A stretch of DNA of 64,000 nt from an uncultured Christensenellaceae bacterium. Its GTDB lineage: Bacteria; Bacillota; Clostridia; Christensenellales; SZUA-584. Positions 1 through 64,000 of the stretch are shown piece after piece. Within the stretch, counting starts at the first letter, position 1. Each line of letters opens with the position of its first letter. The notes under the pieces were generated by a model. That model searched no databases. It was not told the DNA's origin and was given only the letters and a program-made list of their open reading frames with translations. Location of the stretch: contig CAZPHS010000003.1 of the NCBI GenBank assembly GCA_964586785.1, forward strand, positions 69,062-133,061. Direction: 5' to 3'. The position numbers and the translations under genes were made by a program.

Positions 1-329
1 AAGTTAAAAGGCACTGCGAAATAGGCTTTCGCATTATTTCGGGGTCCATTGACATGGCGCATATAGCAAGGACTGTGCTGGCGCATCACGAGCGCTTCGA
101 CGGCAAGGGCTACCCGAGCGGAATAGCGGGCGAGGATATACCTTTAAAGGCGAGAATACTGGCAGTCGCGGATACTTACGACGCTATGATAAACGAAAGG
201 CCTTATCGCAAGCCGTTTTCTAAGCGGGCGGCTTTAAAAGAAATAGCGGCTTTAAGCGGAGCCCAGTTTGACCCGAAGGTAGTCGAGGCTTTTTTAAAGC
301 TTATGGAAAACGACAGCGACGAAAAATAA
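1..329 (+). CDS. HD-GYP domain protein, C-terminal fragment (5' end lies outside the window)
   Basis: Frame is open to the window edge. HHERFDGKGYPSG matches the HD-GYP signature. The tail resembles the C-terminus of the REC-HD-GYP protein at 12545..13576. Confidence 0.8.
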   Translation, partial: VKRHCEIGFRIISGSIDMAHIARTVLAHHERFDGKGYPSGIAGEDIPLKARILAVADTYDAMINERPYRKPFSKRAALKEIAALSGAQFDPKVVEAFLKLMENDSDEK

Positions 330-389
330 TTTTAATTGCAAGTTAAATATAATAACCGCGTCTTAGGCGGAGGCATGAGGAGATACAGT

Positions 390-1421
390 ATGAGGAAGCT
401 TTCAACACTCGAATGGGACGGACGGAGCCTTGAGCTGCTGGACCAAACGCGGCTGCCGGCCGATACGGTATATTTGAGCATTGATACCGCGAAAGGCGTA
501 TGGGAAGCGATAAACACGATGCAGGTGCGCGGGGCGCCCGCTATTGGCGTGACGGCCGCGTACGGTATGGTGCTCGCGGCGCGCGGCATTAAAGAAACGT
601 CTTTCAAACCGTTTTTGCGGCAGCTGAAAAAGCAGGGAAACATGCTGGCGTCCGCGCGTCCTACCGCGGTTAATCTCCCGTGGGCTGTGGGACGTATGCT
701 GGACGCGGCAAGGATTTACGGCAAGATGGAAGGCATACTCCAACGGCTTGAGACGGAAGCCGTTACTATACACAAAGAAGATATGTTTACAAACAGGCGC
801 ATAGGCGAATTCGCTCTTGGGTTCTTAAAGGACGGATACGGAGTGCTGACACACTGCAACGCCGGTATGCTTGCCACTACCAAATACGGTACGGGGCTGG
901 CGGCTTTTTATCTCGCGAAAGAACGCGGTATAAATATAAAAGTGTATGTTGACGAGACGCGTCCGCGGTTTCAGGGCGCGTCGCTTACGGCGTATGAGCT
1001 TTTGCATTCGGGAATAGACGTAACTTTGATATGCGACAGCACCGCGGCCGTGCTTATGGCGCAGGGAAAGATAAACGCGGTTTTAACCGGCTGCGACAGG
1101 GTGGCTGCCAACGGTGATATAGCGAACAAGATAGGCACATTCGGATTGTCTATCGCCGCCAAACATTTCGGCATACCGGTATATGTGGCGGCGCCTGTTT
1201 CGACTATAGACTTAGGCTGCGAAAGCGGCGCGCAGATACCCATAGAGGAACGCAGCGGAGACGAGATAACAATTATAGGCGACGTGCGCGTGGCGCCAGA
1301 GGGTGTAAAAACATACAATCCGGCTTTTGACATAACTCCGGCGGAGAATATAACGGCGATTATCACCGAACACGGAGCGGCGTTCCCGCCTTTTGAAGAA
1401 GGGCTCAAAGCGCTGTTTTAG
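390..1421 (+). CDS. mtnA: S-methyl-5-thioribose-1-phosphate isomerase (eIF-2B alpha/beta/delta-like family)
   Basis: Motifs LDQTRLP, RGAPAIG, THCNAG, DETRPRFQG, GCDRVAANGDIANKIGT. The ATG at 390 follows GAGGAG (377..382) by 7 nt; the ORF-track start at 336 has no SD. Confidence 0.85.
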   Translation: MRKLSTLEWDGRSLELLDQTRLPADTVYLSIDTAKGVWEAINTMQVRGAPAIGVTAAYGMVLAARGIKETSFKPFLRQLKKQGNMLASARPTAVNLPWAVGRMLDAARIYGKMEGILQRLETEAVTIHKEDMFTNRRIGEFALGFLKDGYGVLTHCNAGMLATTKYGTGLAAFYLAKERGINIKVYVDETRPRFQGASLTAYELLHSGIDVTLICDSTAAVLMAQGKINAVLTGCDRVAANGDIANKIGTFGLSIAAKHFGIPVYVAAPVSTIDLGCESGAQIPIEERSGDEITIIGDVRVAPEGVKTYNPAFDITPAENITAIITEHGAAFPPFEEGLKALF

Positions 1422-1431
1422 AAATAAAAAC

Positions 1432-1460
1432 GCCCGCGACATATACCGCGGGCTTTTTTA
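1432..1460 (+). terminator. Rho-independent terminator after mtnA
   Basis: GCCCGCG / CGCGGGC stem with an 8-nt loop, followed by a T-run. Confidence 0.8.
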
Positions 1461-1579
1461 TTTTCTCTTTGATTTTTTCGCGGCGGGTCGCCGGATTTAT
1501 TATTGTTTTGCAAGCGCATAGAACAGCCGCATAATTGGCTATCATATAATCAAAAGGTTAAAAAGGGGATTATTAAGTT

Positions 1580-3499
1580 ATGATGTACGAAAGATTTCTC
1601 TCTCCGGGAAAGATAGGACGGCTGACGCTTAAAAACCGCTGCATTTTCCCTCCCATGGGCTCGGGTTATGTCACGGAGGAGCATCCCCGCGATGTGCTTG
1701 CGGACTATCACGCGCGGCGCGCGCGGGGCGGCTGCGCCATGAATATAGTAGAGATTGCGTCGGTGCATATAACAAGCAGTGCGCCTAATATTATAGGCAT
1801 TTACGACGATAAATTTTTAACCGGATTAAGCGGGCTGGCAAAAGCCATAAAGGACAACGGAGGGATTGCGTGCATACAGCTTTGGCACGGCGGGCGGCAG
1901 ACGTCCGGAAAGCCGTTCGGCGGGAAACCCTTTGCTCCCTCGGCGATAACCTGCGCAATGATAGGCGAAGAACCTCACGCTATGACGGCGGACGAGGCTG
2001 CCGAAATAATATGCGCCTTTGGGGACGCCGCCAAAAGAGCGAAAGAAGCGGGCTTTGACGCCGTGGAAATACACGGCGCTCACGGCTATCTTATTGATTC
2101 CTTTTTAAACCCGTATACAAACAAGCGCGAGGATAAATACGGCGGCAGCCCCGAGAACAGGGCAAGGTTCGGATGCGAGGTTATAGCTGACGTAAGAAAA
2201 AAGACGGGGCACGATTACACAGTGCTTTTCAGGATGAGCGCCCGGGAAAATGTTGAAGGCGGCATAGAGCTTGACGACGCGATAGACGCCGCAAAGCGTT
2301 ACGAGGCTTCCGGCATAGACGCGCTTGACGTATCGCAAGGGTGCTATGACGCGATGACATACACCGTTCCGCCGTATTTCTATCCGCACATGATAAACGC
2401 CAAAAACGCGGGGGCCATAAAAAAAAGCACGGGCGTGCCTATGGTTGTTGCCGGAAGAATAACTTCGCCGGATATCGCGGAACACATACTGCAAAAGGGG
2501 TACGCGGATTTTATATCTCTCGGACGTCCCCAGCTTGCCGACCCCGATTTTGTCAGAAAAACGGCGGAAGGGCGCGCGGAGCAGATTGTGCGTTGCATAG
2601 CGTGCAACCAAGGTTGCGTAGGCCGTATGTTTGCGGGGCTCGGCGCAAGCTGCATATTTACGCCCGCGACGGGGAACGAGAAAAAAGCGGTTGTTTTGCC
2701 CGCGCAAAAAAAGAAGAAGGTTCTTGTTGTGGGGGGAGGTCCGGCCGGTTTGGAGGCGGCGCGGGTTGCAGCGGAGAGGGGGCATAAAGTGACGCTGTTT
2801 GAAAAAACGGTATCGCTGGGAGGACAGTTTCTGCAGGCCGGCAGAGCGCCGCACAAGCGCGAGTTTGGCGCGTCCGCGGAGCACATGGGATACCGCGCGC
2901 ATAAAGCCGGAGTTGATATAAAACTGTATACGAAGGCAACGCCCGAGAGGATAAGGCAAATAGAGCCGGATGTAATAATAATCGCGACCGGCAGCGAGCC
3001 AAGCTTTCCCGATATACCCGGAATACATAACGATAATGTGTACGAAGGCAGGCTTGTTGTTTCCGGATATACTTTTATAAGAGAGCAGAATGTGGCGGTA
3101 ATAGGCGGCGGGCTTATAGGGCTTGAGGCCATGGAAGTTTTGACGGCGCAGGGGAAAGCGGTAACCGTGGTGGAAATGCAAGACGAGATTGGTAAGGACC
3201 TTGAGATGTATATACGCCCGTATATGCTTGAGATTATAAAACGGTACGGCGTTAAAATATTAACCGGCGCGAAGTGCATAGCCATAGGCGACGGATATAT
3301 AAAAGCAAAGAAGAACGGCGGGGAGATTGACTTGGCGTGCGGCGCCGCGGTTATAGCCGTGGGCGCGAGGCCAAATGAGGACGTTAAAGATATGGCCGAG
3401 GCTTTGGGCATAGAGTATCATATTATAGGCGACGCGAAATGCCCCGACAAGGTGCTTCCCGCCATATGGGGCGGCAACGAGATTGCGCGAAGCCTGTAA
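1580..3499 (+). CDS. 2-enoate reductase / 2,4-dienoyl-CoA reductase family flavoenzyme (OYE-like FMN domain + [4Fe-4S] + FAD/NAD(P) domain)
   Basis: N-terminal OYE-type TIM barrel (HGAHGYLIDSFL), CIACNQGC cluster motif, then two dinucleotide folds (VVGGGPAGLEAA, VIGGGLIGLEA). Confidence 0.8.
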   Translation: MMYERFLSPGKIGRLTLKNRCIFPPMGSGYVTEEHPRDVLADYHARRARGGCAMNIVEIASVHITSSAPNIIGIYDDKFLTGLSGLAKAIKDNGGIACIQLWHGGRQTSGKPFGGKPFAPSAITCAMIGEEPHAMTADEAAEIICAFGDAAKRAKEAGFDAVEIHGAHGYLIDSFLNPYTNKREDKYGGSPENRARFGCEVIADVRKKTGHDYTVLFRMSARENVEGGIELDDAIDAAKRYEASGIDALDVSQGCYDAMTYTVPPYFYPHMINAKNAGAIKKSTGVPMVVAGRITSPDIAEHILQKGYADFISLGRPQLADPDFVRKTAEGRAEQIVRCIACNQGCVGRMFAGLGASCIFTPATGNEKKAVVLPAQKKKKVLVVGGGPAGLEAARVAAERGHKVTLFEKTVSLGGQFLQAGRAPHKREFGASAEHMGYRAHKAGVDIKLYTKATPERIRQIEPDVIIIATGSEPSFPDIPGIHNDNVYEGRLVVSGYTFIREQNVAVIGGGLIGLEAMEVLTAQGKAVTVVEMQDEIGKDLEMYIRPYMLEIIKRYGVKILTGAKCIAIGDGYIKAKKNGGEIDLACGAAVIAVGARPNEDVKDMAEALGIEYHIIGDAKCPDKVLPAIWGGNEIARSL

Positions 3500-3555
3500 G
3501 AGGTATTAATAAGAGCCGAGGCGGCGCCGAGGCTCTTTATATTTGCCGTAATTAG

Positions 3556-3960
3556 TTATTCTCCGGCTTGCTCTTTGGTGTCCGCGGAGCATGTTTTACA
3601 ATCAGATTCTTTCGAACACGTTTCAAAATCGCCCGTAAACAGCTTTAATATTATATGCGTTATGGGAATGGCAAAAAAGATAAGCCAGCCCGGATGCCAA
3701 AGGCGCAATATAAATCCCATATAAAGATACGCCACTACACAGCATACAGATACAATTGCGGAAACCGCGGCGGCTATGTGACGTTTGCTGGTAAATACAT
3801 CGACTATTGCGGAAACTACAGGAATTGAAATAAATATAAGCCAAGTGGGATGCCAGGTGTGCATTACAAAACCGATGTATAAAAACACAACAGTTGAAAG
3901 CAGAGCGGTAAGACTTATAATCGCTCCTCCGACAGCAGATTTTTTCGCGGACTTTGTCAT
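3556..3960 (-). CDS. Small integral membrane protein with internal duplication and a Cys-rich cytoplasmic tail
   Basis: Two homologous halves (GFVMHTWHPTWLIFISIPV / GFILRLWHPGWLIFFAIPI). GGAGG lies 8 nt before the ATG at 3960, so the ORF-track start at 3975 contains the SD itself. Confidence 0.6.
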   Translation of the reverse strand: MTKSAKKSAVGGAIISLTALLSTVVFLYIGFVMHTWHPTWLIFISIPVVSAIVDVFTSKRHIAAAVSAIVSVCCVVAYLYMGFILRLWHPGWLIFFAIPITHIILKLFTGDFETCSKESDCKTCSADTKEQAGE

Positions 3961-4095
3961 ATAAAAAACCTCCATAAAAAACTGTTAATTATTACTGTTT
4001 AATTATATTATATTTGTGTAATCCGCGCAATAATTTTAGCGTGCGGGGAACACTGTCCAATCGGTAATTTTTTAAATAATTTGAGTATAAAAAGC

Positions 4096-4151
4096 TTGCA
4101 ATTTGCTCTTTTTTATTATATCATGCATACATAAGGTCAAAGAAAGTCAAA
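4096..4151 (+). promoter_or_regulatory. SigA-type promoter plus CtsR operator upstream of the J-protein/clpB operon
   Basis: TTGCAA (4096..4101), 17 nt, TATCAT (4119..4124). GGTCAAA-GAA-AGTCAAA at 4135..4151 matches the CtsR heptad direct repeat (A/GGTCAAA NAN A/GGTCAAA). Confidence 0.75.
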
Positions 4152-4194
4152 GTATTATTATGGAAGGATAACGGCTGCCGGAAGGAGGAAAGCG

Positions 4195-5172
4195 GTGGAA
4201 TATAAGGATTATTATAAAACGCTGGGCGTTGAAAAGACAGCGCCGCAGGATGAGATAAAAAAAGCGTACAGAAGGCTCGCGAAAAAGCATCACCCGGACG
4301 CCAATAAGGGCGACAGTGCGTCGGAGGCAAAGTTTAAAGAGATAAGCGAAGCTTATGAGGTGCTGGGCGATGAACAAAAGCGCAAGAAGTACGACGCTTT
4401 CGGCAGCCGGACGCAGTTTTCGGGCGGGCATAACTTCGATCCGGCGCAGTACGGTTTTGGCGGCGGCAACGTAAGATATGAATACGCGGGAGCGGGAGAC
4501 CGCAGCGATTTTTTTAACATGTTCTTTTCCGGCGCTTTTGACGATTTGTTCTCGGCGGCGCGCGAAGGCGGCGGAGGTACATATTATTATCAAAGCGGCG
4601 ATGATATGGATTTTTTTACGGGCGGCGGGAGGCAGAGAGGCGCGTATGACGGAGAGAATATAGAGGCGCGGATAAGCTTAACGCCGCGGGAAGGCGCGGC
4701 GGGAGTTTCAAGGCAGATTGCCGTAAAAACGGAGAACGGAACGCGAACAATAAACTTTAAAGTACCCGCGGGAGTTCGCGACGGGGAAACTATAAGGCTG
4801 AAAGGTCAAGGCCGGCAGGGGCAGGGCGGCGGCAAGAGCGGAGATTTATTGCTGACTGTGAGCATGGAAAAGGACGCCAAATATATGTTTGACGGCGACA
4901 AGCTTATTATGCGTGCCGATATAAATCCGTGGGACGCGGCTCTTGGCACAAAGCTGCCCGCGGACACGCTGGACGGGCGTATAATGGTGAACGTGCCCGC
5001 CGGAGTGCAGACGGGAAGCAAAATAAGGGTGGCGGGCAAAGGATACCCTTTCAGGGGCAAGGCGAGGGGTGATCTTCTTATAGAGTTTAGCATAAAAAAC
5101 CCCGTCAGCTTGACTGACGCGCAGAAAAAGCTTTATGAGCAGCTGCGCGAGAAGTCAAAAAAACAGGAGTAA
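4195..5172 (+). CDS. J-domain co-chaperone, CbpA/DnaJ-like (no zinc-finger domain)
   Basis: DYYKTLGV...KKHHPD J-domain, G/F-rich linker and C-terminal DnaJ_C-like repeats, with no CxxCxGxG motifs. GTG start sits 6 nt after GGAGG. Confidence 0.85.
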
Positions 5173-5186
5173 AGGAGAGAATATAT

Positions 5187-7787
5187 ATGGAGCTTGACAG
5201 ATTAACGGAAAAAGCGGCCGCCGCTGTGAGCGAAGCCCAGCAGATTGGTATACGTGACGGACACCAGCAGATAGACGGAGAGCATCTGCATTTAGCGCTT
5301 GTGTCGCAGCGTGACGGGCTGATACCCAAATTGCTGCATTATATGGGAATTGATACGCCGGCGTATATTACGGCGCTGGAAAGCGAGCTTGAAAAGCTGC
5401 CAAAGGTGCGGGGCGCTTCGGCGGCCGTTTACGCGTCGCGGCGGTTCGGCGAGATTATTGTGCGCGCTCAGGACGAGGCAAAACGTTTTAAAGACGAATA
5501 CACCGGTGTAGAGCATATTTATATAGCGCTTATTAAAGAGCGCGGTACGCCGTCCGCGGCGCTGTTCGACAAATTCGGGGTAACGCCGGATAAGTTTATG
5601 GCGGCGCTGTCTAAGGTACGCGGAAACCAGCGCGTAACGTCGCAGAACCCGGAGGAGACTTACGATTCGCTGACGCGGTTTGGGCGTGACCTTGTGGAGC
5701 TCGCGCGGCAGGGGAAGATAGACCCCGTGATAGGGCGTGACGGAGAGATACGCCGGGCGATAAGAATATTATCGCGCCGCACAAAAAACAATCCCGTGCT
5801 TATAGGCGAACCGGGCGTTGGGAAAACCGCGGTTGTGGAAGGGTTGGCGCAGCGTATACTCGCCGGAGACGTTCCCGAGGGTTTAAAGGATAAATCAATT
5901 TTCGCGCTGGATTTGGGCGCGCTTATAGCCGGGGCGAAATATCGCGGAGAGTTTGAGGAACGGTTAAAAGCGGTGCTTTCGGATATAAACAAATCCGACG
6001 GCCGCATAATATTGTTTATAGACGAGCTGCACAACATTGTCGGCGCGGGCAAGGCCGAGGGCGCTATGGACGCGGGCAACATTTTAAAGCCCATGCTGGC
6101 GAGGGGAGAGCTGCACTGCATAGGCGCGACGACGCTCGACGAATACCGCGTATACATAGAAAAGGACGCGGCGCTTGAAAGGCGGTTCCAGCCCATACTT
6201 GTTGAGCCGCCGTCGGTGGAGGATACAATCTCCATACTGCGCGGACTAAAAGAGAGGTTCGAGATTCACCACGGCGTAAAAATTACCGACAGCGCGCTTA
6301 TATCCTGCGCGGTGCTGTCCGACCGTTATATATCCGACAGGTTTTTGCCCGACAAGGCTATAGATTTGATGGATGAGGCGGCCGCTATGATACGCACCGA
6401 GATAGACAGTATGCCCGCGGAGCTTGACGAGATATCAAGGCGCGTTATGCAGCTTGAGGTGGAACGGCAGGCTCTGAAAAAAGAAAAGGACGCGGCAAGC
6501 CGGACGCGGCTGTCCGTTTTGGAGAAAGAGCTTTCGGCGCAAAAGGAGCAGGCCGATAAGTTAAAGGCGCAGTGGGAGCTAGAAAAAGCGGCGCTGCTGC
6601 GAGAGAAGGAGTTAAAGCGGCAGATTGAGGAGGCAAGGCGGCAGATAGAGGACGCGAAAAGGCGGTATGATTTTGAGCTGGCCGCCAAGCTTGAGTACGG
6701 CGGACTGCCCGGGCTTTTGCGGCGGCTTGATGAGGAACGCGCGAGGAATCAAAGGGCGGAAAATGTGCTTTTGAAAGAGGAGGTAACCGAAGAGGAGATA
6801 GCGCAGATAGTCTCGCGCTGGACGGGTATACCCGTGGCGAGGCTTGTTGAGCAGGAGCGCGATAAGCTGCTGAATCTTGAGAGCATACTGCACAGGCGCG
6901 TTATAGGGCAAAACGAGGCGGTCGCCGCCGTAAGCGAGGCCGTTCTGCGCGCGAGAAGCGGGCTTAAAGACCCGAAGCGTCCTATAGGTTCGTTTATTTT
7001 TCTTGGACCTACGGGCGTCGGAAAGACGGAGCTTGCCCGCGCCGTTTCCGAGGCGTTGTTTGACAGCGAGGAAAATATGGTGCGCATAGATATGTCCGAG
7101 TACATGGAAAAGCACGCCGTGGCGCGTCTTATAGGAGCGCCTCCGGGATACATAGGATACGACGAGGGCGGGCAGCTTACCGAGGCTGTGCGCAGAAGGC
7201 CGTATTGCGTTATACTGTTTGACGAGATAGAAAAAGCGCATAACGATGTGTTCAACGTGCTTTTGCAGCTTTTGGACGACGGGCGTTTAACCGACAGCAG
7301 GGGGCGTACCGTGGATTTTAAGAATACCGTTGTTATAATGACGAGCAACATAGGCAGCGAGCGTTTGCTTACCGGTATAGATAAGTCGGGCGAGCTTGGG
7401 GGAGACGCTAAAAATCAAGTGCTGGCCGAGCTTTCAAGGCATTTCAGGCCCGAGTTTTTAAACCGCGTTGACGACACGGTGGTATTCAGACCGCTTAAAA
7501 TGGAGGATATTATAAGCATAATTGATTTGTCGGCGGAAGCATTGCAAAAAAGGCTCGCCGAGCGAAATATAACGCTTAGCTTAACGGATTCGGCAAAGCG
7601 GCTTATAGCTAAGGCTTCGTACACGCCGGTATACGGCGCGCGGCCTGTAAAAAGATATCTGCAAAAGGCAGTGGAGACAAAGCTTTCGCGAATGCTGGTT
7701 TCCGGCGAGGCTGCCGACGGCGCGTCCGTTACCGTGGACGCCGCGGACGGCGGGTTGGTGTTTGAGGTAAAGCAGGCGGGGGATTAG
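5187..7787 (+). CDS. clpB: ATP-dependent disaggregase ClpB
   Basis: Clp N-domain, two AAA+ modules ([16 protein letters not shown]) and a long coiled-coil M-domain between them. 866 aa. Confidence 0.95.
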
Positions 7788-7790
7788 TAC

Positions 7791-7817
7791 GGGGGCGCGG
7801 TTCCGCCCTCGTTTTTC
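7791..7817 (+). terminator. Rho-independent terminator after clpB
   Basis: GGGGGCG...CGCCCTC hairpin followed by GTTTTTC. Confidence 0.7.
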
Positions 7818-7907
7818 TTGTCTTTATATGGTTTAATCGGCTTTCTTTTAAAAATGACGGTTTTGATATAAGCGCGAGGCGGATAAATGGGATAAACCCG
7901 CCGAAAG

Positions 7908-8069
7908 TTATTCCTTAAGCAATTCGTTGCGTACAATAAGCCTGTCAACTTTCCGGCTTTGTTTTAAAACCGCCTTGTCGCGCAGTACGGAGCGTTCGTC
8001 CTTTTTATCAATAAGGTCGTTAAGCCGCTTGCACGCTTCCTTAAGTTCATTTTGATTCATCTCTTTCAT
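7908..8069 (-). CDS. Spo0E-family aspartyl-phosphate phosphatase-like small protein (53 aa, below ORF-track cutoff)
   Basis: Hand translation: MKEMNQNELKEACKRLNDLIDKKDERSVLRDKAVLKQSRKVDRLIVRNELLKE. GGAGG lies upstream at 8073..8077. The helix-turn-helix-length protein has an S-x-x-(L/V)D-x-LI motif as in Spo0E/YnzD/YisI. Confidence 0.65.
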   Translation of the reverse strand: MKEMNQNELKEACKRLNDLIDKKDERSVLRDKAVLKQSRKVDRLIVRNELLKE

Positions 8070-8386
8070 AGTTCCTCCAAAGATATAACATTATAAGAAA
8101 CGGCATAAGAGAATACGCCGCTCATATACAAATGATAGGTTGCGTTTACCAACGGAAACAAAACAAAAAGGGGCGGGACAAGATGTGATTTACGAATTTG
8201 AATGGCCGTTGATGAGCAAAAACCAAGTGAAATAATATATTGAAACGCGAAGAATGTCAATATAAAAACTTATAAAATTTTGTGGAAATGTTTGGGCGAA
8301 CCGATAGCGGTAAGCCTATACGCTTTTTAAAGCCGCCTGTGCCGATTATTAATTAAATATACGTAAATAAAAATACAAGTTTAAAT

Positions 8387-8415
8387 AAAAACCCCGCCTG
8401 CGCCGACGGGGTTTT
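8387..8415 (-). terminator. Terminator downstream of the DUF362 gene (hairpin flanked by A- and T-runs, potentially bidirectional)
   Basis: AAAAA-CCCCG-10 nt-CGGGG-TTTT. Confidence 0.7.
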
Positions 8416-8417
8416 GT

Positions 8418-9500
8418 CTATTCAATCGTTTTTAACTCATATTCCTGCGTGCCAAGCCCCAGCGTCGTCAGCTCTTTAAGCTGCATAAACGGGTCTTTGC
8501 CGTGCAAGCGCTCGAAAAGATGCCCTGTTGTTCCAAGCTGATGCTTTTGCGGTATGCCGTCGGTTATAAGATTCTCCGTTCGTATGGCGTCAAGGCTTGC
8601 GCGTTCGACAGCAACCATGTCGTCTCCCGCCATAACGCCTATATCGGGCACTAACGGCGGCGTGGATACGCCCCAGCAATCGCATACAAACGTAATATTA
8701 GTCAGAAAGTTTATATAGAATACGCTGTCGGGCTCAAACGTATCAAGAACCGTTTTTGTGCAAATCGCCATTCCTTTTTGAAAATCCGCGTAATCATGCG
8801 AATCAAGCGTTATGGCGCCGGTCGGGCATACTTTAACACAGTGCTGGCATATTGTGCAGTTGTGATAAAAAACGCTGTATTTGCCGTCGCTGTCAAAACT
8901 GTTGGCGTTGTGGTTGCAGCTTGTGATGCACGCCTCGCAGTGGGTGCATAGCGTTTCGTCCCACAGCAGCCCGCCCTCCAAACCGTGAATCTGCTGCCGT
9001 GTTCTGTCTGTTACGCAGCCCATGGCTATATTCTTGCACGCTCCGCCGTAAGCGCACGCGCCGTGCCCTTTAACGTGCGATAAGTTTATCATCGCCTCGG
9101 CGTCGTATATATGCCCGCCTATATCCACGTTTTTAAAGCCGCGGAACGAAACCTCTTTTTCATACACATATTTGTCCATAATGCCGCAGACAGGAACGAT
9201 GGGAACACCGAAATAATTTGTGGTGTATCCCCTGCGCTCGGCGCCGTCTATAACCTGGTCGGTAATATACGGCTTGGCTCCATAGCTTTTCAGCTTGTCT
9301 ATAAGTATACGCACGAAAAGAGGATGAATCGTTGTGAACCCTATGTTGCGCCCGACATGCATTTTAATCGCCGTCCATTTCCCTTTAACGGCGGCGCTTA
9401 AATTCATATTGTCAATCAGCTTTTCAAAACGCGCCGGAAGCGTTTCGCAAGGGTCGAGAGTTTTAAAAGTTACGGGAGCAAACAGTATTTTTGCGCTCAT
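8418..9500 (-). CDS. DUF362 domain protein with embedded 2x[4Fe-4S] ferredoxin domain
   Basis: DUF362-like N-terminus and core. CTHCEACITSC and CTICQHCVKVCP cluster motifs. Confidence 0.7.
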   Translation of the reverse strand: MSAKILFAPVTFKTLDPCETLPARFEKLIDNMNLSAAVKGKWTAIKMHVGRNIGFTTIHPLFVRILIDKLKSYGAKPYITDQVIDGAERRGYTTNYFGVPIVPVCGIMDKYVYEKEVSFRGFKNVDIGGHIYDAEAMINLSHVKGHGACAYGGACKNIAMGCVTDRTRQQIHGLEGGLLWDETLCTHCEACITSCNHNANSFDSDGKYSVFYHNCTICQHCVKVCPTGAITLDSHDYADFQKGMAICTKTVLDTFEPDSVFYINFLTNITFVCDCWGVSTPPLVPDIGVMAGDDMVAVERASLDAIRTENLITDGIPQKHQLGTTGHLFERLHGKDPFMQLKELTTLGLGTQEYELKTIE

Positions 9501-9801
9501 TTTTATCCTCCATTTTTGTAGTCAGCAGTATTGTATCATAACAGCACGCGGCAGCGGAAGTACACCGTCCAAATTAAACGGCGAACCCGACGTACATTTA
9601 AAATACGGCCACATACGGAAAAGACGGGGTTAAGCGAAAGCGCGGCGGACTGCCTCTCGTTTTGTAAAAATACGATTAGATGATTGTTTATGTGTTTAAT
9701 AATATAAGCGAACCATTTTTTAATTTAAATCGCATATGTTGTTTAAAAAGCCGGCCGCCGTATCCGCGGTCAGCGCTTTGCAAATATATGGGGAGATACG
9801 A

Positions 9802-12543
9802 ATGCGCGCGGAAACTATTAAAATTGATGCCCTGACAAAAGCAAAATGGAGAAACGTGCTGGATTTTATTTGTCAAATGACGGAATGCGGCGAATCATAT
9901 ATTATTTGCGCGAATTCGGGCGGCAATGAGGTTGCGGCTAAAGGAACGTTCGGAGACGAAACCGATAATCTGCAAGATGACGCTATAGCTCTTTGCGGCA
10001 GGGTTATTTCGGACGCGAAGGAATGCATATTGCCAACCATAGAAAGACGCGGAGAATATAAAGATATCAAAAAAGCCATGGCGTTTATGGCTTATCCCAT
10101 ATTTTTGCCCGACAAAAAAGTATACGGCGCAATATGCGTGGCGGATGCCCGGGAAAAACAGTTTTGGAACTGGAGCCGCCAGCTGCTTTTTCAGTATTCC
10201 GAATTCGCGTCGGACGGAATTGAGGCGGCTTTTAACAGTGAGAAGCTTAAGGAGCTGGGGCATACTAATGATATTGCCGAAATAAAATCGCGCGAACGGT
10301 TCAAAAAAAATTTTAATCTTTCGCCTATGGCTATATTAATAACGGCTATAGAAGACGGACGGGTGGTTGACGCCAACGAGAGCTATTTAAAGCTTTTTGG
10401 TTTCGGCAGGGACGAGCTTATAGGCAAAACGGGAATACAGCTTAGTATATTTGATGATTCCAACGTCCGGCGCGCAATTTCGCGGAGGCTGGAAACCGGT
10501 AAAACAGTGCGCGACTTTGAGACGTCGCTTCTTACAAAATCGGGAGAAACCAGACAGGTGCTCGTGTCCGTTGACAGAGCGGAGTTTAACGGCAAGCAGT
10601 GCCTTATATCAACGCTGTATGATTTATCATCGGTAATTCATTTAAAACAGAATTTGCGGACAGTTAACGAGCGGTTTTCTCTCGCGACACGTGCCGCGGA
10701 TATGGGCATATGGGAGTGGAACATTCCTAAGGAAACGCTTGTGTGGGACGACCAGATGACAAAGCTTTTCGGCGTTAAAAAGAAGGATTTTTCGGGCAAG
10801 CCGCAGGGGTGGCTTTCGCTTATTCATCCCGACGATATGCGTGAAACGGAGCGCAAGCTAAAGCTTGCAATGAGCGGCGAAAAGGAGTTTATAAGCGAAT
10901 ACCGCGCGGTAAGGCCGGACGGGCAGGTGCGTTATATGAAAGCGTACGGACACACGCTGCGCGATGATACCGGTATGCCTGTGCGTATGACGGGCGTTAA
11001 TTTTGACATAACGGATATAAAGACGGCGCAGGCGCAGATGCGGGACAGCGAGGAGCGGTACCGTTCACTGTTTCACAATAACGGCGCCATACAGATGATA
11101 ATAAACAGCGAAACGGGCGAGATTACCGACGCGAACTCGGCGGCTTGCGAATTTTACGGCTATTCGCGCGATAAAATGCGCGGTGTTAATATCTGGGACT
11201 TAGACAGCCAGGAAGAGGACGAGCTGCGCAAATGCCTTGCCGACGCGTACGTTAAGGGCGCGGATTTCCTGGAGATGCTGCACCGCCGTTACGACGGACA
11301 GCAAAGAGAAGTTGAGGTCTTCTGCGGCAGGGTATCGGTTGACGGGTTTAAGCTTCTGCACATGATTATTCACGATGTTACTGAAAGAAAACGCATGGAA
11401 CGCGGGCTTATCGAAAGTGAAAACCGCTTCAGGCTGTTTGTCGAAAGCGCGCCGGACGGTGTTTTTGTTGAGATAGGCGGCTTTTTCGCGTATGTAAACC
11501 GCAAGACAATGGAGCTTTTCGACGTGGCTTCCGAGCACGATCTTCTCGGACGGCCGGTTGAAGCTTTTTTCTCTAAAGGCGGCAAAAAAGGCATGGCGGC
11601 CAGTTTGAGAAGACTGAATGTTTTAAAAAAGCCCGTGCCGCTTATTAACGATATGATAGAGAGAAGCGGAGGAAGCCGTCTCGAGGTTGAAATTTCCGCC
11701 GTGCCTTTCCGGCTTGGAGGAGAGGACGGGGCGCTTGTTTTCATGCACGATATCTCGGTGCGCAGACAGCTTGAAAGCGATAAACAAAAAATTGAGGCGC
11801 AGCTTAAGCACAAGCAGAAGCTCGAATCAATAGGCGTTTTGGCGGGGGGCGTCGCTCACGAGATAAACAACCCCATAAGCGGAATTATTAATTACGCGCA
11901 GCTTATATACGAGGCTTTAGACGCAAACAGCGAAACGGCGGAATACTGCAAAGAGATTATACGCGAAGGGCACAGGATAGCGGGCATTGTAAAAAATCTG
12001 CTTAAGTTCGCGAGGCAGGAAAAACAGGCGCACAGTTTGGCGGATATAAACGATATTATAAACGACACGCTGTCGCTGATCCGGACGATAATCAGAAAGG
12101 ACAAAATAGAGCTTGAGGTTGAGCTTGAGCCAAACCTGCCGAGCATAAAATGCCGCAGCCAGCAGATACAGCAGGTGCTTATGAATCTTATAACAAACGC
12201 CCGCGACGCGCTTAACGCGCGGTACAAAGGCGGGGACGACAATAAAAAGATACGATTAACCGGCACGCGGTTTGAAAACGGCGGCGGCAAATGGATAAGG
12301 ATAATAGTTGAAGACCGCGGTTTGGGTATTCCCGAACATATCAAAGAAAAAATGTTTGATCCTTTTTTTACTACCAAATCACGCGATGAAGGCACGGGAT
12401 TGGGGTTGTCTATAAGCCACGGTATTGTTGAGGATCATCATGGCGCGCTGTATTTTGACTCGCGGGACGGGCAGTATACGCGCGCGATATTGGAATTGCC
12501 CGTAAATAACGGATGGGCGAATACGGCGCGTTTGGAGAGTTAG
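9802..12543 (+). CDS. Cytoplasmic sensor histidine kinase with N-terminal GAF-like region and several PAS/PAC domains
   Basis: No TM segments. Repeated PAS/PAC signatures (DITDIK/DVTERK boundaries), HisKA H-box HEINNPISGI, and HATPase N, G1 and G2 boxes (NLITNARDA, DRGLGI, GTGLGLS). The ATG at 9802 has a GGGGAGA SD; the ORF-track start at 9736 has none. Confidence 0.85.
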   Translation: MRAETIKIDALTKAKWRNVLDFICQMTECGESYIICANSGGNEVAAKGTFGDETDNLQDDAIALCGRVISDAKECILPTIERRGEYKDIKKAMAFMAYPIFLPDKKVYGAICVADAREKQFWNWSRQLLFQYSEFASDGIEAAFNSEKLKELGHTNDIAEIKSRERFKKNFNLSPMAILITAIEDGRVVDANESYLKLFGFGRDELIGKTGIQLSIFDDSNVRRAISRRLETGKTVRDFETSLLTKSGETRQVLVSVDRAEFNGKQCLISTLYDLSSVIHLKQNLRTVNERFSLATRAADMGIWEWNIPKETLVWDDQMTKLFGVKKKDFSGKPQGWLSLIHPDDMRETERKLKLAMSGEKEFISEYRAVRPDGQVRYMKAYGHTLRDDTGMPVRMTGVNFDITDIKTAQAQMRDSEERYRSLFHNNGAIQMIINSETGEITDANSAACEFYGYSRDKMRGVNIWDLDSQEEDELRKCLADAYVKGADFLEMLHRRYDGQQREVEVFCGRVSVDGFKLLHMIIHDVTERKRMERGLIESENRFRLFVESAPDGVFVEIGGFFAYVNRKTMELFDVASEHDLLGRPVEAFFSKGGKKGMAASLRRLNVLKKPVPLINDMIERSGGSRLEVEISAVPFRLGGEDGALVFMHDISVRRQLESDKQKIEAQLKHKQKLESIGVLAGGVAHEINNPISGIINYAQLIYEALDANSETAEYCKEIIREGHRIAGIVKNLLKFARQEKQAHSLADINDIINDTLSLIRTIIRKDKIELEVELEPNLPSIKCRSQQIQQVLMNLITNARDALNARYKGGDDNKKIRLTGTRFENGGGKWIRIIVEDRGLGIPEHIKEKMFDPFFTTKSRDEGTGLGLSISHGIVEDHHGALYFDSRDGQYTRAILELPVNNGWANTARLES

Positions 12544-12544
12544 A

Positions 12545-13576
12545 ATGTCTAAAATTTTGGTGGTGGACGATGAAAAAAGCATACGCGTAACTTTAAGCGA
12601 GTTTTTAAAACGCGCGGGCTATGAGGTCGTTTCGGCGGATAACGCGGAAAGCGCGCTTTGTTTGTTTGACGGCTGCGAATTTGACACAGTGCTTACGGAT
12701 ATTGTGATGCCTAAAGGCTCCGGGGTATCGCTGTTAAAAGAAATACACAACCGGAACTCTAACGCGCAGGTAATAATGATGACGGGCGAACCCACCGTTG
12801 AGACGGCAGTCGACGCCGTAAGGCTTAAGGCGCGGGATTATCTTTCAAAGCCTATCGCCCGCGACGAACTGCTAAAAGCGGTGCGGCACGCGGTAAGCTA
12901 TAAAAAGCTGCTTGACGATAAACAGCGGCTTGAGCGCGAAAACAAAGAACAAAAGTATAATTTAGAGCGTCTTGTGGAAGAGAGAACACAGAAAATGCGC
13001 CAGGCAATGCTCAACACCGCTTACGCGGCGGCGGCAATGCTTGATTTGAGAGACCCGTATACGGCGGGTCATCAAAGGCGGGTCGGCAACCTTGCGAGCA
13101 CAATAGGGCGTGAATTGGGACTTTCGGAGGATTTTCGGGAAGGGCTTAACCTTATAGGCTGCATACATGATATAGGAAAGATTATGGTGCCTACCGATAT
13201 TCTCAACAAACCGGGGCAGATATCGCCTTTGGAGTGCGAGCTGATAAAGGAGCACGCGCAGAAAGGTTACGAGGTGCTCCGCAACTATGAAATGCCGTGG
13301 CCTGTCGCCGAAATTGTTTATCAGCACCATGAGAGGCTTGATGGAAGCGGTTATCCCCGAGGGCTTAAAGGCGATGAAATAAATCTTGAAACATGCATAA
13401 TTTCGGTCGCGGATGTGGTTGAGGCAATGATGACGCACCGTCCTTACCGCCCGAGCCTTGGCCTTAAGGCCGCGCTTGACGAGATAACAATAAACAAGGG
13501 AGTGCTCTATCATCCGGAGGTTGTAGACACCTGCGTAAAATTGTTTATGGAGAAAGATTATCAGCTTATAGAATAA
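12545..13576 (+). CDS. Response regulator, REC + HD-GYP (RpfG-type c-di-GMP phosphodiesterase family)
   Basis: Canonical receiver (VVDDE, TDIVMP, MMTG, SKP), then HDIGK and HHERLDGSGYPRG. Its start lies 1 nt after the kinase stop. Confidence 0.9.
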   Translation: MSKILVVDDEKSIRVTLSEFLKRAGYEVVSADNAESALCLFDGCEFDTVLTDIVMPKGSGVSLLKEIHNRNSNAQVIMMTGEPTVETAVDAVRLKARDYLSKPIARDELLKAVRHAVSYKKLLDDKQRLERENKEQKYNLERLVEERTQKMRQAMLNTAYAAAAMLDLRDPYTAGHQRRVGNLASTIGRELGLSEDFREGLNLIGCIHDIGKIMVPTDILNKPGQISPLECELIKEHAQKGYEVLRNYEMPWPVAEIVYQHHERLDGSGYPRGLKGDEINLETCIISVADVVEAMMTHRPYRPSLGLKAALDEITINKGVLYHPEVVDTCVKLFMEKDYQLIE

Positions 13577-13747
13577 AGGCGCGAGTTTCACGGATCAGCG
13601 TTAAAATACAAAACCGGTTCTTTGGGCATGGCGCTTTTTCGGACGGTTTTATTTTTTTTAAAGAGTAACTCTTGCGTTGAACGCCAGCGTTTATACTGGA
13701 AAAGGACGTGGCGTTAGATTATACTGATTATAAGAGGAGGCGGCGGA

Positions 13748-15376
13748 ATGGAAAAGTATTGCTATGTTTCGTACGATAAACGCAAAGGAATAAAAACCGT
13801 GTTTGAAGACAATACGCGGCTGTGGCAGATTGCGGACGATATGGGAGCGCAAGACGCGGTGTGCGCGCTGGCTAACGGGCGTCTTGTTTCGCTTTTTGAC
13901 GCGCCCGAAGAGAAGGCTGAGATATTTTTGTTAAAACCGACGGAGCATGAGCACGCGTCGCGCGTTTTTATGCGAGGCTTAACCTTTGTGCTTTACCGCG
14001 CCGCGCGGGAGATGTATCCCGAAAGAAAGCTGAAAGTGGATTATATGCTCTGCGGCGGCGTTTACTGTGAATTGGGAGAACTCTCAGACAAGGATATAGC
14101 GCGTATACAAAAAAGAATGGACGAGCTTATCGAAGCGGACGAGGACTTTGTTTTAAAGCTTATGCGGGTTGACGAGGCGCGGGCGATAATGCTAAAAGAG
14201 GGGCTTGACACAAAAGCCGAACTTTTAAAGTTCCGTCCTTTTGATTATTACCGTCTTTACCGTTACCGCGGGTTCCATAACTATTTTCACGGCATTATGC
14301 CGAAAAGCGCCGGCTGCCTTAAAGGAGCGCGTCTTTACTCGTATTCCGACGGCATTTTACTAGCATACCCAACACCTTACGCCATGGCTCATACGCCCAT
14401 AATAGAGCAGCCAAAATACGCCGAGGTGTTCCATCAGGCGGAGCGCTGGGCTAAAGAGCTTGCGGCTTCTTATGTAACGGATATAAACAATATGCTAAGG
14501 GACGGCGCCATTGAAGATTTTATCAATATTAACGAGGCTCTGCACGACCGTACTATAGCGGAGATTGCGAACGCCGTCGCGAGCAGGCAAGATACGCGCA
14601 TCGTGCTTGTCGCAGGTCCGTCTTCCTCGGGGAAAACCACATTCGCGTCGCGTCTTACGGTGCATCTTAAGGCACTCGGCAAACGCTGTCTGCCGGTTTC
14701 TTTGGATGATTATTATAAAGACAAGGCCGACCAGCCGGAGGGGGAAGACGGCGAGCCCGACTTTGAATGCATAGAATCCTTGGATACCAAAAAATTCTGT
14801 GAAGACGTAAAACTGCTTTTGGCGGGAGAGCAAGCCTATATGCCGCGCTACGACTTTTTCAGCGGAATGCGCACGGATACGGCGCCTGTTAGGATTGACG
14901 GCGATATAATAATAGCGGAGGGCATACACGGTTTGAACGACGCGCTGCTAAAAGACGTGGAAAAACGCTATAAGTTTAAGATTTTCATTTCGCCTTTAAC
15001 AACGCTTAACATAGACTGCCACAGCGTTGTAATGCCCGAAGACTTGCGCCTTTTAAGGCGGCTGGTTCGGGACAAACGCGCGAGGGGATTTTCTTTCGCG
15101 CAGACTTTTTCTATTTGGGATAAAGTTCGGCACGGGGAATACAAGTACATACTTCCTTATCAGGAAACGGCGGACGTTATGTTTAACTCTACGCTTTTGT
15201 ACGAGCCGCTTTTGCTTAAAAAGCACGCGTACAGCGATTTAAGGCGGTTTACGCCGGACATGCCGAACTATCCGGAGGCGCTCGCTTTGCTTAAATTTTT
15301 AAACTATTTTTTAAGCTACGACGGAGAAAGCGCCGTTCCGCGGTACAGTATACTGCGCGAATTTATAGGGCATTAA
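13748..15376 (+). CDS. Uridine/nucleoside kinase family protein with N-terminal TGS/ThrRS-like extension
   Basis: P-loop GPSSSGKTTFA and a PRK/uridine-kinase-like core, preceded by an N-terminal domain of about 270 aa. SD AGGAGG upstream. Confidence 0.65.
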   Translation: MEKYCYVSYDKRKGIKTVFEDNTRLWQIADDMGAQDAVCALANGRLVSLFDAPEEKAEIFLLKPTEHEHASRVFMRGLTFVLYRAAREMYPERKLKVDYMLCGGVYCELGELSDKDIARIQKRMDELIEADEDFVLKLMRVDEARAIMLKEGLDTKAELLKFRPFDYYRLYRYRGFHNYFHGIMPKSAGCLKGARLYSYSDGILLAYPTPYAMAHTPIIEQPKYAEVFHQAERWAKELAASYVTDINNMLRDGAIEDFININEALHDRTIAEIANAVASRQDTRIVLVAGPSSSGKTTFASRLTVHLKALGKRCLPVSLDDYYKDKADQPEGEDGEPDFECIESLDTKKFCEDVKLLLAGEQAYMPRYDFFSGMRTDTAPVRIDGDIIIAEGIHGLNDALLKDVEKRYKFKIFISPLTTLNIDCHSVVMPEDLRLLRRLVRDKRARGFSFAQTFSIWDKVRHGEYKYILPYQETADVMFNSTLLYEPLLLKKHAYSDLRRFTPDMPNYPEALALLKFLNYFLSYDGESAVPRYSILREFIGH

Positions 15377-15449
15377 CGTATTTTACCATTAACGAGGCTT
15401 ATAAATCGTTCCGCCTTCGCTAACAATAAGGTAAAAGGAGGCGCAGATA

Positions 15450-15710
15450 ATGAAGAAAAAATACATTGCGGCCGCGGTCGTTGTTATGCTGGCATTAGCG
15501 TCAGCGTCATGCGGCGAAGGCAAAGAACCAAAAGTAACTGTTATGCCGACCGTTACCACAGTACCCACGGTTACCGCGTTGCCTACGGTTACTATGGAAA
15601 AGCCCGGGACGCAGCATTCGCCTGAAATATCGCCCGAAATATCGACCTCGCGGTCTCCGGAAGAATCTCCCGCGCAGTCTCCGGAAGAATCGCCGCGGCA
15701 AAGCCCGTGA
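15450..15710 (+). CDS. Mini-lipoprotein consisting of a lipobox signal peptide plus Pro/Thr/Ser/Glu repeats
   Basis: MKKKYIAAAVVVMLALASASC lipobox, then PTVT x3, SPEI x2 and SPEESPxQ x2, with no globular domain. SD AAGGAGG. Confidence 0.6.
   Translation: MKKKYIAAAVVVMLALASASCGEGKEPKVTVMPTVTTVPTVTALPTVTMEKPGTQHSPEISPEISTSRSPEESPAQSPEESPRQSP
15545..15707 (+). repeat. In-frame short tandem codon repeats (PTVT, SPEI, SPEESPxQ)
   Basis: Read directly from the nucleotide and protein sequence. Confidence 0.8.
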
Positions 15711-15930
15711 CCGTCCGGAAAACAGTATAAAACGCCATGGCGTAAGGGTATGCGTTTTGATACGACATAAAGGGTTTATAAGCGTTGGATTGCTCCGGCG
15801 CTTTTTTAAAGTATCCTTGGAAAGACCATACCATTTCGTAAAGTAATTTATAATTATAATTGTGTTGACAGTAATATCATATATTACTATGATTAAACAT
15901 GACATTGGCCATACAAGAGGAGCTAATACA

Positions 15931-17133
15931 ATGATAAAAAAACTTATACTTTTAATTATAGTGATGTTGATGCCTTTATCGGGGTGTGAATGCCAAATGA
16001 ATAACGAGAAGGTTTATAACATAGTGCAGCCGGAAAGTAATGTGCAGCATAATATCGACGCTGATTTAATAAAAAGCATACAAAAGTTTTCCGTAAATAA
16101 GGCGGATATACTTTTTGCGGGGGACGATAATATATGTTATTCTCCGCTTAGCCTGTATCACGGACTTTCCATGCTGGCTTGCGGATTGGATAATAATTTA
16201 TTAAAACAGGTTACGGACGTTTTGGGAACCGACGATTTGGATTCGCATAATCAAAAGATGCGCGAACTTTATCAAACATTATATAATAAATCCGATGAAT
16301 ACAATTTTTCTATTGCCAATTCAATATGGCTGCAAAGGGATATGTTTAGTGACGACTTCAGAACTAAAATAGCAAAATATTATTATGGGGCGGTCAATGA
16401 TGTGGATTTTTTCGATTCAAAAAGAGTGGCCGGTGTAATATCGCAATGGGTTTCTGACAATACTGAACAAATGCTAAAGCCCAAGGTTGTTGTTTATCCG
16501 AATGATACAATAGCGATGCTTGTCAACAGCCTGTATATTTCTGATGTTTGGAGCAATAAATTCGATGAGCATTTAACAAAAGAAGATAAGTTTTATATGA
16601 CGGGCGGTAATACAACTGCCGCGGAATATATGCAAACGGTTGAATATTTGTATCCGTATATGAAGGATGAAAAGGCATTTTATGTGTCGCTGCCGCTCGA
16701 GAATGCGGGCGAAATGGTTTTTATACTGCCGAATGAGTATAACGATTTTAGTATATCGTCATGCGTAGACAATTATTTAAAAGATAACCTGCCGGAGCAT
16801 ATCGCCGAAAAGATGTCAATAAAAATACCGAAACTAAATATAGAGAATGATATAATGCTTGCGGACTATTTAGAAACTTTAGGCGTTAATTTTAAAGGAA
16901 AAGAGAACATATCGTATTCGGAACTTTCTGCTGTCTCCGAAGTACGCCAGGGGACGGCGCTCGAGCTTAACGAATTTGGTATTAAAGCCGCCGCTTATAC
17001 ATCAATAAGGGCTGATTCCGCTTTGTTTGAAGGCAACGGTGTATTTAAGTTTCATTTAAACAGACCTTTTGCATTTATGCTTTTGAGCAACGAGAAGATA
17101 CCTATATTTATAGGCAAGATAGAAAAACCTTAA
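15931..17133 (+). CDS. Serpin-family protease inhibitor, predicted lipoprotein
   Basis: Hinge and reactive-centre loop EFGIKAAAYTSIRADSAL, followed by a serpin signature-like FKFHLNRPFAFML. N-terminus MIKKLILLIIVMLMPLSGC carries a lipobox. The ATG at 15931 follows AGAGGAG. The gene is visibly AT-richer than its neighbours. Confidence 0.85.
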   Translation: MIKKLILLIIVMLMPLSGCECQMNNEKVYNIVQPESNVQHNIDADLIKSIQKFSVNKADILFAGDDNICYSPLSLYHGLSMLACGLDNNLLKQVTDVLGTDDLDSHNQKMRELYQTLYNKSDEYNFSIANSIWLQRDMFSDDFRTKIAKYYYGAVNDVDFFDSKRVAGVISQWVSDNTEQMLKPKVVVYPNDTIAMLVNSLYISDVWSNKFDEHLTKEDKFYMTGGNTTAAEYMQTVEYLYPYMKDEKAFYVSLPLENAGEMVFILPNEYNDFSISSCVDNYLKDNLPEHIAEKMSIKIPKLNIENDIMLADYLETLGVNFKGKENISYSELSAVSEVRQGTALELNEFGIKAAAYTSIRADSALFEGNGVFKFHLNRPFAFMLLSNEKIPIFIGKIEKP

Positions 17134-17174
17134 AGCCAAAACGCGGCATAAAGCTGCCGCCGCAATATATTTTT

Positions 17175-17207
17175 AAGACGCCCGTGTAAAAAGGCGTCTT
17201 TTACTTT
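17175..17207 (+). terminator. Rho-independent terminator after the serpin gene
   Basis: AAGACGCC / GGCGTCTT stem followed by a T-rich tail. Confidence 0.75.
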
Positions 17208-17322
17208 ACGGTTTATTTAAGGTACAAGTATTATCCGTAAACGCCAAAATGAGCGGTTTTGAGCGGCGGGCAAGTGTAGCCTTTTTGGGAACGGGGATTA
17301 TCCCCGCGGAAAGGAGACGCAT

Positions 17323-17715
17323 ATGGATTGGACGCAGGTTGTGACGGCCGCGGCGGGGCTTATTTTCACGGGAGTGGTTATACCGCTTTTAAACGCCGCT
17401 TTTGTTTGGCTTAAAAGCAAAACAAAGAACGAAGGTTTGCTTGCCGCTTTAAATGAGGCGCAGACGGTGGCGGATAATGTTGTGGCAAGCCTTCAGTCTA
17501 CAGTGGTAGACGCTTTAAAGAAAAAAAGCGAAAACGGAAAATTGACGGCGAACGAGGCTAAAGAGGTCGCCGCATTGGCGGCAAAGCAGTTTATAAGCGA
17601 TTTATCGGAGCGCTCATCGGAGCTGCTGAAAAACGGGGCGGACGATTTTGCGGCATATGTCGCCCGTTTGATAGAAGCGCGGTTGGTTCTGCTTAAGGGA
17701 GGGGAGAAGGCGTGA
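17323..17715 (+). CDS. Phage holin-like protein (LL-H holin superfamily-like)
   Basis: One N-terminal TM (VVTAAAGLIFTGVVIPLLNAAFVWL), then a charged helical tail ending ...YVARLIEARL, the architecture typical of Holin_LLH. SD AAAGGAGA. Confidence 0.55.
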   Translation: MDWTQVVTAAAGLIFTGVVIPLLNAAFVWLKSKTKNEGLLAALNEAQTVADNVVASLQSTVVDALKKKSENGKLTANEAKEVAALAAKQFISDLSERSSELLKNGADDFAAYVARLIEARLVLLKGGEKA

Positions 17716-18338
17716 ACACTGCGGATAGCATAAAAAGTTATTACGACAGCCTGGAGGAAGCGCAAAAGGCTCAGCTTTTGGCACAGTACGAGCAAAACTA
17801 TGCTCAGCTGCAAAAACAGCTTGAGAGCGCGCCCGCGCAGTATCAGGCGCTGAAAAACGAAGCTTATGTAAACAACGCGCTGGCGGAGCGCGGACGGCGT
17901 GAAACACTGGCCAACATGGGTTTAAGCGGGGCGGGCGGGACGTCGTTAAGCCTTGAGCAGCGCAACACCGGCAGTCTGCTCAGAACGCTTGGGGACGTAT
18001 CAAGGCAGCAGCAGGATTACAGCGACAATGTCAATACGGCGCTTTATAACCTTGGAGCAAACTACAAAGCCGATATATCCGGAGTTGAGGCTAAAACCGC
18101 GTCGGAGCGCATGGCGGCGCTTTCGCAGCAGGCGCGTTTTGAAGCGCAGTACGAACAGGCGCGCCAGAAAAATGTGTTCGACCAGGCGTACAGCCTTTAT
18201 AAGAAAAGGCTTATAACAGCCGCGCAGTTTACCGAGATGACCGGCATAGCGCTTAAAAAAAGCGCTAAAAAAACCGGAAGCGCCGGGTTAAGCACGGTGC
18301 CGTATATAGGAAGCTATTATGAACAAGGATACGCGTAA
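17712..18338 (+). CDS. Hypothetical Gln/Ala-rich helical protein, translationally coupled to the holin-like gene
   Basis: The GTG start overlaps the holin stop by 4 nt. No enzymatic motif or TM segment recognised. Confidence 0.5.
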   Translation: MNTADSIKSYYDSLEEAQKAQLLAQYEQNYAQLQKQLESAPAQYQALKNEAYVNNALAERGRRETLANMGLSGAGGTSLSLEQRNTGSLLRTLGDVSRQQQDYSDNVNTALYNLGANYKADISGVEAKTASERMAALSQQARFEAQYEQARQKNVFDQAYSLYKKRLITAAQFTEMTGIALKKSAKKTGSAGLSTVPYIGSYYEQGYA

Positions 18339-18363
18339 AAAAGGGGCGGCATAATACCGCCCC
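18337..18363. terminator. Hairpin shared by convergent genes (U-tract on the minus strand)
   Basis: AAAAAA-GGGGCGG-CATAATA-CCGCCCC. Confidence 0.7.
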
Positions 18364-18379
18364 GAAAGATTCGGCGTCT

Positions 18380-18994
18380 TTATAAAAGCTCCTCCGCTCT
18401 TATCGCTCCGCTTTCTATCGCTTTTTGTTTTAAAACAATATAAAGTCCGGAAAAGGCGGTGGACATATACGGTCCGGCATAAACCAGCCAGAGTATACCC
18501 GCCGTTAAAGCGGAAAGAACGCCCCACCCTATAAAGCTTAAATACATAACGAAAATACCGCCCTTATGGCCTTTTGTCATTCTCATTGAAAGCGAAAGCG
18601 CGTCTGTAGCGCGAACTTTTGGGCAGTCCGCGAGTATGTAAGGAGTCATCGAATACGATATGCCCTTTATTATGCCGGGTATTATAAATAGCAGCGACCA
18701 CAGAAAAGTAAAAAGATACATCCAAAGGACGCCGCCAAGATTGCGACCGTAGTCCGCAAAACCTATATTGAACATATCGCTTATATCGCCGGCTATGCCT
18801 TTGTATACGCGTACACAAAAATAAGCGTAGCCGACCGCCAGCGGAGGAATAATAAATAATGCCGCGAAGCCTGCGGTAGCGCCGGTTACCGCGGAGGTTA
18901 TAAGAGCAAACAGCAAATATACTCCCAGTGAAATTCCATACTGAGAGGTTACGGCGTCTTTTGCTTTTCGCTTTATTGCCGCTCTGTCAAACAT
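18380..18994 (-). CDS. DUF975-family integral membrane protein
   Basis: N-terminal FDRAAIKRKAKDAV... followed by about 5 TM segments, the layout typical of DUF975. Confidence 0.65.
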   Translation of the reverse strand: MFDRAAIKRKAKDAVTSQYGISLGVYLLFALITSAVTGATAGFAALFIIPPLAVGYAYFCVRVYKGIAGDISDMFNIGFADYGRNLGGVLWMYLFTFLWSLLFIIPGIIKGISYSMTPYILADCPKVRATDALSLSMRMTKGHKGGIFVMYLSFIGWGVLSALTAGILWLVYAGPYMSTAFSGLYIVLKQKAIESGAIRAEELL

Positions 18995-19192
18995 AAAAAG
19001 ACCTCCTTAAGTATAATAATACATAGTGCCATTATATTACTTAACATTAGTCTTTGACAAGAATAACAATACCGTAAAAAATATCAAAGTACCAAAAAGC
19101 GGACTTAACATGACTATAATGGGAACGTATGTTCGACAGTCTAGAAATTTTAAGGAGGCAAAATTACAGATAAGCAAAGACAAGCCGAAAAT

Positions 19193-19573
19193 CTATCGCT
19201 TGGTATCAGCTTTCTTGTTTTCGTTCATTGTCTTTATAAGCTTTATCGCAAGGCTTAGCTCTTCTCCGCTTATGTTGCGCTCCGCCATTTCTTCGAGCAT
19301 TTTTGGAGTTATGCCGCGGCTTGTAAGCGAAGACGGCAGCGCCGGCTGTTCAAGCGTTTTATAACGGCGGCTTTGCTCTATGCCAAGAAGATAGTCTGCC
19401 GAGCATCCGAGAGTGTCGCAAAGCTTTTCGAGAACCTCTATTGACGGGCGCTTGCGTCCGCTTTCTATCTCCGCCAGGAAAGCCTGCGTGATTCCCACGC
19501 GAGCCGAGAGCTGAGCCTGTGTAAGTCCTTGCTGTTTGCGCTTTAGCTTTAATTTTTTAGGGAGGCCGTTCAA
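19193..19573 (-). CDS. XRE-family HTH repressor (cI-like)
   Basis: QQGLTQAQLSARVGITQAFLAEIESGRKRPSIEVLEKLCDTLGCSADYLLG. TTG start. Divergent from a Cro-like gene. Confidence 0.85.
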   Translation of the reverse strand: MNGLPKKLKLKRKQQGLTQAQLSARVGITQAFLAEIESGRKRPSIEVLEKLCDTLGCSADYLLGIEQSRRYKTLEQPALPSSLTSRGITPKMLEEMAERNISGEELSLAIKLIKTMNENKKADTKR

Positions 19574-19642
19574 ATAAATAATTTCCTTTACGCAAATTGT
19601 GTTACATATGGATTATAGCCGAGAGCGATAGAATTGTAAAGT

Positions 19643-19657
19643 ATAGCTTTAAGCTAT
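19643..19657. promoter_or_regulatory. Perfect 15-bp palindrome (candidate operator) in the cI/Cro-like divergent region
   Basis: ATAGCTT-T-AAGCTAT, abutting a TTGACA -35 hexamer for the rightward gene. Confidence 0.45.
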
Positions 19658-19714
19658 TGACAATCTGCCGTATTTTGGCTAGGGTTATGCCATGGGGAAT
19701 ATGGAGGTGAGGAC

Positions 19715-19942
19715 ATGAGAGTGATACTGGCTATGATACGCGAGGGTGCGAATATTTCGCAAACACAGATTTCAAGAAACGCGGGAATATCACAGGGTTA
19801 TTATTCGGATATTGAATGTGGTTTACGCTGCCCGTCACCCGATGTTGCGGTGCGCATTGCGCGAGTGCTTGATATTCCTGAAGGCGAGATATTTCGCGTT
19901 TTTTATGACGAAAAACAAAGGAGAAAAAAAGATGCGGTATAG
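19715..19942 (+). CDS. XRE-family HTH protein (Cro-like)
   Basis: ISQTQISRNAGISQGYYSDIECGLRCPSPDVAVRIARVL. SD GGAGGTGA. Confidence 0.85.
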   Translation: MRVILAMIREGANISQTQISRNAGISQGYYSDIECGLRCPSPDVAVRIARVLDIPEGEIFRVFYDEKQRRKKDAV

Positions 19943-19987
19943 TTGTTTTAAAAAGAGACGAAGGCTCGCGGGGGAGGCTTAACTTTT

Positions 19988-20197
19988 ATGCGGCGGCAAG
20001 ACCGTTTTGAGGGTGAGGCGGAGCAGCCGCCTGCGGTTATGTTTTGCGGCTGCTGCGGCGGGCCAATAAGACATGGGTGCGGTTATTATGTTTTCGAGGA
20101 TTTGGATATCTGCGATATATGCGCAAAAAGGTTTGCATGGTTTACATTTTTGGAACAAGCCGAGCGGCGCACCGCAATGCCGGAAAACTGGCTGTGA
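19988..20197 (+). CDS. Small Cys-rich (zinc-ribbon-like) hypothetical protein
   Basis: CGCCGGPIRHGC...CDIC pairs. SD GGGGAGG 10 nt upstream. Confidence 0.5.
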   Translation: MRRQDRFEGEAEQPPAVMFCGCCGGPIRHGCGYYVFEDLDICDICAKRFAWFTFLEQAERRTAMPENWL

Positions 20198-20206
20198 GGA
20201 AGGTTT

Positions 20207-20677
20207 ATGAGAGAAGTGGAAATGTTTTTGAAGGACTACTGGTATGCCGCGCGAAGCGTCGGCAGGCTGATGCTCGATCTTTCGGCCGCGCGCCACGCTT
20301 ACGAGCAAAGCTGCCAGAGCGTTCCCTTATCCGGCGGATTTATAAAAACGGGGAGACCGCGCTACGCGGCAAACAGCGCGGTTGAGAAGGCGGCGATAAT
20401 CGCCGTAGACCAGTTTCGTGCCGAGGTTGAAAGCATAGAGCGGCGGCTTGCGGGGGAGCGGCGCACGTTGGAGTTTATAGAGCAAACCGTTAACAAAGCG
20501 AGGCTGACCGCGCCGGAAGCCGGATATGTGCGGCTGCGGTATTTTGAGGGAAAAAGCGTGGAAGCCGCGGCGCAGCGTTTGTTTTGCTCCGTCGCGACGG
20601 CGGGGCGGCTTCGCGTATCGGCGCTTGATAAAATTGAATCGGCGCTCAAAGGCGGCAAGGCGGCCGGTGCGCTTTAA
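20207..20677 (+). CDS. Phage late-gene regulator-like protein (ArpU/RinA-type, sigma-70 region-4-like HTH)
   Basis: C-terminal YVRLRYFEGKSVEAAAQRLFCSVATAGRLRVSALDKIESAL resembles a region-4 HTH. The size and N-terminal helix resemble ArpU/RinA. Confidence 0.5.
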   Translation: MREVEMFLKDYWYAARSVGRLMLDLSAARHAYEQSCQSVPLSGGFIKTGRPRYAANSAVEKAAIIAVDQFRAEVESIERRLAGERRTLEFIEQTVNKARLTAPEAGYVRLRYFEGKSVEAAAQRLFCSVATAGRLRVSALDKIESALKGGKAAGAL

Positions 20678-20731
20678 CGGAATAACTTTTAGTGTAAAAG
20701 GGCAAAATACCGTCAAAAAAGGAGTGGCGTT

Positions 20732-20956
20732 ATGAGCGAATACTTTAAGCTGACGGATATTGACACGCTGATTAAAAAGGAAGGCGATATGGCTTTTGTT
20801 TTCGACGCTTCCGTTGACGACTGGGTGCGGGACAAAAACGACATACTTGTAAACAGTTTCGAGGAGCAGGACGGAGAGCATACGGCAGAATGCGTGCCTA
20901 TAAGCGAAGACGACGCGCGCGACTGGATTGCGCGCAGAAGAGAGGGCATAGAATAA
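20732..20956 (+). CDS. Small acidic hypothetical protein
   Basis: SD AAGGAG upstream, and a terminator-like hairpin (GCGGGC...GCCCGC plus T-run) follows. Confidence 0.45.
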   Translation: MSEYFKLTDIDTLIKKEGDMAFVFDASVDDWVRDKNDILVNSFEEQDGEHTAECVPISEDDARDWIARRREGIE

Positions 20957-21096
20957 GGCGCTTGTATGGAAGCGTTTTGGGGCGGGCAATCGTAATGAAA
21001 GCCCGCTCTTTTTTTATACCGTTTGATATATAATAAAAGCCGGTATATTATTATGTTACAGAGTGTTGTAAACATATTAATATGCGGGGTGTTTTT

Positions 21097-21429
21097 ATGA
21101 ATACTTTTTTTGTGTCTCTTGATATTAACGGCGCAGTGCGGGCAATCAGCGATGCGGTTATAAGGGGAAGCATAACGGGAGAGCTTATAGACCATTACGA
21201 AGCGTCTGCGCCAAACGGCACGGGGTTTGTTATGCTTGTATTCGAGAAGCATTATTACCGGGCGGGAAACAGGCTTACGCTTACAGTGGCTATAGACGAT
21301 TTGGAAGGCAAAACGCGCGTACACAGCGTTGGCGGCGGAGGAGGAGAAGGATTGTTTCGTTTTGACTGGGGCGCTTCCAAAAACTTTTCGAACATCGTTT
21401 CCGACGTGCTCGCGCCTTACCGGTTGTAA
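21097..21429 (+). CDS. Hypothetical protein (110 aa) with a GGGGGEG loop
   Basis: ORF with a GGGGTG SD before the ATG at 21097. No family recognised with confidence. Confidence 0.45.
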   Translation: MNTFFVSLDINGAVRAISDAVIRGSITGELIDHYEASAPNGTGFVMLVFEKHYYRAGNRLTLTVAIDDLEGKTRVHSVGGGGGEGLFRFDWGASKNFSNIVSDVLAPYRL

Positions 21430-21609
21430 GCGGCGTATACACTTTAATTTATTGCGCGCGAATGTCCAATACAAACGCGGCGTGCATTAAGCGCCTTTTC
21501 GCGCTCCCTTCTCATATTTCGCTGAACAAATTCTGTATACGGGCGTAAAAAGAATAATAACAACAATGTGTATTTTTGAATATGTATAGTCATAGGGGGG
21601 TGAAAACTT

Positions 21610-21726
21610 ATGTGTTGCGGAAATTCTTACTGCCGGTGGGGACGCGGCGGCTGTTATCGCGGAGGCTGCGGAGGCTGGGGCGGAGGCTGGGGCGGCTGTT
21701 GCCGTCGCGGCTGTCGCTGCTGGTAG
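21610..21726 (+). CDS. Candidate micro-ORF: 38-aa Cys/Gly/Trp/Arg-rich cationic peptide
   Basis: Hand translation: MCCGNSYCRWGRGGCYRGGCGGWGGGWGGCCRRGCRCW, stop TAG at 21724. SD-like AGGGGGG ends 9 nt before the ATG. It lies in an otherwise unassigned gap. A 123-aa ORF on the opposite strand is a competing reading. Confidence 0.4.
   Translation: MCCGNSYCRWGRGGCYRGGCGGWGGGWGGCCRRGCRCW
21661..21697 (+). repeat. Imperfect tandem of a GGAGGCTG(C/G)(GGC) unit inside the micro-ORF
   Basis: GGAGGCTGC GGAGGCTGGGGC GGAGGCTGGGGC GGCTG, read directly. Confidence 0.8.
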
Positions 21727-21861
21727 TATAACAGGCTCGCCGTATAAGGCGGGCCGTACATTAATAATCATCTGCTCCCCCCGGGTTGTTTTTTTGGCGC
21801 GTTCGCGGCGCTCGCCGGCGTATTTATGCTTATCGGGCGCCGCGCAAATATAAAACAAATC

Positions 21862-21981
21862 TCAGCCGTCGTGAGGATTAACCTCTCCGCTGTGAACAAT
21901 CCTTATGTTTTCCGGCAGACCCAAATTGTTATCCCTGTCTTTTATCTTAGGCGATTTTTTTCTTTCCTTTTTGCGTTTCAT
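21862..21981 (-). CDS. Candidate small basic protein (39 aa)
   Basis: MKRKKERKKSPKIKDRDNNLGLPENIRIVHSGEVNPHDG. Canonical AAGGAG lies 8 nt before the ATG at 21981. The longer ORF-track version (to 22080) has no SD. Confidence 0.45.
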   Translation of the reverse strand: MKRKKERKKSPKIKDRDNNLGLPENIRIVHSGEVNPHDG

Positions 21982-22066
21982 TTGACGAAACTCCTTTCTT
22001 TGGTTTGTATTTAGTATGTGCAAACGCCAAAAAGGATAGTCATAAAAAAATGTTCGGAAACAGGTA

Positions 22067-22089
22067 TTGACAGCTAACATTTGTTAGCT
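22067..22089. promoter_or_regulatory. TTGACA -35 hexamer overlapping a perfect 8-2-8 palindrome (candidate TetR operator)
   Basis: AGCTAACA-TT-TGTTAGCT at 22072..22089, immediately upstream of the TetR gene. Confidence 0.6.
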
Positions 22090-22109
22090 TATTCTATGGA
22101 AAGAATGCC

Positions 22110-22748
22110 ATGGGGAAAAATATGACGGGAACACAAATAACAAAAGAAAAAATACTGTACACAGCGATAGATTTATTTTCCGAAAAGGGATATAAGGAAA
22201 TCACTGTACGGAAAATCGCTAAGCAGGTTGGTATAAAGGCCAGCTCAATATACAAGCATTACAAAAATAAAGAGGATATTTTAAACAGTATATTTGAATT
22301 ATTCAGGCATGAAATGAACAGGTCGGCTGTTATTGATAAACCGCTGGGGAAAATATATCCAAACATAAGTATAAAAGACTATCTTGATAAGTCCTATGAA
22401 GTATTCAAAACGGTAATGTGGACGCCGCTGACGATGAAAATTGCCAAAATAATAAATATTGAGCAGCAAAGGGATGAGTCAGTAAGAGCTTTTTTTATTG
22501 AGGAGCTGATTGATAAACCGAATTTAATACTTAAAAATGTGCTTGAAAGTATGATTGAGAATAAAATTTTAGCGCCTATTGACGCGGAAGCGGCGGCAAG
22601 GGAGTATAATGCGTATATTATTTTTCTTTATTATGAGCAGAACTTTCTTAAGCAAAGCCCGTGCCTTGAGGAAATCGACATTAAAATGAAAAAGCACAAC
22701 GAGTTTTTTATCGAGAATATATTAAAAGATGTGAGGACAATCAAATGA
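22110..22748 (+). CDS. TetR/AcrR-family transcriptional regulator
   Basis: N-terminal HTH: ILYTAIDLFSEKGYKEITVRKIAKQVGIKASSIYKHYKNKEDIL. The start could instead be the ATG at 22122. Confidence 0.9.
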   Translation: MGKNMTGTQITKEKILYTAIDLFSEKGYKEITVRKIAKQVGIKASSIYKHYKNKEDILNSIFELFRHEMNRSAVIDKPLGKIYPNISIKDYLDKSYEVFKTVMWTPLTMKIAKIINIEQQRDESVRAFFIEELIDKPNLILKNVLESMIENKILAPIDAEAAAREYNAYIIFLYYEQNFLKQSPCLEEIDIKMKKHNEFFIENILKDVRTIK

Positions 22749-23533
22749 AAGTTTTAGCTGTTATAGGAAGCCCGCGTAAAACGGGTAACACTTACAAAGC
22801 GGTTGCAAGGATTGAGCGGTTGCTGGCCGGCAGGGATAATACTATAGACTTCGAATATTTGTTTCTTGTCGACTATAATCTTAAAACCTGCACCGGCTGT
22901 TTCAACTGTATCGCAAAAGGCGAAGAAAAATGTCCGTTGATAGACGACAGGGATATAATTAAAGGAAAAATGGACGAAGCCGACGGAATCATTTTTGCAG
23001 CGCCGAGCTATGCAATGGGCGTGCCGGCAATATTTAAAAATTTAATAGACAGGTTTGCGTATACTCTGCATCGTCCATGCTTTTTCGACAAGGTATTCTT
23101 AGCCGTTATGACAATAGGCGGGGTTATGGGGGGCAAGCGGACGCTCAATCAAATCACAACGCTCGCGGCGGGCGCTAAGAAAGTAATCAAGCTGGGTATA
23201 TGCGCACCGCCGGTTGCTTTGGCCGGTATTGAAAAAAGCAGTGCCAAAAGTATAAAAAAAGCGTCGAAGGTGTTTTATAAAAGCTTGCTGAAAAAGCAAA
23301 GAAAGCTGCCGGGAATCGGAGATTGGGCATATTTTCACGCGTTTAAAAGCTTTTGCGCATTTGAGTGTTATCGGAAAGTTTGCCCTGCGGACGTCGATTA
23401 TTATCAGTCCAAAAAGGAGTATTTCTTTCCTATAAAGGGGCGTCCGTTCCGCAGGGCGGCGGGAAAGATTATTAGCGTGCTGACGCGGTTTGGGCTTAAG
23501 ATAATGGTTAAAGAGCGTCAGCGGCAAAATTAG
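22745..23533 (+). CDS. Flavodoxin-like NAD(P)H-dependent FMN reductase / iron-sulfur flavoprotein family
   Basis: MKVLAVIGSPRKTGNT flavodoxin-like fold start and CTGCFNCIAKGEEKCP cluster motif. ATGA overlap with the TetR gene. Confidence 0.75.
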   Translation: MKVLAVIGSPRKTGNTYKAVARIERLLAGRDNTIDFEYLFLVDYNLKTCTGCFNCIAKGEEKCPLIDDRDIIKGKMDEADGIIFAAPSYAMGVPAIFKNLIDRFAYTLHRPCFFDKVFLAVMTIGGVMGGKRTLNQITTLAAGAKKVIKLGICAPPVALAGIEKSSAKSIKKASKVFYKSLLKKQRKLPGIGDWAYFHAFKSFCAFECYRKVCPADVDYYQSKKEYFFPIKGRPFRRAAGKIISVLTRFGLKIMVKERQRQN

Positions 23534-23636
23534 GGCGCCGGAACGCGCTGTTTTTTGCTTTAAAGCCTTAAGAATTTATTGATAGTCATTATAGAATAAA
23601 GTATAATTTAATATATTTAAACGGAGGTATAATAAA

Positions 23637-24074
23637 ATGAAAAAGACCGGTTATGTGCTGGGTATTGTCGGAGGATGCTTTGCTCTTGTCATCGCGTTCG
23701 CAAGCCTCTTGGGCGGGCTGTTTTTTATTATGGGAGGGCGGGCGTTTTTCTCTGAGATTATTGACGCCGTAAACCAATTGACCAAAATTAACGGATCGTG
23801 GAACATAATTAGACCGAACATTGTCAGTTTTTCAATCAGCATAATCTTTTTTTATGTTTTTGTTATGTGCCTTGCCGCGGGTATATTAGGGCTTATAGGC
23901 GCGGTGTCGGTTTGCAAGGACAATGTAAAGGCGGGCGTGCTTATGTTGGTGGGCGCGGGGCTTTGTTTTATAACTCCCGCGGTTGGTTTTATACCTATGG
24001 TTCTGCTTCTATTAGGCGGTATTTTCGCTCTTTCTAAAGAAAAGCCGGAACAAAACGTACAGGCACAGAAATAA
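23637..24074 (+). CDS. Small polytopic membrane protein
   Basis: Four hydrophobic segments. SD GGAGG upstream. Confidence 0.6.
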   Translation: MKKTGYVLGIVGGCFALVIAFASLLGGLFFIMGGRAFFSEIIDAVNQLTKINGSWNIIRPNIVSFSISIIFFYVFVMCLAAGILGLIGAVSVCKDNVKAGVLMLVGAGLCFITPAVGFIPMVLLLLGGIFALSKEKPEQNVQAQK

Positions 24075-24084
24075 AACAGCGATT

Positions 24085-24114
24085 ATATACGCGTAATGCT
24101 GAATATACGCGTAA
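24085..24114. repeat. Two direct copies of ATATACGCGTAA (18-bp period), each containing the palindrome TACGCGTA
   Basis: 24085..24096 and 24103..24114, just upstream of a strong promoter. Confidence 0.7.
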
Positions 24115-24130
24115 ATGTTGAATTTGTGCA

Positions 24131-24160
24131 TTGACATTATACATATATAAAATATATAAT
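24131..24160 (+). promoter_or_regulatory. SigA-type promoter driving a leader of about 260 nt before the ABC ATPase gene
   Basis: TTGACA (24131..24136), 18 nt, TATAAT (24155..24160). Confidence 0.6.
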
Positions 24161-24426
24161 TTACAAGTAAAAGTGGATTATATATTGGCTTAAATTGTTA
24201 TGAAAACAGCGGCTGTTTGGCCGTTAATATTTGGGGCAATCCCCAAATAATGCGGTCCGGGCGACTCCACTTATTTGTCCGGATACGTAAAAGAAAAGGA
24301 GGCAAGAATTATCCGCATCAGCTTGCGGTGCAGCAGTGTGGAGACCTGCTGTAAAGCCATCGTCACGTATGCGGGCGTTGGCGAGCTGCGCAGTTAGCGG
24401 ACGCTGTGCGCGGCAGAGCTGTACAA

Positions 24427-25554
24427 ATGGCAAACGTAACACTAAAAAACATCAAGAAGGAATACGACAAACATGTAGTCGCGGTGGAGGATTTCAACCT
24501 TGAAATTAAAGACAAGGAATTTATCGTTCTGGTTGGGCCTTCCGGCTGCGGAAAAACCACTACGCTTCGCATGGTGGCGGGGCTTGAAGAAATCACGGAC
24601 GGCGAGATCTACATAGGCGATACGCTCGTGAACAATATCCCTCCGAAAGATAGGGATATCGCTATGGTCTTTCAAAACTACGCTCTATACCCTCACATGT
24701 CGGTGTTCGAGAACATGGCGTTCGCGCTTAAACTTCGTAAAGAACCCAAAAACACTATAAACGAAAAAGTCAGGCGCGCGGCGGAAATATTGAATATTAC
24801 CGATTTGCTTGAGCGCAAACCTAAAGCGCTTTCCGGCGGACAGCGGCAGCGTGTTGCCATAGGGCGCGCTATTGTGCGCGAACCTAAAGTGTTCCTTATG
24901 GACGAGCCGTTATCAAACCTTGACGCTAAACTTCGTAATCAGATGCGTGCGGAAATCATCAAGCTGCGCGAGAGAATTGACACCACATTTATATACGTAA
25001 CGCATGACCAAACCGAAGCGATGACGCTTGGCGATCGTATTGTCATTATGAAAGACGGTTTTATTCAGCAAATAGGAACGCCTCAGGAGGTTTTCAACCG
25101 TCCCGCGAACCTGTTTGTGGCCGGCTTTATAGGCTCGCCGCAGATGAACTTTTTGTCCGCGGAATTAACTCTTTCCGGCGGAAAATATGTTGTGCGTATT
25201 AAAGACCAGGATGTGGTGCTGTCTGATAAAAGGCAGGAGTTCTTTAAACAAAAGCGCCAAACGCCCTGCAGGGTAATAATGGGTGTGCGTCCGGAGCATA
25301 TGGTTGTGGTACCGCCCGATACTCCAAACTGTTCAAAGGTGCGAGTGGACGTATCCGAAATGATGGGCAGCGAGGTTTACCTGCATGTTGAGTTCGGTGA
25401 AACAATTATGATTATTCGCGTTAAGACACACGATATAAATAAATATGTATTTGAGCCGGGCAAAGAGAACTACATATACTTTAAGATTCCGGCACCGGCG
25501 GTTCATTTATTTGAAGCGACCACGGAAAAGAACCTTCTACTGACAAAGAATTAA
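24427..25554 (+). CDS. msmX: Orphan carbohydrate ABC-transporter ATP-binding protein (MsmX/MalK/UgpC family)
   Basis: [13 protein letters not shown] start, [34 protein letters not shown], and a C-terminal MalK-type regulatory domain. No permease or binding-protein genes are adjacent. Confidence 0.85.
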
Positions 25555-25580
25555 TAATTAAGCGGGTTTAAAAAATTTAA

Positions 25581-25620
25581 GACTGCGCCCCGGGATAAAC
25601 CTTAGGCGCAGTCTTTTTTA
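25581..25620. terminator. Bidirectional terminator between convergent genes
   Basis: GACTGCGCC / GGCGCAGTC 9-bp stem, T-run after and A-run before. Confidence 0.85.
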
Positions 25621-25635
25621 TCTTTTTGCAGTTAA

Positions 25636-26616
25636 TTAATATTTGATGAACTTTTCGCCCGAAACGCCGCAGATACTGCATTTCTCGGGACGGAATTTCT
25701 CTATATTGCCGCAGACGGGGCAAAGGTAATAGAAAACTTCTTCCGTCTTATCAATGTTATCCAGCGCATCCTGATACAGTCCGGCATGAACCTCTTCCGC
25801 TTTCATCGCGAAGGTAAACGTCATAAGAGCGGCCTTGTTGCCCGTCGTCTTGGCTTCTTCTACGAAATCCGGATACATCTCTTTATACTCGTATGTTTCT
25901 CCCGCGACCCCGTCCTTTAAGTTATCAGCGGTTGAGCCTATTTTTCCCGCCACTTCAAAATGCTTTAAAGCGTGAAGGGTTTCAGCGTCAGCCGCAGCCC
26001 TGAACAATTTAGCGGCGTTTGTTTTTCCCTCTTGCTCGGCTTTTTTGGCATAGGCAGTATACTTTCTGTTTGCTTCGGCTTCTCCCGTAAAAGCCGCCAT
26101 TAAATTTTTAAGCGTCTTATTTTCACTCATTACGTTATTCTCCTCACTATTATTAAATGTTTTCAACAATTCTTCCGCGGCGGCTTTGGGAAACCCTTCC
26201 GGTTGATTTTTGTCAATAAGCGATTGCAAGAAATCCTTGGCGTTTTCGCTCTGCGGAAGCATATATCCGGCTTCGCGTATAATATCCTCCGTCATAATAC
26301 GATTGGATTTTTCAATGGCGCGGTACAGCTTGCCGTTAAGTCCGGCAGCTATATTTTCTTGCTTCGATTTGCTTTTAACAAGCGCGTTAAGCGTATTTTT
26401 TACAGTCTGTGTTTTAGACTGCTGTTTAGGATATTCTTTGGGCACCATAGAAATCGCGCCGGACGGGCAGGCGTCGGCGCAGTCTCCGCAGCCGGTGCAC
26501 TTTGCGACATCAATAATGCTGTTTTCCGTGTCTGTCGCGCCGGTGGGGCAGACGTAAAGACACAGGCAATCCTTAGTGCATAAACGTATATTTCTTACTG
26601 CATATTTTCCGGCCAT
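25636..26616 (-). CDS. Ferredoxin-domain / rubrerythrin fusion protein
   Basis: N-terminal cluster motifs CTKDCLCLYVCP and CTGCGDCADACP. A linker of about 100 aa. Complete rubrerythrin: di-iron helices (EAEANRKY, AETLHA, GETYEYKEMYP, AEEVHA) plus a C-terminal CPVCG...CSICG rubredoxin-like domain. Confidence 0.85.
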   Translation of the reverse strand: MAGKYAVRNIRLCTKDCLCLYVCPTGATDTENSIIDVAKCTGCGDCADACPSGAISMVPKEYPKQQSKTQTVKNTLNALVKSKSKQENIAAGLNGKLYRAIEKSNRIMTEDIIREAGYMLPQSENAKDFLQSLIDKNQPEGFPKAAAEELLKTFNNSEENNVMSENKTLKNLMAAFTGEAEANRKYTAYAKKAEQEGKTNAAKLFRAAADAETLHALKHFEVAGKIGSTADNLKDGVAGETYEYKEMYPDFVEEAKTTGNKAALMTFTFAMKAEEVHAGLYQDALDNIDKTEEVFYYLCPVCGNIEKFRPEKCSICGVSGEKFIKY

Positions 26617-26618
26617 TT

Positions 26619-27284
26619 TTAGTCCCTCCCTTCAATCTTATCAAACTTCCAATCCGGCACCTTGCATACCGGACAGGTTTTAGGCGGCGCGTCTCCTATG
26701 TAAATAAAGCCGCAGATGGTGCAAACATAAACACCGGTATTATTAAACATTGCGTCGCCCTCTTTTTGGCGGCGTGTTAAAAGCGATTTTTGTATGCGCG
26801 TTACTTTTTCACTCCACGCTAAGGCGCGAAGCGCGCCCCTATCGTTTGCTTCGGATGCAGCGGCGTTCGCGCTCGGGAAGCCCTCCTCAATGTCTTTTTC
26901 AATTAAAGATGCCAATTCGCCAACATCCGGTTTTACTGCCGGCGCGGAAGCTGACTTAAAATATTCGGCAAGCTCTATAAAGCGCGCCGCTTCATACGGT
27001 TTGTACTGTTTTTCGCAGCCGCGCGCGAGATTTGTGCAAAGCGCGCTAACCTCCAGCGGAGACATTTCCTTTATGTCCGCCGATTCATTGATTACCGGCG
27101 CCGGCTTTCGCTCCGAAGATACCTCGCCCGATTTGCTGAAATCAGATTTTGCCGCGCCGCATAGAGGACAAGCCCAATCTTCCGGCAGTTCCTCCCATTT
27201 TGTGCCCGGTGCGATACCCGCCTCGGGAATACCCTTAGCTTCGTCATAGACGTAGCCGCAAACGGAACACACGTATTTTGCCAT
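26619..27284 (-). CDS. Protein with N-terminal rubredoxin and C-terminal rubredoxin-like Fe(Cys)4 domains separated by a His-free helical region
   Basis: [11 protein letters not shown]...WACPLCG (rubredoxin), then ...[10 protein letters not shown]...CPVCK at the C-terminus. The middle region of about 130 aa contains no His and no ExxH di-iron motifs. Confidence 0.7.
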
Positions 27285-27305
27285 TCCATTACCCCCTTTT
27301 TAGTT

Positions 27306-27749
27306 TTATATTGTATTTTCAAGGCACTTCTTGCAAACGCCTTTAAAATATACGTTCTTATCATCAATTCGAAAGTCGTCCAAATCGTTGGAAGCCAACA
27401 AATCGATATTGATACTAAAGTCGTATATTGTTCCGCACGATTCACATTTAAAATGTCCGTGGGTTTCCGTAACAATATCGTATCTGGTTTCGTTGTCTTC
27501 TATAGCAATCACATTAACCAAGCCCGTTTCCGCTAACATTTTTAAAGTGTTATAGACTGTCGTTTTTGAAAGCGTAGGCATATCTTGCAAAAGGTCGGTA
27601 AAGATATGGTCTACCGTCGGGTGGCATCGGTTCTTTGTAAGGTATTCTAAAACCTTCAGCCTTTGATGCGACAGATTTATGTTTTTCAGCTTTAATTCTT
27701 GTTTAGCTTTTTCCAATAAAGGGTTTATAATCTCACCGCCTATACTCAA
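27306..27749 (-). CDS. perR: Fur-family regulator, PerR-like (start uncertain: TTG 27749 or TTG 27716)
   Basis: Winged-helix NLSHQRLKVLEYL, metal sites HGHFKCESCG and CKKC. It is the first gene of a rubredoxin/rubrerythrin operon. The ORF-track start at 27845 lies upstream of the promoter, so it is not used. TTG 27716 gives a homologue-like N-terminal length. Confidence 0.75.
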   Translation of the reverse strand: MSIGGEIINPLLEKAKQELKLKNINLSHQRLKVLEYLTKNRCHPTVDHIFTDLLQDMPTLSKTTVYNTLKMLAETGLVNVIAIEDNETRYDIVTETHGHFKCESCGTIYDFSINIDLLASNDLDDFRIDDKNVYFKGVCKKCLENTI

Positions 27750-27771
27750 CGAAGGAGTAACCGTTACAAAC

Positions 27772-27820
27772 CAGTAATCATTATATTTTATATTATAGAC
27801 TATGCAAATTATAAATGCAA
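27772..27820 (-). promoter_or_regulatory. perR operon promoter with a candidate Fur/PerR box
   Basis: Minus strand reads TTGCAT (27815..27820), 17 nt, TATAAT (27792..27797). The 7-1-7 element CAGTAAT-C-ATTATAT (27772..27786, core TAATCATTA) sits at the predicted transcription start. Confidence 0.55.
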
Positions 27821-27932
27821 CAGCAGTCTTTATAACAAAATTCAAATAAATTTAATTCAGCGGCTTATTGTTTAAAAGCGGGCGGTATAGTATATTTATA
27901 TGCAGCCAAATTACGGGTGCGGGAGGATAGCA

Positions 27933-28658
27933 ATGGAGGCTTACGGCGCGCTCGCCAAAGCGTACGATACGCTTATGTACGATATAGACTATGATAAATG
28001 GGCGGCTTACATTGACAGGCTTATCGGCCGCGCCAACGCTTCTGTTTATGAGGCGGCCTGCGGCTCGGGCAGTATATCGTGCCGCCTTGAAAAAAAGGGG
28101 CATAAGGTTACGGCGGCGGATATATCGCCGGCTATGCTCGAAAAAGCGTCTGAGAAAGCGCGGAGGTTAAGCTGCGATATAACATTTATTTGCCAGGACT
28201 TGAAGGACATAAGCGTGGGCAACAGCGTTGACGCGGTTGTATGCGCGTGCGACGGGCCTAACTATATCGATATGTCCGGTATCCGCTTATTCGCGGACGG
28301 CGCGCACAAGGCGCTTAAAGCAGGCGGCGCTTTGCTCTTTGATATAAGCACCCGCGCGAAGCTTAAAGCGACGGATAAGCAGGTGTATTTCGACGACGGC
28401 GACGACATAACGTGCATATGGCATAATAAATATGATAACGACAGGCATATTTCGACCGTTGACATAGTACTGTTTCTGCGTGAGGGAAGACGGTATAATA
28501 AATACTGTGAAACACACGCTTTGTACGCGCACGATATTATTGAAGTGTCTGAAAGTGTACGGGACGCGGGGTTTGCGCAAGTTGATATTTTTGAGTTTAT
28601 GTCCGAAAAAGTGTGCAGCCCGAATACTAACAGGGCGCAGTTTGTCTGCCGCAAATGA
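27933..28658 (+). CDS. Class I SAM-dependent methyltransferase
   Basis: Motif I VYEAACGSGSIS, plus acidic loop TAADIS. The ATG at 27933 follows GGGAGG. Confidence 0.8.
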   Translation: MEAYGALAKAYDTLMYDIDYDKWAAYIDRLIGRANASVYEAACGSGSISCRLEKKGHKVTAADISPAMLEKASEKARRLSCDITFICQDLKDISVGNSVDAVVCACDGPNYIDMSGIRLFADGAHKALKAGGALLFDISTRAKLKATDKQVYFDDGDDITCIWHNKYDNDRHISTVDIVLFLREGRRYNKYCETHALYAHDIIEVSESVRDAGFAQVDIFEFMSEKVCSPNTNRAQFVCRK

Positions 28659-28705
28659 GTGTCGGGTAAAAATATTTGTGTTATAATTATTTAATCGGAG
28701 GGATA

Positions 28706-30424
28706 ATGAAAAACAACAATAAAAAGCAGAACGGAAATGTACTAAACTTCAACCAACCGGCTGAGTTTTTTATAAAAAAGGCGGAAAAACATATTGACGC
28801 GGGTAATTTGCTCGAGGCGCTTGCGTTTTACAGATGCGTGTTGGGTATGGAGCCTCAAAATGTTGAGTATTTGCTTAACATAGCGCAAATTTACTCTGAA
28901 ATGGGGCTTTACGCCGAATCTAACGACGTACTGCTGAAAATCGCCAAGTACGGTAACACGCCGACAGAATGCCTTTTTGCTCTCGGCTGCAACTACATGG
29001 GTATGAAAAACTATGAACTCGCGGACGAAGCTTTTGAGCAGTATCTGGCAATAGACCCGGAGGGCGAATACGCCGACGACATTGACGAGCTGTTTGACAT
29101 AATAGATGAGGAAGAATATGAGGACGAAGGCGCGCTGCACGATATAAACAGGCGCATGGCGATAGACGAGGCATACGAGGGAAAGCTGTGCCTCGACAAA
29201 GGCGACTATAAAAACGCCATAAAGCATTTAGAGAATGTCGTGGAGAAAGACAATACCCTTTATTCGGCAATGAACAATCTGGCGCTTGCGTACTTTTTTA
29301 ACGGGAAGAAACAGAAAGCCGTAGAGCTTTCCGAAAAAATAATTGTGTCGCAGCCGTTTAACCTTCACGCTTGCTGTAATCTGGCTCTTTTTTATTCCGA
29401 GCTTAACGACCACGCGCGCGCGTCTCAATATTTGAGCAAGCTTGATACGCTTTTAGATATCGCCCCCGAAGACATGCACAAGGTGGCGCTTACGTACTGC
29501 GAACTCGGTTATCATGAAAAAGCGTACAGGTGGTTTCAAAAAATAATGGCGTTCCAGCCGTATGATATAAGAATACTTCATTTTTGCGGCATAGCGGCAC
29601 TTAACTGCGCGCAATACACGGATGGCTTAAGCTGTTTTATTAAAATACTTAAAATAGACCCGCAAAACAGCCTGGCGGTTTATTATAAAACAAAAGCCGA
29701 GGAAGCGAAAAAGAACGGCTGTCACAGAGAACTCGAATACGTATACCAGGTGCAGTTTGATGAGATAAAACGCCGTATTGCCTATTTGAACGAATGCTTA
29801 AAGAAAAGAGACGATAGCGTCTCAAAAAAGCGAAACGGCGATCCGTACTTTTTATCCATTATCTCATGGGGTTTAAATTACGGCGACGAATATATTAAAA
29901 AAATAGTGCTCGAAATACTAAGCATGTTTTCAGATGAAAAGGCCGAGGAAACGATGCGGGATTTTCTTCTTAAAAGCACGGAGAACGACGAAATAAAAAA
30001 CGACGTGTTTATGTATTTGAAACGGATGGGCGCTAAAGAGCCGTATGTAGCCTATATAAAAGGGTCAATAGCGGAGGTCAGGGTGGGCACGGTGTCCGAA
30101 GATGTAAAAAATCTGCCGCAGCCGTACGCCCAGGCGCTGGCGGTATTTTTGAAAAAAGTACGCGACAGATACGAAGATAATTTTCTCTCGTCGGGTGTGG
30201 AGCTGCTTGTTACCATAGCGAAGGAACGCGGCGACAACGGCTCATGGGTTGTAAAACCGCAGGCGCTGGCCGCGGCTCTCGAGCTTTGCGTCAGCGAACT
30301 TATGGAAGACGTGCGCCCGCCGCTGAAAAAAGAGCTGCAAAGGGTATACGAAATATCGCCGACAACTCTCAACAAGTATTATAATATGCTGTTTGAGGAT
30401 ACCGGAGACAGGCGTTTTGATTGA
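28706..30424 (+). CDS. TPR-repeat protein
   Basis: Multiple 34-aa TPR-like repeats (AxxxYxxxLxxxPxN pattern) in the N-terminal 350 aa. The ATG at 28706 follows GGAGGG. Confidence 0.7.
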   Translation: MKNNNKKQNGNVLNFNQPAEFFIKKAEKHIDAGNLLEALAFYRCVLGMEPQNVEYLLNIAQIYSEMGLYAESNDVLLKIAKYGNTPTECLFALGCNYMGMKNYELADEAFEQYLAIDPEGEYADDIDELFDIIDEEEYEDEGALHDINRRMAIDEAYEGKLCLDKGDYKNAIKHLENVVEKDNTLYSAMNNLALAYFFNGKKQKAVELSEKIIVSQPFNLHACCNLALFYSELNDHARASQYLSKLDTLLDIAPEDMHKVALTYCELGYHEKAYRWFQKIMAFQPYDIRILHFCGIAALNCAQYTDGLSCFIKILKIDPQNSLAVYYKTKAEEAKKNGCHRELEYVYQVQFDEIKRRIAYLNECLKKRDDSVSKKRNGDPYFLSIISWGLNYGDEYIKKIVLEILSMFSDEKAEETMRDFLLKSTENDEIKNDVFMYLKRMGAKEPYVAYIKGSIAEVRVGTVSEDVKNLPQPYAQALAVFLKKVRDRYEDNFLSSGVELLVTIAKERGDNGSWVVKPQALAAALELCVSELMEDVRPPLKKELQRVYEISPTTLNKYYNMLFEDTGDRRFD

Positions 30425-31238
30425 TTTTGAGCAAAAATTTAAAGAATATATACAAAGCCGTATTGTTAATCTTAACGAGAGGGAGATTGACATATTGGTG
30501 CCAAAGCTTTATATGAGTTGGCTTGATACGCCGGCGGACTGGCTTGATAGCAAATCGCCCAACGCTTATTTCTCTCAAATGGAAGCGGCGGAGCTTATAA
30601 AAAATTTGGGAGAGTATTTGCTTGCCGGCGTTAACGCGCCCGGTCCGCTGCTTTGCAGCATAGCAGATAGGAATAAGCAAACGTATCCGCTTCTTGTTTC
30701 ATTGCTTATTAATTATGACGGTGAGAGAGAAGACGCGTTAAAATACGCAATAGTACGGTTAATTGAGGAAATGGATTTCAAGCATCCGTATGCGTATTAT
30801 ATTGATGTCATAAAAACGGCGGACGAAGCGAACGACTTTACCGAAATTTGCGCGGAGGAGCTAAAAAACGCGGGACAGCAATACTTTGACGAATCGTTTA
30901 AAGCTTATAAAGAAGTAAACACACCATACGCGGCGGATTGCTTTTTAGACATACTGTGCGATATGCCTTTTGACGAGAGGGTTTACGATTGCGTGCTGGA
31001 ACGCTTTTTATACTGTGAGGACGGAAAAGCGTTTTATGCCAGCCTTCTCGGGAAGCTGGGGGAGGAGAAAGCAATTCCTTATCTTTCGGACGCGCTGCGG
31101 CTTGAAGGTATAAAATACTACGATTATATAGCCGTTAAAAACGCGCTTGAGGCGTTGGGGAGCGAAAACGATATAGAACGGGATTTTTCAGGCGATAAGG
31201 ATTACGAAAAACTTGCGGAATTGGGAGACGACAATTGA
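30393..31238 (+). CDS. Hypothetical protein with C-terminal HEAT/PBS-lyase-like repeat (start ATG 30393 or TTG 30417)
   Basis: LGKLGEEKAIPYLSDAL...ALEALG HEAT-like motif. Overlaps the end of the TPR gene. Confidence 0.55.
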   Translation: MRIPETGVLIDFEQKFKEYIQSRIVNLNEREIDILVPKLYMSWLDTPADWLDSKSPNAYFSQMEAAELIKNLGEYLLAGVNAPGPLLCSIADRNKQTYPLLVSLLINYDGEREDALKYAIVRLIEEMDFKHPYAYYIDVIKTADEANDFTEICAEELKNAGQQYFDESFKAYKEVNTPYAADCFLDILCDMPFDERVYDCVLERFLYCEDGKAFYASLLGKLGEEKAIPYLSDALRLEGIKYYDYIAVKNALEALGSENDIERDFSGDKDYEKLAELGDDN

Positions 31239-31912
31239 CAGTAGGATATGAGGAAGTAAAAAACAGCAAAAAGCTAAGGGAGCTTGTGGAGCAGTCTAAC
31301 AAGGTGCTGGAGGTTATAGGCTATACCGACCACGGCCCGAGGCATACGGGTTATGTGAGCCGTATAGCGGGCGAGATACTGAAAAAGCTTGGTATGCCGC
31401 CGCGGCGTGTCGAGCTTGCGAAAATAGCCGGATGGGTACACGATGTCGGCAACATGATAAACAGAAATTATCACGGTTTTTCCGGCGCGGCTTTGGTTTT
31501 TCCCATACTGTGCGAAATGGGATTTGCCGTTTCCGAAGCGTGCGAGATATGCACGGCTATAGGAATGCACGAGGAGGAAACCGGTATGCCCGTAAGCGAT
31601 ATATCGGCCGCGCTCATTATAGCGGATAAAACAGACGCTCATAAGGCGCGTGTGCGCGGTAACAAAACCGTATCTTACGGTATTCACGACAGGGTTAATT
31701 TCTCTATAAAATCCACAAAGCTGGTTGTCGCGGAAAAAATGATATCAATAGATTACAGCATGAATGATACTGCATCTCCCATGGAATTTTTAAGCATATA
31801 CTTAACCAGAATGCAGATGTGCGAAAAAAGCGCGGCTTTTTTGGGATGCAGCTTCGCGCTTTACATAAACGGGGTTAAGCTTAACAGATGGGAAGACTTA
31901 GATGACGTATAA
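31235..31912 (+). CDS. HD-domain phosphohydrolase
   Basis: H...HD metal motif (GPRHTGYVS..., GWVHDVGN) and a later D (IIADKTDA). 4-nt overlap with the upstream gene. Confidence 0.75.
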   Translation: MTVGYEEVKNSKKLRELVEQSNKVLEVIGYTDHGPRHTGYVSRIAGEILKKLGMPPRRVELAKIAGWVHDVGNMINRNYHGFSGAALVFPILCEMGFAVSEACEICTAIGMHEEETGMPVSDISAALIIADKTDAHKARVRGNKTVSYGIHDRVNFSIKSTKLVVAEKMISIDYSMNDTASPMEFLSIYLTRMQMCEKSAAFLGCSFALYINGVKLNRWEDLDDV

Positions 31913-33002
31913 CTGCTTCGCCTCATGCTCCTTCGGGCTTGAATCAATGACCGCTTTAGAGTTAAGAAAGCTGGGTTTTTTCGGTGTCCGAGCAAGCGAC
32001 GCGCGGGTATATTTTTGCGCGGACGACGCGGGTGTCGCACGAGCTAATTTGTGGCTTAGAACCGCGGACAGGGTTTATATAGAGCTGTCTTCTTTCGAAG
32101 CGTTATCTTTCGAGCAGCTTTTTGAAGGCGTAAGATATACTGCGTGGGAAGAATTTATAACCAAGAACGATATGTTCCCCGTGGACGCGGATTCGGTGGC
32201 AAGCGGGCTTTTCAGCGTATCGGACATACAATCGGTAGGTAAAAAAGCCGTCGCGGAAAGGCTCAAAGCCGCGTATAAGACAAGTATTTTGCCGGAGACG
32301 GGAAAAAGGTACAACATACATCTTAAGCTGCTTAAAAACCAGGTGTCGGCGTGCCTTAACACCAGCGGCGCGGGGCTTAACAGGCGCGGATACCGCAAAG
32401 CGGGCGCGGCGGCTCCTTTGCGCGAAACGCTTGCCGCCGGTATAGTTATGCTGAGCGGATGGAAGGAAGGAGAGATTGCCGACCCTATGTGCGGCTCGGG
32501 AACAATAGCTATAGAAGCCGCTATGATAGGCGAGCGGACGGCGCCCGGGCTGCTCCGGACGTTTGATTCCCTAAACTGGCATTCGTTCGGTGCGGCATAT
32601 AAAAAAGAACGTGACGCGGCGACGCTGCAAAAAACGAATCCGCAGCCCGTATTCGCGTCCGATACAGACAAAAAGGCGGTTAAAATCGCGTTGCTGAACG
32701 CGAAAGCCGCGGGAGTAAAAATAAAAATATATAACGCGGACGTAAAACACTTTTCCAAAAACGGCTGCGTTGTTATTACCAACCCTCCTTACGCCATAAG
32801 GCTTGGGGAAAAAGAAGCTGTACACGCCCTCTACAGGGATATGGGACGCGGTTTGGCGTGCGCGGACAGAAAGTATGTGCTTTCGGCGGATTCGCAGTTT
32901 GAACGGTATTTCGGCAAAAGGGCTGACAAAAAGCGTAAGCTTTATAACGGCAATATAATGTGTACGCTGTACCAATATTTTGCGAATAAAACTTATAAGT
33001 GA
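31902..33002 (+). CDS. THUMP-domain class I SAM-dependent RNA methyltransferase (RlmL/YpsC-like, COG0116-type)
   Basis: N-terminal THUMP-like domain, DPMCGSGTIAIEAA motif I and ITNPPYAIRLG (NPPY) motif IV. Confidence 0.8.
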   Translation: MTYNCFASCSFGLESMTALELRKLGFFGVRASDARVYFCADDAGVARANLWLRTADRVYIELSSFEALSFEQLFEGVRYTAWEEFITKNDMFPVDADSVASGLFSVSDIQSVGKKAVAERLKAAYKTSILPETGKRYNIHLKLLKNQVSACLNTSGAGLNRRGYRKAGAAAPLRETLAAGIVMLSGWKEGEIADPMCGSGTIAIEAAMIGERTAPGLLRTFDSLNWHSFGAAYKKERDAATLQKTNPQPVFASDTDKKAVKIALLNAKAAGVKIKIYNADVKHFSKNGCVVITNPPYAIRLGEKEAVHALYRDMGRGLACADRKYVLSADSQFERYFGKRADKKRKLYNGNIMCTLYQYFANKTYK

Positions 33003-33013
33003 TAGCTATGTAT

Positions 33014-33052
33014 AAAGAGGCGGCAGACTTAAACATCTGCCGCCTCTTTTTA
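33014..33052. terminator. Bidirectional terminator between the convergent methyltransferase and hydA genes
   Basis: Perfect 13-bp stem AAAGAGGCGGCAG / CTGCCGCCTCTTT. Confidence 0.85.
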
Positions 33053-35074
33053 TTTACGGCCGGGCTTTTTCGCGTAGTCGCTCATTACGTCCTTTAGTAT
33101 GTCAACGGTTTCCTGGGAATCGGTAAGCTCCTTCTTTAAGCGGTTTATTTCCGCTTCCAATGCCATCACCTTAACCGATTCGAGTTCGCCGCCTACTCTT
33201 TGCTCCGCGCGTTCAGCCGGATTTTTTTTTTGCGGCTCTTTTGCCCGCTTATCGCTTTCCGTCATAGAACTCACCTCGTCCAAAACATATTGCTCGTCAA
33301 GATATTGATTAAACTTTCCCCGTTTGACGTAACGCGTATGCAGATATTCGTGCGATATATGGCTGTTGGGATGTTCTAAAAAATCCTCATACAGTTTTTT
33401 AATAGACGGGTTCTCGTGCGATTTGCGGAAAGCTTTCTGCTCGTCTTCTTCATATATGCCCTTAAGCCTTTTATTCCGCACATCCGGGTCGGAAGACCTC
33501 GGCTGGCCGCCTCCCATAATACACCCGCCCGGGCATCCCATTACTTCGATGAAGTGGTATGGGGATTGTCCGGCCTTTATCTGCTCCATAAGCGCTTTCG
33601 CGCCGGCAAGCCCGCTTGTAACGGCCACTTTAACCGCAACGCCGTCAAGAAATTTATACTCCGGCAGAGGGTCGTCTATTACCAGCTCGGCGGTTTTAAT
33701 CTGCTCAAAGCCTATAATGGGGGAGACGTGCAGCCCTTCGAAGGGAATCTCGCGCCCCGTTACAATTTCATACACCGTGCGAAGCGCCGCTTCCATAACG
33801 CCTCCGGTAACGCCGAATATATCGGCGGCGCCGGTGGACATACCGAGGGGATTGTCAAATTCGCGGTCGGTCAAAGACGGAAAATCTATTCCCGCTTCCC
33901 GTATCATCTGCCCAAGCTCACGTGTGGTAAGCACGGCGTCAACATTGGGAACGCCGTTGTTGCGCATCTCTTTTCTTGAAACCTCGAACTTCTTGGCGGT
34001 GCAAGGCATAACTGACACCACATACATATCGTTGGGGTCTATGCCTATTTTTTCGGCGTAAAATGATTTGGCAAGCGCCCCGAGCATTGTATGGGGAGAT
34101 TTGCACGTTGACAAATTGGCAAGCTGTTCGGGGAAGGTATGCTCTATGTACTTAATCCAGCCGGGGCTGCACGATGTAATCATGGGCAAAACGGCCTCGC
34201 CGCCCGTCAGAGCTTTTTTAACTCTTGTTAAAAATTCGGTGCCTTCTTCTATAATGGTTAAATCGGCGGTAAAATCGGTGTCGAATATATCGTCGAAACC
34301 GAGAGTGGAAAGCGCCCGTGCTAATTTACCCGTTACGCGCGCTCCGGGCTGATATCCGAACTCTTCGCCTATAGCCACGCGGATTGCCGGGGCGACCTGC
34401 ACAACGGTTCGTTTGCTTTTGTCGCTTATGGCGTTCCACACCGGCTTTATGGCGTCGGTTTCCTTAAGAGCCCCCACGGGGCAAACAACCGTACACTGCC
34501 CGCAGAACACGCAGTTGACGGTTCCAAGCGAAAGGTCCATAGCGGGGCCTATAACCGTTTCAAAGCCCCTGTTCTGCGCGTTCAGCACGCCCGTTCCCTG
34601 AATTTCGTTACATACGGTAACGCAGCGCCTGCACAAAACGCATTTGGACATATTACGCGTTATGGCGACGGACGACTCGTTTATGCATTCGCTGTGCTCG
34701 CCCTCAAAGCGCGATTCCTGCACGCCGAGCGTTTTGCCAAGCTCCTGCAGTTCGCAGCTTTGGTTGCGCGTGCAGCTTAAGCAATCCTTATCGTGATCGG
34801 ATAAAAGCAGCTCGTAAAGCACCCGCCTGGCATTGCGCACCTTTTTGGTGTTGGTATCAACTACCATGCCCTCGGTTACCTTGGCCAGGCAGGAAGCCTG
34901 AAGCGTTTTAGCGCCTTGCACCTCAACAACGCATATCCTGCAGGAACCGAACTTATGTATGCCGCCGTAATGGCAAAGACCGGGTATGTTGATGCCGACG
35001 GACTTCGCCGCGTCCATTATTGTTGTATCTTTAGGGACTGTTACCGGCTGCCCGTTTATAGTTAAGCTGACCAT
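33050..35074 (-). CDS. hydA: [FeFe]-hydrogenase catalytic subunit, M3-type domain layout, with variant L1 motif and C-terminal coiled-coil extension
   Basis: N-terminal [2Fe-2S] domain, His-ligated cluster motif HDKDCLSCTRNQSC and 2x[4Fe-4S] (CVLCRRCVTVC, CVFCGQCTVVCP). H-cluster motifs are TSCSPGW (L1; canonical is TSCCPxW), MPCTAKKFE (L2) and EVMGCPGGCIMGGGQP (L3). Confidence 0.9.
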   Translation of the reverse strand: MVSLTINGQPVTVPKDTTIMDAAKSVGINIPGLCHYGGIHKFGSCRICVVEVQGAKTLQASCLAKVTEGMVVDTNTKKVRNARRVLYELLLSDHDKDCLSCTRNQSCELQELGKTLGVQESRFEGEHSECINESSVAITRNMSKCVLCRRCVTVCNEIQGTGVLNAQNRGFETVIGPAMDLSLGTVNCVFCGQCTVVCPVGALKETDAIKPVWNAISDKSKRTVVQVAPAIRVAIGEEFGYQPGARVTGKLARALSTLGFDDIFDTDFTADLTIIEEGTEFLTRVKKALTGGEAVLPMITSCSPGWIKYIEHTFPEQLANLSTCKSPHTMLGALAKSFYAEKIGIDPNDMYVVSVMPCTAKKFEVSRKEMRNNGVPNVDAVLTTRELGQMIREAGIDFPSLTDREFDNPLGMSTGAADIFGVTGGVMEAALRTVYEIVTGREIPFEGLHVSPIIGFEQIKTAELVIDDPLPEYKFLDGVAVKVAVTSGLAGAKALMEQIKAGQSPYHFIEVMGCPGGCIMGGGQPRSSDPDVRNKRLKGIYEEDEQKAFRKSHENPSIKKLYEDFLEHPNSHISHEYLHTRYVKRGKFNQYLDEQYVLDEVSSMTESDKRAKEPQKKNPAERAEQRVGGELESVKVMALEAEINRLKKELTDSQETVDILKDVMSDYAKKPGRK

Positions 35075-35077
35075 CGA

Positions 35078-38000
35078 TTACTGCCTCCTTTCACAATGCA
35101 GACAGCGCATGGCTTCCGCCATCGCATTCAGTTTGTGATATCCCTTTATTACTTCGTCAAAATTATTTTTTCTGGTTTCGGGGTCAAGCACTTCCTGTTC
35201 GAAACGGGCGTGCGCCACAACCTCGTCATTATCGGATATTTCGGGAATATCTATAAACTCGCCTTTGTTAAGCTTGCCTTTGCCGCCCAGATATTTGTCT
35301 ATGGAAACAGCGGCCTTTTTACCGTCCGCAATGGCGCGTATAACCTCGTCCGGCCCGCGTGTAACGTCTCCGCCCGCGAAAACGCCTTCCATTGTAGTCA
35401 TCTGTGTGTCGTCCTTTAATACAAATGTGCCCCAAGGAGTGATTCCTATCTCGTCTTTGCCTATAAACGGAAAGTCCGCGTGCTGGCTGACGGCGGGTAT
35501 AACCATATCCGCGTCCAGCACAAAGTTTGAATCCTCTATGAGAACGGAGCGTCTTCTGCCGGAAGCGTCAAAGTTGCCAAGCCTCATTTTTACGCACTCC
35601 ACCTTGCAAACCTTGCCGTCCTTACCGGCAATAAACCGTACCGGAGCGGCAAGTTCAATTATCTCTATGCCCTCCTCTACAGCCTCGCGAATCTCCGTTT
35701 CGTATGCGGGCATAGCGTCCGTCGTTCTTCTGTATAATACGGTAACTTTTTTCGCGCCGAGGCGCAGCGCTGTACGCGCCGAGTCTATAGCCGTGTTTCC
35801 GCCGCCTATAACCATTACATTGCAGCCTATCTGCATGGGAGCGTGCGTATTGGCTTTTTTCAGGAACCGTATGCCGTGTATAACGCCCGGAAGGTCTTCC
35901 CCGGGTATATTCACTTTTTGGGGAAGCTGCGTGCCTGTGGCGATGTATATGGAATCGTATTTTGATTTTATGTCTTTGAAGGATATATCTTTGCCTACTT
36001 CGGTATTAAGGTGTATTTTAACTCCCGCCTGCTCTACAAGCAAAACCTCATGCGCGAGAACGTCTTTGGGCAGCCTGTATTCGGGAATGCCGTAGCAAAG
36101 AACGCCTCCGGCGGTGTCGTGCTCCTCAAAAACATCGACGTCGTAGCCTATGCGCGCGAGATAATACGCGCAGGTTAAGCCGGAAGCTCCCGCTCCTAAA
36201 ACCGCGACGCTCTTGCCGTTTTTAGGGAATACTATATCGTGGGAATAAGCCTTTTCGTTTTGTATCGCGTAATCCGCAACGAACCGTTTCAAATCGCATA
36301 TCGCGACCGCCTCGTCAACTGTGCCCCTGCGGCATTTGCTCTCGCACGGTCTTGTGCATATGCGTCCGCAAACCGCGGGGAACGGGTTTTCCTGGCGGAC
36401 AAGATTATACGCGTCTATAAACCTGCCTGCCGCTATTAAAGACATATAGCCGGGCACGTTTACGTTCGCGGGGCAGGTGTTCTCGCACGGAGATATAAAA
36501 AGCTCCGAGCACACTCCGGCGCGGCAGTATTTGTTTCTTATGTGTTCGTCGTACTCGTCGCGAAAATATTTTATTGTGGACAGCACAGGATTGGGCGCCG
36601 TCTGTCCAAGCCCGCACATGGCGGTTTCTGAAAGCGTTTCGCCAAGCTCAATAAGCAGCTCAACGTCGCCTTCCTTGCCTTCGCCGCGCGTGATGCGCTC
36701 TAATATCTCAAGCATTCGCTTTGTGCCTATGCGGCACGCGGTGCATTTTCCGCATGACTCGTCGCGTATAAAATCCATAAAGAACCGCGCGGTATCGACC
36801 ATGCAGGTATCCTCGTTCATAACTATAAGCCCGCCGGAACCCATAATAGCGCCGAGTTCTTTTAACGGCTCGTAATCGGTTATTACGTTTAAATCCTTTG
36901 TTGTTACGCACCCGCCCGACGGTCCGCCTATCTGCGCCGATTTGAATTTCTTTTTACCGGGCGTTCCGCCGCCTATTTCGAAAATAATATCTCCGAGGGG
37001 AGTTCCTATAGGCACCTCCACAATGCCGGTGTTAACGACATTGCCGGCGAGCGCGAAAACTTTTGTTCCCTTGCTTTGCTCGGTGCCAAAGCCGGAGTAC
37101 CATTCGCCGCCCTTAAAAATTATAACCGGTATGTTCGCGAGCGTTTCGACATTATTAATAATAGTCGGCTTGCCAAAGAGCCCGCTTTGGAAGGGAAACG
37201 GCGGTTTTTGGCGCGGCTCGCCGCGATTGCCCTCTATGGAAGACATAAGCGAGGTTTCCTCGCCGCATACGAAAGCGCCCGCGCCTATGCGTATTTCTAT
37301 GTCAAAAGAAAAATCCGTACCGAATATGTTTTTGCCGAGAAGCCCCAAACCGCGCGCTTCCTCAAGCGCGGCCGTCATTCTTTCCACCGCTATGGGGTAT
37401 TCGGCGCGTATATATATATATCCCATATTTGCGCCTATGGCATAGCCGCCTATCATCATTCCCTCTATAACGGAATGCGGGTCGCCTTCTATTATGCTGC
37501 GGTCCATAAACGCGCCGGGGTCGCCTTCGTCGGCGTTGCATACAATGTATTTGGCGTCGCCGGACTGGTTAAGCGCCGCCTCCCATTTAACACCGGTGGG
37601 GAATCCCGCTCCGCCGCGCCCCTTAAGCCCCGACTTTTTAACAATATCCACTACGTCCTTGGGCGATAATCCCGACAAAGCGCTGTGAATAGCGAAATAG
37701 CCGTCGCTTGCTATATATGCCTCTATATCGCCGAATTCTATTGAGCCGCAATTGCGAAGAGCGATTTTCACCTGTCTTTTGAAAAAATCTATGTCGTCTA
37801 TTTTGGGAACGTGTTTGCGAAGGGAATGATCATAAAAAGTATATTCTTCTATCACCCGACCGCCGATAATATGCGTGTTTATTATCTCTTGCGCTTTTTT
37901 CTCATCAATTTCGGTGTAGAAAACTCTGTCGGGCAGCACAAGCACAACGGGGCCTACGGCGCAGGTTCCCATACAACCGGTTTGATATATCTTAACCTTG

Positions 38001-38176
38001 CCCGCAAGGCCTTTATTTTGTATTCCGTTTACAAAAGTATCGTAAACCTGGGCGCAGTTTGACGAGACGCAGCCCGCGCCGCTGCATATGTATATACGGT
38101 AATCGTATTTTTGCAGTGTTTTATTATACCGCTCTTTTATATCCCTAAGCTGTGATATAGTATTAATTGTTTTCAA
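35078..38176 (-). CDS. hydB: HydB/NuoF-like flavoprotein fused to a GltD/NfnB-like NAD(P)H-FAD oxidoreductase module
   Basis: Residues 1-550: Trx-like [2Fe-2S] (CSGAGC...CMGTC), GRGGAGFPTG FMN/NADH site and ESCGKCTACRIG cluster. Residues about 551-1032: GltD-type di-cluster region (CENTCP..., CGRICTRPCESKC), then VLGAGASGL and VIGGGNTAID dinucleotide folds. Confidence 0.9.
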   Translation of the reverse strand: MKTINTISQLRDIKERYNKTLQKYDYRIYICSGAGCVSSNCAQVYDTFVNGIQNKGLAGKVKIYQTGCMGTCAVGPVVLVLPDRVFYTEIDEKKAQEIINTHIIGGRVIEEYTFYDHSLRKHVPKIDDIDFFKRQVKIALRNCGSIEFGDIEAYIASDGYFAIHSALSGLSPKDVVDIVKKSGLKGRGGAGFPTGVKWEAALNQSGDAKYIVCNADEGDPGAFMDRSIIEGDPHSVIEGMMIGGYAIGANMGYIYIRAEYPIAVERMTAALEEARGLGLLGKNIFGTDFSFDIEIRIGAGAFVCGEETSLMSSIEGNRGEPRQKPPFPFQSGLFGKPTIINNVETLANIPVIIFKGGEWYSGFGTEQSKGTKVFALAGNVVNTGIVEVPIGTPLGDIIFEIGGGTPGKKKFKSAQIGGPSGGCVTTKDLNVITDYEPLKELGAIMGSGGLIVMNEDTCMVDTARFFMDFIRDESCGKCTACRIGTKRMLEILERITRGEGKEGDVELLIELGETLSETAMCGLGQTAPNPVLSTIKYFRDEYDEHIRNKYCRAGVCSELFISPCENTCPANVNVPGYMSLIAAGRFIDAYNLVRQENPFPAVCGRICTRPCESKCRRGTVDEAVAICDLKRFVADYAIQNEKAYSHDIVFPKNGKSVAVLGAGASGLTCAYYLARIGYDVDVFEEHDTAGGVLCYGIPEYRLPKDVLAHEVLLVEQAGVKIHLNTEVGKDISFKDIKSKYDSIYIATGTQLPQKVNIPGEDLPGVIHGIRFLKKANTHAPMQIGCNVMVIGGGNTAIDSARTALRLGAKKVTVLYRRTTDAMPAYETEIREAVEEGIEIIELAAPVRFIAGKDGKVCKVECVKMRLGNFDASGRRRSVLIEDSNFVLDADMVIPAVSQHADFPFIGKDEIGITPWGTFVLKDDTQMTTMEGVFAGGDVTRGPDEVIRAIADGKKAAVSIDKYLGGKGKLNKGEFIDIPEISDNDEVVAHARFEQEVLDPETRKNNFDEVIKGYHKLNAMAEAMRCLHCERRQ

Positions 38177-38188
38177 ATCCGCCGCCTC

Positions 38189-38698
38189 CTATTCGTCGTA
38201 TTTAGACAGTATCGCGCCAAGCTTGTTTACATTAACCTGCTTGTAGACGACGTCGTCTATCATAACAGCGGGAGCAAGCCCGCAAGCGCCTATACAACGC
38301 GCAACCTCGAAAGTGAATTTACCGTCGGGCGTAGTTTGGCCTATATCAACGCCGAGCTTTTCTCTCAGCCCCTCGACTATTTTTTTGCCGCCGCGCACAT
38401 AGCACGCGGTTCCAAGACAGACGCGTATTGTATGGCGGCCTCTCGGCTTTGTTGAAAAGAAAGAATAGAACGTCACAACGCCGGACACCTCCGAAAGAGG
38501 AATGTTCAAAGAATCGGCAATATATATCTGCACGTCAAGAGGCAGGAAACCGTATACCTCCTGCGCCAGATGCAGTATCTGTATAAGGCTGCCGGGCTTG
38601 CCTTTATACAGGTCGATAATGTTCGCGATTTCCGAATATTGCTTTTCGTTGCATTCCTTGCATTCGCAGTGCTTTTCCGTGACAGATTTGGTTTTCAT
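38189..38698 (-). CDS. hydC: HydC/NuoE-like thioredoxin-fold [2Fe-2S] subunit
   Basis: CLGTACYVRG...CIGACGLAPAVMID. Also carries an N-terminal HCECKEC stretch. Confidence 0.9.
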   Translation of the reverse strand: MKTKSVTEKHCECKECNEKQYSEIANIIDLYKGKPGSLIQILHLAQEVYGFLPLDVQIYIADSLNIPLSEVSGVVTFYSFFSTKPRGRHTIRVCLGTACYVRGGKKIVEGLREKLGVDIGQTTPDGKFTFEVARCIGACGLAPAVMIDDVVYKQVNVNKLGAILSKYDE

Positions 38699-38998
38699 CC
38701 CGCACCTCCAAGCTGATTTGAGTAATTATTGATTTTTTTAAATTGTATATAGCGTACCGTAATATTAATGTATCAAAAGAATGTGATAGAAAAATGATTG
38801 AATTTCACAATTAACGGCTTAATTATAGTGCCGTCGCTTTATATTTAGTATTAAAATATAAAAATACTTCACAATTCCATAACAAATATAAATTATTTCC
38901 CTTTAAATATCATTTTCTATTGATGTTTCGCTTGTCAATTCCGAAGCGTTGTTATATCATTATTACACTAAACGGAAGAGAAAGCAGGGGATCCGCAA

Positions 38999-39676
38999 AT
39001 GAAGCAGATACGCCTGTTGATTGTGGAGCCGGGAGCCGAAATAAGAGCCGCCATAAAAAATCACGCGGCGCTTGAGAATTTTGCCGCGGACGAGGCGGCG
39101 GACGGCATAACCGCGTTAAAACTCTTCAGGCGAAACGATTATCACATTATTATTATGGAAGCGAATTTGGAAGAGCTTGACGCGTGGCATGTCTGCCAGC
39201 AGATTCGCAAAAGTTCGCGCGCCCCTATTATTATGCTGTCAAAACAAAGCAGCGAAGAAGAAAAGCTGCTTTTCTATGAGATTGGGGCGGATGATTTTAT
39301 TGAAAAACCGTTTTCATATAAAGAACTTATAGCGCGTATAAACGTTTTGCTGCGCCACAGTAAGCTTCACGAAGATTATACGCCAAGAAGGCTTATTTTT
39401 GACGGGCTTTGCATAGACATAGCGTCCCGAATAGTGTTTGTTGACGGCGAGAGCGTTATGCTTACCCCTAAAGAATACAAGCTGCTCTTGTTCCTCGCGA
39501 AAAATCCCAACCGCGCCATGACGCGCGAGACTATATTAAGCGAGGTGTGGGGGGACGATTTTTTCGGCACCGACAGAACCGTGGACACTCATATAAAAAC
39601 GCTGCGGGAAAACATAAAGCCGTATCATAACTATATAGGCACCGTATGGGGCTACGGGTACATGTTCAAGACTTAA
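38999..39676 (+). CDS. OmpR/PhoB-family response regulator with non-canonical receiver (Glu at the phospho-acceptor position), orphan
   Basis: Winged-helix C-terminus (TPKEYKLLLFLAKNP...TVDTHIKTLRENI...GYGY). The receiver has LLIVEPG instead of the DD/DE pocket and IIIMEANL instead of the phospho-Asp (E54, 39158..39160). The S and K positions are conserved (IIMLS, EKPF). Confidence 0.85.
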   Translation: MKQIRLLIVEPGAEIRAAIKNHAALENFAADEAADGITALKLFRRNDYHIIIMEANLEELDAWHVCQQIRKSSRAPIIMLSKQSSEEEKLLFYEIGADDFIEKPFSYKELIARINVLLRHSKLHEDYTPRRLIFDGLCIDIASRIVFVDGESVMLTPKEYKLLLFLAKNPNRAMTRETILSEVWGDDFFGTDRTVDTHIKTLRENIKPYHNYIGTVWGYGYMFKT

Positions 39677-39691
39677 ATTTATTGTTTTTGA

Positions 39692-40420
39692 TTATTCCGC
39701 GCGCTTATCGGTTTTGTCTTCGCGGTGCAAATCAAAAAGACCGCGGACGTCTTCTATAGGCTCCACAAACAGTATTTTATTTGAAATATCCATTTGAAGC
39801 CCTTGGTGCAAAGCGTTAACCACATTGTCTACCAAATCGCTCGGCATCAAAATCATAACCACTTCTTTCTCGGGTTCTATTTCCATGCCTAATAATGTCG
39901 TGGTAAATTCAGCGCCGGTTCCGCGGCCGTGCATTATTGTTCCGCCTTTAACGCCCGCTTTGCGCGCTATATCCATTACGTCTTCCGCCATGCCGCGATC
40001 GACAATAACCGTCATTTTTTTAAACATACTGTATTCCTCCGTGCCTTGCATAGTATTTTTGCCGGCTTGATTATTGTTAATAAGCTGGTTCGCTGTTATT
40101 ACGGGGCTCGTAAAGGCAATTCCGTGACCGGGCTGATAAAGCTGAAACTCCTCCGTAAACAGTTCCAGCATGGCTTTCGCTTTTTCTTTTTCGAGCAGAA
40201 AACTTAACACTTCTTTTTTTTGGCTCTTTATACCGAGCATATTTAAAACCGTACTTTTTACCGTGCCTTTGCCGAGAATTATTATTCCTCTGCGCATGTC
40301 GTTTTCCTTGGCGATACGCGCGCATTTTTGACATTGATTTTCATTTAAAATAAGCGTCAATATCAAAAACGACTGTTTTATCGACGGTTCGTTCATCTGG
40401 TTATTCATTCTTTCCTCCAA
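39692..40420 (-). CDS. Protein with two tandem P-II-like (GlnB-fold) domains
   Basis: Two repeats of about 100 aa with a P-II-like pattern; the second reads KKMTVIVDRGMAEDVMDIARKAGVKGGTIMHGRGTG...EKEVVMILMP. The start overlaps the upstream DUF1538 gene. Confidence 0.7.
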   Translation of the reverse strand: MEERMNNQMNEPSIKQSFLILTLILNENQCQKCARIAKENDMRRGIIILGKGTVKSTVLNMLGIKSQKKEVLSFLLEKEKAKAMLELFTEEFQLYQPGHGIAFTSPVITANQLINNNQAGKNTMQGTEEYSMFKKMTVIVDRGMAEDVMDIARKAGVKGGTIMHGRGTGAEFTTTLLGMEIEPEKEVVMILMPSDLVDNVVNALHQGLQMDISNKILFVEPIEDVRGLFDLHREDKTDKRAE

Positions 40421-41921
40421 TAGGTCTCTTTTTTAAAACGGCGGCGCCGGACGCTTTACGCGACTTGGCCTGATAAAGCGCGCCTAACAGCTCTATAGCT
40501 ATTATAGGCATCATAGCGACTATTGCTATCATTCCAAACCCGTCGGCCACCACGTCCGCCGTCGGAACCCGCGAAGCGATGCCTTGTATAAAGGCGAGGG
40601 AGAAGGTTGCCGTCATAGGGCCGGAAGCCACGCCTCCCGCGTCAAATGCCATGCCTACAAACAAATCGGGTACAAAGTAAGCTAAAAGCACCGAAATGCC
40701 GAATCCGGGCAGTATATACATCCAAAGCTGTATACCGGGTATGAAAATACGCAAGGCGGACATAAAGATAGACAGGCCGACAGCCACGGACAGGAAAATG
40801 AGAACTAAATTGCGTTTGACCGATCCTCCGGTGACCTCTTCAACCTGATGGGTTAAAACATGTACGGCCGGTTCGGCCAGCACAGTGGTAAGCCCGAGCA
40901 GCCCAGCCACGAATAATATAGGAAATTTAGAGTCCATTGAAGCAAGCTGTATGCCCAATTGGGAGCCGACCGCCATAAAACCTCCGTTTACGCCCAGCAA
41001 AAAGACCACCAGCCCTATGAATGTTAATATTATGCCCCGGACAATATCTATTACTTTTCTGCCTTTATGTTTAAAGAAAAACACCTGAAATATAACGTAA
41101 GCTATAATAATAGGCAGCAGAGTTAAAAAAGCGTCCCAAGCGATGTGAAACAGTTTGGAGCCGTATGTGTCAAACAGATTGACGGCGGTTATATCGGCTT
41201 TAGGCAAAGCGCCGCTCAATTTGCCGTCTCCCACAAAAAGACCCGAAATTAAAACCCCGAGTATCGCGCCTGTGGAGGAGATACCCACCAACCCAAAGCT
41301 GTCGGCTTCACTCATTTTGCTGTCTTTCTTTACCGCGGAGATACCGGCCGCCAACGCAAGCATAAAAGGCACCGTAATCGCGCCTGTCGTGGCGCCCGAA
41401 GCGTCAAACGCTATAGCGAGAAAATCGGACGACGAGAATAATGACAGTATGAAGATTATGGCGTACGCGCCCGTAAACACATATTTAAGCCTTATATTTT
41501 TAAGAATACGCAGCATTCCGAAGGTCATAAGAGTTCCTATTCCCACAGAGACGGCGGCCACCATAAACGTGCTTCCAAACTGTCCTGAGGTTACGCTGTC
41601 AACCTGGTTGGCGAGAATATGCAAATCCGGCTCCGCGTAGGAAATAAAAAAACCTAATATCAAACTGACCGTAATTATCACCGCGTAGCTGTTTAAGTGA
41701 GTAATTGTATTGCCGACGCCGTGCCCTATGGGTTCGAGCCCCTGGTCGATACCGAAAAGAAATACCGTAAGACCTACGATTACAAGAGCGGAGCCTATAA
41801 GAAAGGCATATAACATATTCGGCTCCATGGGGCTTACGGCGAAATGAATTATTAATACAATGAATGTAATAGGCAATACCGAGGCCAAAACTTCTTTAAA
41901 CTTAACGGCTAACGCATTCAA
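40401..41921 (-). CDS. DUF1538-family polytopic membrane protein (two homologous halves), putative transporter
   Basis: About 12 TM segments and an internal duplication (GLEPIGHGVG.. / GVNGGFMAVG.., DASGATTGAITVPF / DAGGVASGPMTATF). Confidence 0.65.
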   Translation of the reverse strand: MNALAVKFKEVLASVLPITFIVLIIHFAVSPMEPNMLYAFLIGSALVIVGLTVFLFGIDQGLEPIGHGVGNTITHLNSYAVIITVSLILGFFISYAEPDLHILANQVDSVTSGQFGSTFMVAAVSVGIGTLMTFGMLRILKNIRLKYVFTGAYAIIFILSLFSSSDFLAIAFDASGATTGAITVPFMLALAAGISAVKKDSKMSEADSFGLVGISSTGAILGVLISGLFVGDGKLSGALPKADITAVNLFDTYGSKLFHIAWDAFLTLLPIIIAYVIFQVFFFKHKGRKVIDIVRGIILTFIGLVVFLLGVNGGFMAVGSQLGIQLASMDSKFPILFVAGLLGLTTVLAEPAVHVLTHQVEEVTGGSVKRNLVLIFLSVAVGLSIFMSALRIFIPGIQLWMYILPGFGISVLLAYFVPDLFVGMAFDAGGVASGPMTATFSLAFIQGIASRVPTADVVADGFGMIAIVAMMPIIAIELLGALYQAKSRKASGAAVLKKRPIGGKNE

Positions 41922-42190
41922 ATAATCACCTCTATGTTAAAAATTCACATCGCTTTTTTGCGGGGCGCTTAAAACCTGCCGCTTAACGCGCGCCAAAATA
42001 AATCGTTAATACAATAACATGAATCGATGAAAACCTCAAATCCTAAAAGCGCGCGTACGCACGCCAAACCGCCCTGATTCGCATATAAAAAGCATTTGTT
42101 AAAATTGCTTTACGGGCAGGCATTTATTTGCTATTATTTTAAAAAGGCGCTATGGGGTTTTGGGAAAATAAATGTGAGGAGATATTGCGT

Positions 42191-42856
42191 ATGAACCGTT
42201 TTGTTCCCGAAATTCAGGGTACATTGAGAAGACATATGGTAAGGGTTCCCGAGGCTATAAACGAAGTCAGCGGAATTCGTATATTCGGCAAGACAATAAA
42301 ATCGCTCGTGTTTACAACGGACGTGGCGCTTATCAAAAACTGCAACGCGAACGCCGTTATCGCCGTTTATCCTTTTACGCCACAGCCCGTTATATCGCAC
42401 GCGCTGATAACCGTATCTGACATTCCGGTTTTCTGCGGTGTTGGGGGAGGCACAACAACAGGCAAACGCGTAATCAACCTTGCGATGGACGCGGAATTCC
42501 AGGGAGCCATAGGCATTGTCGTCAACGCCCCTACGCCTAACGAGACCATATTAAGCCTTAAAAACCGCATAGATATACCCATAGTTGTTACCGTTGTTTC
42601 GGAGCATGAGGATATAGGCGCGAGAATCAGAGCCGGCGCGTCCATACTTAATGTTTCCGGCGCGTCAAAATCACCGCAGATTGTGAAAAAGATACGCGAG
42701 AGATTCCCCGAGGTTCCTATAATAGCTACCGGCGGTCCAAATAACGATTCAATAAACAGAACCATAGAAGCGGGCGCCAACGCAATAACTTACACTCCGC
42801 CGACATCCGCCGAGATATTTAAAAGTCTTATGGAAAAATACCGCGACCAATTCTAG
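42191..42856 (+). CDS. Phosphate-binding TIM-barrel protein of unknown function
   Basis: Alternating beta/alpha pattern with a C-terminal PIIATGGPNN...GANAITYTPP phosphate-binding-like loop. The ATG at 42191 follows GAGGAG. Confidence 0.5.
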   Translation: MNRFVPEIQGTLRRHMVRVPEAINEVSGIRIFGKTIKSLVFTTDVALIKNCNANAVIAVYPFTPQPVISHALITVSDIPVFCGVGGGTTTGKRVINLAMDAEFQGAIGIVVNAPTPNETILSLKNRIDIPIVVTVVSEHEDIGARIRAGASILNVSGASKSPQIVKKIRERFPEVPIIATGGPNNDSINRTIEAGANAITYTPPTSAEIFKSLMEKYRDQF

Positions 42857-42864
42857 CTGTTTGT

Positions 42865-43236
42865 TCAGCCGTTTTTTATATGCTCGCCGGTTATAAGCAT
42901 AAAATTATCGCCGTCCGTCCATAACCGCTCAAGACCGTAGAATTCACGTTCCTGTCTGTGAAAAATATGAATAAGTATATCGCCGTAATCAATAACTATC
43001 CAGCGGCCTTCGCGATAACCCTCAATGCGAAGCCGGTTTCTGCCGGCTTTGGCCATATGGTCTTGAACTTCATCGCATAAGGATTTAACATGCACGTCGG
43101 AGCGACCGCTTGCGAGTATGAAGTAATCCGCGACAATAGTTAAGTTAGAGACATGAATAAGCCTTACGTCCTCGGCTTTGTTCATGAATAAAAGCTTGGC
43201 CGCGTTTTGCACTTCGTCACTGAAATTGTGTTTCAA
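42865..43236 (-). CDS. rsfS: Ribosome silencing factor RsfS (Iojap family)
   Basis: ADYFILASGRSDVHVKSL...WIVIDYGDILIHIFHRQEREFYGLERLW. Confidence 0.9.
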   Translation of the reverse strand: MKHNFSDEVQNAAKLLFMNKAEDVRLIHVSNLTIVADYFILASGRSDVHVKSLCDEVQDHMAKAGRNRLRIEGYREGRWIVIDYGDILIHIFHRQEREFYGLERLWTDGDNFMLITGEHIKNG

Positions 43237-43240
43237 ATTT

Positions 43241-43810
43241 TTATTTTTCCTCCTCTTTAAATAAATCGTTGTATGCTTTTACGCTGTTGGGGTGAAGCGC
43301 GAAACCCTTGCGTTTCACAAATTCCATAACTTTTTGCAGCGCGAGACGCATAGCCAGGTCAACGTCTTTTTTCGCGAGTTCCCTTATATCGTCCAAATCG
43401 TCAAATTTACGGGAAGGCTCTGTTAAATCCGCGATATACACTATCTTCTCAAGCCGCGACATACCGGCGCGTCCCGTCGTGTGCCAGCGTATGGCGTTTA
43501 AAACGTCTTCGTCGGTTATGCCGAAAAGCTTATTGGCCATTGCCGCGCCCAGTCTTCCGTGAAGCAGCTCCTTGTTGTTTTGTTCGTACTCGTCGGCGGA
43601 GACGCGGTAATCTTCGGCGGTTTTCGCAATCGCCTCGCCGCTCAGTCCCTTGGCTATATCATGCAAAAGCCCCGCCATATATGCCTTGCGCTCGTCTTCG
43701 CCGTGTATTTTCGCGAGCGTCGAAGCCATACTCGCCGTTTTCAAAGAATGTTCCGTTCTTTGCGGGTCAAGATTGTCGTGCAGAAAAGTAATTATATCAT
43801 CAATCAGCAT
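43241..43810 (-). CDS. yqeK: HD-domain bis(5'-nucleosyl)-tetraphosphatase YqeK
   Basis: HSLKTA..., LLHDIAK and RWHTTG motifs. Conserved nadD-yqeK-rsfS order. Confidence 0.85.
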   Translation of the reverse strand: MLIDDIITFLHDNLDPQRTEHSLKTASMASTLAKIHGEDERKAYMAGLLHDIAKGLSGEAIAKTAEDYRVSADEYEQNNKELLHGRLGAAMANKLFGITDEDVLNAIRWHTTGRAGMSRLEKIVYIADLTEPSRKFDDLDDIRELAKKDVDLAMRLALQKVMEFVKRKGFALHPNSVKAYNDLFKEEEK

Positions 43811-44477
43811 CGGCGCCTCTTTTTTCGTATAAACGGTTACATAAAATATAATCGGCTACGGGTTTTGGCACAAGCCCCTCTGAAAGTTTATTTTCGGCGG
43901 CCTGCATACGCACAAGAGAAGATGATATATCGGGGCCGCGCTCGCGCGAGAGGTGTATTTTATGACCGTATTTTTTGTTAAGCCTCTCCGCGAAATGTGT
44001 AACAAGAAGTTTTTCCTGTCCCGGGCGCGGAATACATATAAAATTCGTAAGAGTCATCACGCGGTCTATACGTTTCCAAGTCTCAAGCTCGAAAAGCGTA
44101 TCCGTTCCTATAATATAATAATATTCCGCGTTGGCGTCCCTGCCCGCTATAAGCTCTAAAGTATCCGCGGTATACGTTATGCCGCCGCGTCCGGTTTCTA
44201 TTGTGCTTAAGCTGAAACGGTTTTCGGACGATATTGCCAGCTTTAGCATCTCAAGCCGGTGGCGGGACGAGGCTATTTGTTCGTTTGGTTTATGCGGGGG
44301 CGTGCCCAAAGGGAGAAAAATAACCTCGCCAAGCATAAATTCATATAAAGCGATATAGGCAATGCTTATGTGGCCGTTGTGTACCGGATTAAACGAGCCG
44401 CCGAGTATTCCTATTCTTTTTTGTTTTTGCTGCAAGCAGATAGTTTCGAAAGAGGAGTATTCCTCATAAGCCCGCAT
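43800..44477 (-). CDS. nadD: Nicotinate-nucleotide adenylyltransferase
   Basis: GILGGSFNPVHNGH and ISSSLVR motifs. Confidence 0.9.
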   Translation of the reverse strand: MRAYEEYSSFETICLQQKQKRIGILGGSFNPVHNGHISIAYIALYEFMLGEVIFLPLGTPPHKPNEQIASSRHRLEMLKLAISSENRFSLSTIETGRGGITYTADTLELIAGRDANAEYYYIIGTDTLFELETWKRIDRVMTLTNFICIPRPGQEKLLVTHFAERLNKKYGHKIHLSRERGPDISSSLVRMQAAENKLSEGLVPKPVADYILCNRLYEKRGADAD

Positions 44478-44602
44478 GGTTTTTCCTTTCCGGCGGTTTT
44501 ATTATCTAATATTATACAACGTCAAAAAATTTATAACAAGACTGTGCAAGTATACAAAACAATGCATATGTCTATAATCATTTTTAAGGAGGCGGTTTTA
44601 AT

Positions 44603-45460
44603 ATGAACTCTAAGGTATACGGCTGTTATCTTAAAAAAATGTACGGCGGAAGAACCGTTTTCGCGCGCTTTTTTGATTTTGTTATGCTAAGGGCGCTGCT
44701 TCTTACGGGGCTGTTTCTGTTATTTTTGCATTTTAGCAAATCACTGACCACGGCGCTGCTTGTCTCTATTTTTTTAACCATGGCCGTAAGCATATTTCTA
44801 TTTACTTACAGAACTAAGAAGGCGGAACGCTATATAAAAAAGGATATAGCCGATTTGAAAAGAAAATGCCTTCTTGAATCATTAACATTAATGGACTTAA
44901 ACGAATTCGCCGGTTATATGGGCAGGCTGTTCGGCGGCTTTAAAGAAACTTCGTATATAAACGGCGGTTTTTTTGCGGAAAATGAAGACGGATACTTTTT
45001 TGCTTTGCATAACCATCCCGGCACAAAATGTGACACAGATAATATAATAGAAATACTGCGCGGAAACAGGGGTAAGAAAATAACCATAATATCATTGTCG
45101 GAATTTACCAACGCGGCTAAAGCGCTGTGCAAATACGAGGGGTACAGCGTAAAGCTTATCGGCGGGGCGGAGGTGCTGGCTATAGCGTCTAAGGCGGATA
45201 TGCTGCCGGATGAGAGCGCGGCGCAGAAAAAAGCCGAAGAAGAGATGGAATATAATATAATTACAATAAGCAAAATAAAGGACGCGGCGGTCAGCCAAAA
45301 AAAGGTTAAGGCTTATACGCTGTGCGGGCTCGCCGCTGTATTTTGGCCTTTTGTAACCGGATTTAAGTTCTATTATCCCGTTATTGCCGCGGCTTGCTTT
45401 TTTCTCGCGGCAGTCTCCCGAAGAAAGAGCCGTGATTCTAAAGGTTCGGCAAGCGCTTAA
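44603..45460 (+). CDS. Membrane protein: N-terminal TM pair, cytoplasmic domain of about 150 aa, C-terminal TM pair
   Basis: Hydrophobic segments at both ends. SD AAGGAGG upstream. No family recognised with confidence. Confidence 0.55.
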   Translation: MNSKVYGCYLKKMYGGRTVFARFFDFVMLRALLLTGLFLLFLHFSKSLTTALLVSIFLTMAVSIFLFTYRTKKAERYIKKDIADLKRKCLLESLTLMDLNEFAGYMGRLFGGFKETSYINGGFFAENEDGYFFALHNHPGTKCDTDNIIEILRGNRGKKITIISLSEFTNAAKALCKYEGYSVKLIGGAEVLAIASKADMLPDESAAQKKAEEEMEYNIITISKIKDAAVSQKKVKAYTLCGLAAVFWPFVTGFKFYYPVIAAACFFLAAVSRRKSRDSKGSASA

Positions 45461-45686
45461 CTTAACTTGACAAAAAACATGACAGATAATAAAATTGATT
45501 AAGATTTCTAATATGAGGAATTAGGTCTTCTTAAAGACGTTACTTTCCAATATGAAATCGTTAACGGTTGTTATAATCGGAAACGGATTATGATCCGTTA
45601 GGTGTTTATGCAGATATACATTGCAATCTAAGGTTTTGGGGGTATATTTGCGCTAAAACTTAATAAAAGGAGGTGCAGGACACTCA

Positions 45687-47225
45687 GTGGATGTTTGGCA
45701 TATAGCGCTGCCTCTTGCTGCTGTTATAGCCGGCTTGTTTATAGGATATGTATACAGAAGAAACATTGCCGAAGCTAAGGTTGGCAGAGCGGAAGAATCC
45801 GTAAGACGTCTTGTGGCCGACGCGCAGAAAAAAGCGGAGGCTGTAAAGAAAGAAACGGTGTTGGAAGCCAAAGAAGAAATCCATACATTGAGAGTCGAAT
45901 TTGACAAGGAATCCAAAGAAAGACGCAGTGAAATCCAAAGAATCGAGAGAAGGTTAGCCCAGCGTGAAGAAACACTGGATAAAAAGATAGCAAGTGTTGA
46001 AGCGAAAGAGGAACAAGTCGGGAAGAGTTTAAAAGACGTCACAAAACGCAAAGAGGATATAGAGCGTATATTCGAACAGCAGGTTCAGCAGCTTGAGAAG
46101 GTATCCGATATGACGGTTGACGACGCGAAAGCTCTTTTGCTTGAAAAGGTCGAGCAGGAAGCACGGCGCGATATGGCCGTGTATGTAAGGGAAATCGAAC
46201 ACCGCGCGAAAGAGGAGGCGGATAAGAAATCCCGCGAGATAATCAGCAGCGCCATACAAAAATACGCGGCCGACCATGTAGCTGAAAATACCGTGTCTGT
46301 TGTGGCATTGCCCAACGATGAAATGAAGGGCAGAATTATCGGAAGAGAGGGGCGCAATATACGCGCTCTTGAAACGGCAACGGGTATAGACCTTATTATA
46401 GACGATACTCCCGAGGCCGTGATATTATCCGGTTTTGATCCTATCAGGAGAGAAGTGGCGCGTATAGCGCTTGAAAAACTCATCATTGACGGCAGAATAC
46501 ATCCCGCGCGCATAGAGGAAATGGTTAAAAAAGCGCGCAAGGATGTTGAAAAGGAGGTTCGGGACGCTGGAGAGCAGGCGGCGTTTGACACCGGCATACA
46601 TAATTTGCATCCCGAAATAATAAAACTCCTCGGCAGGCTGAAATATCGTACCAGCTATGGGCAAAACGTACTTAAACACTCGCTTGAGGTTGCGCATCTT
46701 TCAGCGGTAATGGCCGCTGAGCTTGGCGCGAACATTAAACTGGCAAAACGCGGCGGTCTGCTGCACGATATAGGCAAGGCTGTAGACCATGAAGTTGAAG
46801 GGCCTCATATTCAGATTGGGGCGGATTTGGCTAAGAAATACAGGGAAAGCGCGGACGTGGTGCATTGCATACAGGCGCACCACGGGGATATAGAGGCGCA
46901 GACCGTGGAGGCCGTGCTTGTGCAGTCGGCAGACGCCATATCGGCGGCAAGACCGGGCGCAAGAAGGGAAACTCTCGAAAATTATATTAAAAGGCTGGAA
47001 GCTTTGGAGGAAATCGCAAATTCGTTTTCAGGTGTCGAAAAGTGTTATGCCATACAGGCCGGACGCGAAGTTCGAATACTTGTTAAACCCGAAGATGTGG
47101 ATGATGCGGGAATGCATTTGATGGCAAAAGACATCGTTAAAAAGATTGAGAACGACCTTGACTATCCGGGACAGATAAAGGTGAACGTTATAAGAGAAAC
47201 AAGGTCTATCGATTTCGCAAAGTAA
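45687..47225 (+). CDS. rny: Ribonuclease Y
   Basis: N-terminal TM, long coiled coil, KH domain ([12 protein letters not shown]) and HD domain (LLHDIGKA). GTG start after AAGGAGGTG. Confidence 0.95.
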
Positions 47226-47278
47226 ACATAAGGGGCTGCAGAACTTGCAGCCCTTTTACATTGCCGGGAGGTGCTAAT

Positions 47279-48190
47279 GTGGTAAGAATTGCGGATGCCC
47301 ATTGTGATTTTTTGTCTTTTTGCGTAATCAAAGACGATAACGCGCGGCTTTACGACCATGTGGATTTAAGCCGTCTTATTATTGGCGGCGTCGCCCTTCA
47401 GGTTTTTGCCGTTTGGACGCCGCCGGACAGCGCAAACCGTATGCGGCTTTCTTTTTCACAGATTGATTTTCTCGATAATTTTGCAGCGGGCAGCGAAGGC
47501 ATTGTCCGCCTGTGTACGGAAAAGCGGCGCCTGCGCGACAACCGGAATATTTCCGCCATATTGGCTATAGAAGGCGGCTCTTGCATAGAATGCGGAATAA
47601 ACGCCATACGGAGCGTATACGAAAGAGGCGCCCGTATAATGAGCCTTACATGGAACGAGGAGAACGATTTTGCTTTCGGCTGCGGACACAAAAGCGGGGG
47701 AGTGAAGCAAAAGGGCTTAGAAGCTATTGAGCTTCTAAACTCGCTTAACATCGCCCTTGATCTTTCGCATATAAACGAGCGCGGCTTTTACGACGCGCTT
47801 GAGGCTTATAAGCGCGCTCCGTGCGCCACGCATTCGTGCGCGTATTCTTTATGCAAATCGCCGCGCAATTTAAAAGACGAGCAGATAACCGCCATAATAA
47901 ACAAAAACGGCTTTATAGGCATAAACTTTTACAACGCTTTTTTAGGCGGAGATATCGTTACGGTCAACAGCATACTCGAGCATATAGAGCATGTGCTGTG
48001 CTTGGGCGGAAAAGACGCCGTAGGCTTCGGCAGCGACTTCTGCGGCGTTACCGAAACGCCTAAAGGACTAAAATCGGCTGCCGATTTTCAGATAATACCC
48101 GAAACCATGGCGCGGCGCGGTTACACGGACGAACTGATTAATAAAATTTGCTATGGCAATTTTGCCTCTTATATATTACAATTTTTATAA
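47279..48190 (+). CDS. Membrane-dipeptidase family (M19) protein
   Basis: IADAHCDFL, LAIEGG, LTWNEEN, DLSH and GFGSDFCG motifs. GTG at 47279 follows GGGAGGTG. Confidence 0.8.
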   Translation: MVRIADAHCDFLSFCVIKDDNARLYDHVDLSRLIIGGVALQVFAVWTPPDSANRMRLSFSQIDFLDNFAAGSEGIVRLCTEKRRLRDNRNISAILAIEGGSCIECGINAIRSVYERGARIMSLTWNEENDFAFGCGHKSGGVKQKGLEAIELLNSLNIALDLSHINERGFYDALEAYKRAPCATHSCAYSLCKSPRNLKDEQITAIINKNGFIGINFYNAFLGGDIVTVNSILEHIEHVLCLGGKDAVGFGSDFCGVTETPKGLKSAADFQIIPETMARRGYTDELINKICYGNFASYILQFL

Positions 48191-48215
48191 CAGAAAAAAT
48201 CAAGGCGGCCTTTAT

Positions 48216-49646
48216 ATGAAAGAGTTATATGAGAATCCTTTAACGGCCAGGTACGCGTCTAAAGAAATGGCGGCCGTATTCTCCGATGAGCATAAGTTTA
48301 AAACGTGGCGGAAACTATGGATAGCTCTCGCGGAATGCGAGATGGAGCTTGGACTGCCGATTACAGATTCGCAGATAAATGAGCTTAAACTAAAAGCGGA
48401 CGATATAAATTATGACGTCGCGCAAGAGAGGGAGAAAATAGTGCGGCATGACGTTATGGCGCATGTTTACGCGTACGGGCTGCAGTGCCCCAAGGCTAAA
48501 CCGATAATCCATCTTGGGGCGACAAGCTGTTATGTCGGCGATAATACCGATTTGCTGCTTATGCATGAGGCTTTGGGCATTATTGAGCGAAAGCTTGTGT
48601 GCGTTATGGATAACCTCTCAAAGTTCGCCGATAAGTATAAGCACATGCCAACGCTTGGGTTTACGCATTATCAGCCGGCGCAGCTTACAACGGTGGGTAA
48701 ACGGGCTGCTCTTTGGATATACGATTTGCTTGCCGACTACAATCAAATACGGCGGATAAAAAAAAATTTTCTTCTTCGCGGCGCCAAAGGCACAACGGGA
48801 ACGGGCGCCGGCTTCCTCTCATTGTTTGACGGGGACGAGCGAAAGGTTATGGCTCTCGATAAAGCGGTATGCAAAAAACTCGGGTTCGAATCGTCGTTCC
48901 CCGTTACGGGGCAAACATACCCGCGAAAGTTTGATACCGTCGTTATAAACGCGCTGGCTCTTATCGCCCAGAGCGCGTATAAATTCAGCAATGATTTGCG
49001 GCTGCTTCAGGGCATGAAGGAAATAGAAGAGCCGTTTGAAGCCGGTCAAATAGGCTCCTCCGCAATGGCATATAAAAGAAACCCCATGCGCAGCGAAAGG
49101 ATGGGAGCTTTATGCCGTTTTGTTCTTTCAATGCCAATAAACGCGTCCGTTACGGCTTCCACACAATGGTTCGAGCGCACGCTTGACGATTCCGCGAACA
49201 GAAGGCTTGTTATACCACAGAGCTTTCTTGCCGTTGACGCGGTTTTAAACCTGTATCTTAATATAACTGGCGGGCTTGTGGTGTACGAGAATGTGATAAG
49301 CAAGCATGTCAAGCGGGAGCTGCCCTTTATGGCTACGGAAAACATACTTATGGAAGCCGTAAAGCGCGGGGGAGACAGGCAGGAGCTTCATGAAAAGTTA
49401 CGCGTATATTCCATGCAGGCCGCGTCGCGCGTAAAAAAAGACGGGCTTGACAACAATCTTTTAGAGCTTATAAAAAATGATTCGGCGTTCTCTCTCTCGC
49501 CCGATGAAATAGTCTCCATTACAGACCCGCAAAAATTCACGGGCTGCGCCGCTTTGCAAACGCGCGAATTTATAGATAAATATATAAAGCCCGTGCTTGA
49601 CGAAAACGCAAAAAAGCTTGGCTTGCGGGGAGAAGTGAACGTATAG
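48216..49646 (+). CDS. purB: Adenylosuccinate lyase
   Basis: Fumarate-lyase signature GSSAMAYKRNP and a PurB-like N-terminus, PLTARYASKEM. The ATG at 48216 is the homologue-consistent start. Confidence 0.95.
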   Translation: MKELYENPLTARYASKEMAAVFSDEHKFKTWRKLWIALAECEMELGLPITDSQINELKLKADDINYDVAQEREKIVRHDVMAHVYAYGLQCPKAKPIIHLGATSCYVGDNTDLLLMHEALGIIERKLVCVMDNLSKFADKYKHMPTLGFTHYQPAQLTTVGKRAALWIYDLLADYNQIRRIKKNFLLRGAKGTTGTGAGFLSLFDGDERKVMALDKAVCKKLGFESSFPVTGQTYPRKFDTVVINALALIAQSAYKFSNDLRLLQGMKEIEEPFEAGQIGSSAMAYKRNPMRSERMGALCRFVLSMPINASVTASTQWFERTLDDSANRRLVIPQSFLAVDAVLNLYLNITGGLVVYENVISKHVKRELPFMATENILMEAVKRGGDRQELHEKLRVYSMQAASRVKKDGLDNNLLELIKNDSAFSLSPDEIVSITDPQKFTGCAALQTREFIDKYIKPVLDENAKKLGLRGEVNV

Positions 49647-49654
49647 CCGTAATA

Positions 49655-49680
49655 ATAAAAAAAGCGCCCGTTAAGGCGCT
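49655..49680 (-). terminator. Terminator following tRNA-Trp (also caps purB)
   Basis: AGCGCC-CGTTAA-GGCGCT hairpin with a U-run on the minus strand. Confidence 0.75.
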
Positions 49681-49755
49681 TGGCAGGGGAGACGCGACTC
49701 GAACACGCAACCCTCGGTTTTGGAGACCGATGCTCTACCATTGAGCCACTCCCCT
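49681..49755 (-). tRNA. trnW: tRNA-Trp (anticodon CCA), CCA end encoded
   Basis: Hand-folded cloverleaf: acceptor AGGGGAG/CTCCCCT, D arm GCTC-AATGGTA-GAGC, anticodon arm TCGGT-CTCCAAA-ACCGA, T loop TTCGAGT, 3' GCCA. Confidence 0.93.
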
Positions 49756-49817
49756 TTGTTTTAAGACAATCGGTATTATAAACAATTTACTATCAATCGT
49801 CAATAGGAGGAAATAAT

Positions 49818-50627
49818 ATGACGACATACGCCGTGGGTTTTATAGGCGCAGGGAACATGGCTTATGCCATAATAAAAGGCTGCGCGGAAAAAGGAATTAT
49901 TGATACGAAAAACATATTCGTATTTGACATTGACGGCAATAAAACGGAAGATATCCGCGAAAAGTTCGGCGTTTTGCCCGTATGCTCCGTCTCAAAGCTG
50001 TGCGGCAAGAGCGATATTATAATACTCGCGATTAAACCAAACGTGATTGAATCCGTGCTTGCCGATATAAAAGATTTTACAGGCGGAAAAACGATTGTAT
50101 CCATAGCTGCCGGCTGGAGCGCGGAAAAGATACGTAAAATCATTGGTACAGACAAGCGTGTTTGCCGTATAATGCCCAACACGCCTTTAACGGTGGGGGA
50201 GGGCATGAGCGTTTTTGAGACGCCTTGCGAAATAGAGGACGATAAAAAAAGACTTATAGAAAGTATATTTTCTTCGCTCGGGCAGATTGACTCCGCTCCG
50301 GCCGCGGCTATGGACGCGGTTACGGCGGTATCCGGAAGCGGACCGGCATATGTTTTTATGATGATAGAAGCGTTGGCGGACGCGGGAGTTTTGTGCGGCT
50401 TAACGCGCGCGCAGGCGACAAAGCTCGCGGCGCAAACGGTGCTCGGCTCCGCCAAAATGGTGCTTTTAACCGGCAGCCATCCCGGAGCGCTTAAAGACGC
50501 CGTATGCTCTCCCGGCGGCACTACCATAGAGGCGGTAAAATCGCTTGAACGGGACGGCTTTAGGGGCGCTCTAATAAAAGCGGTTGAAAAATGCGCGGCT
50601 AAATCCAAATCGATGTCTGATAAATGA
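49818..50627 (+). CDS. proC: Pyrroline-5-carboxylate reductase
   Basis: GFIGAGNMA Rossmann start and a C-terminal SPGGTTIEAV motif. Confidence 0.92.
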   Translation: MTTYAVGFIGAGNMAYAIIKGCAEKGIIDTKNIFVFDIDGNKTEDIREKFGVLPVCSVSKLCGKSDIIILAIKPNVIESVLADIKDFTGGKTIVSIAAGWSAEKIRKIIGTDKRVCRIMPNTPLTVGEGMSVFETPCEIEDDKKRLIESIFSSLGQIDSAPAAAMDAVTAVSGSGPAYVFMMIEALADAGVLCGLTRAQATKLAAQTVLGSAKMVLLTGSHPGALKDAVCSPGGTTIEAVKSLERDGFRGALIKAVEKCAAKSKSMSDK

Positions 50628-51058
50628 AAAAGGTAAATATATACACTGACGGCGCGTGCTCCGGCAATCCCGGCCCGGGTGGCTGGGCGGCGGTGCTGAT
50701 ATACAAGGGCAGAGAAAAGCAAATTTCCGGTTTTAAGCCGGAGACAACCAACAACCGCATGGAATTAACGGCCGTCTTAAAAGCTTTGCGCGCGCTTAAA
50801 GAGCCGTGTTTAGTTACGGTGCATACAGACAGCGCGTACATACAAAAAGCCTTTGAACAGGGCTGGATAAACCGCTGGGAACAAAACGGCTGGAAAACCA
50901 CGGCGAAAAAGCCCGTTGAAAATCAGGATTTGTGGAAGGATATACTCGCCGTCGCGGGCGAACACGAGGTATCTTTTATTAAGGTTAAGGGGCATTCGGA
51001 CGATAAGTACAATAATTTGTGCGATTCGCTTGCCAAGAAGGCAATAGAGCGGGTATAA
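50624..51058 (+). CDS. rnhA: Ribonuclease HI
   Basis: YTDGACSGNPGPGGWA, NNRMEL, TDS and KGHSD...N..CD catalytic pattern. ATGA overlap with proC. Confidence 0.92.
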   Translation: MKKVNIYTDGACSGNPGPGGWAAVLIYKGREKQISGFKPETTNNRMELTAVLKALRALKEPCLVTVHTDSAYIQKAFEQGWINRWEQNGWKTTAKKPVENQDLWKDILAVAGEHEVSFIKVKGHSDDKYNNLCDSLAKKAIERV

Positions 51059-51070
51059 TGAATAATACAA

Positions 51071-51100
51071 CTATGCGCAAAATGCAAGTTTTGCGCATAG
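51071..51100 (+). other. Perfect 12-bp-stem hairpin between rnhA and the recombinase gene
   Basis: CTATGCGCAAAA-TGCAAG-TTTTGCGCATAG, with no U-tract after it. Confidence 0.6.
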
Positions 51101-51132
51101 TATGCCTCTGTTTCTCATTGGAAGGATACAAT

Positions 51133-52170
51133 ATGTCCAAATCAAGCAAAACCGAGCGAAACATTCATAACACGCAAAAGCTGCAGCGTTTGCTTAAAAC
51201 TCTGCCAAGATTCTGCGTTACTTATTTCCGCGCCATAGAACCGCGCACATCGCCGCTGACGCGTATTAATTACGCGTACGATTTGCGTCTTTTTTTTAAA
51301 TTTATCGAAGACGAGCTCGGACGCAATACGAACAATATGTCGCCCGGGGATTTACAGACGCTTACCATGAATGATTTTGAGCGCTACATAGAATATTTAA
51401 GGCTTTATTATAATGATGAAAGCGTGCGCGAAAACGGCAAAAAAGGGCTTGCGCGTAAAATCGCCTCATTGCGCAGCTTTTATAAGTATTATTATAATAA
51501 AGAGGAAATAAGTGACAATATAACGACTAGGCTGGCGACGCCCAAAACCGCCGATAAACCTATATTAAGGCTAACCCGTAACGAGGCTTTAAAGCTTTTG
51601 CATGTTGTCGGCTCGGGCGACGGGCTTTCAAATAAACAGCTTTCATATCACGGCGTAAACAGGCTTCGCGATATCGCTATATTTACTCTTTTTTTAACTA
51701 CGGGCATACGTATAAGCGAATTATGCTCGCTTGATATAAGCGATGTTGATATAAAGGCGCGTTCCTTCAAGGTGCTGCGCAAGGGCGGAAACGAAGCGAT
51801 ACTTTATTTTGGCGAGGAAACGGCAAGGGCGCTTGATGATTACATAGAGGAGCGTAAGGCAAAAGTAACATACAGCCAAAACTCCCCCATGTTTCTTTCG
51901 CTGCAAAATAAGCGTATAAGCGTGCGCGCTATGCAGATGTTAGTGCAAAAATATGCCTCCATAGCCGTTCCGCTTAAAGATATCTCCCCGCATAAGCTTC
52001 GAAGCACATACGGCACGCTTCTTTATCAAAACACAGGCGATATATATCTTGTCGCCGATGTTTTAGGACACAAAGATGTAAACACCACAAGAAAATACTA
52101 TGCCGCCATAGACGAGTCCCAAAGAAAACGCGCGGCAAAGGCCGTTGTACTTCGGGATAAGGACGAATAA
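51133..52170 (+). CDS. Tyrosine site-specific recombinase, XerC/XerD-like
   Basis: SAM-like N-domain, catalytic R (TGIRISE), HKLRSTYGT (HxxR) and LGHKDVNTTRKY (H..Y). The ATG at 51133 follows GGAAGGA. Confidence 0.85.
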   Translation: MSKSSKTERNIHNTQKLQRLLKTLPRFCVTYFRAIEPRTSPLTRINYAYDLRLFFKFIEDELGRNTNNMSPGDLQTLTMNDFERYIEYLRLYYNDESVRENGKKGLARKIASLRSFYKYYYNKEEISDNITTRLATPKTADKPILRLTRNEALKLLHVVGSGDGLSNKQLSYHGVNRLRDIAIFTLFLTTGIRISELCSLDISDVDIKARSFKVLRKGGNEAILYFGEETARALDDYIEERKAKVTYSQNSPMFLSLQNKRISVRAMQMLVQKYASIAVPLKDISPHKLRSTYGTLLYQNTGDIYLVADVLGHKDVNTTRKYYAAIDESQRKRAAKAVVLRDKDE

Positions 52171-52261
52171 ACATACGTAATTATTGTGCGAATTGACATA
52201 AACATTCGATTATGGTATTTTGTTAAATATCGGTATAATTATCTATGGGGGGTGCTTTATT

Positions 52262-52837
52262 ATGTTTCCTATTTACAACTCATACACCGGTGATCCTGTT
52301 GCTACGTTTCTAATCTTTTCATTTGCCGTTTTGGTTTATGTATTTCTTTCTTTGGGACTGTACACGGTGGCAAAGCGGCGCGGATTGCGCAATTACGGCT
52401 TGGCCTGGTTACCGATAGCGAATTATTGGGTGCTCGGCTGCTTGGCCGATCAGTATGACAACGCGCATACAGGCAAAAACTTAAAGCTGCGAAGGCATCT
52501 GCTTTGGCTTTGCATCGCATCCGTATCTTTGTATATAATTGTATATGTTATAATTGCCAAAGCTGCGTTTTCACAGTATTCTGCTTTAAACATGTTAGTT
52601 AATTCTCTTTTGCTAACACCATATTTTATGCTATACGTTTTACTTCCTCTATTTTTTACGCTTATTATATTCTGCTATATAGCTTTCTATAAGCATTATC
52701 GCTCGTGCAGTCCGGACAAAGCGGTTGTGCTGTTGGTATTCTCTATAACTTTTGCGGTTATAATTCCGTTTGTGCTGTTTTCTCTGCGCAAAAGCGACAA
52801 GGGTATGCCCGCGCCGCCGGTAACCGAACCGCAATAA
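52262..52837 (+). CDS. Polytopic membrane protein
   Basis: Five hydrophobic segments. GGGGGGTG lies 7 nt before the ATG at 52262. Confidence 0.55.
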   Translation: MFPIYNSYTGDPVATFLIFSFAVLVYVFLSLGLYTVAKRRGLRNYGLAWLPIANYWVLGCLADQYDNAHTGKNLKLRRHLLWLCIASVSLYIIVYVIIAKAAFSQYSALNMLVNSLLLTPYFMLYVLLPLFFTLIIFCYIAFYKHYRSCSPDKAVVLLVFSITFAVIIPFVLFSLRKSDKGMPAPPVTEPQ

Positions 52838-52847
52838 ACCTTTGATA

Positions 52848-52898
52848 AGAACATTTGTTTGCTTTTTCGTTGACATCTATGTTATGTTTTGGTATCAT
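52848..52898 (+). promoter_or_regulatory. lexA promoter with SOS (Cheo-type) box
   Basis: AGAACATTTGTTTG (52848..52861) against the Firmicute consensus CGAAC-N4-GTTCG. TTGACA, 17 nt, TATCAT downstream. Confidence 0.6.
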
Positions 52899-52932
52899 AA
52901 TTTAAAAGTATATATTTTGCGGGGCTTTGTTT

Positions 52933-53538
52933 ATGGAAAGTTTGACAAAAAGGCAGTTTGAGGTGCTCGAGTACATAAAAGGTTATATTGACGGCAACGG
53001 ATACGCGCCGTGCGTTAGGGACATTTGCTTTGCCCTTGATTTAAAGTCCACGTCGACAGCGCACGCTCATCTGACAAAGCTGGAGCGGAAAGGATATATT
53101 TCGAGAGACCCCGCAAAGCCGCGCACAATAATGATATGCGGGGAGAACAGGCATAAAGAGAAAATGGTGGCGGTGCCCGTTCTTGGGAAAGTAGCCGCCG
53201 GTATGCCTATAACGGCCGTGGAGAATATAGAGGAATATATATCCCTCCCCTATTCGCTGCTTTGCTCCGAAGACGTTTTTATGCTTAACGTAAGCGGCGA
53301 CAGCATGATGAACGCGGGTATACGCGACAAAGACAAGATTATTGCGCAAAAACAAAATTACGCTCAAAACGGCGATATTGTAGTCGCTCTTTTGGAAGAC
53401 GAGGCGACTGTAAAACGCTTTTTCCTAGAGGAAGACCGCGTTAGGCTTCAGCCCGAAAACGAAAACTTTCAGCCGATTTACACCAGAAATATTGATATAC
53501 TCGGCAAGGTGATAGGCGTTCTGCGTATGTTTAAATGA
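52933..53538 (+). CDS. lexA: LexA repressor
   Basis: N-terminal winged helix, VAAG cleavage site, SGDSM (Ser) and VKRF (Lys) dyad. Confidence 0.95.
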   Translation: MESLTKRQFEVLEYIKGYIDGNGYAPCVRDICFALDLKSTSTAHAHLTKLERKGYISRDPAKPRTIMICGENRHKEKMVAVPVLGKVAAGMPITAVENIEEYISLPYSLLCSEDVFMLNVSGDSMMNAGIRDKDKIIAQKQNYAQNGDIVVALLEDEATVKRFFLEEDRVRLQPENENFQPIYTRNIDILGKVIGVLRMFK

Positions 53539-54810
53539 TTATTTCACAAGCCCCATTTCGTCCAGCGCTATCATAAGGCCAAGCTTCATATGCGCGTATG
53601 TCAGCCCCCCCTGCGCGTACACCGTATACGGCGGCTTTACCGGAGCGTCCGCTGAAAGCTCTATGGAGGCTCCCTGCACGAACGTGCCCGCCGCCATAAC
53701 CACCTTGTCTTTATAACCGGGCATATCCCACGGAATGGGCGTAGCCCGACTGTCTACGGCCGCCGCCTTTTGTATCGCCTTGGTATAGGCAAGCAGCAAT
53801 TTTTCATCGTTGAGCATTATGGACTGTGTTATATCGCCCCGGGGAGCGTCATGTGACGGGTACACCCTAAACCCAAAATCTTCAAACACCTTGGAATACA
53901 GTATGCTCCCTTTCAAGGACTCCCCCACCACATGCGGCGACATAAAAAGCCCCTGAAAAAAACCTCTGTACGACGCCTCGTACGAGCCAACCTGAGCGCC
54001 TAGCCCCGGGCACGTAAGCCTGTTTTCCGCCAGCCTTATTAAATCCTCCCTGCCGGCTATATACCCGCCTGTGGGCGCGATGCCCCCTCCCGGGTTTTTA
54101 ATCATAGAGCCGGCAATAATATCCGCGCCGCATTCCGTAGGCTCTTCCGTTTCGCAGAACTCGCCGTAGCAGTTATCAACAATAATAATAATATCCGGAT
54201 ACCGGCTCTTAACGGCAAGCGCGAATTCGCGCAGCCGCGTCATGGATATCGCGCCGCGCCATTCATACCCGCGTGAACGCTGTATAAAAAGAGCCTTGGG
54301 GCGCTCGCTTTCGGCTATAGTCTCAAATACGCGCGGCAAATCCATACAACCGTTTGGCAGCAAATCAACCTGACGGTATGAAACGGACAAATCGCTCAAA
54401 GAACCGCAGTCGGCGGGCTGATCATATCCTATAACGCTGCCGAGAGTGTCGTAGGGCTTCCCCGTTACGCTTATAAGCGTGTCAAGGGGACGCAGCACGG
54501 CGTATAACGCGAGAGCTATGGCATGTGTGCCCGAGGCTATATGAGGGCTTAAAACGGCGCTTTGGGCGCGTACTACGCGCGCGAAAACATCGGAGAGAGC
54601 CTGCCTTCCTTCGTCCGCGTAACCGTAGCCGGTGGACGGCGCGAAATGACGGGGGCTTATGTTTTTTTCCCAAAAGGCCTCTATAACTTTATACTGGTTT
54701 TCTTCCGATAATTTCTCAGTATCGTAAAAGAAATTTAAAAGCGAAGCCTCCGCCTTATTAACAACGGCGAAAGCCTCCTCGCTTATACCCATTCTTTTAA
54801 GATGCCGCAT
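53539..54810 (-). CDS. PLP-dependent YnbB / 'aluminium resistance protein' family (methionine gamma-lyase-like)
   Basis: STGYGYADEGR...SGTHAI family pattern. Conserved position downstream of hfq. Confidence 0.8.
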   Translation of the reverse strand: MRHLKRMGISEEAFAVVNKAEASLLNFFYDTEKLSEENQYKVIEAFWEKNISPRHFAPSTGYGYADEGRQALSDVFARVVRAQSAVLSPHIASGTHAIALALYAVLRPLDTLISVTGKPYDTLGSVIGYDQPADCGSLSDLSVSYRQVDLLPNGCMDLPRVFETIAESERPKALFIQRSRGYEWRGAISMTRLREFALAVKSRYPDIIIIVDNCYGEFCETEEPTECGADIIAGSMIKNPGGGIAPTGGYIAGREDLIRLAENRLTCPGLGAQVGSYEASYRGFFQGLFMSPHVVGESLKGSILYSKVFEDFGFRVYPSHDAPRGDITQSIMLNDEKLLLAYTKAIQKAAAVDSRATPIPWDMPGYKDKVVMAAGTFVQGASIELSADAPVKPPYTVYAQGGLTYAHMKLGLMIALDEMGLVK

Positions 54811-55064
54811 TACTCTTCCGACGACTCTTTTGACTTATCAAAGAATTGAAACAATATTGGGCGGGAGGGTGATATCGTAGAAACAGCATGTTTGTAAATC
54901 ATCATCTGTTTGCCTTCACTGTCAAGTATAATCGTGAAATTGTCGAACCCTTTGACTACGCCTTTTATCTGGTATCCGTTTGTCAAATGGATTGTAACAT
55001 TAACGTGCTCTTTGCGTACCTGATTTAAAAATACATCCTGCAGTATTATTATAGGCTTCTGCAT
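54810..55064 (-). CDS. hfq: RNA chaperone Hfq
   Basis: [40 protein letters not shown]...IYKHAVSTI Sm1/Sm2 motifs. Confidence 0.93.
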
Positions 55065-55065
55065 A

Positions 55066-55989
55066 TTAAAACCCCTTTCCATCCGTATATGTTATTATAC
55101 CATAAACCAGTTCTTCTAAACAGCTGAACCGGCATATATTAAACCACATAATGCGTGAATCACGCTTAAACCACGTAATCTGTCTTTTGGCGTACCTTCG
55201 TGTATTGCGTTTTATAATGGCGGCCGTTTCGTCAAGAGTGGCCTTGCCTTCAAAATATGCGTAAAACTCCTTGTAGCCTATTGCCTTTAGCGCGTTGGAA
55301 TCGCCGTATTTTTCAAAAAGCGTACGCGCCTCGGCCTCAAGCCCCCGTTTTATCATTTCGTCAACACGGGCGTTAATACGCTCATACAGCATATCCCTTG
55401 GCATTGTAAGCCCTATAATCAAAAACGAGTCGTTTTCATTGGGCTTTAAAAAATCGTACTTTTCCCATCCGCCCGATTCTATTAGCTCTAAACGCCGTAT
55501 AATACGCCTTGTATCACGGCGTGAAATCAAATTGGCATATTCAGGGTCTTTTTGTTTCAGTTCATTATACAGGTATTCAATACTTTTGTCATCAGCGAGT
55601 TGTGTATATTTTTGTCGTAATCCGCGGTCAGGCGCCGTATTTCCAAAGTTAAGCGAATAAACGAGAGAATTTATGTAAAGCCCCGTGCCTCCGCAGACAA
55701 CAGGCGTTTGCCCCTTCGCGTTGCACATCTTTATTTTATCGAACGCGTCGCGTTTAAAATCGGCGGCGGTATACGCCGTATTAGGCTCCGTGATATCAAT
55801 AAGATAATGCGTAACGCCCCGCGTTTGGCGCGGAGTGATTTTGGCGGTGCCTATATCCAGCCCCCTGTAAATTTGCATACTGTCAGCCGAAATTACCGGA
55901 ACTTTTTTTGCCTTGGCGTACTCTATGGAAACCTGCGATTTTCCGCTGGCGGTGGGGCCTGTAATAACAATAAATCTGCGCCCGCTCAT
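55066..55989 (-). CDS. miaA: tRNA dimethylallyltransferase
   Basis: [11 protein letters not shown]-loop, [13 protein letters not shown], and HYLID. Confidence 0.93.
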
Positions 55990-57746
55990 AAAACCCTTTT
56001 AAAGCTTTTTTCAAGCTGTTTTTTAGTTATTATTGTGATAACCGGTCTGCCGTGAGGGCATGTAGGCATAACGTCCGTTTCAAGAAAAGCCTCGACCAGC
56101 TTTATGAGCGCGTCTTTTGGCAGGCTGTCCCCCGCTTTTACTGCCCGCCTGCACGCCGCGCGTATAACCGCTTCGCGCATAAGCACTGCGTCGCCGCGGT
56201 TTTTCCCTATCTCTTCCACCGCGTCGTACAAAGTATTTTCAATATCGGCAAAACCGCCTATCGCGGGTACAGCCGAAAGCTTGTACTCAAGCGCACCGAA
56301 CGGCTCTATTTCAAAACCCAGCGATGAAAGCAGCTTTGCGTTTTCGTCTATAAGGTTTTTTTGTTCGTGAGAAACCCTTAGCACATGCGGACGCAGCAAC
56401 GTCTGCGAGCCGCCGCTTTTTAAAGATAAAAACTTATCATAAAGCAAGCGCTCGTGCGCGGCGTGCTGGTCTATTATAAGAAGATTGTCTCCCTGCTCGA
56501 CAAGAACATAAGCAGCTAAAAAGGTGCCTATTAATCTATAGTTTAAACCCTGCCGCGACGCGGCGTCACTCAAACCGCTTTGCTCGCGCCTCGTATATTC
56601 ATATACGGGTTTATCGCTTTCGTTTGCGCAAGCTTGCTCGTTAAGCGCGAAATGAGAAAAGCCGGAGAAAAACGCGGTCTGCAAAACCTCGCTCGGCGCG
56701 CGCATTTCCACGCTGACAGATTTTTTTTCAGGACGGGCGTCAATTTCCATCGTTACGCCGCCGTGTATGCGCCGGCACGCTGTGTTTATCGCTTCCTTTA
56801 TAACGTATTCAACCGCCGTTATGTCTAAAAAGCGAACCTGTAGCTTATTAGGGTGTACGTTTACGTCCGTCGCGCCGGGGGGCAGAGTAATATTGAGCAA
56901 ATAAAAAGGGTGTTCTCCTTTAACCAGCGTTTGACCGTACGCCTTTTTAATTATATCGGCAAGAGCCGTGCTGCGCACAAAGCGCCTGTTTACAAAAACG
57001 GAGCCTTTTTGCCTGTTGTTCATTACGGCGCCGGGGCGCGAAACGTACCCTTGCGCCTTTATGCCGTTAGCCTCATAAGATACGTATTCGATGTTATCCA
57101 TAAGAGAGCCGCCGTATACGCAGAATATGGCGTCAAGCGGATTGCCGTTTCCCGGGCTGTGATATATTGTTTTTTGCTGCGACGTATAATGAAACGATAT
57201 TTCGGGGAACGCGAGTATATAGCGCGACATTAAATCGGATATGTACGCCGCTTCTTTTGATTCGCTTTTTAAGAACTTAAGCCTTGCCGGAACATTGCAG
57301 AAAAGCCGGCTTACCGTAACGGTTGTGCCGTCCGGAAGACCGGCGGGCTGTATGTCGATAAAGCGCCCGCAAGAAATGCGAATTTTAGTACCCAGGTCTT
57401 CCTCTTTGCGTTTTGTAGTCATCTCCGCAATGGAAACCGAAGCTATACTGCTTAACGCCTCGCCGCGAAAACCCTGTGTGGTTATAAGAAAAAGGTCCTG
57501 CTCGGAAGCTATTTTGCTTGTCGCGTGCTTTTCAAATGCCAGGGAAACCTCGCCCGAGGCTATGCCGCACCCGTTATCGGAAACGGTAATCTTTTTTATG
57601 CCGCCGCCCTCAATGCTGACGGATACGGCGTTCGCCCCCGCGTCAACGGCGTTTTCCACAAGCTCTTTTACAACGCTTAGCGGCCGCTCCACAACCTCGC
57701 CCGCGGCTATTTTGTCACAAACACTTTTAGGGAGTTTTTTAATCAT
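55986..57746 (-). CDS. mutL: DNA mismatch repair protein MutL
   Basis: GHKL ATPase motifs (VVKELVENAVDAGA, DNGCGI, GFRGEAL) and a C-terminal dimerisation domain. Confidence 0.95.
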   Translation of the reverse strand: MIKKLPKSVCDKIAAGEVVERPLSVVKELVENAVDAGANAVSVSIEGGGIKKITVSDNGCGIASGEVSLAFEKHATSKIASEQDLFLITTQGFRGEALSSIASVSIAEMTTKRKEEDLGTKIRISCGRFIDIQPAGLPDGTTVTVSRLFCNVPARLKFLKSESKEAAYISDLMSRYILAFPEISFHYTSQQKTIYHSPGNGNPLDAIFCVYGGSLMDNIEYVSYEANGIKAQGYVSRPGAVMNNRQKGSVFVNRRFVRSTALADIIKKAYGQTLVKGEHPFYLLNITLPPGATDVNVHPNKLQVRFLDITAVEYVIKEAINTACRRIHGGVTMEIDARPEKKSVSVEMRAPSEVLQTAFFSGFSHFALNEQACANESDKPVYEYTRREQSGLSDAASRQGLNYRLIGTFLAAYVLVEQGDNLLIIDQHAAHERLLYDKFLSLKSGGSQTLLRPHVLRVSHEQKNLIDENAKLLSSLGFEIEPFGALEYKLSAVPAIGGFADIENTLYDAVEEIGKNRGDAVLMREAVIRAACRRAVKAGDSLPKDALIKLVEAFLETDVMPTCPHGRPVITIITKKQLEKSFKRVL

Positions 57747-57756
57747 GCGGCCTCCG

Positions 57757-60318
57757 TTACAGACTGTGCTTTATATCGCTAAGCACCTTTAAAGCGTCAA
57801 GCGGCGTTATATTGTCTATATTGATATTTTTTATAATATCGGCAAGCTCGCTGCCATCTGGCGCGCTCTCTTGCTTTTTTCGCTGCGCACCAAGCAGTTT
57901 TTTATCCTTTTCCGCCAAAGCGCGCATTATTACTTTCGCCCTGTCCGTAACGCGCGACGGAACCCCCGCAAGGCGCGCCACCTCTATGCCGAAGCTTTTA
58001 TCCGCCCCGCCCCGCACTATTTTGTGCAGGAAAACAACGTTATCCCCCATTTCCCTGACTGTAACGGAATAATTGCATACTCCGGCAGCCGTGCCCTCAA
58101 GCTCTGTCAGCTCGTGAAAATGCGTGGCAAAAAGCGTTTTCGCGCGTATATGGCCGCTTATATGCTCCACTACCGACCACGCTATTGAAAGCCCGTCGAG
58201 GGTGCTTGTGCCCCGTCCTATCTCATCGAGTATAAGAAGGCTTTTATCCGTGGCGTTGTTTAATATGTACGCCACCTCGTTCATTTCCACCATAAATGTG
58301 CTTTGCCCCGAAGCCAAGTTGTCCGAAGCCCCAACGCGTGTGAATATTTTATCCACTATGCAAATGCTCGCTTTATCGGCGGGCACGAAACAGCCCATAT
58401 GCGCCATAAGCACAATAAGCGCCGTTTGACGAAGATAGGTGCTTTTTCCCGCCATATTAGGGCCGGTCAAAATGATTATTTTTCTCTCGTCGTTCATTTC
58501 GGTATCGTTTTTGACAAATGATTGGCGGACGGCGGTTTCCACCACCGGATGGCGGCCGCCCTCTATAGAAAGCGCGCCGTTTGCGGACATTTTGGGACGC
58601 ACGTAGTTTTTCTCGTAAGCTATTGCCGCAAAGCTGCCGAGCATATCGGCAAAAGCCACCGTTTGCGCCGCGGCAAGAAAACGGTTAATATTCGCGGCAA
58701 GCGTTTTTCTTATATCCACAAAGCAATCATATTCAAGCGCTATGCATTTCTCCTGCGCGCCCGTCAGTTTTTGCTCCATTTCTTTAAGCTCGGGCGTAAT
58801 AAAGCGTTCGCAGCCGGCAAGCGTCTGTTTGCGCATATACCTGAACGGCACGAGCTCAAGGTAAGATTTGGTTACCTCTATATAATAGCCGAAAACCTTG
58901 TTGTAGCCTATTTTTAAGTTTTTAATGCCTGTGCTTTTGCGCTCGGAACTCTCAAGGGACGCAATCCATTCCAGACCTTTTTGAGCGGAATACTTAAGCT
59001 CGTCAATCTTCGGATTATATCCTTTTTTAATAATACCGCCGTCGGTAATTCCCGCGGGCGCGTCCTCGTCTATGGCCGAGTCTATTAATAAAAGAATGTC
59101 TTCCATAACGTCAAGATTATCATGCAGGCGGGCGAGCATAACGCTTTTGCGCCCAGAAAGCGCGGTTTTTAAGGCGGGAAGCTTTTTTAAAGAAGCGGCT
59201 ATGGAAAGAGCGCCGCGCGCGTCGAGCGTGCCGTATGAGATGCGCGAAGCGAGCCGTTCTATATCAAATACTCCGTCAAGCGCCAAAGATAAGCTGTCGG
59301 CAAGCTTTAGGTCTTCCTTTATTTCGTTTACGGCGTCCAAGCGTTCGTTTATTATGTTTATATCCTGCAGCGGCTCATTAACGCTGCGTTTTAGCAGCCT
59401 CGCCCCCATTGCCGTTACGGTGCGGTCAATAGTTCCGAATAAAGAACCCCCCGTCCTGCCGTCACGCAGAGTTTTTACAAGCTCAAGATTGGAGCGGGTG
59501 TACAAATCAAGAGACATGTATGAATCTTTGTTTATAACCCGAATAGCGTTTATATGAGAAAGCGCGTTTTTTTGAGTTTCTTTTAAATAATCTATCAACG
59601 CGCCCGCCGCGCCCGTCGAAACGCTTTTTTCATCCGCGCCGAAACCCGAAAGATTTTTAACGCGAAAATGAGCCTTGAGAGTATCCGCCGCGGTATCCGT
59701 CTCGAATGTAAAATCCGGATATTCGCTTACAAATATATTTTGTTCCTTTATGATATTGTCGAGCCGCTTTATTATATTCTCTGCCGACCGGCTGTAAATA
59801 ATCTCGCTTGGCTGTATATGCGAAAGCTCGCTCGGTACGGCTTCGTTTTCGTCGTTGCATTCGCCCGCGCAAAAAGCGCCGGTTGACACGTCCGCGTACG
59901 CGTAGCCTATTGTATTTTCGTTTTTGTGCAGCGAAACAATATAGTTGTTATCCGAATCGTTAAGGCTTATATTTTCAGTGACCGTACCGGGCGTTATAAT
60001 GCGCACAACGTCCCGCTCCACGATTCCTTTGCTCTGCGACGGGTCGGACAGCTGTTCGCATACGGCGACCTTATAGCCTTTTTTTATAAGCTTGTCTATA
60101 TAACCCTGCGCGGAATGGTGAGGCACACCGCACATCGGCGCGCGTTCCGGCAAACCGCAATCCCTTGCCGTAAGCACTATTTCCAGCTCGCGGGAGGCGC
60201 ATAACGCGTCTTCGAAAAAAAGCTCGTAGAAATCTCCCAGGCGGTACATCAAAAGAGCGTCTTTATGCTTTTCTTTAAGTTTTATGTATTGCTGCATCAT
60301 GGGCGTTAGCTGCGGCAT
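57757..60318 (-). CDS. mutS: DNA mismatch repair protein MutS
   Basis: TPMMQQY, mismatch-binding GDFYELF, Walker A GPNMAGKST, and STFMVEM. Confidence 0.96.
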   Translation of the reverse strand: MPQLTPMMQQYIKLKEKHKDALLMYRLGDFYELFFEDALCASRELEIVLTARDCGLPERAPMCGVPHHSAQGYIDKLIKKGYKVAVCEQLSDPSQSKGIVERDVVRIITPGTVTENISLNDSDNNYIVSLHKNENTIGYAYADVSTGAFCAGECNDENEAVPSELSHIQPSEIIYSRSAENIIKRLDNIIKEQNIFVSEYPDFTFETDTAADTLKAHFRVKNLSGFGADEKSVSTGAAGALIDYLKETQKNALSHINAIRVINKDSYMSLDLYTRSNLELVKTLRDGRTGGSLFGTIDRTVTAMGARLLKRSVNEPLQDINIINERLDAVNEIKEDLKLADSLSLALDGVFDIERLASRISYGTLDARGALSIAASLKKLPALKTALSGRKSVMLARLHDNLDVMEDILLLIDSAIDEDAPAGITDGGIIKKGYNPKIDELKYSAQKGLEWIASLESSERKSTGIKNLKIGYNKVFGYYIEVTKSYLELVPFRYMRKQTLAGCERFITPELKEMEQKLTGAQEKCIALEYDCFVDIRKTLAANINRFLAAAQTVAFADMLGSFAAIAYEKNYVRPKMSANGALSIEGGRHPVVETAVRQSFVKNDTEMNDERKIIILTGPNMAGKSTYLRQTALIVLMAHMGCFVPADKASICIVDKIFTRVGASDNLASGQSTFMVEMNEVAYILNNATDKSLLILDEIGRGTSTLDGLSIAWSVVEHISGHIRAKTLFATHFHELTELEGTAAGVCNYSVTVREMGDNVVFLHKIVRGGADKSFGIEVARLAGVPSRVTDRAKVIMRALAEKDKKLLGAQRKKQESAPDGSELADIIKNINIDNITPLDALKVLSDIKHSL

Positions 60319-60440
60319 AGTCCCTCCGGCTTATAGAAAATATAGCGGTTTAATCCCGCATATTATAACACAAAAACTATGCGTGTTGAATTACATACGC
60401 GTATACATTATAATTTAAAAATAAATATGTTGGAGAGCGT

Positions 60441-61220
60441 ATGAAAAAAGCTGCAGCGGTTTTAATGATTTTGATTATAACGGTTTTGTTTTCGGCGTGC
60501 GCCGCGGCGCTTAGTTTTCGGCTGGACGAGTATAACGCCGTGGGCGTATCGTATATGGCTGACTTGAGCGGAATTGAAGACGGGGGGACAGATTACCTTA
60601 ATCAATTAAAAGAGTATTGGGAAGAGCTTGGGTTTTCCGCCGCGGTTGATAATGACGAGCTTACCGTAACCGGAGAGATTTTTAACGAACACGACACCGC
60701 GGCGCAGGCCGCCGCTGATTTTGCCGGTATTGTAACCTCCGGCAACGTTATGTTTTACGATGTGCTTTTTGAATACACGCCGTCTTTTGAATATGACTTA
60801 TACAGTTTTTCCGCGCATATTTCACTTAACGAAATAGTCAGGCAAAGCCAAGCGCAGGATATGCCTTCGGATATAATAACTTCTCTGCGAAACGACGCGG
60901 CGCGGGGAGAGTATACGGTTTCAATAAAGCTGCCGGGCGCTGTATCGTCTTCTAACGCGGACAGTGTTGAGGACGGCACATGCACATGGACTCTTGAATA
61001 TGGCAAAGAGACGGAACTACAAGTAAAAACGAAAAAAGTAAACGCCGAAAACTTGGCTTACCGCGCTTCGCTCGAGAGCGGTATAAGCGGCGGTCAAGTG
61101 CTTCTCGCCATATTTACGGCGGCGGGCGTCGCGTCATTGCTCGGCGTGGCCGCGGCCGTTATAATTCGGCGGGCAAGGTTAAGGCGGGCGTCGATAGTGC
61201 GCGCCAGAAAATTCCGTTAA
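60441..61220 (+). CDS. Predicted lipoprotein with C-terminal TM anchor
   Basis: Signal and lipobox (LFSAC), a soluble domain of about 200 aa, and a C-terminal hydrophobic helix followed by RRARLRR. Confidence 0.55.
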   Translation: MKKAAAVLMILIITVLFSACAAALSFRLDEYNAVGVSYMADLSGIEDGGTDYLNQLKEYWEELGFSAAVDNDELTVTGEIFNEHDTAAQAAADFAGIVTSGNVMFYDVLFEYTPSFEYDLYSFSAHISLNEIVRQSQAQDMPSDIITSLRNDAARGEYTVSIKLPGAVSSSNADSVEDGTCTWTLEYGKETELQVKTKKVNAENLAYRASLESGISGGQVLLAIFTAAGVASLLGVAAAVIIRRARLRRASIVRARKFR

Positions 61221-61229
61221 ACATCAAAT

Positions 61230-62573
61230 TTAATCAAATTCTAAAAGACATAAACGGGACGACTGCATACGTCCGTCCGGCCAAAGCACATAAAGCTTAA
61301 AGTATCTTGGTTTGTCGGTTATTTTCTCGCCGGTGAGCGTATCCTGCAGTTCTAAGAATTTGTAATTGGTTACTTTGCCTATTCTTTGCGTTTGAACCGC
61401 CGTTCCCACTTTTGCCTTTGGCTCATCGTTTCCGGAAACCGTTTTTACAACCTGAAACAGCTGACCGTTTTCGTTATAGCATACAAGAGTGTACAGCGCG
61501 TTTTTATCTCTTGTCGTCTTATCCCATGTTATATCGTAATGAGTGTGTCCGTAACTTGTTTTCTTCTGGTAACGTAAATTAAACTCCGCGGGAGAGAACA
61601 CGTCGGCGCTGCTTTCTTCGCCTATAAAGTTGTAAAAATAGTCTCTAAGGCGCGGCACTTCGTCAGCGAGGGGCACATAGATGTTTTCCTGTGGGAACAC
61701 ATTATAAACCGCCGTCGTGGTTTTAGGATTATTATTGCCGTTATGCAGAACATCAAATACGTCATAATAGCGGCTTGTCTGTTTGGCGTTAGGGCTTCCC
61801 ATAAGCTGAACATAATCCTCCGCCGCCATTTCATAAATGCTCCACATATGATTTTTATAATAGTCGTCAACATTGTCAAAAAAAACTTTGCGTTCGTAAT
61901 CATCTATGTTTCTTATTTTGTAATACTCTGATTTTTTCGCCGTATCGTCATCCGAAAGAAAATAATGTATTGTAAAATGATGCCCGTATTCATGCGCGAG
62001 CGTTTTCGCTATATCGGTCACATCGTTGTATCCGTCCATATTATATAATTCTATAACGCTTTGCTGGGAAGTAAGCGAATACTGCAGAGACTGCGGAACA
62101 AACCCGGGAAGATGGAAAAACACCGGAAACTGGGCGAAGTGCGTTACATGGGTGCCCGCTATTGCTATATCTTTATCCGTTTTTGATTTGCCCGGGTACA
62201 GTATAACGCCGGAGAGCAGGCTCATTTCATCCCCGTGTTTGTTCTTTAACAGTTCGTTGTATATGCTTTTTAGCTTATCGCCCGTCCATTTATCGGAAAA
62301 ACTGATAATAGGAAACCCCATCGGAGTGGAAAAATAGTTATTATACTCCGGCACCTGTTCTAAAAGGCATACCCCGGGCGCCGGCGCGAGCCCTCCTTTG
62401 GTATATAAATAACCGGTGTCCGAATAATCGTCGCTGAATGTATAATCGAGTTTATACCGCGCCGTGTAAATATCGTAAGCGACATAAACGGCCGCGGCGA
62501 AAGCAAGCGCAGCCATAAGAAAAAATATAATCGCGGCTTTATTCTTTTTAGTATAAATCAACTCGCGCGCCAT
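61230..62573 (-). CDS. N-terminally membrane-anchored protein with an HExxH zinc-metalloprotease-like motif
   Basis: One TM (AAIIFFLMAALAFAAAVYVAYDIY). LAHEYGHHF motif in the extracytoplasmic domain. Confidence 0.5.
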   Translation of the reverse strand: MARELIYTKKNKAAIIFFLMAALAFAAAVYVAYDIYTARYKLDYTFSDDYSDTGYLYTKGGLAPAPGVCLLEQVPEYNNYFSTPMGFPIISFSDKWTGDKLKSIYNELLKNKHGDEMSLLSGVILYPGKSKTDKDIAIAGTHVTHFAQFPVFFHLPGFVPQSLQYSLTSQQSVIELYNMDGYNDVTDIAKTLAHEYGHHFTIHYFLSDDDTAKKSEYYKIRNIDDYERKVFFDNVDDYYKNHMWSIYEMAAEDYVQLMGSPNAKQTSRYYDVFDVLHNGNNNPKTTTAVYNVFPQENIYVPLADEVPRLRDYFYNFIGEESSADVFSPAEFNLRYQKKTSYGHTHYDITWDKTTRDKNALYTLVCYNENGQLFQVVKTVSGNDEPKAKVGTAVQTQRIGKVTNYKFLELQDTLTGEKITDKPRYFKLYVLWPDGRMQSSRLCLLEFD

Positions 62574-62592
62574 TTGTAATCCCCCCGTATTT

Positions 62593-63939
62593 TTATGCCC
62601 TTATGCCCTTTAGCGTATGCGCCATTACTTTATCAACGGTAACATTAATATACTTTCCTATATCCTCTTTTGTGCCGGTTATATTAACCGTTTTAGCGGT
62701 TCGCGTGCGGCCGCTTATCTCGTTATAAGACCGTTTGCTGACGCTGTCCGCCAGCACCTCCACAGTTTTGCCCAGATATTCGTTGTTTTTTTGACGCATA
62801 ATATCTTTTATCAGTTTGTTTAAAACTTCAAGACGCTCGCTTTTAACCCGGTTGCTTAACTGGTTTTGCATGGCCGCCGCTTTTGTCATTTTGCGCGGCG
62901 AATACGCGAAGGTATACGCGGCGTCAAACCGCGCTTCCTTAACGAGCGAAAGCGTTAATTCAAAGTCTTCGTCCGTCTCCCCCGGGAAGCCTACTATTAT
63001 ATCCGTTGTTACTGCCAGATAAGGCACGCGCTCCTTTAAACGATAAAGAAGATCCAAATAGCGCTCCCGCGAGTAACCGCGGTTCATGGCGCTAAGTACG
63101 CGGCTGCTGCCCGACTGTACGGGCAGGTGTATATGCTCGCAAAGGCTTTGCACGCCGCCGAAGCATTCTATAAGATCAGCGGACATATCTTTTGGGTGAG
63201 ACGTCATGAATCTTACGCGCTTGATGTCAGTTTCTTTGTCTATACGGCGTATAAGCCGCGCGAATGCACCGCCGTCTTTTGTACCGTCGGAATACGAGTT
63301 CACGTTCTGCCCAAGAAGAGTAATCTCTGTTATGCCTTTGCCGCACAACTGATTTATCTCGGCTAATATGTCGTTGACGTTTCGGCTGCGCTCGCGCCCG
63401 CGCACATACGGCACAACGCAGTACGAGCAGAAATTATCGCACCCGTATATTATGTTTACATACGCGCCGGCTTTTTTTGCGCGTTTAACCGGTATGCCTT
63501 CTATTATTGTTTCGTCTTCGTCCGTCGCAACCGCGCGTTTGCCGTCAAGCAGCACCGCGGACAGCATTTGCCCTAAGCGGTGTATAGCGTTTGTGCCAAA
63601 AGCCATATCGACAAAAGGGAATCTGTTCATCAGCTTTTTTGCCGCCCCCTCCTGCTGCATCATACAGCCGCACACCGCTATCACAGCGCCTTTAACGCTG
63701 TTTTTATAATCTTTAAGAGCGCCTATGTTGCTGTTAAGCTTTGCTTCCGCGTGCTGGCGTATACAACATGTGTTGTACATAAGAAGATTTGCTTTATTTT
63801 TATCGCCCGCGGGAAGGTATCCTAAAGACTCGAGAACGCCCGCAATCTTCTCGCTTTCATGCGAGTTCATCTGGCAGCCGTATGTTTCTATAAAGTATGT
63901 AAGATTATTTTCGCCGATATGTTTTTTAAGCTCCCGCAC
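62593..63939 (-). CDS. miaB: tRNA-i6A37 methylthiotransferase MiaB (radical SAM)
   Basis: UPF0004 N-domain (YGCQMN, NTCCIR, CGC), radical-SAM CDNFCSYC, and a C-terminal TRAM domain. Confidence 0.93.
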   Translation of the reverse strand: MRELKKHIGENNLTYFIETYGCQMNSHESEKIAGVLESLGYLPAGDKNKANLLMYNTCCIRQHAEAKLNSNIGALKDYKNSVKGAVIAVCGCMMQQEGAAKKLMNRFPFVDMAFGTNAIHRLGQMLSAVLLDGKRAVATDEDETIIEGIPVKRAKKAGAYVNIIYGCDNFCSYCVVPYVRGRERSRNVNDILAEINQLCGKGITEITLLGQNVNSYSDGTKDGGAFARLIRRIDKETDIKRVRFMTSHPKDMSADLIECFGGVQSLCEHIHLPVQSGSSRVLSAMNRGYSRERYLDLLYRLKERVPYLAVTTDIIVGFPGETDEDFELTLSLVKEARFDAAYTFAYSPRKMTKAAAMQNQLSNRVKSERLEVLNKLIKDIMRQKNNEYLGKTVEVLADSVSKRSYNEISGRTRTAKTVNITGTKEDIGKYINVTVDKVMAHTLKGIRA

Positions 63940-64000
63940 CGTTGCTATTACATCCTTCCGTTAAAGAAAAACCTGTCCCGATACATTATAATCACAGGGC

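Follow-up and report, generated by a model that had tools for sequence, protein, structure and literature searches.

Does a 38-codon open reading frame of extreme composition, found in DNA of an uncultured Christensenellaceae bacterium, encode a protein, and if so, what might that protein do? The frame lies on the plus strand of the window, by which we mean the whole 64,000-nucleotide stretch of DNA that was analysed. A preliminary description made from the letters alone had read here a cationic peptide rich in Cys, Gly, Trp and Arg, and had proposed three roles for it: a leaderless antimicrobial or lysis-associated peptide, a metal or redox buffer, or a disulfide-crosslinked spore-coat component. 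Re-reading of the sequence gave the same start, peptide, composition and charge, with the ATG at 21610, the stop codon TAG at 21724-21726, and 38 residues that include 9 Cys, 14 Gly, 4 Trp, 6 Arg and 2 Tyr, no Asp or Glu, and a net charge of +6. The SD-like AGGGGGG was confirmed at 21594-21600, ending 9 nt 5' of the ATG, and the reported lack of a leader, signal peptide or hydrophobic core was borne out. Within the coding sequence a 12-nt repeat, GCGGAGGCTGGG, occurs 2.3 times (21668-21695). The features of the locus and its orthologs are as follows.

21430..21500, plus strand: decayed remnant of an upstream paralog unit (group 1), with a degenerate hairpin; ~50% identity to unit 1 of locus L001
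21560..21586, plus strand: promoter-like region; -10-like box AATATGTA at 21579-21586, AC at 21560-21561 with its C 18 nt 5' of that box; box aligned in 7 units
21594..21600, plus strand: Shine-Dalgarno AGGGGGG, followed by TGAAAACTT and then ATG; seen in the sequence
21610..21726, plus strand: candidate coding sequence for MCCGNSYCRWGRGGCYRGGCGGWGGGWGGCCRRGCRCW, a micro-protein of 38 aa in paralog group 2; from ORF reading and orthologs
21734..21761, plus strand: 3' stem-loop GGCTCGCC-GTATAA-GGCGGGCC, then conserved GTACAT(G), no U-tract; from the centroid fold
21862..21981, minus strand: convergent 39-aa micro-ORF MKRKKERKKSPKIKDRDNNLGLPENIRIVHSGEVNPHDG, hydrophilic, no family match; 82-90% conserved in 4 species
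L001, 2728..2832: ortholog (group 2)
L107, 5013..5141, minus strand: ortholog (group 2)
L110, 8046..8156, minus strand: ortholog (group 2)

Coding potential and relatives of the plus-strand frame

A length of 38 codons is by itself not above chance, as the 6-kb stretch at the locus has 79 overlapping ORFs of 25 aa or more and four other frames are also open across the GC-rich stretch of the ORF. The frame rises above chance because its start, Shine-Dalgarno sequence (SD), stop and reading frame are preserved in orthologs and paralogs of three further species. These relatives were reached through their neighbours, namely a DUF6054 gene, the convergent micro-ORF and a mis-called shadow ORF. Protein databases gave none of them: the window peptide and its relatives had no matches in Pfam, NCBIfam or PHROGs, phmmer against 1.84 billion protein representatives returned zero matches, and a PDB peptide search, tblastn against plasmids, blastn against phages and exact-sequence look-ups were all empty, as was a homologous-protein search with the 42-aa ortholog. 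Scans of IMG/VR viral contigs and JGI metagenomes with an MCCGN...CW pattern and with back-translations produced chance matches only, as judged from the checked translations, and the hairpin-plus-stop pattern was absent from viral contigs. In Rfam, only sub-threshold matches to plant miRNAs were obtained (21951-22057), which we take as chance. The empty searches are explained by public gene callers, which either skip the gene or annotate shadow frames in its place; in all nine public assemblies of these species that were examined the gene is either uncalled or replaced by a spurious shadow ORF. The earlier statement that no family could be named stood, but the peptide is not alone: syntenic orthologs of 34-42 aa occur in three other species (loci L001, L107 and L110) and a second, tandem paralog (group 1), with up to 41% Cys, accompanies them in 3 of the 4 species, giving 7 units in all.

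Comparison of these units pointed to the plus strand as the conserved frame. An ATG with a strong SD 8-9 nt upstream is kept in 7/7 units, and all length differences are multiples of 3 (105, 111, 117 and 129 nt in group 2; 105, 114 and 117 nt in group 1). Differences between the window and L107_2 show a third-position bias ([6,2,16] by codon position), with 13 synonymous and 7 non-synonymous codons. Exchanges across orthologs include Arg CGC to Arg AGA and, in L001, two replacements of W by F via TGG to TTT; between L110_2 and L001_2 we counted 0 synonymous and 12 non-synonymous codons. The plus frame is rich in stop-prone codons (TGY, TGG, TAY) and is never interrupted. In neutral simulations, 20-40% of descendants remained open per pairwise comparison, and at the window-to-L107 divergence 0.13% were both open and restricted to the 10 residue types observed. 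The ORF is unaltered in a strain with 2% flank divergence, and the peptide sequence is identical across five independent assemblies of the window's species, that strain among them. The competing 123-aa minus-strand ORF (21487..21858) was rejected as a gene, being interrupted in L001 and having no conserved start. From these comparisons, 21610..21726(+) very probably belongs to a real coding gene family. The best explanation of the locus is that it is probably a true monocistronic gene, translated into a leaderless micro-protein of 38 aa.

The family ranges from 15 to 41% Cys and from 16 to 25% aromatic residues, with net charges of +4 to +7. Ala, Val, Leu and Ile are absent from all four group 2 peptides. 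Recurrent motifs include RWGRGG, YRGG, GRGRR and GWGGGWG, together with CC, CxC and poly-Cys runs, the last found especially in group 1 (for example CCKCCCCCCKCC in L001_1). The positions of the Cys residues vary among orthologs; in window numbering, C8 is replaced by G or D, C15 by Y and Cys20 by other residues. What is kept is a composition drawn from Cys, Gly, Trp/Tyr/Phe, Arg and Pro; aliphatic residues are absent and acidic ones almost so. Selection would seem to maintain the reading frame with its expression signals, both termini (MCCG... and ...RCW) and, most strongly, the composition, and not the exact place of most Cys residues.

Traces of the second paralog remain in the window. The remnant at 21430..21500 is followed on its 3' side by a spacer between units that is conserved relative to L001, and at the remnant's position L110 and L107 carry a nitroreductase gene plus an intact hyper-Cys unit. 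The window has lost its upstream paralog and the nitroreductase gene. The units, as far as sequence comparison can tell, form a small, fast-evolving, previously unannotated family of two tandem paralog groups, so far found in four related uncultured Christensenellaceae-like Clostridia. The samples behind them (JGI 3300015214, SRR8449813, SRR8925713) are of landfill or digester type.

Organization of the unit and its surroundings

Each unit is monocistronic and is made up, from 5' to 3', of a conserved CATAT-type -10-like box, an SD, the coding frame and a GC-rich hairpin that has no U-tract. Identity among orthologs is distributed unevenly over these parts: 85-97% in the proximal promoter and SD, 83-97% in the hairpin and 66-83% in the coding sequence, with the proximal 32 nt at 85-97% compared with 42-78% farther upstream. 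The box could be aligned in 7/7 units, although these are homologous and hence provide few independent observations, and the box is short and the -35 match weak. Its equivalents in the other units are CATATGTA, CATATATT or CATATACA; expressed as a set, the boxes read (C/A)ATATGTA, CATATATT or CATATACA. Their distance from the SD is constant, and 17-20 nt 5' of them lies a C, which follows an A in 3/7 units. The SD is a run of five or six G followed by TGA or CGA, 8-9 nt 5' of the ATG in 7/7 units. A scan for sigma-70 promoters found none at this locus, and a promoter of that kind was rejected on this basis. In C. difficile, the -10 boxes of mother-cell sigma factors are CATATTAT, CATATAAT and CATATATA, with an AC -35 element (PMC3789822), CATATTAT being the canonical mother-cell form (PMC3789822). 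The unit box resembles these boxes and the box upstream of the host's cotJA gene, on which basis we infer a sigma factor of the mother-cell type.

The centroid fold of the 3' stem-loop has an 8-bp stem. A stem lies 3' of all 7 units, with G-C/G-U exchanges; in L001_1 a different, 10-bp stem occupies the equivalent place. The terminator scan passed over this hairpin because it has no T-run, and we regard it as a putative terminator or mRNA-stabilising element. Its motif, GGCGGGCCRTACAT, is confined to the neighbourhood of these genes among the 115 loci compared; a REP-like repeat was rejected, as the motif was found only beside them.

The second, convergent micro-ORF that had been noted is present at 21862..21981(-) and is a public gene call (P0001, P0002). 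It has its own SD, GAAAGGAG, and an invariant CATACTA box upstream (22012-22018), which fits the B. subtilis sigma-G -10 consensus CATnnTA. This micro-ORF is a neighbour of the peptide unit and lies outside the unit itself. A type I toxin of a convergent small gene pair was discarded as an interpretation, the peptide having no hydrophobic segment, and so was an attenuation leader peptide, there being no same-strand gene downstream.

Farther out, both the phage-type regulator upstream and the AT-rich TetR islet were found as described. The former (20207-20677) matches phrog_36 and a sigma-factor PHROG, and Pfam Sigma70_r4 only weakly; the TetR gene begins at 22110, where the GC content is 33-36%. 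The genes upstream also comprise phage-type cI/cro/activator genes, a holin-like gene and the DUF6054 gene, which is a phrog_25410 gene. The proposed junction with a phage-derived cluster holds for the window, where the regulator lies upstream, but it is not obligatory, because L107 carries the peptides without the phage-like module. In L107 and L110, a PF00881 nitroreductase gene lies directly 5' of the units on the same strand; it is absent from the window and L001. Other redox genes near the units encode TetR with an NADPH-FMN reductase, Fur, rubredoxin and rubrerythrin. An ABC ATPase (24406-25554) is of the MalK type. Within +/-10 kb of the peptide gene we found no exporter, immunity gene or maturase, and no radical-SAM gene was present over the same distance in the window or at L102, L107 and L110, the nearest being miaB, 41 kb off; the MiaB of assembly GCA_041656035.1 is identical to that of the window. 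As neighbours, the phage-like regulatory module and the redox enzymes would suit roles other than one at the spore surface.

Possible roles of the peptides

Of the three roles proposed earlier, the spore coat gained some support, and the antimicrobial and metal-binding ones lost theirs. The gain comes from cotJABC on the contig, the mother-cell-type boxes, the monocistronic units with strong SD and the conserved composition. The cotJA-cotJB-cotJC genes lie ~9 kb before the start of the window, on a contig that is 100% identical to the window over the stretches compared, and the box upstream of cotJA on the window's contig is CATATTAT. The invariant CATACTA box of the convergent micro-ORF points the same way. 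The losses follow from the unconserved Cys positions and from the lack of an exporter, immunity gene or maturase nearby. A peptide whose Cys positions vary while its composition stays fixed would be better suited to forming a matrix or to cross-linking than to a folded metal site or a defensin-like framework. The peptide is perhaps a mother-cell-expressed, disulfide-crosslinking spore-surface micro-protein, a reading that we favour without great confidence. Under such a scheme, the mother cell would produce the peptides abundantly at a late stage of sporulation, using promoters of the sigma-E/sigma-K type, and they would be laid down on the spore surface as a low-complexity, 'keratin-like' matrix. 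Oxidising conditions would then cross-link the many thiols, possibly together with the aromatic residues, into an insoluble layer. The parallel would be with CdeC and CdeM, the lineage-restricted Cys-rich exosporium proteins of C. difficile. Besides cotJABC, no sporulation genes were recognised in ~85 kb around the locus, and regex scans for hallmark sporulation proteins returned nothing in the ~100 kb of sequence that they covered. Christensenellales MAGs are mostly predicted to be non-sporulating (PMC12536801).

A bolder form of the spore-surface proposal, which is doubtful, holds that these are an unseen class of leaderless micro-proteins (34-42 aa, 13-41% Cys, with a repertoire of about seven residue types) that might become linked through their thiols and aromatic residues into a layer of 'bacterial keratin', hardened by oxygen, on the spores of strict anaerobes. 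That selection in such a class would act on composition and termini, and not on sequence, is a conjecture of the same uncertain standing. Gene callers would systematically miss such genes because overlapping shadow frames rich in Ala or Pro obtain higher scores; if the proposal is true, many such families would be hidden in GC-rich low-complexity intergenic stretches.

A cytoplasmic thiol or metal buffer, which like a metallothionein would sequester Zn, Cu, Fe or Fe-S fragments or provide sacrificial thiols to a strict anaerobe under oxidative or nitrosative stress, is unlikely. The very high Cys content, with its CC, CxC and poly-Cys runs, and the nearby genes for nitroreductase, NADPH-FMN reductase, Fur, rubredoxin and rubrerythrin are consistent with it. 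However, there is no metallothionein match in Pfam or NCBIfam, the Cys positions vary among orthologs, and aromatic residues make up 16-25% of the peptides; metallothioneins are typically poor in aromatics. Moreover, the peptide persists in the window and L001 without the nitroreductase, and the redox neighbours may reflect mere synteny among close relatives.

It is improbable that a degenerate prophage carries the peptide as a leaderless cationic agent, antimicrobial or associated with lysis, that acts on competitor or host membranes. The peptide family has charges of +4 to +7 and is rich in Arg, Trp and Cys, phage-type cI/cro/activator, holin-like and DUF6054 genes lie upstream, and the rapid non-synonymous change between L110_2 and L001_2 (0 synonymous, 12 non-synonymous) resembles diversifying selection. 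In a single-sequence AF2 model, residues 8-17 may form a beta-hairpin, at a pLDDT of only ~50. Against these points, the peptide has no signal or leader, no exporter, immunity gene or maturase lies within +/-10 kb, the ABC ATPase is MalK-type, and the Cys framework is unconserved, unlike that of disulfide-defined antimicrobial peptides. Furthermore, L107 has the peptides without a phage-like module, and neither phage genomes nor IMG/VR gave matches. A leaderless bacteriocin or antimicrobial peptide with a disulfide framework was rejected likewise, given the variable framework, the lack of an exporter or immunity candidate and the empty PDB peptide search.

The conservation pattern could be read differently, with the 5' box and 3' hairpin belonging to a structured RNA or DNA element and the open frame arising as a by-product of GC-rich low complexity. 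The flanks are indeed better conserved than the ORF, four other frames are open, gene callers pick other frames, and the G-tracts have G-quadruplex potential. An element of this kind is very unlikely in view of the SD and ATG at optimal spacing in 7/7 units, the third-position bias with synonymous Arg switches, the stop-prone frame that is never interrupted, the restricted residue alphabet and the lack of an Rfam match. Little credence can likewise be given to an RGG-box-like micro-protein that would bind nucleic acids or form condensates in dormant or stressed cells: RWGRGG, YRGG, GRGRR and GWGGGWG recall the sticker-spacer sequences of RGG and aromatic proteins, composition is kept rather than exact sequence and the low-confidence model would suit disorder, but the group 1 paralogs are dominated by Cys and not by RG, and the argument is one of pure analogy. 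Least probable of all is a RiPP precursor (azol(in)e or thioether) with its enzymes elsewhere and the nitroreductase-fold neighbour serving as an FMN dehydrogenase, as for streptolysin S: in L107 and L110 the units have the PF00881 gene immediately 5' of them on their own strand, and the Cys/Gly-rich peptides recall TOMM cores, but there is no leader, the conserved sequence beginning at Met1, YcaO, cyclodehydratase, radical-SAM and lanthionine enzymes are absent from all four loci, neither the window nor L001 has the nitroreductase, and no NCBIfam RiPP-precursor family matches.

If translated, the peptides enlarge the set of small proteins of uncultured Clostridia by an orphan family with an extreme composition, and they mark a concrete annotation blind spot, in which searches of billions of protein sequences come back empty. 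Should the spore-surface reading be true, the family would offer a minimal, chemically tractable model of disulfide-driven coat or exosporium assembly in anaerobes, and such layers could be built from tandem, fast-evolving low-complexity peptides. The 38-aa peptide can be synthesised, and the metal, redox and antimicrobial readings would be as easy to probe synthetically if one of them is true instead.

Comparison with known systems

SCIFF/ranthipeptide precursors were rejected as relatives, since the Cys residues here begin at positions 2-3, NCBIfam gave no match and no radical-SAM gene lies within +/-10 kb. The TOMM peptides streptolysin S and microcin B17 share a Cys/Gly-rich core with the present family, and a nitroreductase-fold gene is adjacent in 2/4 loci; in contrast to TOMMs, the peptides here lack a leader as well as a YcaO or cyclodehydratase partner, and the nitroreductase is dispensable for their retention. 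Metallothioneins (SmtA/BmtA, MymT) are similarly small and very rich in Cys, with CC and CxC motifs, whereas the present peptides match none of their families, do not conserve Cys positions and are rich in Trp/Tyr/Phe and Arg.

Members of the YjcZ family (TIGR01732), which often occur in tandem copies, resemble the peptides in being shorter than 50 aa, in having Gly/Cys/aromatic-rich stretches and in having been overlooked by early annotation. The tiny yjcZ protein of B. subtilis belongs to the sigma-K regulon (PMC517825); proteins of the family have a hydrophobic core and associate with membranes (sORFdb preprint). The present peptides differ in having neither aliphatic residues nor a hydrophobic segment, and neither the window peptide nor the two L001 peptides matched the YjcZ HMM (TIGR01732) or any other NCBIfam family at E<=10.

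Possible functional counterparts are CdeC and CdeM, Cys-rich, sigma-K-controlled, lineage-restricted exosporium cross-linkers of C. difficile (PMC9542656). Shared with them are the Cys richness, the restriction to a lineage and a proposed disulfide cross-linking, and their mother-cell sigma control has a counterpart here in a mother-cell-type -10-like box. The likeness is one of functional class only, that of Cys-rich spore-surface morphogenetic proteins such as CdeC, CdeM and CotY-Z, as CdeC and CdeM are proteins of 19-45 kDa without sequence similarity to the peptides, which have 34-42 aa and a far more extreme composition. By analogy only, the family also recalls the mammalian keratin-associated proteins of the high-glycine-tyrosine and ultra-high-sulfur types, which are likewise rich in Cys, Gly and aromatic residues and encoded by tandem multigene families. 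Those proteins, which are eukaryotic, secretory or structural and much longer than the present peptides, form a disulfide matrix and evolve rapidly in repeat length.

The plus-strand frame and its relatives

The ORF runs, as the preliminary description had it, from ATG 21610 to TAG 21724-21726 and encodes MCCGNSYCRWGRGGCYRGGCGGWGGGWGGCCRRGCRCW. Its described composition was borne out (9 Cys, 14 Gly, 4 Trp, 6 Arg, 2 Tyr, no acidic residues), and it also contains no aliphatic residues; the SD, AGGGGGG at 21594-21600, ends 9 nt upstream of the start. The DNA here is GC-rich and of low complexity, which leaves four further frames open at the ORF, and the 19-25 kb part of the window is overlapped by 79 ORFs of 25 aa or more. 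A short ORF here is therefore weak evidence by itself, and conservation of the frame becomes the deciding question.

A search from the upstream DUF6054 gene returned 80 genomic loci, among which the peptide was present solely in the closest, L001, a Christensenellaceae MAG whose neighbour gene is 82% identical. This locus encodes the window ortholog, MCCGNPYDRWGRGGCPYRDGFGPGFGCGRGRRCW, and an additional upstream unit, MCGGSCYGYRGEAFSCCKCCCCCCKCCMQSRGCC. Searching from the convergent micro-ORF recovered five assemblies of the window's species, all with an identical peptide, and a third species (loci L107-L109) with two tandem units, MCCGYSYGRWGRGCRCSFPCRGGWGCGGWGGGWGCGRGRRCW and MIGGFGCQGWGRPFGGCCRCVCCCWYKCCCCRPWGCW; in one same-species strain the flanks are 2% diverged, yet 21536-21765 is unchanged. 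A search with a shadow ORF, publicly called in place of the peptide gene, led to a fourth species (L110) with units MCCGYPYGPWGRGGYPWRGGWGGSWGCCCRRGWRCW and MCGGSCFRNWGEPFGCGCSKCCCCCFCKCFCVRPWCIC. In total, seven intact units were found in four species, and they form two paralog groups. The window has a group 2 unit only, along with a decayed group 1 remnant at about 21430-21500. Group 1 units contain as many as 14 Cys per 34 aa, as in the L001 example, and precede the ortholog in tandem, every one of them with a box, SD and hairpin of its own:

L001 2469-2573, plus strand, group 1 unit
L107 5383-5496, minus strand, group 1 unit
L110 8318-8434, minus strand, group 1 unit

All seven units retain the ATG 8-9 nt downstream of a G5-6 SD and a stop codon immediately upstream of the hairpin, and differ in length by multiples of 3 only. 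In protein-guided codon alignments, the window ORF and L107_2, a unit of the third species, differ at 6, 2 and 16 first, second and third codon positions, giving 13 synonymous and 7 non-synonymous codons, with changes that include Arg CGC to AGA; in L001, Trp is replaced by Phe at two places via TGG to TTT. The plus frame is rich in the stop-prone codons TGY, TGG and TAY, such that 5-9% of random substitutions would create a stop, and just 20-40% of simulated neutral descendants stay open, depending on the distance between the pair. Of those simulated at the window-L107 divergence, a fraction of 0.13% kept the frame open and used no residue outside the ten types seen, a figure to be read with caution as this alphabet was chosen post hoc. 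The rival frame named in the preliminary description, a 123-aa minus-strand ORF (21487..21858), is interrupted in L001 and its start is not conserved. On the strength of the retained ATG and SD, the lengths, the codon changes, the simulations and the broken minus-strand ORF, the plus frame is very probably a protein-coding gene. These same features weigh against the locus being a non-coding element, and the stretch matched nothing in Rfam.

The peptide had no match in Pfam, NCBIfam, PHROGs or PDB, in a phmmer search of 1.84 billion representatives, or in exact look-ups among 15 billion proteins, and it shows the defining features of no named family. The direct searches came back empty because no public assembly of these loci calls the gene, which is either skipped or displaced by a shadow ORF:

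L103 (a further locus) 1439-1723, plus strand, 94 aa, minus-strand frame relative to the peptide
L107 4982-5122 and 5289-5492, minus strand, 46 and 67 aa, Ala-rich +1 frame
L110 8001-8477, plus strand, 158 aa, minus-strand frame relative to the units, fusing two of them

The fourth species was reachable solely through such a mis-called ORF. The family is an orphan, narrowly distributed in four species so far, and a clear case of systematic mis-annotation.

Unit anatomy and mode of evolution

Every unit is self-contained, and its four elements are a -10-like box (window, AATATGTA; remaining units, CATATGTA, CATATATT or CATATACA), an SD, the ORF and a GC-rich stem-loop of 8-10 bp without a U-tract. 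Directly 3' of the stem, (G/A)TACATG is kept in all seven (window 21756-21761), and may serve as a site for processing or binding, or belong to an unusual terminator. It is constant although the stem arms differ between the paralog groups. Among 115 loci compared, the hairpin motif was confined to the surroundings of these genes.

In ortholog comparisons, identity amounts to 85-97% over the proximal 32 nt and 83-97% over the hairpin, but to just 66-83% over the CDS. The CDS retains its termini, MCCG... and ...R[GR][CRW]RCW, an RWGRG/PWGRG motif and G-aromatic-G repeats. Cys positions are mostly lost (C8 to G or D, C15 to Y), and short repeats lengthen and shrink. Selection therefore keeps expression, frame, termini and composition, not a fixed fold. 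A single-sequence AF2 model of the peptide is of low confidence (pLDDT 50).

Neighbourhood and a possible sporulation link

The window surroundings of the peptide unit comprise, in order:

serpin (15862-17133, just upstream of the phage-like module), holin-like, DUF975, cI-like repressor (minus strand), cro-like and small proteins
phage-type activator, 74-aa ORF, DUF6054 (phrog_25410), peptide unit, convergent 39-aa micro-ORF
AT-rich TetR (22110-22748) and overlapping NADPH-dependent FMN reductase (22745-23533), DUF4064, MalK-type ABC ATPase
ferredoxin/rubrerythrin, rubredoxin and Fur genes

The phage-like module (17323-20956) holds the holin-like ORF (phrog_13712), the divergent cI-like/cro-like HTH pair, small ORFs and the activator, which matches phrog_36 and a sigma-factor PHROG and has weak sigma region-4 similarity. 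As no structural phage genes were seen in it, it probably represents a remnant, either of a degenerate prophage or of a satellite. L110 has the window order plus a nitroreductase gene, which lies upstream of the units there and in L107 and is missing from the window. In L107 the module is absent and replaced by DUF6034 genes, with adhE and a 59-aa zinc-ribbon-like ORF (CPQC...CEFC; 4707-4886, plus strand) extra, the latter inserted between peptide unit and micro-ORF. Constant neighbours are DUF6054, the micro-ORF and TetR/FMN reductase only; about 78 other genomes have DUF6054 but no peptides within its 4-kb flanks. The TetR/reductase pair adjoins the micro-ORF in all four species, and GC falls to 33-38% at 22000-23000 vs 45-55% around it. 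No maturase, exporter or immunity genes were found at these loci.

The convergent micro-ORF encodes a hydrophilic peptide, MKRKKERKKSPKIKDRDNNLGLPENIRIVHSGEVNPHDG, with SD site GAAAGGAG; it is 82-90% conserved in four species and matched no family in Pfam, NCBIfam or PHROG:

window 21862-21981, minus strand
L001 2964-3086, minus strand
L107 4446-4562, plus strand
L110 7784-7903, plus strand

A CATACTA box upstream (window 22012-22018) is invariant in 4/4 species, even where the end of adhE forms the upstream sequence, and fits CATnnTA, the -10 consensus of the forespore factor sigma-G in B. subtilis. One possibility is that the micro-ORF encodes a minor spore protein of SASP-like type, made in the forespore.

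The ENA contig that contains the window also carries, some 9 kb ahead of window position 1, a cotJ operon with a CATATTAT box upstream of cotJA:

L115 (a stretch of this contig) 562-1637, cotJA-cotJB-cotJC (PF11007, PF12652, PF05067); CotJC is a 196-aa Mn-catalase type protein

PMC3789822 describes CATATTAT as canonical for the -10 region of mother-cell sigma factors, and lists CATATAAT with an AC -35 for sigma-K and ATA-N16-CATATATA for a sigma-E promoter. The peptide-unit boxes closely resemble mother-cell -10 boxes, and their spacing to the SD is constant; a C is located 17-20 nt upstream of the box, preceded by A in three of seven units. The cotJ operon with its box hints that the organism is an endospore former or descends from one. 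Against a sporulation link, most Christensenellales MAGs are predicted to be asporogenous (PMC12536801), and no sporulation genes besides cotJABC were recognised in about 85 kb. Between miaB and mutS lies one further ORF without a Pfam match:

window 61230-62573, minus strand, 447 aa

In B. subtilis, cotE occupies this slot.

A putative spore-surface micro-protein

The best-supported reading is that of a highly translated micro-protein, expressed in the mother cell, whose low-complexity Cys/Gly/aromatic/Arg chain would form a cross-linked matrix on the spore surface; its sigma factor, timing, location and cross-linking we infer, going beyond what is shown, namely the conserved coding frame, the unit anatomy, a constraint on composition and the presence of cotJABC on the window's contig. 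The rival readings include a non-coding element, disfavoured above, and an RGG-like binder. A thiol or metal buffer is another, but the varying Cys positions and the lack of partner genes disfavour a metal site. A leaderless antimicrobial or prophage cargo would suit the phage-like module, which L107 lacks, and the shifting cysteines and missing partner genes speak against a defensin-like peptide. A RiPP precursor is disfavoured on both counts.

The family should interest small-protein and sporulation specialists. Keratin-associated proteins have a composition akin to that of the peptide. Precedents exist for the kind, small low-complexity proteins rich in Cys in spore formers; the function of this one, and with it the kind, is putative. 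In composition it is close to the ends of YjcZ-type sigma-K proteins, which are rich in Gly, Cys and Tyr (PMC517825), and CdeC and CdeM, lineage-restricted Cys-rich exosporium proteins, are its proposed functional analogues (PMC9542656).

Follow-up and report, generated by a model that had tools for sequence, protein, structure and literature searches.

A HydB subunit fused to a circularly permuted NfnB-like module in an [FeFe]-hydrogenase operon of an uncultured Christensenellaceae bacterium

The window analysed here, a stretch of 64,000 nucleotides from the genome of an uncultured Christensenellaceae bacterium, carries a three-gene [FeFe]-hydrogenase operon, with the tightly spaced genes hydC, hydB* and hydA in this order on the minus strand. 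The flavoprotein subunit encoded by the second gene, HydB*, is a fusion of a HydB/NuoF core with an NfnB/GltD-like module, and this module lies where canonical HydB proteins carry two ferredoxin-type clusters. The enzyme probably links H2 to both NADH and NADPH, this set of substrates being deduced from the predicted cofactor sites. We consider it quite possible, though short of probable, that NADP(H) takes the place of ferredoxin on the low-potential branch of this enzyme.

How an electron pair is split by a single FMN and nearby clusters in HydABC and other Bfu enzymes, and where the low-potential electron leaves, is debated. In the fused enzyme a well-understood NADPH-FAD module has naturally taken over the place of the proposed ferredoxin-reducing domain, and the remainder of the core is invariant. 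It bears on two questions, the role of the C-terminal arm as the low-potential exit and the wiring of bifurcation to NADP+. The enzyme would also give many Clostridia from digesters, landfills and guts a route from NADPH to H2, which is ignored by current metabolic models and by HydDB-type classification, the HydDB rule making it an ordinary A3 bifurcating hydrogenase.

Architecture of the operon and of HydB*

The hydB* gene is one uninterrupted open reading frame of 1032 codons (Table 1). It starts with a TTG codon, preceded at 8 nt by GGAGG and at 12 nt by the hydC stop codon, and the hydA ATG lies 3 nt past its own stop codon, with an AGGAGG ribosome-binding site within the last hydB* codons. 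The feature at 35081-36526 described in an earlier note on this DNA is real and corresponds to residues 551-1032 of this frame, in which all four of the motifs quoted there were found. The Pfam domains of HydB* follow each other in the order 2Fe-2S_thioredx (25-100), Complex1_51K (179-350, E 7e-48), SLBB (374-422), NADH_4Fe-4S (461-545, E 9e-34), Fer4_20 (553-641, E 2e-23) and Pyr_redox_2 (656-952, E 6e-29).

Table 1. Features of the hydrogenase operon and its flanks (positions in the window)
Feature	Position	Strand	Basis
Promoter-like site, TTGACA / 18-nt spacer / AATGAT	38909-38938	-	Consensus scan, 10/12 matches, pattern only
hydC, NuoE/HydC-type thioredoxin-like [2Fe-2S] subunit, 169 aa	38189-38698	-	Pfam 2Fe-2S_thioredx, E 5e-51
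hydB*, 1032-aa fusion, HydB/NuoF core + NfnB-like module	35078-38176	-	Open reading frame, translation, domain search
N-terminal thioredoxin-like [2Fe-2S] domain, HydB* residues 25-100 (B5 site, Bfu nomenclature)	37877-38104	-	Pfam
FMN/NAD(H) domain, SLBB, [4Fe-4S] helical domain and hinge metal site, HydB* residues 179-556	36509-37642	-	Pfam, PDB alignments
NfnB/GltD-like module, HydB* residues 557-1032, 476 aa	35081-36508	-	PDB sequence matches, invariant cysteines and motifs
Permuted segment, HydB* residues 997-1032	35081-35188	-	Equivalent to the N-terminal helix and CxxC pair of ordinary NfnB
hydA, [FeFe]-hydrogenase catalytic subunit, 674 aa	33050-35074	-	NCBIfam NF040763, Pfam Fe_hyd_lg_C
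HydA C-terminal extension, residues 586-674, cysteine-free, charged	33053-33319	-	Alignment, composition
GC-rich 14-bp hairpin, 14 pairs (8 G-C)	33014-33049	.	Terminator scan, pattern only

Residues 1-556 constitute a NuoF/HydB core of the bifurcating type and share 56% identity with the genome's canonical HydB. Together with HydC they make up a bifurcating-type core with predicted sites for FMN, the B1 [4Fe-4S] cluster, the N-terminal [2Fe-2S] cluster, the hinge metal and the [2Fe-2S] cluster of HydC. Conservation was counted in 75 aligned HydB* sequences, and the cluster cysteines of the core, including the N-terminal [2Fe-2S] ligands C31, C36, C68 and C72, are invariant in all of them. The helical domain contributes C475, C478, C481 and C521 to its [4Fe-4S] cluster, and the hinge site consists of C458, T496, H545, C551 and C556, of which the four cysteine and histidine ligands C458, H545, C551 and C556 are invariant; these residues fit the 4Cys+His ligand pattern given for the hinge by Feng 2022. 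The motifs GDPGAFMDR, GAGAFVCGEE and GGPSGG are exact in the 75 sequences. The criteria of Losey 2020 (PMC7311640) for bifurcating beta subunits are A or E together with M in the NADH loop, F near the FMN, and GGPSG; at all three sites HydB* is of the bifurcating type (A222 and M224, F302, GGPSG at 417-421), and these residues may have been inherited rather than being used. HydB* residues 27-560 align to the solved HydB chain 7q4v_B (E 3e-211), and for each of five solved HydB-type chains the alignment stops at the H..C-x4-C hinge motif (CRAGVC).

The module begins 8 residues past the last hinge cysteine. In the canonical HydB of the same genome (596 aa) a Fer4 dicluster domain is found at this place (residues 542-593), and Pfam detected no such domain anywhere in HydB*. 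The proposal that the module occupies the place of the two ferredoxin-type clusters thus agrees with the paralogue as well as with the end of the alignments at the hinge. That the C-terminal half is NfnB/GltD-like, also proposed earlier, was borne out by Pfam, NCBIfam and PDB matches, and its layout is that of NfnB and GltD, with a Fer4_20 di-cluster region followed by FAD and NAD(P)H Rossmann folds (Pyr_redox_2). The two [4Fe-4S] sites comprise C564, C568, C603, C607, C611, C615, C1025 and C1028, all eight being invariant in 75 of 75 sequences, and the first six of them lie in CENTCP (residues 564-569) and CGRICTRPCESKC (603-615). The FAD fold carries VLGAGASGL (core GAGASGL, 661-667) and the NADPH fold VIGGGNTAID (core GGGNTAID, 791-798). 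After the second Rossmann strand follows YRR (815-817), which is likewise invariant (75/75) and common to NADPH-binding relatives, suggesting that the module prefers NADPH.

Among solved structures, the module matched 9bov_A (E 4e-123), 9n5u_A (E 3e-119), 4ylf_B (E 2e-106) and 8oh5_C (E 2e-100), as well as GltD, 2vdc_G (E 5e-78). By sequence, no solved proteins are closer to it than the NADPH modules of NfnABC and StnABC, two transhydrogenases of the Bfu type. The StnABC structure 8oh5 is from Sporomusa ovata (PMC10482914); by our own matching of structures to papers, 9bov is the Caldicellulosiruptor NfnABC (PMC11829005) and 9n5u the Thermococcus sibiricus enzyme (PMC12018979). The profile scores of the module, 373 bits for TIGR01316 (cut-off 471.75) and 505.3 bits for NF009410 (cut-off 516), are both below the cut-offs.

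Because the remaining two di-cluster cysteines are supplied by RCLHC (1024-1028), at the C-terminal end of HydB*, the module is circularly permuted as judged from its alignments, the first CxxC pair having its place at the C-terminus. The permuted segment pairs with residues 11-43 in 4ylf_B and, in the NfnB of the same genome, with residues 26-59 (E 3e-6); positions 1-31 of Fer4_20 match the C-terminal end of HydB*, and positions 20-112 match the start of the module. This permutation had not been mentioned in the earlier note.

The flanking genes, hydC and a complete hydA, make this a three-gene complex with a predicted H-cluster site, as had been expected. The cysteines of HydC are at positions 94, 99, 135 and 139, and its best NCBIfam matches are the HoxE/NuoE models. 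HydA scored 867.9 bits with NF040763 (cut-off 765) and contains Fe_hyd_lg_C (E 5e-93) and the small-subunit domain. Its three H-cluster motif regions, TSCSPGW (300-306), MPCTAKK (356-362) and MGCPGGC (512-518), are all intact.

Spread of the fusion and comparison with known enzymes

An assembly or frameshift artefact was ruled out by contigs from four other public sequencing runs (four studies), which span the junction at about 36509 and for which only substitutions, and no indels, were reported, and by the related loci fetched, in 74 of 80 of which the full-length fusion gave a single tblastn match. It is thus a true fusion and not two genes. A depth spike and 'joints' near 37500-37540 coincide with the NuoF stretch of highest conservation, and we read both as contigs of other organisms. 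None of the sequencing runs listed as carrying this DNA was an RNA run.

The NuoF-NfnB fusion is neither rare nor unnoticed, since relatives of it are present in at least 520 species genomes and a 2018 genome paper noted the architecture in Vallitalea guaymasensis (PMC6163223). Candidate cultured carriers are V. guaymasensis L81, Mobilitalea sibirica and Oscillospiraceae bacterium WX1. Among the related loci with room for the neighbour in question, to which the counts of synteny refer, a hydC relative precedes the fused gene in 74 of 74 and hydA adjoins it in 75 of 75. The literature searched, in which few subscription journals were covered, yielded no study of a HydB-GltD/NfnB fusion by biochemical or structural methods, and an enzyme of this architecture appears never to have been tested, in keeping with the earlier note, which named no biochemical characterisation of this exact fusion. 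The supplementary listings of Schut 2022 (BfuB clades) and Losey 2020 (beta-subunit types) may include the architecture.

In a quick tree of 99 NuoF cores, several of whose fused rows are on very long branches, the lineage of the window grouped with P0124 (support 97), and it was placed next to canonical HydBs, including its own paralogue, with weak support (80). This tree needs six label changes, only one of them being forced by the starred branches, and a single origin of all NuoF-NfnB fusions is no more than a possibility. The same genome also has a canonical HydABC and a canonical NfnAB, and a separate role for the fused enzyme beside these is plausible.

Compared with HydABC, the operon encodes three subunits in the same roles, with the N-terminal [2Fe-2S] cluster, the FMN site, the B1 cluster, the hinge motif and the bifurcating-type residues all in place, and the first H-cluster motif of HydA is that of 7q4v_A. 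The solved HydABC chains used (7q4v_B/7q4w_B/8a5e, 8a6t_B and 7p5h_B) are presumably those of Acetobacterium woodii, Thermoanaerobacter kivui and Thermotoga maritima. Unlike these enzymes, HydB* is missing the C-terminal domain of about 57 residues with two [4Fe-4S] clusters, the proposed ferredoxin site, and has the 476-residue FAD/NADPH module there instead, and the HydA of the fused operon has an extra cysteine-free C-terminal extension of about 89 residues.

With NfnABC and StnABC the enzyme shares the NfnB-like module and its circular permutation (9bov_A and 8oh5_C both align with the trailing RCL.C), a HydBC-like bifurcating core, and NADPH, NAD and FMN/FAD sites in one complex. In those transhydrogenases, however, it is the A subunit that contains the module as an insert, behind its [2Fe-2S] domain and in place of the catalytic site of the mid-potential branch, and the ferredoxin-like domain that HydB* lacks is retained in the B subunit. 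The fused enzyme instead carries the module on its B subunit, at the proposed low-potential exit, and its A subunit keeps the full H-cluster domain (Fe_hyd_lg_C and small-subunit domain); membership in the Stn/Nfn-Bfu group was rejected on these grounds. NfnAB/NfnSL (4ylf_B, 5jca_L) has in common with the module the fold of the large subunit and its cofactors, namely two [4Fe-4S] clusters, FAD and NADPH. It differs in that the first cluster-binding segment is permuted here, the module is covalently joined to a NuoF-type flavoprotein, and there is no NfnA partner: no NfnA-type gene (FAD, [2Fe-2S], NAD site) was found in or next to the operon, the NfnA of this genome being encoded with a separate NfnB on another contig.

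HydA, scoring above the NF040763 cut-off and adjoining the NuoF-domain protein HydB*, belongs to the multimeric group A hydrogenases, which are defined by a HydA with an H-cluster domain and a NuoG-like N-terminus. HydDB group A2 likewise ties an [FeFe]-hydrogenase genetically to a GltD-type NAD(P)H-FAD protein, with a function that is only predicted, and its rule calls for a neighbouring protein with a GltD domain and without a NuoF domain (PMC5037454). We rejected A2 membership, as NuoF and GltD domains occur together in HydB* and HydC is present, and the published rule, when applied to this combination, files the enzyme under A3. The Bfu family of Schut 2022, whose enzymes tightly couple NAD(H), ferredoxin and a third substrate in one reaction, has a BfuBC core with six iron-sulfur clusters, including two [4Fe-4S] clusters in the ferredoxin-interacting C-terminal domain of BfuB. 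The FMN/NAD(H) site and B1 [4Fe-4S] of HydB* and the C1 [2Fe-2S] of HydC are there with invariant ligands; the six-cluster core is not, the ferredoxin-like domain of BfuB being absent from HydB*, which has two clusters of a different fold in its place.

Proposed electron route and its alternatives

In the Bfu enzyme described by Xiao 2025, electrons pass from C1 via B3/B4 to ferredoxin, which docks between the C-terminal domain of NfnC and the ferredoxin-like domain of NfnB, and Kumar 2023 gives B3/B4 as the putative ferredoxin site. The domain swapped out in HydB* would correspond to the low-potential exit, the site of ferredoxin reduction, of the solved Bfu enzymes, and on this ground the two clusters of the module would stand in for B3/B4. 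They would take low-potential electrons from the mobile HydC cluster or from the hinge site and hand them to the FAD, which would collect two and reduce NADP+. The net reaction would be 2 H2 + NAD+ + NADP+ = NADH + NADPH + 2 H+; it would be reversible, and in a fermenter it would run in the direction of H2 production from NADH and the more reducing NADPH, at low H2 pressure and without ferredoxin. The FAD of the module would act as a plain two-electron/one-electron converter, as in StnC, and not as a second bifurcating site. According to PMC10482914, the StnC FAD binds NADPH and experiment showed no bifurcation there; bifurcation at the GltD-like FAD, put forward in the earlier note, is the less likely option, the nearest relatives of the module being NfnABC and StnC. 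General cellular potentials, which are not those of this organism in particular, are about -280 mV for NADH and about -370 mV for NADPH (established knowledge; Schuchmann and Mueller 2018). As NADPH would be only some 90 mV more reducing than NADH, the gain from coupling would be small compared with that from ferredoxin.

Taken as a whole, this reading would make the fused hydrogenase the first Bfu-type enzyme with a pyridine nucleotide instead of ferredoxin as low-potential partner, producing H2 independently of ferredoxin from NADH and NADPH together (or splitting H2 electrons to NAD+ and NADP+), its natural domain swap indicating that low-potential electrons leave the bifurcating core through the C-terminal arm of the B subunit, and its maturation proceeding without HydE, HydF and HydG in most carriers of the order; that all of this holds jointly is possible but rather doubtful.

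It is unlikely, in our view, that ferredoxin binds the distal cluster of the module, connecting H2, NAD(H), NADP(H) and ferredoxin in a combined hydrogenase and Nfn-type transhydrogenase whose FAD might bifurcate. Ferredoxin could dock on the module clusters by analogy with NfnB, whose two [4Fe-4S] clusters are the ferredoxin route in NfnAB (PMC10482914), and the module is close to 4ylf_B and 41% identical to the genome's own NfnB. An arginine in contact with flavin N5 in bifurcating NfnB has its counterpart in R701, which all 75 sequences share; this residue was nevertheless discarded as a marker of a bifurcating FAD, being equally present in StnC, described as non-bifurcating (PMC10482914). 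The operon is moreover devoid of an NfnA-like partner as a second exit from the FAD, the nearest relatives and the permutation favour the linear StnC/NfnA type, and a separate NfnAB as well as a canonical HydABC is already encoded in the genome. Distinctly unlikely, too, is a hydrogenase that does not bifurcate at all and passes electrons to the H-cluster from NADH at the FMN or from NADPH at the FAD, independently, the module only widening the range of donors. The known ferredoxin site has gone with the B3/B4 domain, non-bifurcating multimeric [FeFe]-hydrogenases with a NuoF-type beta subunit devoid of the full cluster set of bifurcating HydB do exist (Losey 2020, PMC7311640), and HydDB proposes a simple NADPH-linked role for the GltD-linked group A2 (PMC5037454). 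The beta subunits of such enzymes, however, have T/S and K/S/A in the NADH loop, Y by the FMN and no GGPSG (PMC7311640), so that assignment of HydB* to this type was rejected: it has the bifurcating pattern at the three diagnostic sites, invariant in 75 of 75 sequences, as well as a second flavin module, and the N-terminal [2Fe-2S] cluster, the hinge site and HydC have all been retained.

An H-cluster that is never built, leaving the complex as an NADH:NADP+ transhydrogenase or in another redox role, appears very improbable. HydE and HydG were not found and HydF not above the cut-off in a profile search of the genome, which is 96.5% complete, and tblastn with the three maturase proteins of a family relative gave the same absence; active H-cluster assembly by the known route can therefore not be assumed. 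Likewise, 37 of 40 genomes of the family have hydA but neither HydE, HydF nor HydG. Yet the three H-cluster motif regions are intact, hydA has been kept next to the fusion throughout, several hydA genes are kept in each of the 40 family genomes, and HydG is present in 5 of the 17 fusion carriers of the order sample. In addition, archaea and protists without HydE, HydF and HydG make active [FeFe]-hydrogenases (PMC11216029).

The HydA extension and the flanks of the operon

The C-terminal extension of HydA has no counterpart in the canonical paralogue of 580 aa, the alignment to which ends at residue 590. The tblastn match reaches at least residue 660 of HydA in 62 of the 68 related loci with room for it, and in the order sample each of the 16 long fused hydB genes is adjoined by a hydA frame of 610-692 aa.

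The neighbours of the operon (methyltransferases, a TPR protein, HD-domain proteins, an OmpR-type response regulator, a P-II-like protein and a DUF1538 protein) were examined for functional clues and gave none. The promoter-like site sits in a 300-bp gap upstream of hydC, and the scan of the region yielded 14 such sites against 8.5 expected from shuffles. At the other end, the hairpin separates hydA from a convergent rlmL-like gene and is probably a bidirectional terminator.

Operon organisation and the domain exchange in HydB*

The genes hydC, hydB* and hydA form an operon surrounded by unrelated genes (Table). HydB* is translated from a TTG codon, with GGAGG 8 nt and the hydC stop 12 nt before it, and hydA starts 3 nt past the hydB* stop, its AGGAGG lying within the final hydB* codons. 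HydC is a standard NuoE/HydC protein (Pfam, NCBIfam). An OmpR-type response regulator gene (window 38999-39676, plus strand) is divergent from hydC across the 300-bp gap.

Features of the operon, of HydB* and of the sequences compared with it
Feature	Position	Strand	Length or E value	Remark
hydC	38189-38698	minus	169 aa	first of three head-to-tail genes
hydB*	35078-38176	minus	1032 aa	second of three head-to-tail genes
hydA	33050-35074	minus	674 aa	third of three head-to-tail genes
Promoter-like site	300-bp gap upstream of hydC			pattern match only
GC-rich hairpin	just past hydA stop		14 bp	pattern match only
Thioredoxin-like [2Fe-2S] domain	HydB* 25-100			Pfam
NuoF FMN domain	HydB* 179-350			Pfam
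SLBB	HydB* 374-422			Pfam
NuoF [4Fe-4S] domain	HydB* 461-545			Pfam
Fer4_20	HydB* 553-641			Pfam
Pyr_redox_2	HydB* 656-952			Pfam
NuoF models	HydB* 150-546			NCBIfam
GltD/NfnB-type models	HydB* 516-1029			NCBIfam
Run X2, record 1	33050-37529			junction-crossing contig
Run X3, record 14	35357-37184			junction-crossing contig
Run X4, record 22	36154-36954			junction-crossing contig
Run X5, record 29	36388-36820			junction-crossing contig
9bov_A	HydB* 553-1032		4e-123	PDB search; chain residues 103-566
9n5u_A	HydB* 553-1032		3e-119	PDB search
4ylf_B	HydB* 553-1032		2e-106	PDB search
8oh5_C	HydB* 553-1032		2e-100	PDB search; 1172 aa
5jca_L	HydB* 553-1032		2e-92	PDB search
2vdc_G	HydB* 553-1032		5e-78	PDB search; bacterial GltD
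Canonical hydrogenase cluster (L092)	G000:C13:26000-38500			own genome

The earlier note had described a hydrogenase flavoprotein whose ferredoxin-type end is exchanged for a GltD/NfnB-type module, and had interpreted the complex as a hybrid of HydABC and an Nfn-like transhydrogenase; the observation is confirmed and the interpretation supported. All four motifs that it quoted from the C-terminal half were found, and domain searches assign that half to the GltD/NfnB type in both Pfam and NCBIfam.

The exchange lies at the hinge motif. In a PDB sequence search, HydB* residues 27-560 matched the solved chains 7q4v_B (E 3e-211), 7t2r_B (9e-206), 8oh5_B (1.5e-193), 8a6t_B (1.5e-191) and 7p5h_B (8e-177), and in all five HydB-type chains shown the alignment ends at EHIRNKYCRAGVCSELF, a conserved H..C-x4-C motif. 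The canonical HydB of the same genome (596 aa, 56% identity over HydB* residues 24-560) runs on into a Fer4 dicluster at its residues 542-593. In HydB* the cysteine pair that follows, C564/C568, is already part of the NfnB-like module, and therefore the ferredoxin-like domain has been replaced, not merely extended. The His and Cys of the motif are B2-site ligands in a NiFe enzyme of the bifurcating (Bfu) family, according to Feng et al. 2022, and the matching residues in HydB* are H545, C551, C556, C458 and T496; published accounts disagree on whether the site holds iron-sulfur or zinc.

Authenticity, spread and conservation of the fusion

That a single gene encodes both halves, as the earlier note had proposed, is borne out by contigs of four other sequencing runs from four studies, which cross the junction with substitutions only and for which no inserted or deleted letters are listed there, and by the full-length fusion in 74 of the 80 best related loci. 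Wherever room was available, hydC lies upstream of the fused gene (74/74 loci) and hydA downstream (75/75), and in a 75-sequence alignment every one of the 22 cysteines predicted to serve a cluster or the hinge is invariant.

A search with HydB* residues 400-760 gave, as the best 120 protein clusters, sequences of 78-100% identity, 114 of them 1012-1051 aa long and six shorter (754-954 aa). A 201-aa junction query matched at least 599 stretches in species genomes, at least 520 of them confirmed; the best 80 all span query residues 1-201 or 2-201 and belong, by record title, mostly to Christensenellales/Christensenellaceae, Oscillospiraceae, Acetivibrionales, Saccharofermentanales, Mobilitalea, Lachnoclostridium and unclassified Clostridia MAGs. 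Full-length NuoF+NfnB fusions make up 12 of the best 150 representatives at 50% clustering, and in divergent ones the identity of the NuoF part falls to 27-37%. In a sample of the order (121 genomes, each at least 90% complete, from 82 genera) the junction occurs in 17 genomes and 11 genera, and in all four sampled genomes of the own family.

The fused enzyme is thus a widespread and conserved HydABC variant, noticed in print and not studied. The HydDB rule for group A2, 'GltD ... but not NuoF' (PMC5037454), implies that its authors had met proteins with both. Schut et al. 2022, in its main text, places an Nfn-like domain on BfuA only, without the words 'GltD' or 'fused', and GltD goes unmentioned in the text of Losey et al. 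2020. No assay or structure of a HydB-GltD/NfnB fusion was found in the literature searched.

Six proteins of about 650 aa (P0196, P0205, P0220, P0225, P0261 and P0270) join only the end of NuoF, a [4Fe-4S] helical domain that covers about 27-29% of the query's NuoF part, to an NfnB-like module and are without the FMN domain; the NF009410 match starting at HydB* residue 516 fits this architecture. They could be a relic or the source of the fusion. In the order sample, G040:C2:128966-129574 matches junction query residues 2-201 at 57% identity; the open frame around the match has only 428 aa and adjoins a 579-aa hydA frame, and it may be a shortened or broken fusion.

The permuted module and its predicted role

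The final 35 residues of HydB*, ending in RCLHC, align with the N-terminus of 4ylf_B (residues 11-43) and with residues 26-59 of the NfnB of the same genome (E 3e-6), and the Pfam Fer4_20 match is split, positions 1-31 at the tail and 20-112 at the module start. These alignments show that the module is a circular permutation of ordinary NfnB. The inserts of NfnA and StnC share the permutation, their alignments extending through the trailing RCL.C; the length of 8oh5_C is that stated for StnC in PMC10482914. Conserved in the module are the FAD fingerprint and the GGGNTAID fingerprint with the YRR after it, and eight cysteines are at hand for two [4Fe-4S] clusters. On the same contig, upstream of the window, an 877-aa protein (G000:C3:25660-28899, L009, ORF 430-3063) joins a dihydroorotate-dehydrogenase-like domain (residues 9-317) to a GltD-like module permuted in the same way (Fer4_20 30-112 at the module start, 1-42 near the C-terminus).

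The residues of the HydB* core are those of a bifurcating enzyme: all three sets named by Losey et al. 2020 are present and invariant. The complex also keeps HydC, the hinge site and, of the clusters, B1 and the N-terminal [2Fe-2S]. In Bfu structures, as described in PMC12018979, PMC10482914 and PMC8880783, low-potential electrons pass from FMN via the HydC cluster and B3/B4 to ferredoxin, which docks between the NfnC C-terminal domain and the ferredoxin-like domain of NfnB, the very part replaced in HydB*. The module of the closest relatives forms a linear NADPH-FAD-2x[4Fe-4S] wire with a non-bifurcating FAD (PMC10482914). We infer that NADP(H) would take the place of ferredoxin in the low-potential branch, and that the enzyme would couple H2 to NAD(H) and NADP(H) jointly.

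Docking of ferredoxin might nevertheless persist, on the clusters of the module. The two nucleotides might also act independently, each at its own flavin, a reading to be set against the bifurcating-type core. The fused enzyme is of value as a naturally occurring test of the point at which the low-potential electron exits the Bfu core. The genome has, besides, a canonical NfnAB and a canonical HydABC accompanied by a sensory HydS-like gene, so that the fused enzyme comes on top of these and substitutes for neither. The canonical cluster comprises the HydS-like gene (433 aa), two ORFs that match no Pfam family, hydC (158 aa), a HATPase_c protein (182 aa), a 127-aa ORF, hydB (596 aa) and hydA (580 aa).

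H-cluster maturases and HydA

In the own genome (96.5% complete, 0.06% contamination) neither HydG nor HydE is matched at E 1e-3, and the matches to HydF are generic GTPase ones only (88.6 bits vs a cut-off of 325); tblastn with same-family HydE and HydG found nothing, and with HydF only GTPase-domain matches. All 40 genomes of the family sample, own included, carry Fe_hyd_lg_C genes. Only three contain HydG, HydE and HydF, the same three for each protein, in genes adjacent or on small contigs. The other 37 have none of them; among these are a genome assembled in a single contig, with a completeness rating of 99%, and two genomes in two contigs each. Absence from incomplete genomes is no proof, but chance loss from the data is unlikely because closed genomes also lack the maturases. 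In the order sample 109 of the 121 genomes have a strong hydA match (E 1e-80 or better). HydG exceeds its cut-off in 25 genomes, 23 of them with hydA as well; 86 of the 109 have no HydG scoring that high, and 83 have not even a match at E 1e-40. HydG is present in 5 of the 17 fusion-carrying genomes. Archaea and some protists are already known from PMC11216029 to have hydrogenase without HydE/HydF/HydG; nothing was found on this pattern in this bacterial order in the literature searched.

The H-cluster subunit postulated for the operon is indeed present. HydA scores 867.9 bits on NF040763 (cut-off 765), and all three motif regions of the H-cluster are there, the first in a TSCSPGW variant also found in 7q4v_A, which is solved and catalytically studied. 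All 16 long fused hydB genes of the order sample adjoin a hydA frame of 610-692 aa, and the other hydA frames listed are mostly about 566-600 aa. HydA residues 586-674 (window 33053-33319, minus strand) form a C-terminal extension of about 89 residues, cysteine-free, rich in lysine and glutamate, matching no Pfam family and absent from the canonical paralogue; it may contact the added NfnB-like module.
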